Source: an archaeon (GTDB lineage Archaea; Asgardarchaeota; Thorarchaeia; Thorarchaeales; Thorarchaeaceae). From it: a stretch of 18,151 bases of DNA. This document shows positions 1 through 18,151 of the stretch, one piece after another (position 1 is the first letter of the stretch; every line of letters begins with the position of its first letter). The position numbers and the translations under genes are program-made. The notes beneath the pieces are model-generated. The model saw only the letters and a list, made by a program, of their open reading frames with translations. It searched no databases and was not told the DNA's origin. Location of the stretch: positions 1 through 18,151 of the forward strand of contig JAJRWI010000021.1 in assembly GCA_024276825.1 (NCBI GenBank), in the 5' to 3' direction.

Positions 1-2
1 AG

Positions 3-146
3 GCACTTAATGTAGTGCTCTCTGATCTTCCCAATGCTCATGGCGGAGGGCATCCTGCCGCAGCTGGGGCAAGTCTTGAAGCGGATGACTTTAACCTATT
101 TCTTCATCGCTTTGCAGATTACATAAAGAAAACCGCTCATTTTTAA
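3..146 (+). CDS. DHH family phosphoesterase, C-terminal DHHA1 domain (5'-truncated by window edge)
   Basis: Frame 3 reads ALNVVLSDLPNAHGGGHPAAAGASLEADDFNLFLHRFADYIKKTAHF*, with stop TAA at 144-146. GGGHxxAAG is the DHHA1 signature. Confidence 0.85.
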   Translation, partial: ALNVVLSDLPNAHGGGHPAAAGASLEADDFNLFLHRFADYIKKTAHF

Positions 147-293
147 TTGGACAGTCTTGGACTTCTGAGTCCTGTCCGCCCAGAAAACGGCACTGGGCAC
201 ATTTCGAAGGCAAGTCTTGTAAAATGCCTGCCAAATTCATATGATTTTGGAGCTTGAATCAGTTCTTTGATGAGTTTCCAACTCTGTCCAATT
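145..293. repeat. Intergenic element bounded by a 17-bp imperfect inverted repeat (MITE-like or structured RNA)
   Basis: AATTGGACAGTCTTGGA (145-161) matches the reverse complement of TCCAACTCTGTCCAATT (277-293) at 15/17. Internal hairpins: GGACT-TCTG-AGTCC, GCCCAG-N9-CTGGGC and AGGCA-N12-TGCCT. Confidence 0.45.
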
Positions 294-317
294 TCTACGC
301 ATCTACATGCAACCCAC

Positions 318-2537
318 TCATAAGGTCAACAAGAAAAGAACAGTCCATATAATCACAGGCGACAGTATCCAAGCAATGGCCTCTCCTGCGACCACACCAC
401 TCAATAGCCTTGTAGTCCTATCTCTCAATGGATCACAAAATGCCACTTGCTCATCCTCCTCACGAACCGACATGTTCTTTTTCAGCTTGTAATCGATAAT
501 TCCCCCAAAGAGCATGGCGACTGATGCTGCTGGCGGGATTAAAACCCCTACAGCAAGACTGATGGCACTGAGCTTACGCTTGTGAAGCTCCCTACCTGCC
601 AAGTATCCAGCAACTCCAAAGCTTATCAAATATATGAACACAAGAATTGGGTTTGCATCAGGCCATATGTCGAAGCCCGGCAGTCTGAGATTTCCGAGAC
701 CTCTCAGGCTGATCACAAGAAATCCAAATAACTGGGCTGCCGGCGCTGGGAAGTCAGTCCCACCAAATCCGTATTCAGAATAGATCAAATATGTTATCAA
801 TGAACCGCCAAATGTGCCAAGAACTGCCCCTATAAAGACTGCCTTGGCAATATCTCTCCCTCTTACACCAGTCAGCCTTCCAAGCTTGAGATGCACTAGC
901 AGTGCAATAGCAGCATCCTGAAGAGCTCCGAGCATGGACATGAATGTCGTGATTGCAGCGAACCCAACCTTGAATATCAGAATTGCAGGAATCGCAATGA
1001 TGTCTGAAATATATCCTGCCAACATTCCAGTTTCACTTATCGCTCTTGCTGTGAAATATGCTGAAAACAGAACAACTGGCGACCCCAAAATGACCAATAG
1101 GAATGGGATTTCAAGCCCTCCAAACGGGCGAAATATGGAAAATGCCAGGAGTGCAACTATAATGAATATCACCATTGAGACAAATGCCACCCAGATAGGC
1201 ACTCGCCCCCTTGTTTTCTTAAGATAGCCTCTGGGGTCACTCACAATTTCTTTGATGTCCTTTCTGATCCCTCTGAAGTCGAACAGGTCCTCCTTAATTC
1301 CCATTATTCTGGACAAGTCAGAGGTCTTATGTGGTCGGTCTATTATAATCACATCTTTGTCTCTTTTTGTACGATGATTATTCACAGCGGTTTCAAACTC
1401 ATTAGGGTCCATTCGCCCCTTTCCAGACAAGATGTCACTTACAATCACAGATGCAAAGACACCAAGGGCCAAATACAGGATCTCTGGTCTCTGAAGGTGC
1501 GCTCCAAAGCTCACCAATTGGGCGCCCTCTAATATCACCCAGATGAAGAATGACACGACACTTCCAATGAATAGAACAATCACCCTCTTCCAGCCCATAA
1601 AGAAACCCATGCTTGCAATCAAGGGTGAGTTTGTGATTCCAATCCAATCAGGTATGGCATTCACAGCAGGTATGACTTGACTCAAAGCATGTGGGAATGA
1701 TGATAACGATAGTGCGGGATTGAACCCCTCCGCTATTCTCGAACTTCCAACCCACAGGCCCGCAACAGTCATCCCTGCAATCACTTCCCTCTTTGCACTC
1801 TCGTCAGCGCCCAGAGCAATGATGCATTCGGCCTGTGGCTTTACCTGTGGCCAAGGTTCATCTTCAAACCGTTGTCTTAGAGGTGCTAAAATGAGTATTC
1901 CACACAGTGCACTCAGACCTGTGACGAATGCAATGAATGGGTATGTGATGATACTTGCAGCATGAAGGGGGTCAAATATTGCAATTGCTGGGAACACAAT
2001 CAGCACACCAATGGCAATCATTGATGAGCCGTTGGCAATAGCAACCACTATTGTGTTCTCTTCGGGTGTGTATCTTCCTCGCGTGCTGAGAATGAGTGCA
2101 CCCAGCATCTCTGCTCCAACAAAATAAACCACTCCAAGCTTTAATGCAATATAGATTCCGAGAAAGGTCATAATTATGCCAACAATGATGCCCGTTCCCA
2201 CGGCCCGTTTGGTCAAAGGAAACTTTGGTTCGCTCATCATAGCAGCATATAGGAGTATCCCAAAAGCCGCCATTACAACAACTTCTGAGAAATGCCCCGA
2301 TATTATTGAAACCCCAAGATATGCAAACGAACCCAATGATAGCAAGGTCAATTCTTTCTTATCAGGAGGCTCGCCAACAAGAGCGGCTGTCAGAAGAGCA
2401 ATCTCAATACCCGCGCCAACGACTTCTGCAGGATTAACCCAAACATCCATTATTATTGCATAAAGGGCATATAGAAACCCCCCGAAGAAGAGTCCTGCCA
2501 GCAGTGCCCTGTCAGATCTGCTCTTCTTCTTCTTCAT
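318..2537 (-). CDS. OPT/YSL-family oligopeptide transporter with an extra N-terminal membrane segment
   Basis: 739-aa polytopic ORF with GGAGG SD before the ATG. OPT-like motifs: LTKRAVGTG...IYIALKLG, ENTIVVAIA, PLRQRF..EPWP, QD...HLKLGRLTG, FPAPAAQLF and SGVVAGEAI. Confidence 0.8.
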   Translation of the reverse strand: MKKKKSRSDRALLAGLFFGGFLYALYAIIMDVWVNPAEVVGAGIEIALLTAALVGEPPDKKELTLLSLGSFAYLGVSIISGHFSEVVVMAAFGILLYAAMMSEPKFPLTKRAVGTGIIVGIIMTFLGIYIALKLGVVYFVGAEMLGALILSTRGRYTPEENTIVVAIANGSSMIAIGVLIVFPAIAIFDPLHAASIITYPFIAFVTGLSALCGILILAPLRQRFEDEPWPQVKPQAECIIALGADESAKREVIAGMTVAGLWVGSSRIAEGFNPALSLSSFPHALSQVIPAVNAIPDWIGITNSPLIASMGFFMGWKRVIVLFIGSVVSFFIWVILEGAQLVSFGAHLQRPEILYLALGVFASVIVSDILSGKGRMDPNEFETAVNNHRTKRDKDVIIIDRPHKTSDLSRIMGIKEDLFDFRGIRKDIKEIVSDPRGYLKKTRGRVPIWVAFVSMVIFIIVALLAFSIFRPFGGLEIPFLLVILGSPVVLFSAYFTARAISETGMLAGYISDIIAIPAILIFKVGFAAITTFMSMLGALQDAAIALLVHLKLGRLTGVRGRDIAKAVFIGAVLGTFGGSLITYLIYSEYGFGGTDFPAPAAQLFGFLVISLRGLGNLRLPGFDIWPDANPILVFIYLISFGVAGYLAGRELHKRKLSAISLAVGVLIPPAASVAMLFGGIIDYKLKKNMSVREEDEQVAFCDPLRDRTTRLLSGVVAGEAIAWILSPVIIWTVLFLLTL

Positions 2538-2644
2538 TCAATGGCCTCCAGAAAGTCTCTTTGTTATTACTAGGGGGTGTTATTTGGTTGTGGTGCGGGC
2601 ACAATGGGAACGTTAAAACTTTGCCATTCTTATAGCACTTAGTA

Positions 2645-2947
2645 TCACAGATTTCCCAAGATTCTCGCTACTTCTTGGGGTTTCTTCCCCCTGATAAGGA
2701 TGACTTTGTTTCTAGATCTATGTCCTGATACAATCACAACATCAGATGTTGAAATTCCCATGAGTTTTGCAAGCCTCTTGATTAATTCTTTATTCGCCTT
2801 TCCCTCTTTTGCTGGCGATCGCAGATTCAACAGTATATGGGAATCATCAACAATTGAAATAAAATTCCTGCTTTTAGAATTAGGCCTGACAGTCAGACTA
2901 ACGAGTGTCCCTTCCTCAGTGGGCCTAAATATACTCATGGTCATCAC
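2645..2947 (-). CDS. DUF167/UPF0235 (YggU-like) protein; start may be ATG at 2938
   Basis: Characteristic DUF167 pattern: V.PNSK...L.L.SPAKEGKANKELIKRLAKLMGI..SDV.IVSGHRSRNK.I.I. Confidence 0.92.
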   Translation of the reverse strand: MMTMSIFRPTEEGTLVSLTVRPNSKSRNFISIVDDSHILLNLRSPAKEGKANKELIKRLAKLMGISTSDVVIVSGHRSRNKVILIRGKKPQEVARILGNL

Positions 2948-3073
2948 ATATGTGTATTATACCGATTGACAAGTTCTATTGATGATTTTATAGATATCGA
3001 GAATTTCTTTTTATTCGGTGAGAACAGATACCTTATTGAATATCACTAACTTATACAGGATAGGTGAAAACAA

Positions 3074-3454
3074 ATGTCGGATCCAGTGATGGATGTATAC
3101 ACAAAAGCTTACGAGTCCTCTGGACAGAAAATCCAGGCCTTTGGAGTTATTACTGCCAGTGGGCAAGTTCTATGGCAGAGCAGTAATTGGGATTTGACAG
3201 CTGATGCTGCTTCTCTCGTGGCAGCTGTCAAAGGCAAGGCGCCCAGCGTGTCTCAGAATCAGGTCAAATATAGCACACTTCAGAGCAGACCTGACAGTCT
3301 TGTGGCTAGAAGTGTGGCTGGTCATGGAATACTGATTCTTGTAAAAATTGATGGCGATAAATGGGTGTGTGCATGGGCATCTCCCGATGCAAGTCCTGAC
3401 CAAGTCTATGTTGATGTTGATCGGGCAGCACGTGCATTAAAGGGCAAAATCTAA
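3074..3454 (+). CDS. Asgard (Thor-like) profilin, copy 1
   Basis: 126 aa with AGGTGA SD. It has I.AFGVI...G.V.WQ..NWDL, V..N.VKYS, VA.SV.G.G.LI and W..AWASPDA.PD..YVDV.RAA..L, the motif pattern I recognise from Loki/Thor/Odin profilins. Confidence 0.85.
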   Translation: MSDPVMDVYTKAYESSGQKIQAFGVITASGQVLWQSSNWDLTADAASLVAAVKGKAPSVSQNQVKYSTLQSRPDSLVARSVAGHGILILVKIDGDKWVCAWASPDASPDQVYVDVDRAARALKGKI

Positions 3455-3455
3455 T

Positions 3456-3482
3456 GGGGCGTTGGCGGCGATGGCCCGCCCC
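3456..3482 (+). terminator. GC-rich hairpin directly after the profilin-1 stop (terminator, attenuator or stabiliser)
   Basis: GGGGCG (3456-3461) pairs with CGCCCC (3477-3482), with further internal GGC/GCC pairing. Confidence 0.4.
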
Positions 3483-3521
3483 TATAATCTATTACAAGCC
3501 ATAGAATATGGAGTCTGAATC

Positions 3522-3893
3522 ATGGAGTCTGCAATCGAATCAGTATGGAATAAACTATACTCGAACAACCCAAAGATTCAGGCATTTGCCGTGGCTAAGG
3601 ATGCCTCTGTGATCTGGCAGACCGCAAACTGGAATCCGGCTGCAGAAATTGGGACGATTATGAACAGTGTGGCTCATGTTTCTTCCACAATCTCTCTGGG
3701 TGGGGTGTCCTATAGCAGGATAAGCTCTGACTCCGACTCATATGTTGCATCTGCAGGTGCCAGTGGCAATCTCTTGATCACACGTGTACAAGGCAATCTA
3801 TGGATGCTTGCTTGGGCTGCCAGCAATGCAGATCCCGACCTCTCTATTATTGATCTAAAAAAGGCCGCACTGGACCTTCTAAAGAGAATTTGA
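3522..3893 (+). CDS. Asgard profilin paralog, copy 2 (divergent)
   Basis: 123 aa, collinear with copy 1: KIQAF.V, V.WQ..NW, V.YS, DS.VA, W..AWA..A.PD...D...AA..L..I. GGAG SD upstream. Confidence 0.8.
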   Translation: MESAIESVWNKLYSNNPKIQAFAVAKDASVIWQTANWNPAAEIGTIMNSVAHVSSTISLGGVSYSRISSDSDSYVASAGASGNLLITRVQGNLWMLAWAASNADPDLSIIDLKKAALDLLKRI

Positions 3894-3983
3894 CGCTCCT
3901 TCCAATATGTTCTTTTGGGGGATTGAACTAGAAATCAACTGTCAACAATGTTTCATCTAACAAACAGGTGAGGGAACTAATCA

Positions 3984-4223
3984 ATGACAATCACAGCATT
4001 CATCATGCTTAAAATAGAGAGTAAGAATAACCGGGAAATCTTTGAAAAGGTCAAATCACTTGAAGAGGCTGAAGAGGCCTATTTGCTCTTTGGTGCCTAT
4101 GACATTATTATCAAAGGCATTTTCAAGTCTAACAAAGACCTTAGCACTTTTGTTGTTGACACTCTGGGCAGTATTGACGGAGTTGTTGACACTCTGACAA
4201 ACGTCTGTGCTTCGTGTGATTAG
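3984..4223 (+). CDS. Stand-alone Lrp/AsnC ligand-binding (RAM) domain protein, no HTH
   Basis: 79 aa with AFIMLK...EEAYLLFGAYDIIIK....L..FV...L..IDGV..T.T, the AsnC C-terminal domain pattern. AGGTGA SD. Ends in CASCD. Confidence 0.88.
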   Translation: MTITAFIMLKIESKNNREIFEKVKSLEEAEEAYLLFGAYDIIIKGIFKSNKDLSTFVVDTLGSIDGVVDTLTNVCASCD

Positions 4224-4240
4224 AACATCTGAAGAAACTG

Positions 4241-4278
4241 TCCAACACTCGATTGATGACTAAAGAGCGGGTGTTGGA
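4241..4278. terminator. Hairpin between convergent genes (putative bidirectional terminator)
   Basis: TCCAACACTCG (4241-4251) pairs with CGGGTGTTGGA (4268-4278): 11 bp with one G-U pair. Confidence 0.5.
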
Positions 4279-4281
4279 TCT

Positions 4282-5028
4282 TTATTCTTCAGGAAACAGG
4301 ATCTCTCTTAGTCTCTTGTAGGCAGCACTGGTTTCAGGATTTCCGAGTGAATGTATCTCAACAAGCAGTTCATACATGTCTAAGACTTCCTTGTTGGCTA
4401 TGTCTGCATTTATTATTCTTCCAATCGCTTTCCTACTGTTTATCTGCGATAGATATAGTTCTGTAAGAAGGCGCTTTATCTCTGCCTTGTCACCCTCATC
4501 AATGTTGAGACTGAAAGTCCCACACAATCTGTTTGTGAACTTATCAACTCTCTTACGAATTATGCTCTTGTCTATTGTCAACACACCAGTAGTGACAATA
4601 AAGCCCTCTGCAGTTCTCCGATAATAGTTTGTCTTTCTCTCTCCCCTCTGTACTGTCCCATACTTGATGACAAAACCATGTTCAATGAGCTTTGGCAGAT
4701 GGTGATAAACTTGATTCTTGGTGATCTCCTCAATGCCCTCAGACTCTTTGGAGAGCTTGACCATCTCAACTACTGAAAGTGCATATCTCCTTACAATTCG
4801 TTGTCTGATGATGCGATCACCGGTCTTCTCATCAATTGACTCAATTGTCAGTGTGTCTTCAATCCCATCCTTGAGAACTTTCAGGATTTGTATTCTTACA
4901 GGATCATCGAGCTCTTTGGCCCGTTCCTTTTCAGTGATAAACTCGATCTCTTTGACTCCCTTTCGGGCCTCTTTTGTCAGAACTATTCCTCTTAATGTGT
5001 CAGTAATCTCATCATTCAACGATGACAC
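4282..5028 (-). CDS. Winged helix-turn-helix (ArsR/HTH_20-like) transcriptional regulator with an inserted beta-hairpin
   Basis: AKELDDPVRIQILKVL ... ALSVVEM ... ITKNQVYHHLPKLIEHGFV ... TNYYRRTA is an archaeal ArsR-like wHTH, with a ~25-aa insertion after helix 2. The start is GTG 5028 or TTG 5019. Confidence 0.8.
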   Translation of the reverse strand: MSSLNDEITDTLRGIVLTKEARKGVKEIEFITEKERAKELDDPVRIQILKVLKDGIEDTLTIESIDEKTGDRIIRQRIVRRYALSVVEMVKLSKESEGIEEITKNQVYHHLPKLIEHGFVIKYGTVQRGERKTNYYRRTAEGFIVTTGVLTIDKSIIRKRVDKFTNRLCGTFSLNIDEGDKAEIKRLLTELYLSQINSRKAIGRIINADIANKEVLDMYELLVEIHSLGNPETSAAYKRLREILFPEE

Positions 5029-5105
5029 CTAATGCTGTTTCTGTCCATCTCATATGAACTTGAACTATTAAATATGTTGGAATCACACACATTATAACCA
5101 CATAT

Positions 5106-5169
5106 GGTTTGTTAAGCAAACCTTTATATATCAAATAATGTATAAATAAAACAGTTTGGAGCACAAACT
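5106..5169 (+). promoter_or_regulatory. Archaeal promoter (TATA TTTATATA, 5123-5130) flanked by two palindromic operator candidates GTTTG-N5-CAAAC
   Basis: GGTTTG-TTAAG-CAAACC (5106-5122) abuts the TATA box at the BRE position. AGTTTG-GAGCA-CAAACT (5153-5169) lies at the expected transcription start. Confidence 0.65.
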
Positions 5170-5186
5170 CAAAATGGGGTGCTAAT

Positions 5187-5294
5187 ATGAAACGGAAAAT
5201 ACGACTAGTTCGTTCATGGCCACGAAATCCAAGAGCTGATGTATTTCAGACCCATGCAATGGCAGTTGGCTTCATTCAGGCTTATCGGAGGTGA
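5187..5294 (+). CDS. Putative 35-aa basic microprotein MKRKIRLVRSWPRNPRADVFQTHAMAVGFIQAYRR
   Basis: GGGGTG SD (5176-5181) 5 nt before ATG 5187, downstream of the TATA box. The TGA stop is embedded in the GGAGGTGA SD of the next ORF. Not in the ORF track (<60 aa). Confidence 0.6.
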   Translation: MKRKIRLVRSWPRNPRADVFQTHAMAVGFIQAYRR

Positions 5295-5303
5295 AAAGTT
5301 ATT

Positions 5304-5393
5304 ATGAGTTCATCAAAAACAAACAACAAGCAAAAAGGTGCCAGAAGAAAGATATCAACTCAGGCAGTTGCCATGGCATACTTCAACAGGTAA
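5304..5393 (+). CDS. Putative 29-aa basic microprotein MSSSKTNNKQKGARRKISTQAVAMAYFNR
   Basis: Full GGAGGTGA SD (5287-5294) 9 nt before ATG 5304, stop TAA 5391-5393. Its C-terminal motif resembles that of the preceding microprotein. Confidence 0.62.
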   Translation: MSSSKTNNKQKGARRKISTQAVAMAYFNR

Positions 5394-5406
5394 TTCTTGA
5401 AATTGA

Positions 5407-5424
5407 CCGGCCATTTATGGCCGG
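5407..5424. terminator. GC-rich hairpin closing the microprotein operon and the convergent methyltransferase
   Basis: CCGGCCA-TTTA-TGGCCGG perfect stem, 13 nt after the microprotein-2 stop. Confidence 0.55.
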
Positions 5425-5440
5425 CATGTATATTCTAAGA

Positions 5441-6265
5441 TTATTTTCTGAATATGATCTGGTAGAATGTACCATTCATAATGTATTTTAACTCTACATC
5501 TCTCGCCTTGTCGGGAATGTTCTCTAATGGGGGCCTTGCGGCAAACAAGGAGTTTTTATTGATGATGCTCTTTCCGCGCTCAGACTCCCTCACATCTGGA
5601 GAGAGTCCCTCATCAATAACAACAACAATACCCTCTGGCTTTGTGATTCTTAACATCTCATTCATGGCTGAAGCTTTGTCGGAGAAGGTGTTGATGCCTC
5701 CCGTATGAATCACAATATCAAAGGAGTCTTTTCTATAAGGAAGATTCAACACGTTTGCATGTACAATTCCCACATCAATTCCCAGTTCTTGCATCTTTCT
5801 CATTGCAATATGTATCATACCTCTTGATAGGTCCACTCCATGAAGATCATAACTCTTTGCGGCGTTTCCCACTACATTTGCAAGTGCAACATAATTAGCG
5901 GCAGTACCAATACTGACATCGATTATTCTCTTTGGCCCATCATTAATGATTGACCGAATGATGTTCTCCCTCTCTTTTTGTATGTTGATGCCTAACCACT
6001 CATCATAGACCTTGACCGCTTCATCATAGATTTCTGCCATCTCATTATACTCAGAGATCCACTTTTCATCTTCCCCGCTCATTGGCGGATATATAAGGGA
6101 TGGAATACCATCACTAATGGTCCATCTGTGTCCCTTTTTGCATACCATCCCCCCACTCCCTATATTACCATTTAATGGTGCCACATTTGTGATCTGAAGC
6201 GCCTTATGACATCTCGGGCACTGCAATACTTCCAAGTCCTTTTCATGCATGCTATTCTCTCTCAC
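5441..6265 (-). CDS. Class I SAM-dependent methyltransferase (UbiE-like) with N-terminal Trm112-like Zn knuckle; start may be ATG near 6250
   Basis: N-terminal LQCPRCH...CKKGHRWTISDGIPSL. Motif I IIDVSIGTA, then GVDLSRGM, ANVLNLPY..DSFD.V and A.MNEMLRITKPEG. Confidence 0.88.
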   Translation of the reverse strand: MRENSMHEKDLEVLQCPRCHKALQITNVAPLNGNIGSGGMVCKKGHRWTISDGIPSLIYPPMSGEDEKWISEYNEMAEIYDEAVKVYDEWLGINIQKERENIIRSIINDGPKRIIDVSIGTAANYVALANVVGNAAKSYDLHGVDLSRGMIHIAMRKMQELGIDVGIVHANVLNLPYRKDSFDIVIHTGGINTFSDKASAMNEMLRITKPEGIVVVIDEGLSPDVRESERGKSIINKNSLFAARPPLENIPDKARDVELKYIMNGTFYQIIFRK

Positions 6266-6356
6266 TCGCTCGATATTGATATGTCAATAGGCGATCCGTT
6301 ATCAATCTAATCTTTGAACCATTGTAGGACATGTTGACCTAATTTATTATCCGATA

Positions 6357-7196
6357 TTAATGACCGATAATCTCTTGGATACTGGCCAGCAGTGCCATTA
6401 TGACCTGAAGTTGAAAGATTACTATCATCGGATTACGAATCTGCATGGCCCAAGGCCTCCGTTGATCAGACTGCGACTTGAAAATTGCAATACTCTGAGA
6501 GTTATCAATCACAATCACAGATATCTGACTTGGATCCCAACCTGCCACGTCTAGACGGTCATCATTCAGCACAATCTTCATCCTATCAACTAGGACCTTT
6601 GAGCTAACACCGCTAAGATCTTGGATTGTTAGATACTGTTGAAACTCACTATTCAACTGATCGTCTATTTTTGGTGTTAGCAGAGTTATGGGAACACCAA
6701 TTGCTCTTGCTTTGGCGAATGCAGGCCTTAGCATTCTCAACAGATCGAAATCTTGGGTTGCAATGAGTATCTCTTCTCCTGCCAACGAAATCTCTCTTCT
6801 AAGGCACACCTTGATTTGTTCCACGCCTTCTAGTATCATCACCTGTTCTTCGATCTCCATATCTCTCTCCTGTTCGAGTCGTTCCAGCATTCTCTGAGCT
6901 GTATTTCCTGCAGCCTCAATCTTTTCGAGAAGGAGTGGGATTGCAAAGCCAGGGCTATATGCCAGAAACTGTGCAGGATTTGTCCCACAAATCTTATTGA
7001 TGATCCCTTTTCTCTCTAACGAGGCTAACACACTATACACCTTGCTCCTTGGCATCTCTGCCTTTTCTGCAATCTTCGTTGCAGTACTCTTGCCTAGTCT
7101 GACAAGTGTTTGGTATGCCTTTGCCTCATTCTTCTGTAGTCCAATTTTCATAAGATCTGAAATCACAATGTCTTTGATCATCCTTAACTGCTCCAA
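6357..7196 (-). CDS. TrmB-family transcriptional regulator (N-terminal wHTH plus PLD-like effector domain); start may be ATG 7181
   Basis: IGLQKNEAKAYQTLV..G..TA..IA..A.MPRSKVYSVL.SL..KG is the TrmB HTH. C-terminal A.EEI.I...A..IGV.I.LL...VIDN is the effector domain. Confidence 0.9.
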   Translation of the reverse strand: MEQLRMIKDIVISDLMKIGLQKNEAKAYQTLVRLGKSTATKIAEKAEMPRSKVYSVLASLERKGIINKICGTNPAQFLAYSPGFAIPLLLEKIEAAGNTAQRMLERLEQERDMEIEEQVMILEGVEQIKVCLRREISLAGEEILIATQDFDLLRMLRPAFAKARAIGVPITLLTPKIDDQLNSEFQQYLTIQDLSGVSSKVLVDRMKIVLNDDRLDVAGWDPSQISVIVIDNSQSIAIFKSQSDQRRPWAMQIRNPMIVIFQLQVIMALLASIQEIIGH

Positions 7197-7216
7197 TCAG
7201 TCATTTCTGAGTGAAT

Positions 7217-7329
7217 ATTGTCACCCCAATAGTGACAATCCTATACTATGGTATGAAAAATAGATTTCCACAATAAATACCTGTCATCCTTGAATTACAG
7301 ATTTTTCATTTGTCACTCATCTCGTTACA
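7217..7329. promoter_or_regulatory. Repeated palindromic operator candidates TGTCAC-N7-GT[GT]ACA in the TrmB/ABC divergent promoter
   Basis: ATTGTCAC-N7-GTGACAAT (7217-7239) is perfect. TGTCAC-N7-GTTACA lies at 7311-7329 and a degenerate TGTCAT-N6-ATTACA at 7282-7299. A TATA-like TATATTTA is at ~7335-7342. Confidence 0.6.
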
Positions 7330-7363
7330 TCATCTATATTTATCATCCAATTACTATTTTAGA

Positions 7364-8329
7364 ATGGTGATAGTCCTGCCATTCATGGTTGAGATTCGGG
7401 ACTTGACCTTCGTCTATGATGGCCAAGTTAAAGCAGTAGATAATCTCTCATTCAACATTGAACAGGGTGAGATCTTGGGTCTTTTGGGACCTAATGGCGC
7501 TGGAAAGTCTACAACTGTGAAACTATTGATGGGCGTTCTGAAACCGACTTCTGGGAGCGTGAAAGTCGCAGGTCTTGAGGTTTCTGAAAATCTCGCTGAA
7601 ATACGACGGCGAATTGGATTTATGCCTCAAGAAACCGCTCTATATCATGAATTGACTGCTCAAGAAACTCTTGAGTATCATGCTGAGTTATATGGCGTTC
7701 CAAAGAATGAGATAGATGAAAGAATCTCAAGAATGTTGAAACTTGCAGGTCTGACTGACAGAAAGGATGACCTCGTTCGAACTTTCTCGGGAGGGATGAA
7801 GCGAAGACTGGCTCTGGTCAGGTCCATTCTGCACGACTCGGACCTTCTTATCTTTGACGAAATGAGCCTTGGAGTTGATGTGCAGAGCAGAAACCTGATC
7901 TGGAACAGAGTGCGTGATATGAAACGAGAAGGTCGTACCATTCTGTTTTGTACCAATTACATGGATGAGGCTGAAGCATTAGCTGATCGCCTGATAATCA
8001 TTGATCACGGTCGAATCATCACGGAAGGTACGCCCCGTGAGTTGAAGCAACAGCATGTTGGTGAATACTTGATTGAAGTAATGGTGGATGACTTTGAGCA
8101 TGATGAATTTTGGTTATCCCAAGAGATTGGATTAGATGTTGACAGTCTTGTAGTGGGCATGACTGGTTCAACTCTGATTACAGTAAAGAGTGACGATGGC
8201 CCCAAAGACCTGCCGCGTCTGATCACAGCCATGTCAAATGCCGGGGTCCCAGTCAAGCAGGTATCCATGCGTGAGCCCTCCCTCGATGATGTTTTTCTCT
8301 CTCTGACAGGTTCAAGACTGAGGGATTGA
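7364..8329 (+). CDS. ABC-2/DrrA-type exporter ATP-binding protein (start ATG 7364, CTG 7376 or ATG 7385)
   Basis: Walker A GPNGAGKST, Q-loop GFMPQE, signature FSGGMKRR, Walker B LLIFDE, and C-terminal PSLDDVFLSLTG..LRD. Confidence 0.93.
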   Translation: MVIVLPFMVEIRDLTFVYDGQVKAVDNLSFNIEQGEILGLLGPNGAGKSTTVKLLMGVLKPTSGSVKVAGLEVSENLAEIRRRIGFMPQETALYHELTAQETLEYHAELYGVPKNEIDERISRMLKLAGLTDRKDDLVRTFSGGMKRRLALVRSILHDSDLLIFDEMSLGVDVQSRNLIWNRVRDMKREGRTILFCTNYMDEAEALADRLIIIDHGRIITEGTPRELKQQHVGEYLIEVMVDDFEHDEFWLSQEIGLDVDSLVVGMTGSTLITVKSDDGPKDLPRLITAMSNAGVPVKQVSMREPSLDDVFLSLTGSRLRD

Positions 8330-9465
8330 CAATGCTAAGAGAACTCACAGCTGTTATCAAGAAGGACCTGCGACAGGCCAAGAGAGACCCTCGATTTGTG
8401 GCCCCATCTCTGATTGTCCCCTTTGTTCTATTGCTTGTATACTCAATACTTTGGACCTCAGTTGGAGGTGGCGAGTCATTCTATTGCGGTCTTGTAGTAC
8501 TTGATGATACGCCTCAAGCTGAAAACATGGCAGCAATAATAGAGAACATGCGTTCTACAACTAATCACACTTGGTTTTCAATACAGAGGTACAACAAATC
8601 TGAGGCTGAGCGGCTGTTCTCTGAAGGATCACTTATTGCATACATCCTAATACCTGAGGGTTTTGGAGATAATATATCGTCAGGAGAGAAAGCTAACATC
8701 ATCTTGTTCTGCAATAATATCAATGATGATGTTGTAAAGAACTATATCCATAGGGTGGAAGCGGCTGTATTACTATTCAATCAAGGGGCATATAGCCCAG
8801 ATTTCAATCAGACTGATGCTCCCATTGCAATAGAAGAGTCATACAGTTATTCACAAACTCCCGGTAACTTGGAATATATGGGTGCATCTGCCATTATGCT
8901 CTCTGTGATTGTCTGTGCGGTTGCGGGCCAAGCACTATCAACAGCTTCCGAGTTTGAGTCAAAGGCAATATACGAAACACTCAATTCTCCTAGTCCTAGG
9001 ACTGCGATAATCTTGGGTCATACTCTTGCATCAATTCCTAGAACTCTGCTAATCTTGTTTATTACACTTCCAATTGTCTATATCTCATTGGATGTTGTTC
9101 CAATCGGTAATCCAATAGTCCTGTTTCTAATCTTATTAATCACTATTCTTGCACTTGTCCCATTTGGAGAGATGATAGGAATCGTCACTAAAAAGCGCGA
9201 GCAGGCACTTCTGGGTTCTGTACTCTTTTCAGTTGTTTGCTTCTTAATGGGCGGTGGTCTTGCTCCTGTGGCAATTCTTCCAATCGAGTTTAGGATATTC
9301 TCAGTACTCCTGCCCATAACTCATTCTCTGACCCTCTGGAATCGAGTGTTTTTCTTGAACACCACAACTGGTCTAGTTTTTGGATTTACTGCGCTGGTAG
9401 CATTCTGGGTTCTGGGTACTATAGCAGTTTCATATATGACTGGACGGGAGGTTGAAAGATGTTGA
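8326..9465 (+). CDS. ABC-2 type exporter permease (ABC2_membrane_3-like)
   Basis: Overlaps the ATPase stop. N-terminal KKDLRQAKRDPR plus TM, an extracellular domain with IPEGF, E.E...YETL..P..R..IILG, and LPITH. About 6 TM segments. Confidence 0.9.
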   Translation: MTMLRELTAVIKKDLRQAKRDPRFVAPSLIVPFVLLLVYSILWTSVGGGESFYCGLVVLDDTPQAENMAAIIENMRSTTNHTWFSIQRYNKSEAERLFSEGSLIAYILIPEGFGDNISSGEKANIILFCNNINDDVVKNYIHRVEAAVLLFNQGAYSPDFNQTDAPIAIEESYSYSQTPGNLEYMGASAIMLSVIVCAVAGQALSTASEFESKAIYETLNSPSPRTAIILGHTLASIPRTLLILFITLPIVYISLDVVPIGNPIVLFLILLITILALVPFGEMIGIVTKKREQALLGSVLFSVVCFLMGGGLAPVAILPIEFRIFSVLLPITHSLTLWNRVFFLNTTTGLVFGFTALVAFWVLGTIAVSYMTGREVERC

Positions 9466-10649
9466 TCGCCCTTAGAGTACTGCAAGCCAGTATGACAAAG
9501 GAGATTAGAATCTGGAAACGCAGACCCCGCATGATAGCAATGATAATAATGCTCCCACTTCTCTTCTTGGGAGCATTTAGTATTCTAATGGGGGGTGTTT
9601 ACACAATGGGAATCGACGTTGCCCTAGTCGTTGAGGAAGAGCATCCTGGTTTCTATACCAACGCACTAATTGAAACTTTGAGTGAACCTGATCCGATTCC
9701 CCCGAGTCTTAGGTTGACTCAAATGGATGCAGAAACTGCAAACACTCTATTCCAAAATGGTGAGATTCAGCTTGTAATAATAATTCCTGCTGGATTCGAA
9801 CAAGCAATTAAGAACAATCAATCAACATCAATCATCCTGAAAATCAACAATGCACACGAAGACATGACAAAGAATTTACGAATGCCTGTCTTTCGAAAGC
9901 TGGATCAATTCTATCAAGAATATCTCCCCCAATCGGCTCCAGTTTCTTTTGAATATGTGCCCTATCAGGAGCACACATTTCCACGCCTTGCATATATGGC
10001 ATGGACATTATCAATTTACTCAATCATGTTCACATCACTACTCACAGCAGGATCATCAATGACACAAGAGTTTGAGAATGATACATTATGCGAGTTGATA
10101 ATGTCCAATCAATCACCTGTTTCAATTTATTCAGGAAAACTGATAGTAGCAGTGATGATCAGCCACATAGGTGTGCCACTGTTCTTCGCCTTTCCCTTCA
10201 TAGCTTATGGAGTATGGCCATTTGGCAATATCTTTGTCTTTCTGTCCCTCACAGTACCATTGGCATTGTTCAGCTCCTCACTTGGTCTAATGTTAGGAGC
10301 ATCACTTAGAAACTCGGTCTATGTCGTCCCACTTTCATCACTACTGGCCCTCTTTTATTGGTTTGGTGGTGGCGGAATTGCACCATTGATGCAAATAACT
10401 AATGGTCTTGATAGTCTGTTTCTGATATTCTCCCCCTTATCTAGTGTTTATAGGTCCGCTATTACCATGCTTATAAGTGGTGACTTGACATTCTATCTAT
10501 TTGACCTCGCCACAATTGGCGTTTTCTCAATGATTATGATGATTGTTGCACCTATTCTCACCATGAAGATTGCAGGCATTGATTATCATCGACTTCTCTC
10601 AAAACTCCTAATTGGCCAACACAGGATCGGAAGATCCCGAGTTACTTAA
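9459..10649 (+). CDS. ABC-2 type exporter permease, second subunit
   Basis: KEIRIWKRRPR plus TM, IIIPAGFE, QEFENDTLCEL...SP..IY.GK and GGGIAP. Overlaps the preceding permease. Confidence 0.9.
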   Translation: MLIALRVLQASMTKEIRIWKRRPRMIAMIIMLPLLFLGAFSILMGGVYTMGIDVALVVEEEHPGFYTNALIETLSEPDPIPPSLRLTQMDAETANTLFQNGEIQLVIIIPAGFEQAIKNNQSTSIILKINNAHEDMTKNLRMPVFRKLDQFYQEYLPQSAPVSFEYVPYQEHTFPRLAYMAWTLSIYSIMFTSLLTAGSSMTQEFENDTLCELIMSNQSPVSIYSGKLIVAVMISHIGVPLFFAFPFIAYGVWPFGNIFVFLSLTVPLALFSSSLGLMLGASLRNSVYVVPLSSLLALFYWFGGGGIAPLMQITNGLDSLFLIFSPLSSVYRSAITMLISGDLTFYLFDLATIGVFSMIMMIVAPILTMKIAGIDYHRLLSKLLIGQHRIGRSRVT

Positions 10650-10750
10650 ACACCCGTCAAATTAAAACGAAGCGGTCTAGAGAATCATCACTCTATTATA
10701 CTGGTTTTCTTTACCAATTGGCAGGCTTGACTCAAAAAGGAGCGAAGCAA

Positions 10751-12091
10751 ATGACTATGGATGAGACTTCAGATTCCGATGTTAGTACTGAAATAGAACC
10801 ATCTGAGCCTCGAATGCGCTGGGCCTACGTCTTTGCTATAGGCCTAGGGTTTTTCACAACCGGTGTGGCCTGGGATGTCTATGACAGTTATGTCCCAGCA
10901 ACACTACTGGCCCATTTCATAACTGGGGACTGGGCTAAGACAATCATTGGGTTCATTATGGTCATTGATAACATTCTTGCCCTCTTTATGCAACCCTATA
11001 TCGGTGCAAGGTCTGACAGAGTTAGAACCCGATTTGGCCGAAGGATGCCATTTATCATGGTTGGTGTGCCCATTGCCGCCCTGTTTTTCTCCCTAATGGC
11101 ATATGGATGGGCAATAGACAGCTTCTTGTTTCTAATGATTTCACTTACACTATTCAATGTGGCAATGGCTTTCTATCGTGCCCCCGTAGTTGCTCTGATG
11201 CCTGATGTTGTGCCATCGGTCCATCGCAGTAAGGCAAATGGAGTGATCAACCTCATGGGCGGTATTGGTGCAATCTATGCGTTTGCCATTACTACTCAGA
11301 TCTATAAAATTACTGACCCAGGGCTTGCAGCGATGTTTGGCATTGGAGTTGATTATATTGGCCCATTTCTTGCATTCTTCACATCATCAGTTATTATGGT
11401 AGTATCACTAATTCTTCTGTTTATAATTGTCAAAGAACCAAAGGTTCCTCCAGAAGATGTGCAGCGTGAGATAGGAATTCTTGAGGCTTTCAGACAGGTT
11501 TCATTTGCAGAAGACCGGTCTGCTATATCCATGCTACTTGCAATCTTTCTGTGGTTCTTTGGATACCACACCATGAAGACCTGGTTTACGACTTATGGCA
11601 ATCAGGTCTGGGGTTATGCAGTCCCCGATGCAACCTTCCTGCTGCTTGGGATGGCACTCAGCTTTGTGATATTTGCCGTTCCAGCAGGCTACATCGCAGG
11701 GAGAATCGGTCGTCGCAGAGCGGTCAATACAGGACTCATTGGAATGTTTGCCTGTCTGACTCTATTGATATTCATTCACTCTTACTGGGCCCAATTTGCA
11801 CTTCTCGCGGTTGCAGGCTTCTTCTGGTCTCTTGTGATAATTAACAGTATAGTGATTGTCTGGGAACTGTTAGGCAAAGCACGACTTGGTGTTGGTACGG
11901 GACTCTATTACATCTTTCAGATGGCTGCGGCAATCTTTGGTCCATTGATTGCAGGGGTGCTGTTTGACATATTTACAATACGCCTGATGTTCCCAATCGG
12001 TCTGCTGTTCATCGGTCTTGCATATGTCGTTATGCAGTCAGTCGAGAAAGGTGAAGTCGGCGATGAACAAATATCTGAAGTTGCCCAATAA
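10751..12091 (+). CDS. MFS transporter, sugar/GPH (SLC45/MalT-like) type
   Basis: AAGGAG SD before ATG 10751. Motifs QPYIGARSDRVRTRFGRRMPFI, YRAPVVALMPD..P...RSKANGVINLMGG and GYIAGRIGRRR. About 12 TM segments. Confidence 0.9.
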   Translation: MTMDETSDSDVSTEIEPSEPRMRWAYVFAIGLGFFTTGVAWDVYDSYVPATLLAHFITGDWAKTIIGFIMVIDNILALFMQPYIGARSDRVRTRFGRRMPFIMVGVPIAALFFSLMAYGWAIDSFLFLMISLTLFNVAMAFYRAPVVALMPDVVPSVHRSKANGVINLMGGIGAIYAFAITTQIYKITDPGLAAMFGIGVDYIGPFLAFFTSSVIMVVSLILLFIIVKEPKVPPEDVQREIGILEAFRQVSFAEDRSAISMLLAIFLWFFGYHTMKTWFTTYGNQVWGYAVPDATFLLLGMALSFVIFAVPAGYIAGRIGRRRAVNTGLIGMFACLTLLIFIHSYWAQFALLAVAGFFWSLVIINSIVIVWELLGKARLGVGTGLYYIFQMAAAIFGPLIAGVLFDIFTIRLMFPIGLLFIGLAYVVMQSVEKGEVGDEQISEVAQ

Positions 12092-12110
12092 TCATAAACA
12101 ATAGATTGAG

Positions 12111-12149
12111 ATCTCATCCATCATGGATGAGATTCCTCTCTCTTTTTTT
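12111..12149 (+). terminator. Intrinsic terminator-like hairpin plus U tract between convergent MFS genes
   Basis: ATCTCATCCA-TCA-TGGATGAGAT is a perfect 10-bp stem, followed by a pyrimidine run and T7. Confidence 0.7.
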
Positions 12150-12153
12150 CCCA

Positions 12154-13302
12154 TCACTCATTTCCAATTACTGAATTTTGCTGTTCGCTACATCCACTGA
12201 CGTTCAGGTGCTTGTTTAACCGCCTGCTTGACCCGATGAATATTGCAAGTGCAATAATGGACATCACAACCGCATTCATGATAATGGGATAGTATGATGG
12301 GACAATGGCATAATAGAATGCAGCAATAATTGGTCCCAAAACTGAAGAGATTGACATGACTGACGTGAGCAGTCCTGAGGCTGTTGACCTCTCCACATTT
12401 CTCTCTGTGACATACTTCAATGCACCCACATAAAGGCACGACCATGAAAATCCAAGCAGTATCTGAGCGGGAATCATCCCGATGTAATTTGTGATGAACA
12501 TGAACCAGCTGAAGGTCACTGCACTACTGATCAGTCCAACTATCACCAGTTTCTCACAATCAAACCTATCAGTGAGTCCAAGCATGAAAATGAACTGTGC
12601 AAAAGAATTCATGGCTTGGATTATCCCTATCATTAAGAGGTCTGCCCCCAACCATGCAAGGAACAGTGGCCAGTAGGTCCAGATTGCAAAGGCACTGCTA
12701 TGTCGAATCATGACTGCGAGATATACTGGATAGTTCCGTTTGATGGTCTCTATCGGAAACAATGGGACATCGATCTTCTTTCTGTATATTCTTGGTAAAG
12801 TCAGTGCACTGAAGAATGCAAGCATGAAGAACAGACCTGCAATCTCAAAGGCCAGTCTGATGTCAAACACAGCAGCATAACCAGTGACCAGAGTCCCAAG
12901 ACCCCAACCAAGGCTTCCAAAGGATGCAAACCGTCCCATCTTAACCTTTGACTCGTATGCATATGCAGCAAGAGCCCCAGGATAGATTCCAATGCTGAAA
13001 CCATTCAAGACCCGAATTACAAACAGCATCTCAGGACTCTGTGTGAACACAAGCAGAGTGAATGACATTGTGGACAATAGAAGGCCAAGATGTAATATCA
13101 CCCTCCGACCGACTATGTCCCCTGCCCTCCCAAAGAGGTAACTAGCAATGAATGATGCAATCCCATAGGACATCACTAGAAGGCTGACAAAGAAGTTGGT
13201 TTCCGATGTTTCACCCAACATGATCTTGGCAAGAATAGGAACATACGTGAATGAGGAGAGGATTGCAGCTCCCGCCATTGCCTGGATGATGTCCGTCTTC
13301 AA
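12154..13302 (-). CDS. MFS transporter (DHA1/MFS_1-like)
   Basis: TTG start with GGAGGGAG SD. Motif A GRAGDIVGRR, motif B IRVLNG, second-half LTDRFD. About 12 TM segments. Confidence 0.9.
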   Translation of the reverse strand: MKTDIIQAMAGAAILSSFTYVPILAKIMLGETSETNFFVSLLVMSYGIASFIASYLFGRAGDIVGRRVILHLGLLLSTMSFTLLVFTQSPEMLFVIRVLNGFSIGIYPGALAAYAYESKVKMGRFASFGSLGWGLGTLVTGYAAVFDIRLAFEIAGLFFMLAFFSALTLPRIYRKKIDVPLFPIETIKRNYPVYLAVMIRHSSAFAIWTYWPLFLAWLGADLLMIGIIQAMNSFAQFIFMLGLTDRFDCEKLVIVGLISSAVTFSWFMFITNYIGMIPAQILLGFSWSCLYVGALKYVTERNVERSTASGLLTSVMSISSVLGPIIAAFYYAIVPSYYPIIMNAVVMSIIALAIFIGSSRRLNKHLNVSGCSEQQNSVIGNE

Positions 13303-13437
13303 TGTTCTCCCTCCTTGTCAGCCTGCTGTATTATATTAAGATGATGAAGCGTTCAATATCTGCAAGTCATAACGAGGGCGCAAAAGTATTTCTTTGTATA
13401 ATCCAACATTAATACAAAACTGAACATGGTGAAATGA

Positions 13438-13833
13438 GTGGTATCTGCTAGGGTGAAATTCATAATCATAACCGTAGATGAGCTGATTCTAGTTCCTATT
13501 GCTATTGTTCTCGCTTACCTCTTTATTCCAGACCTTTTGATTCCAATCACTATTGTTGTGATAATAGGAGCAATCATATTTGTCGCAGTGAAATACTATC
13601 TTGTATATCCCACCCTCAAACAGACCTCCTCATACGAGCTCTATGAGATGATTGGAATTGTGGGTTTTGCCGTTGAGGATGTGACTTCTGTCTCTGGAAA
13701 GATTCGCGTGGGTTCTGAATTGTGGGATGCACGATCAAAGACCGGTGATATAATAGTGAAAGGCAGTAAGGCAAAAGTAGTGAGTCGGACTGGAATGAAA
13801 TTATATGTAGTTTCCTATGATCAAGACCAATGA
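13438..13833 (+). CDS. Short NfeD-family membrane protein (2 TM plus C-terminal OB-fold)
   Basis: GGTGA SD and GTG start. MIGIVG.AVED....GKIRVGSELWDARS....I.KG..AKVV...G.KL.V is the NfeD C-terminal motif. Confidence 0.85.
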   Translation: MVSARVKFIIITVDELILVPIAIVLAYLFIPDLLIPITIVVIIGAIIFVAVKYYLVYPTLKQTSSYELYEMIGIVGFAVEDVTSVSGKIRVGSELWDARSKTGDIIVKGSKAKVVSRTGMKLYVVSYDQDQ

Positions 13834-13927
13834 GTTAGTAATGGTTTCTCTTGAATGGCGTGACTGTACATCCCTCTGACAGCAACACTTTTGATTTGAT
13901 ACTCATCCAGTCAACACCTGACTATCA

Positions 13928-14908
13928 ATGATACTCATAGTACAGACCATAGTTGTCTTACTGATTGGTGTTCTTGCCCTTTTGCTCTCCTTGTATGGAG
14001 GCTATGTTTCTGCAGAGATCTCTTCATCTGTTCATGGCGATATGGAAAATCAGCATAGGGCAGAGCAATTGTATTATCTACTTGGGATGATAGCAGTCAT
14101 TGTTCTAGTAGCACGACTTCTCAATGTTCCCCTGTTCTTCTGGATGCTCCAATCTCTAGTCCCATATTGCCCCAGTGCGATGTGCGCCTATGGTGTTGTC
14201 AATGCGGGTACTCCATATTCTGAAATTGCTCTGATGTTGAAACTGTTTCTGCCATTCGTATATGGTTCATGGTTGACCATTGAGATGGCCAATAGAAGAC
14301 ACCCTGATCTTCCCCTACTAAAGCCCCTTGCGCGCTCATTCCTAACCGTCTTGGTCCCCCTAGTGATGATTGATAGTGCGGCGGATGTCTTACTAGTCAC
14401 AACACTGAAACCAATTGATGTTCCCTGTTGTTCAAGTGTCTATGATGTGAATCCCCCATTTTCGCCCTCAAGCCTGTTGGGATCTCAGTTTGGTTTCATT
14501 ATTGCAGTATTAACAATTGTCTTGACCCTTGCGCTTGCCACATTGCAATGGTTCGAAGCCAAACATCTAGCAATCAAGGTTTCAGTTGCCTTCATAACTC
14601 TTATAGTGCCTGTCCTCTATCTTGTCACTCTTCACGACACATATGCCCCTCTTGTTCTTGGACTATCAACACATCACTGCCCGTATTGCTTGTTTCAAGA
14701 GTTCCCAGACACAGCCTTCTTTACAGGGCTTTTTTGGCTTGGAGTCGCCGCATCTGGCTGGCGACTGACACTTGAGCAGGTATGGGGTAGACATAAACTT
14801 GCTACAGCAATGAATCGGTCCATACACATGTTTCTAATCAAGCTGTCATCGGTTTCACTGTTGTTCAGTATTGTCAGTATGATGACTCACCTCATCATTG
14901 CATTATGA
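13928..14908 (+). CDS. Uncharacterised ~8-TM membrane protein with CPSAMCAYG, PCCSS and HHCPYC motifs
   Basis: 326-aa hydrophobic ORF with three Cys/His clusters in loops. No SD, so possibly leaderless. Confidence 0.85.
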   Translation: MILIVQTIVVLLIGVLALLLSLYGGYVSAEISSSVHGDMENQHRAEQLYYLLGMIAVIVLVARLLNVPLFFWMLQSLVPYCPSAMCAYGVVNAGTPYSEIALMLKLFLPFVYGSWLTIEMANRRHPDLPLLKPLARSFLTVLVPLVMIDSAADVLLVTTLKPIDVPCCSSVYDVNPPFSPSSLLGSQFGFIIAVLTIVLTLALATLQWFEAKHLAIKVSVAFITLIVPVLYLVTLHDTYAPLVLGLSTHHCPYCLFQEFPDTAFFTGLFWLGVAASGWRLTLEQVWGRHKLATAMNRSIHMFLIKLSSVSLLFSIVSMMTHLIIAL

Positions 14909-14919
14909 ATCAAACTCTA

Positions 14920-16398
14920 TCATCTGACTCTCTTGAGATATATTATCACAATGACTGCAATAAAGGCAATCACGATAATACTCACAACGATGAGGTTGTT
15001 CGTTGGTTGCTGGGCAGGTGATGTTGTGGTTGTGATTAAGGGCTGCCCATGAGAATAATAGATGTCCATCTCATCGTTTCTTCCATCACTCCATACAACA
15101 TGAGGAATCCCTGATTGATCCACTCGTATTGTGCAGTAGTCTCCCGGTCTAGAGAAATCACTAGATGTATACTCGGTTGCTATGGGGATTGGATCAGTCA
15201 TCACCAGATTATCACGACCATCGCCTGTGAACTCTAGCATTCTGTAATAGGTCTTGTAAGTTCTGCCTCTCTCATCGTAATAGACTATGTGTAACCTGCC
15301 TTCTGAATCGATGTCCATATCAGGTTCCCATTGATCGCCTGCAATATCTGGATTGATCCGTATCCTATCACTCCAAGTTGCACCAAAGTCGTCCGAGTAT
15401 CGGAGGTATACATCAAATGAACCATTGTCTTTGTCGAATGTGTCAGACCATAGAATGTACATCCTTCCATCATTGTCAAAACGAATCACTGGAAGTGTCA
15501 ATTTGCTTGGTTTATCATTGATGATGGTGAAATGTGAGAAGTTTCCGTCATCATTCACAAAAACCCCATCACTCCAAGAGATCCCTCCATCCACGCTCTT
15601 CTTGAAGATGATGTTTCCACCAACCCCCATAAAGTAGGTGTATGCGACATACAGGTCATCATCATTTGATGTGATATATGGTCCCAAGTTCCCTGGATCT
15701 GGTTCCCCTATCACCGAAAGTTCTCTGAATGTTGGTCCCGCGTCGGTTGAACCGGTTAATCTGACGGTGGATGGCCCTTCTGATGATGAAGTATCAACAT
15801 CATCATATGCAACATAGATTGTCCCATTCTCAGTTATCGTCATGGTTTCCTTGTCGGCAAAGTAGTCCCCATACGATGCAACAACGGGAGTCCAGCTCGA
15901 GCCGTTGTCATAACTATGTGCGATAGTGATTTGTGAGAGATTGTCAAGGTTAAATTCAAGATATGCATAGTATAGAACATCATTGCTCCAGATAAGCCAT
16001 GGATCGGATTGCCTAGTCTGCAGACCTCCAATCATTGGCATGTCAATAGGATCTGTCCATGAGTTGCCCCCATCTTCGGAACGTGTGAAACTGACTCGGA
16101 CCCCTCCTCCCTCTGGAGTATATGCGTTCTTCCAGCCAACAAATAGCACTCCTTGATCTGATATCGTCAGAGTTGGTTCAACATGCTCTGGATAATTGTC
16201 ATCATTTGTCGATAACAACAGATTATCAGAAAACCTTTCAATCACAGAGAGCTGTGAGACCGCAAATGTCTTTTTTCCATTCGTCGCTGAATCATTACTG
16301 GTCTGGATTGGGAGAACTGGCATGCATAGAATAACAATGATCAAGAACGAAGCAAACACCGTTCTTATGTGAACAACTCTCATTGTAATCACATCCAC
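14920..16398 (-). CDS. Secreted, C-terminally membrane-anchored BNR/Asp-box beta-propeller (sialidase-like fold) protein
   Basis: N-terminal signal/TM segment. Asp boxes SEDGGNSW, SYDNGSSW, STDAGPTF, SVDGGISW and SDDFGATW. Thr/Pro linker, then a C-terminal TM helix with a KRVR tail. Confidence 0.85.
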   Translation of the reverse strand: MDVITMRVVHIRTVFASFLIIVILCMPVLPIQTSNDSATNGKKTFAVSQLSVIERFSDNLLLSTNDDNYPEHVEPTLTISDQGVLFVGWKNAYTPEGGGVRVSFTRSEDGGNSWTDPIDMPMIGGLQTRQSDPWLIWSNDVLYYAYLEFNLDNLSQITIAHSYDNGSSWTPVVASYGDYFADKETMTITENGTIYVAYDDVDTSSSEGPSTVRLTGSTDAGPTFRELSVIGEPDPGNLGPYITSNDDDLYVAYTYFMGVGGNIIFKKSVDGGISWSDGVFVNDDGNFSHFTIINDKPSKLTLPVIRFDNDGRMYILWSDTFDKDNGSFDVYLRYSDDFGATWSDRIRINPDIAGDQWEPDMDIDSEGRLHIVYYDERGRTYKTYYRMLEFTGDGRDNLVMTDPIPIATEYTSSDFSRPGDYCTIRVDQSGIPHVVWSDGRNDEMDIYYSHGQPLITTTTSPAQQPTNNLIVVSIIVIAFIAVIVIIYLKRVR

Positions 16399-16444
16399 TC
16401 AAGAAAGAGCCGCATTATTCCTATTATGCTTGCTACTGGCGCAA

Positions 16445-17125
16445 TTATTCGGAAATAATTTCTCCATCGCTCATAGTCATTACAATGTCCGCCCAGTCTA
16501 AGACGATCGGGTCATGCGATGCAACTATGACGGTCAGACCCTTCTCGCTCACCATACTTCTGATTGTTTCCAACAATTCATGGGTCAATGTTTTATCAAT
16601 TGAACTGCTCGGCTCATCAGCAATCAGAATCTCTGGGGACCTGACCAAAGCTCTTGCTATAGAAACCCGTTGTTGTTCTCCCCCACTCAATTCAGCAACT
16701 CTGAAGTCAGCTCTGTCTTCCATTCCCATCTCAAGTAATATCTTCCGAGCTTGTTCCTCAGCCTTGGACCGTGAAGTATTCGTGCAAAGAAGTGGAAGAG
16801 CGACATTCTCAATTGAAGTCAATTGGGGAATCAAATACTGTGACTGAAAGATGAAGCCTATCTTGTTTCTCCTCAGTCGTGTGCGATAGAGCTCAGACAC
16901 TCTTGAAACCTCTATGCTCTCTATGACCACTTGACCCTGAGTGGGGCGAATGAGCAGTCCTATAATGCTCAATAATGTAGTCTTTCCGGAACCACTTGGT
17001 CCCCCTATTGCAGTCACCTTTGATCTCTCAATCTTGATGGATGCATCTCTAACTGCGTCAACTCTACGAGGTGTGTCAATTCCATAAGTCTTCCATACAT
17101 TACGAGTTTCGATGATTGTCACCAT
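16445..17125 (-). CDS. LolD/MacB-type ABC transporter ATP-binding protein
   Basis: GPSGSGKTT, RRNKIGFIFQ, LSGGEQQRV, ILIADEPS and VASHD. GAGGTG SD before ATG 17125, immediately after the permease stop. Confidence 0.93.
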   Translation of the reverse strand: MVTIIETRNVWKTYGIDTPRRVDAVRDASIKIERSKVTAIGGPSGSGKTTLLSIIGLLIRPTQGQVVIESIEVSRVSELYRTRLRRNKIGFIFQSQYLIPQLTSIENVALPLLCTNTSRSKAEEQARKILLEMGMEDRADFRVAELSGGEQQRVSIARALVRSPEILIADEPSSSIDKTLTHELLETIRSMVSEKGLTVIVASHDPIVLDWADIVMTMSDGEIISE

Positions 17126-17126
17126 T

Positions 17127-18151
17127 TTACACACCTCTTAACACCACATCGGGTTCAGTGATGGCGTTGCGCCAAGATGGGATGACTGTTGCTACAAGAA
17201 TTGGGACTATTGCAATCGCATATACCATAAACACAGTGGTTGCAGAAATGGCCATTGGCATGTCAGTATTGATCAATAAGAAACTCCAGCCTAGAAGATA
17301 ACTCGCCAGACCAGGAGCTCCCAACACATAATCAAATATGATTGCCAGAGAAACACCCATACTGGCCCCCAAAACACTGATTGTGATGCTCTCAAAAGCC
17401 CTGATCTCAAGAATATCAATGGTATCAAATCCAAGCGCCTTGAGCAGACCCACTTCCCTCCTTGATTCTTCGGAGATTGCACTTGATGTGGCGAATGCAA
17501 GGATGATGACTGATAAGATTACAATCAACCATAGTAGTGCTATGACCCCAGCTCTATCACTGTACGCCCTAAGTGTTGTGTTTCTGATGGCGTTTCTTGT
17601 CAACACTCTGGCCTCTGGAAATCTGTTGTCAAGGCGGTATGCCACATCATCGATGAATACGCCATAATCTATCCATACTGCATAGTCCGTGCAAGAGCGG
17701 TTGTCCACGCCAAACAGAAGTCTGGCACTATCAATATCTGTCACAACCATATCATAATTGAAAATCTTGGCTTCGGTTCGGAATATTCCAACAATTTGGA
17801 ACTCAACCAAAGAGCCATTGAACGCAATCAACGAAATATTACTCCCAACATCAATGGTCACTGGTGAACCAGCAGCCCTCATGAGATCAATGATTCCTTG
17901 CCCAACTACAATTTTGCGGTTGTCTTCTTTAGAAAGAAACCGCCCATATGATATGAATGTCCCAACAACATTTGTTATATTGGCATACTCTGTTGCATTT
18001 ATCCCCATTATAGTAATGAACTTCCAAGTACCTATGCTTGCATATCCCCAGACTCTGGGAGTCGTCAGACGTACGCCCTGTGTTCCACTAATGATGTCTT
18101 TCCATTCAATCGGAACCATTGACTGCCGTCCGGCCTCTAATCTCTGAATAA
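17127..18151 (-). CDS. FtsX/MacB-type (type VII ABC) permease, 5'-truncated by window edge
   Basis: The frame stays open to the window end (...IQRLEAGRQSMVPIEW). Extracytoplasmic GRFL...VVG.GI, FtsX motif RREVGLLKALGF...I...ES, and C-terminal IPSWRNAITEP..VLR. Confidence 0.9.
   Translation of the reverse strand, partial: IQRLEAGRQSMVPIEWKDIISGTQGVRLTTPRVWGYASIGTWKFITIMGINATEYANITNVVGTFISYGRFLSKEDNRKIVVGQGIIDLMRAAGSPVTIDVGSNISLIAFNGSLVEFQIVGIFRTEAKIFNYDMVVTDIDSARLLFGVDNRSCTDYAVWIDYGVFIDDVAYRLDNRFPEARVLTRNAIRNTTLRAYSDRAGVIALLWLIVILSVIILAFATSSAISEESRREVGLLKALGFDTIDILEIRAFESITISVLGASMGVSLAIIFDYVLGAPGLASYLLGWSFLLINTDMPMAISATTVFMVYAIAIVPILVATVIPSWRNAITEPDVVLRGV

Follow-up and report, generated by a model that had tools for sequence, protein, structure and literature searches.

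Organization of the locus

The window analysed here, a stretch of 18,151 nucleotides from a Thorarchaeota archaeon, carries between the genes of a wHTH regulator and of a SAM methyltransferase the elements of a very small operon, running divergently from the former and converging on the latter. Its two frames, ORF1 and ORF2, are named by comparison with the genes pepA and pepB of related genomes. In order of position, the features are the following:

4282-5028, minus strand: divergent gene of the wHTH regulator, 248 aa, GTG start, PH1932/PadR-like
5065-5075, minus strand: probable TATA box of the regulator gene, AT-rich and of the TTTAAT type, proposed from the equivalent element that orthologous gaps have in this position
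5076-5090, no strand: predicted operator O3, GTTGG-N5-CACAC, beside the regulator TATA box
5106-5122, no strand: predicted operator O1, perfect palindrome GGTTTG-N5-CAAACC, abutting the peptide TATA box at the BRE position
5123-5130, plus strand: TATA box TTTATATA of the microprotein operon, recognized by its sequence
5153-5169, no strand: predicted operator O2, AGTTTG-N5-CAAACT, lying 47 bp downstream of O1, near the point where transcription would be expected to begin
5176-5181, plus strand: SD GGGGTG of ORF1, 5 nt upstream of its ATG
5187-5294, plus strand: ORF1, 35 aa, diverged positional counterpart of pepA by position, length and ending
5287-5294, plus strand: SD GGAGGTGA of ORF2, within the last ORF1 codons and the TGA stop
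5304-5393, plus strand: ORF2, 29 aa, bona fide pepB microprotein by profile match
5407-5424, plus strand: G+C-rich hairpin (by folding) between the operon and the convergent methyltransferase gene
5441-6265, minus strand: convergent SAM methyltransferase gene, by Pfam and NCBIfam

A re-check of the sequence places every element listed in the preliminary description where it had been put, and the view of this gap as a transcription unit for microproteins below gene-calling size agrees with the comparison with relatives. Beside regulator homologues of 41-62% identity, the small ORFs keep their length, start, SD and C-terminal motif, the very elements whose lack of conservation had been proposed as a ground for rejecting the unit. 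As far as sequences tell, the arrangement is far beyond chance, because 19 genomes and some 28 metagenome contigs show it beside such homologues, and because a family profile built without the window sequences picks ORF2 alone among the 17,964 small ORFs of the genome (22.2 bits, E = 1.7e-4).

The control elements of the operon are also conserved. Directly 3' of O1, the orthologues keep the operon TATA box as TTTATAT or TTATAT; their pepA genes carry GGTGA 5-7 nt upstream of the ATG, and in nearly all of them GGAGGT lies within the pepA R-R-stop codons. Such a position of the ORF2 SD, inside the end of ORF1, would give translational coupling of both genes. The hairpin (7-bp stem with six G-C pairs; RNA fold of -18.3 kcal/mol, z = -3.2 versus shuffles) stands where the relatives have a third gene, pepC, and is probably the end or a stabilizer of the transcript.

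Regarding the neighbours, the methyltransferase combines a UbiE-like domain with a Trm112-like zinc ribbon fused to its N-terminus. Of 51 related loci, 30 have a homologue at most 1.5 kb from the regulator, and 41 have a profilin gene this close; the methyltransferase can be regarded as a syntenic neighbour, a candidate member of the system at most, and the profilin is probably unrelated to it. An OPT oligopeptide transporter gene is also found within the window, 1.7 kb away.

The microprotein family

The family was defined by an alignment of pepA and pepB sequences from Thorarchaeota relatives. Its profile has matches in 82 of the 86 genomes of the host's archaeal family (the open frames listed are mostly of 29-38 codons), in numbers ranging from 1 to 13 per genome and differing widely by genus; 29 other families of the phylum, represented by 224 genomes, gave none. 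The full family profile matches ORF2 with E = 1.2e-7. No match to the family was found in Pfam (where seven peptides gave nothing meaningful even at E <= 10), Rfam or the ESM Atlas (no usable match when queried with a natural pepB-pepC fusion), and a full-text literature search found no paper on it. The pepA/pepB family thus delimited appears to be undescribed and confined to one Thorarchaeota family.

Judged by comparison, ORF2 is a genuine pepB under selection. On the codon level, whose conservation had been proposed as a check, paralogous copies differ mostly at synonymous sites, with frames and SDs kept. The five paralogous pepB copies of one relative have eight variable sites, seven of them at third codon positions, and no amino-acid change: six codons vary, all of them synonymously only. 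Over the C-terminal 13 codons, pN/pS is 0.37-0.49, with synonymous sites saturated. Furthermore, natural pepB-pepC fusion proteins of 69-70 aa occur. For ORF1, no relative is close enough for a selection test, because the closest of the metagenome regulators, a partial one, shares 62% identity with that of the host, and the others reach at most 52%.

ORF1 indeed requires a more cautious treatment. Against the window-free profile it scores 0.5 bits, its own shuffles averaging -1.6 and reaching 7.7, so that it is classed as the putative pepA counterpart by position only, sequence alone being insufficient. It matches the pepA genes of relatives in position, in its length of 35 codons and in the Y-R-R-stop ending that encodes the next SD. 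Together with ORF2 it has the anatomy of the family operon, i.e., 26-38 codons, an SD of its own, orientation divergent from the regulator and a stop/SD overlap, defined as the SD of the following gene lying within the R-R-stop codons. The two ORFs had been presented as related paralogues: pepA and pepB are clearly paralogous in relatives, but the likeness between ORF1 and ORF2 at this locus is weak.

Nor is the two-gene unit the original form: the ancestral cassette consists of three genes, pepA-pepB-pepC. No match to pepC was found in the host genome at E <= 10, and the host locus is, on comparative grounds, a reduced copy of the cassette, in which pepC has been lost and ORF1 has diverged past sequence recognition. 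Profile-profile comparison detected no similarity of pepA/B or pepC to the regulator, or of pepA/B to pepC; the peptides are therefore not shortened copies of the regulator, and pepC is no detectable paralogue of pepA/pepB.

Does this reduction mean that the locus is dying? ORF1 may be decaying, because of its 0.5-bit score and because a random 35-codon frame is open about once in ten times at the local base composition. A decaying remnant, with ORF1 dead and ORF2 or neither in use, would also agree with the absence of pepC and of any second cassette in the host genome beyond the locus, and with a diverged 34-aa sORF before an MFS gene on contig C63 being the only other related element. However, ORF1 retains its exact length, start, SD and Y-R-R-stop ending, ORF2 is well conserved, and O1 and O2 are perfect or near-perfect, which is unexpected for a dead locus. 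The same reading can be framed as leader peptides acting only in cis or as a non-coding RNA. Against the former, no gene lies downstream of the operon in the same direction to be controlled; against the latter, Rfam 15 gave no match at the gathering score over positions 4950-5520, the best sub-threshold hits (<=24 bits) being chance-like. Taken as a whole, the remnant or cis-only reading is unlikely, without being negligible.

The regulator and its predicted operators

In the regulator, a beta-hairpin is inserted into the winged helix, and a four-helix domain of about 95 residues forms the C-terminal part. Its Pfam scores lie under the cut-off of 27 (PadR, 25.1 bits; HTH_20, 24.1 bits) and NCBIfam gave no match. 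Nevertheless, a profile of 20 orthologues finds PH1932 (PDB 1uly/2cwe) with E = 4.2e-9 over residues 101-242, and the AF2 model (pLDDT 87) has PH1932, VanR, PadR and Phr as its best Foldseek matches, that with PH1932 (1uly) at E = 5.5e-9 and probability 1.0. Residues 103-112, the recognition helix, do not vary among the orthologues.

Palindromes of the GTTKG-N5-CAAAC type are the predicted operators of this regulator at both promoters. There are three matches within 93 bp, the expectation being 0.13 across the whole window. The core recurs in 35 of 48 related loci (0.04 for shuffled sequence), in 27 of them abutting the TATA box (0.01 for shuffles), and in 12 of the 48 another site follows O1 at a distance of 47-54 bp. 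At the position of O3, the orthologues have GTTTTG-N5-(C/T)AAACC. The 3' half of O1 could itself partly be the BRE. Two of the four exact cores in the 2.9-Mb host genome lie in this gap and the other two inside genes, O1 is the sole exact 17-mer of its kind, and the search outside the locus at up to two mismatches gave no further promoter-like site. Five relatives have the strict 17-mer 0-2 times per genome; each of the three that have any carries one site at the regulator locus. The proposed control of a divergent operon by the wHTH protein gains support from these conserved operators and from the invariant recognition helix.

The operator also leads to a transporter. Orthologous MFS loci of five relatives combine this operator type (type 1) with a TATA box and micro-ORFs of the microprotein family, and one complete genome has paralogues of the regulator and of the MFS gene 1.7 kb apart. 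No type-1 operator was found at the host MFS locus, so that the regulon link to the MFS transporter rests on the relatives.

Cassettes away from the regulator

Up to about six more cassette copies, each with a promoter, are found in relatives away from the regulator; most copies in relatives are of this kind, with a different operator (GTCACA-N3-TGTGAC). Hence the family can do without the regulator, and the cassette is not tied to it. Five 410-bp units of 88-97% identity lie at unrelated sites in one relative, with sharp ends, from the operator through to just past pepC. In the three genomes whose unlinked cassettes were inspected, the neighbours are unrelated, with no recurring enzyme, and no linked immunity gene or ABC exporter was found. 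An S41 C-terminal peptidase was considered as a partner, as it adjoins one cassette (in relative G001), and rejected, since it is present in only two of ten family genomes.

Such dispersal would suit a selfish or addiction cassette, spreading as a promoter-bearing unit, in which the harmful pepA and pepB products are neutralized by that of pepC. The peptides have the charges that this requires (pepA and pepB are basic, pepC is acidic), the pepB-pepC fusions would fit, and copy number is patchy. Yet the host retains pepB without pepC, contrary to an antidote model; the alignment of the 410-bp units shows no evident inverted repeats at their ends and no mobility gene within them, and the regulator-linked copy stays in stable synteny across the whole family. 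This reading is very improbable.

Possible function of the microproteins

The family shares the C-terminal motif S-T-x-A-[ILV]-x2-[AS]-[YF]-x-[YF]-x-R. In an AF2 model of a natural pepB-pepC fusion, the pepB motif is helical (pLDDT about 80), the helices being isolated and without packing (pTM 0.29). No hydrophobic or signal segment was found in the aligned pepA, pepB and pepC sequences, and nothing here favours the exported peptides that had been suggested. The same applies to their suggested role as ligands or anti-repressors of the regulator, about which a complex prediction of two regulators with ORF1, using family alignments, gave no answer either way (score 0.01, against a mark of 0.32).

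These properties bear on signalling of the Rgg/SHP or RRNPP kind, in which the peptide would be exported (e.g., by the MFS transporter), trimmed to its C-terminal part, taken up again and bound by the wHTH protein as an anti-repressor, resulting in autoinduction. It would explain a small gene divergent from a regulator, a propeptide whose N-terminus is rich in K/R and whose C-terminal part is conserved, the control sites shared with the MFS transporter in relatives and the OPT gene 1.7 kb off in the window. Nonetheless, besides the missing hydrophobic or signal segment, Pfam shows no TPR family in the regulator, and in place of a TPR-type peptide-binding domain the AF2 model has the PH1932-homologous four-helix domain. 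The OPT gene is absent beside the regulator at the inspected G001 and G011 loci, many cassettes are unlinked to the regulator and under another operator, and the pepB-pepC fusions suit a complex better than separate pheromones. Signalling of this kind is improbable, and so, to the same degree, is the wider idea of the microproteins as both output and feedback signal of an Asgard-specific circuit, in which they or their conserved C-terminal helices would, on induction, bind the regulator or the MFS transporter or be exported by the latter. If true, archaea near eukaryotes would have a first system of autoinduction or transporter control based on peptides, with cassette amplification setting the dose.

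Precursors of RiPP-like products or of leaderless multi-peptide bacteriocins, modified by the methyltransferase or by a distant enzyme and exported by the MFS transporter, are very improbable. Their core would be expected to vary behind a leader, but here the whole C-terminus is conserved, there is no Cys/Ser/Thr-rich core, and the polarity of the peptides exceeds that of known leaderless bacteriocins. The methyltransferase, syntenic in 30 of 51 loci, might be such an enzyme, although it is convergent and the profilin is more syntenic still; the unlinked cassettes of three genomes have no recurring enzyme neighbour, and the S41 peptidase near one copy occurs in only two of ten family genomes. 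Points in favour remain: several small paralogous genes stand in tandem, the precursors occur in multiple copies across the genome, and copy number differs strongly by genus (1 to 13 matches per genome).

The favoured, and at the same time least certain, reading of the peptides is that of small cytoplasmic proteins binding other molecules. For the locus as a whole, we lean slightly towards a reduced microprotein cassette, specific to Thorarchaeota and controlled by a dedicated repressor that also regulates itself, and whose products would be trans-acting binders. A regulator dimer would bind O1, O2 and O3 in the 158-bp gap, covering the BRE position beside the peptide TATA box at O1 and the expected transcription start at O2, and adjoining the regulator's own TATA box at O3; with this placement, binding would shut both back-to-back promoters. 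After some signal had freed the regulator from its operators, a transcript of about 270 nt, ending near the hairpin as judged by comparison, would yield the two coupled microproteins, ORF1 and then ORF2. These would be cytoplasmic, basic and largely disordered, with the C-terminal motif predicted to form a helix that carries the conserved residues on one face, and their most likely role would be a trans-acting one, as modulators or as small subunits that bind a partner. The pathway of the family-specific MFS transporter, whose promoter in relatives shares the operator and has its own micro-ORFs of the family, would be the best candidate for their action.

Asgard archaea are mostly uncultured and annotations omit genes of such size. 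A set of 26-40-residue proteins, conserved, under selection and present in multiple copies, has stayed unannotated across a whole archaeal family. This set has its own predicted repressor and two distinct operator types, which define a testable regulon comprising the regulator, the micro-operon and, in relatives, the MFS transporter. The reduced version of the host, which retains only pepB well, singles out pepB as the likely core component, and identifying the partner of the C-terminal helix would give a function to hundreds of hidden genes.

Comparison with known systems

Aureocin A70 and enterocin L50 come from multi-peptide leaderless bacteriocin operons, with which the cassette has in common tandem paralogous leaderless genes, each about 30 codons long, and the apparent involvement of a transporter. 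It differs from them in its polar, basic peptides, which have no amphipathic hydrophobic core and of which one in three is acidic, and in having neither an immunity gene nor an ABC exporter linked to the cassettes. Rgg/SHP and the other RRNPP regulator-peptide pairs belong to Firmicutes. The tiny gene divergent from a regulator, the basic N-terminus and the conserved C-terminal part are common to both; unlike these pairs, the host is archaeal, its regulator has no TPR-like domain, the peptides have no hydrophobic export segment and additional cassettes exist without the regulator.

Trans-acting small proteins that modulate transporters are known in prokaryotes from the pairs MntS-MntP, SgrT-PtsG, AcrZ-AcrB and MgtS-MgtA. 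These are likewise proteins of 30-50 residues from their own regulated sORFs, and co-regulation with a transporter is also indicated here by the operator and leader micro-ORFs of the MFS gene in relatives. The cassette family has no homology to them, consists of three coupled genes, is multi-copy and lacks a membrane segment; moreover, the host MFS gene has no type-1 operator and MFS binding is putative.

As for the regulator, it resembles PH1932 by sequence profile and fold, with a wHTH and a C-terminal helical domain, and differs from it in length (248 aa versus about 190 aa) and in the beta-hairpin that interrupts its winged helix. Phr and other archaeal repressors bind palindromes over the BRE/TATA region and the transcription start, from which they block TBP/TFB or RNA polymerase, and the host locus likewise has palindromes over BRE/TATA and the expected start. 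What would set the host protein apart from these PH1932/Phr-type ArsR/PadR-like repressors is its target, a candidate microprotein operon.

Organization of the locus

The genome, of 2.9 Mb and 98% complete, carries on its contig C10, which is the window, a gap of 412 bp between the wHTH regulator gene and a convergent methyltransferase gene, and the TATA box, the two Shine-Dalgarno sequences (SDs), the two small ORFs and the hairpin claimed for it in the preliminary description are all present there exactly as described, while neither a tRNA nor an Rfam family was found in this region.

Features of the gap and its surroundings (window coordinates)
3074-3454 and 3522-3893, two tandem profilin-like genes
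4282-5028, minus strand, wHTH regulator gene
5123-5130, TATA box
5176-5181, SD GGGGTG of ORF1
5187-5294, ORF1, 35 aa
5287-5294, SD GGAGGTGA of ORF2, overlapping the ORF1 stop
5304-5393, ORF2, 29 aa
5407-5424, G+C-rich hairpin with a 7-bp stem (-18.3 kcal/mol, z = -3.2)
5441-6265, minus strand, convergent methyltransferase gene

Profilin-like proteins fit an Asgard archaeon; of the two genes, only the second matches Pfam Profilin, and weakly (E = 0.008). Of 51 related loci, 41 have a profilin homologue no more than 1.5 kb from the regulator, which points to the block formed by profilin, regulator, micro-operon and methyltransferase as an old synteny. Between the profilins and the regulator, positions 3984-4223 encode a protein of 79 aa that is a lone Lrp/AsnC ligand-binding (RAM) domain and lacks a DNA-binding domain. 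In the methyltransferase, a Trm112-like zinc ribbon at the N-terminus is joined to a UbiE/MenG-like SAM domain; Trm112 usually exists as a subunit of its own, with an activating role. The flanks of the locus hold an OPT oligopeptide transporter gene (318-2537) and, at 6357-10649, a TrmB-family regulator, an ABC transporter ATPase and two further large ORFs; the regulator loci inspected in two relatives (G001 and G011) showed no adjacent OPT gene.

A family of translationally coupled microproteins

Of 24 other genomes sampled from the same family, 23 have homologues of the regulator, which are only 44-51% identical, and the same small ORFs recur in the divergent upstream regions of nearly all of these homologues, as they do in 32 metagenome contigs (regulators 39-62% identical) wherever the upstream DNA is long enough, so that the predicted conservation of ORFs, SDs and tail motif beside regulator homologues was borne out. 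The recurring genes are pepA (about 35 aa; ORF1 by position), pepB (26-31 aa; ORF2) and, usually, a third one, pepC (34-41 aa), with the C-terminus E-E-V-L-x-W-E-A-T. The first two are clear paralogues that share a start (M-A-L-A-K) and an end (S-T-x-A-[ILV]-x2-[AS]-Y-x-Y-R(R)). The SD of pepB sits within the Y-R-R-stop codons of pepA, and that of pepC within the Y-R-stop codons of pepB, which argues for translational coupling of the three genes.

A pepA/B profile matches 82 of 86 family genomes (with as many as 13 matches in one genome), the open frames among the listed matches having mostly 29-38 codons; across the phylum, 72 of 76 genomes of the family match it, versus none of 224 from 29 other families. 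A search of 1.84 billion protein-cluster representatives gave only 39 matches, 38 of them of 29-70 aa, and three (P0015, P0030 and P0038; 69-70 aa, from public data) are natural pepB-pepC fusions, in which a Gln codon stands in place of the pepB stop. Codon-level conservation, for which the preliminary description had proposed a test, was found: pN/pS between orthologues is 0.37-0.49 in the C-terminal 13 codons, with synonymous sites saturated, and in five paralogous copies from one genome seven of the eight sites at which pepB varies are third positions of codons, and no amino acid differs. These patterns indicate that the small ORFs of the family are genes, and the profile searches indicate that the family is restricted to one Asgard family. 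The microproteins matched no Pfam entry and no Atlas cluster, and a literature search found no publication on them.

The regulator and its putative operators

The 158 bp between the regulator and ORF1 contain three matches to GTTKG-N5-CAMAC, whereas the window as a whole would be expected to hold only 0.13. Of the four exact copies of the core GTTTG-N5-CAAAC in the 2.9-Mb genome, two lie in this gap and two inside genes.

Putative operators (type 1)
5076, O3, adjoining an AT-rich element, the putative TATA box of the regulator's own promoter
5106-5122 (core at 5107), O1, perfect palindrome GGTTTG-N5-CAAACC, touching the TATA box
5154 (core), O2, 47 bp downstream of O1, around the expected transcription start

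In related loci, the core is present in 35 of 48 (0.04 in shuffles), abuts the TATA box in 27 (0.01 in shuffles) and occurs a second time in 12. The strict 17-mer appears 0-2 times per genome in five relatives, and all three that have it have one site at the regulator locus. The regulator has an invariant recognition helix and is related to the archaeal ArsR homologue PH1932 both by sequence (E = 4e-9) and in its fold; PadR, VanR and Phr match the fold less well. Conserved putative operators at both promoters, taken together with the helix and this kinship, lead us to infer a repressor that is dedicated to the micro-operon and also controls its own gene.

Paralogues of the regulator adjoin an MFS paralogue or belong to the same operon as a putative TldD/PmbA-like protein, judged by eye from its N-terminus. 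One paralogue class (36-39% identity; L116, L117 and L118, from three genomes) lies directly upstream of, and codirectional with, genes whose products, by eye, resemble TldD/PmbA peptidases.

Unlinked cassettes and transporter loci

In relatives, the cassette is also found away from the regulator. The genome G011 has five copies (L022-L026), 88-97% identical and at unrelated sites, whose repeated unit of about 410 bp comprises a GTCACA-N3-TGTGAC palindrome (type 2), a TATA box, the three ORFs and the start of the subsequent T-rich tract; an addiction cassette is a possible interpretation. These copies share a promoter module across genera with L029 and L031 (G001) and L032-L034 (G005), in which the palindrome is followed by further TGTGAC/TGTGGC repeats and then by ATTATATAC, and whose conservation across three genera exceeds that of the coding parts. 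The type-2 promoter is also found upstream of an MFS transporter gene, and between a bactofilin-domain gene and a gene for a 107-aa HTH_45/Sso10a-like wHTH protein that might regulate the type-2 cassettes. The palindrome precedes the bactofilin-domain gene (about 415 aa) in four genera (L039, L043, L044 and L038), in three of which the two genes are divergent.

In five relatives, the orthologous MFS loci also have a type-1 operator, a TATA box and micro-ORFs of the family. On contig C63 of the window's genome no type-1 operator stands before the MFS gene; the elements there are a type-2-like promoter, a diverged basic sORF and a hairpin with a T-run.

Features of the MFS unit on C63 (contig coordinates)
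2508-4330, L046, the stretch with the unit, which is divergent from a 3-hydroxyacyl-CoA dehydrogenase gene
2508-3953, family-specific MFS transporter
4063-4167, minus strand, very basic sORF, 34 aa

In L047-L057, the long MFS leader contains, at about -150 to -20 from the MFS start, an inverted repeat (GGTCAC ... GTGACCAG), conserved in several genera, that might form an RNA structure or be another operator.

A reduced version in the window's genome

With a profile built without the window's own rows, ORF2 (22.2 bits, E = 1.7e-4) is the only one of the genome's 17,964 small ORFs that matches. ORF1 is still like pepA in position, in its length of 35 codons, in its SD and in the Y-R-R-stop ending, but no longer in sequence, scoring 0.5 bits, not above its shuffles; the claim of two related microproteins thus holds plainly for pepA and pepB in relatives, whereas ORF1 is unrecognisable by profile. 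No relative close enough for judging ORF1 was found, the metagenome regulators being 39-62% identical. Neither pepC, whose expected place (47 nt) is occupied by the hairpin, nor, in the pepA/B profile search, the extra cassettes typical of relatives were found in this genome. The locus is therefore a minimal version of the system; this, and the fact that pepB is strictly conserved elsewhere, suggest pepB as the core component. Local decay is a possible explanation of the same locus.

Function and comparison with known systems

None of the three products has a hydrophobic segment; those of pepA and pepB are strongly basic, and that of pepC is acidic to neutral. In the AF2 model of a natural fusion, the pepB motif forms a helix, at pLDDT about 80; the remainder is disordered, without packing. 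Coupled translation and the pepB-pepC fusions suggest that the products act together. Signalling peptides and precursors of modified peptides are possible readings; we favour small cytoplasmic binding proteins that would fold on a partner, with a regulon that in relatives includes an MFS transporter. Direct binding of the microproteins to the regulator, which had been proposed as one of their roles, is not supported.

The regulator is of the same kind as the known PH1932-type proteins, although longer. At the system level, this would be a repressor-controlled small-protein operon, unusual in its three coupled genes, its promoter-bearing multi-copy cassettes and its two operator types.
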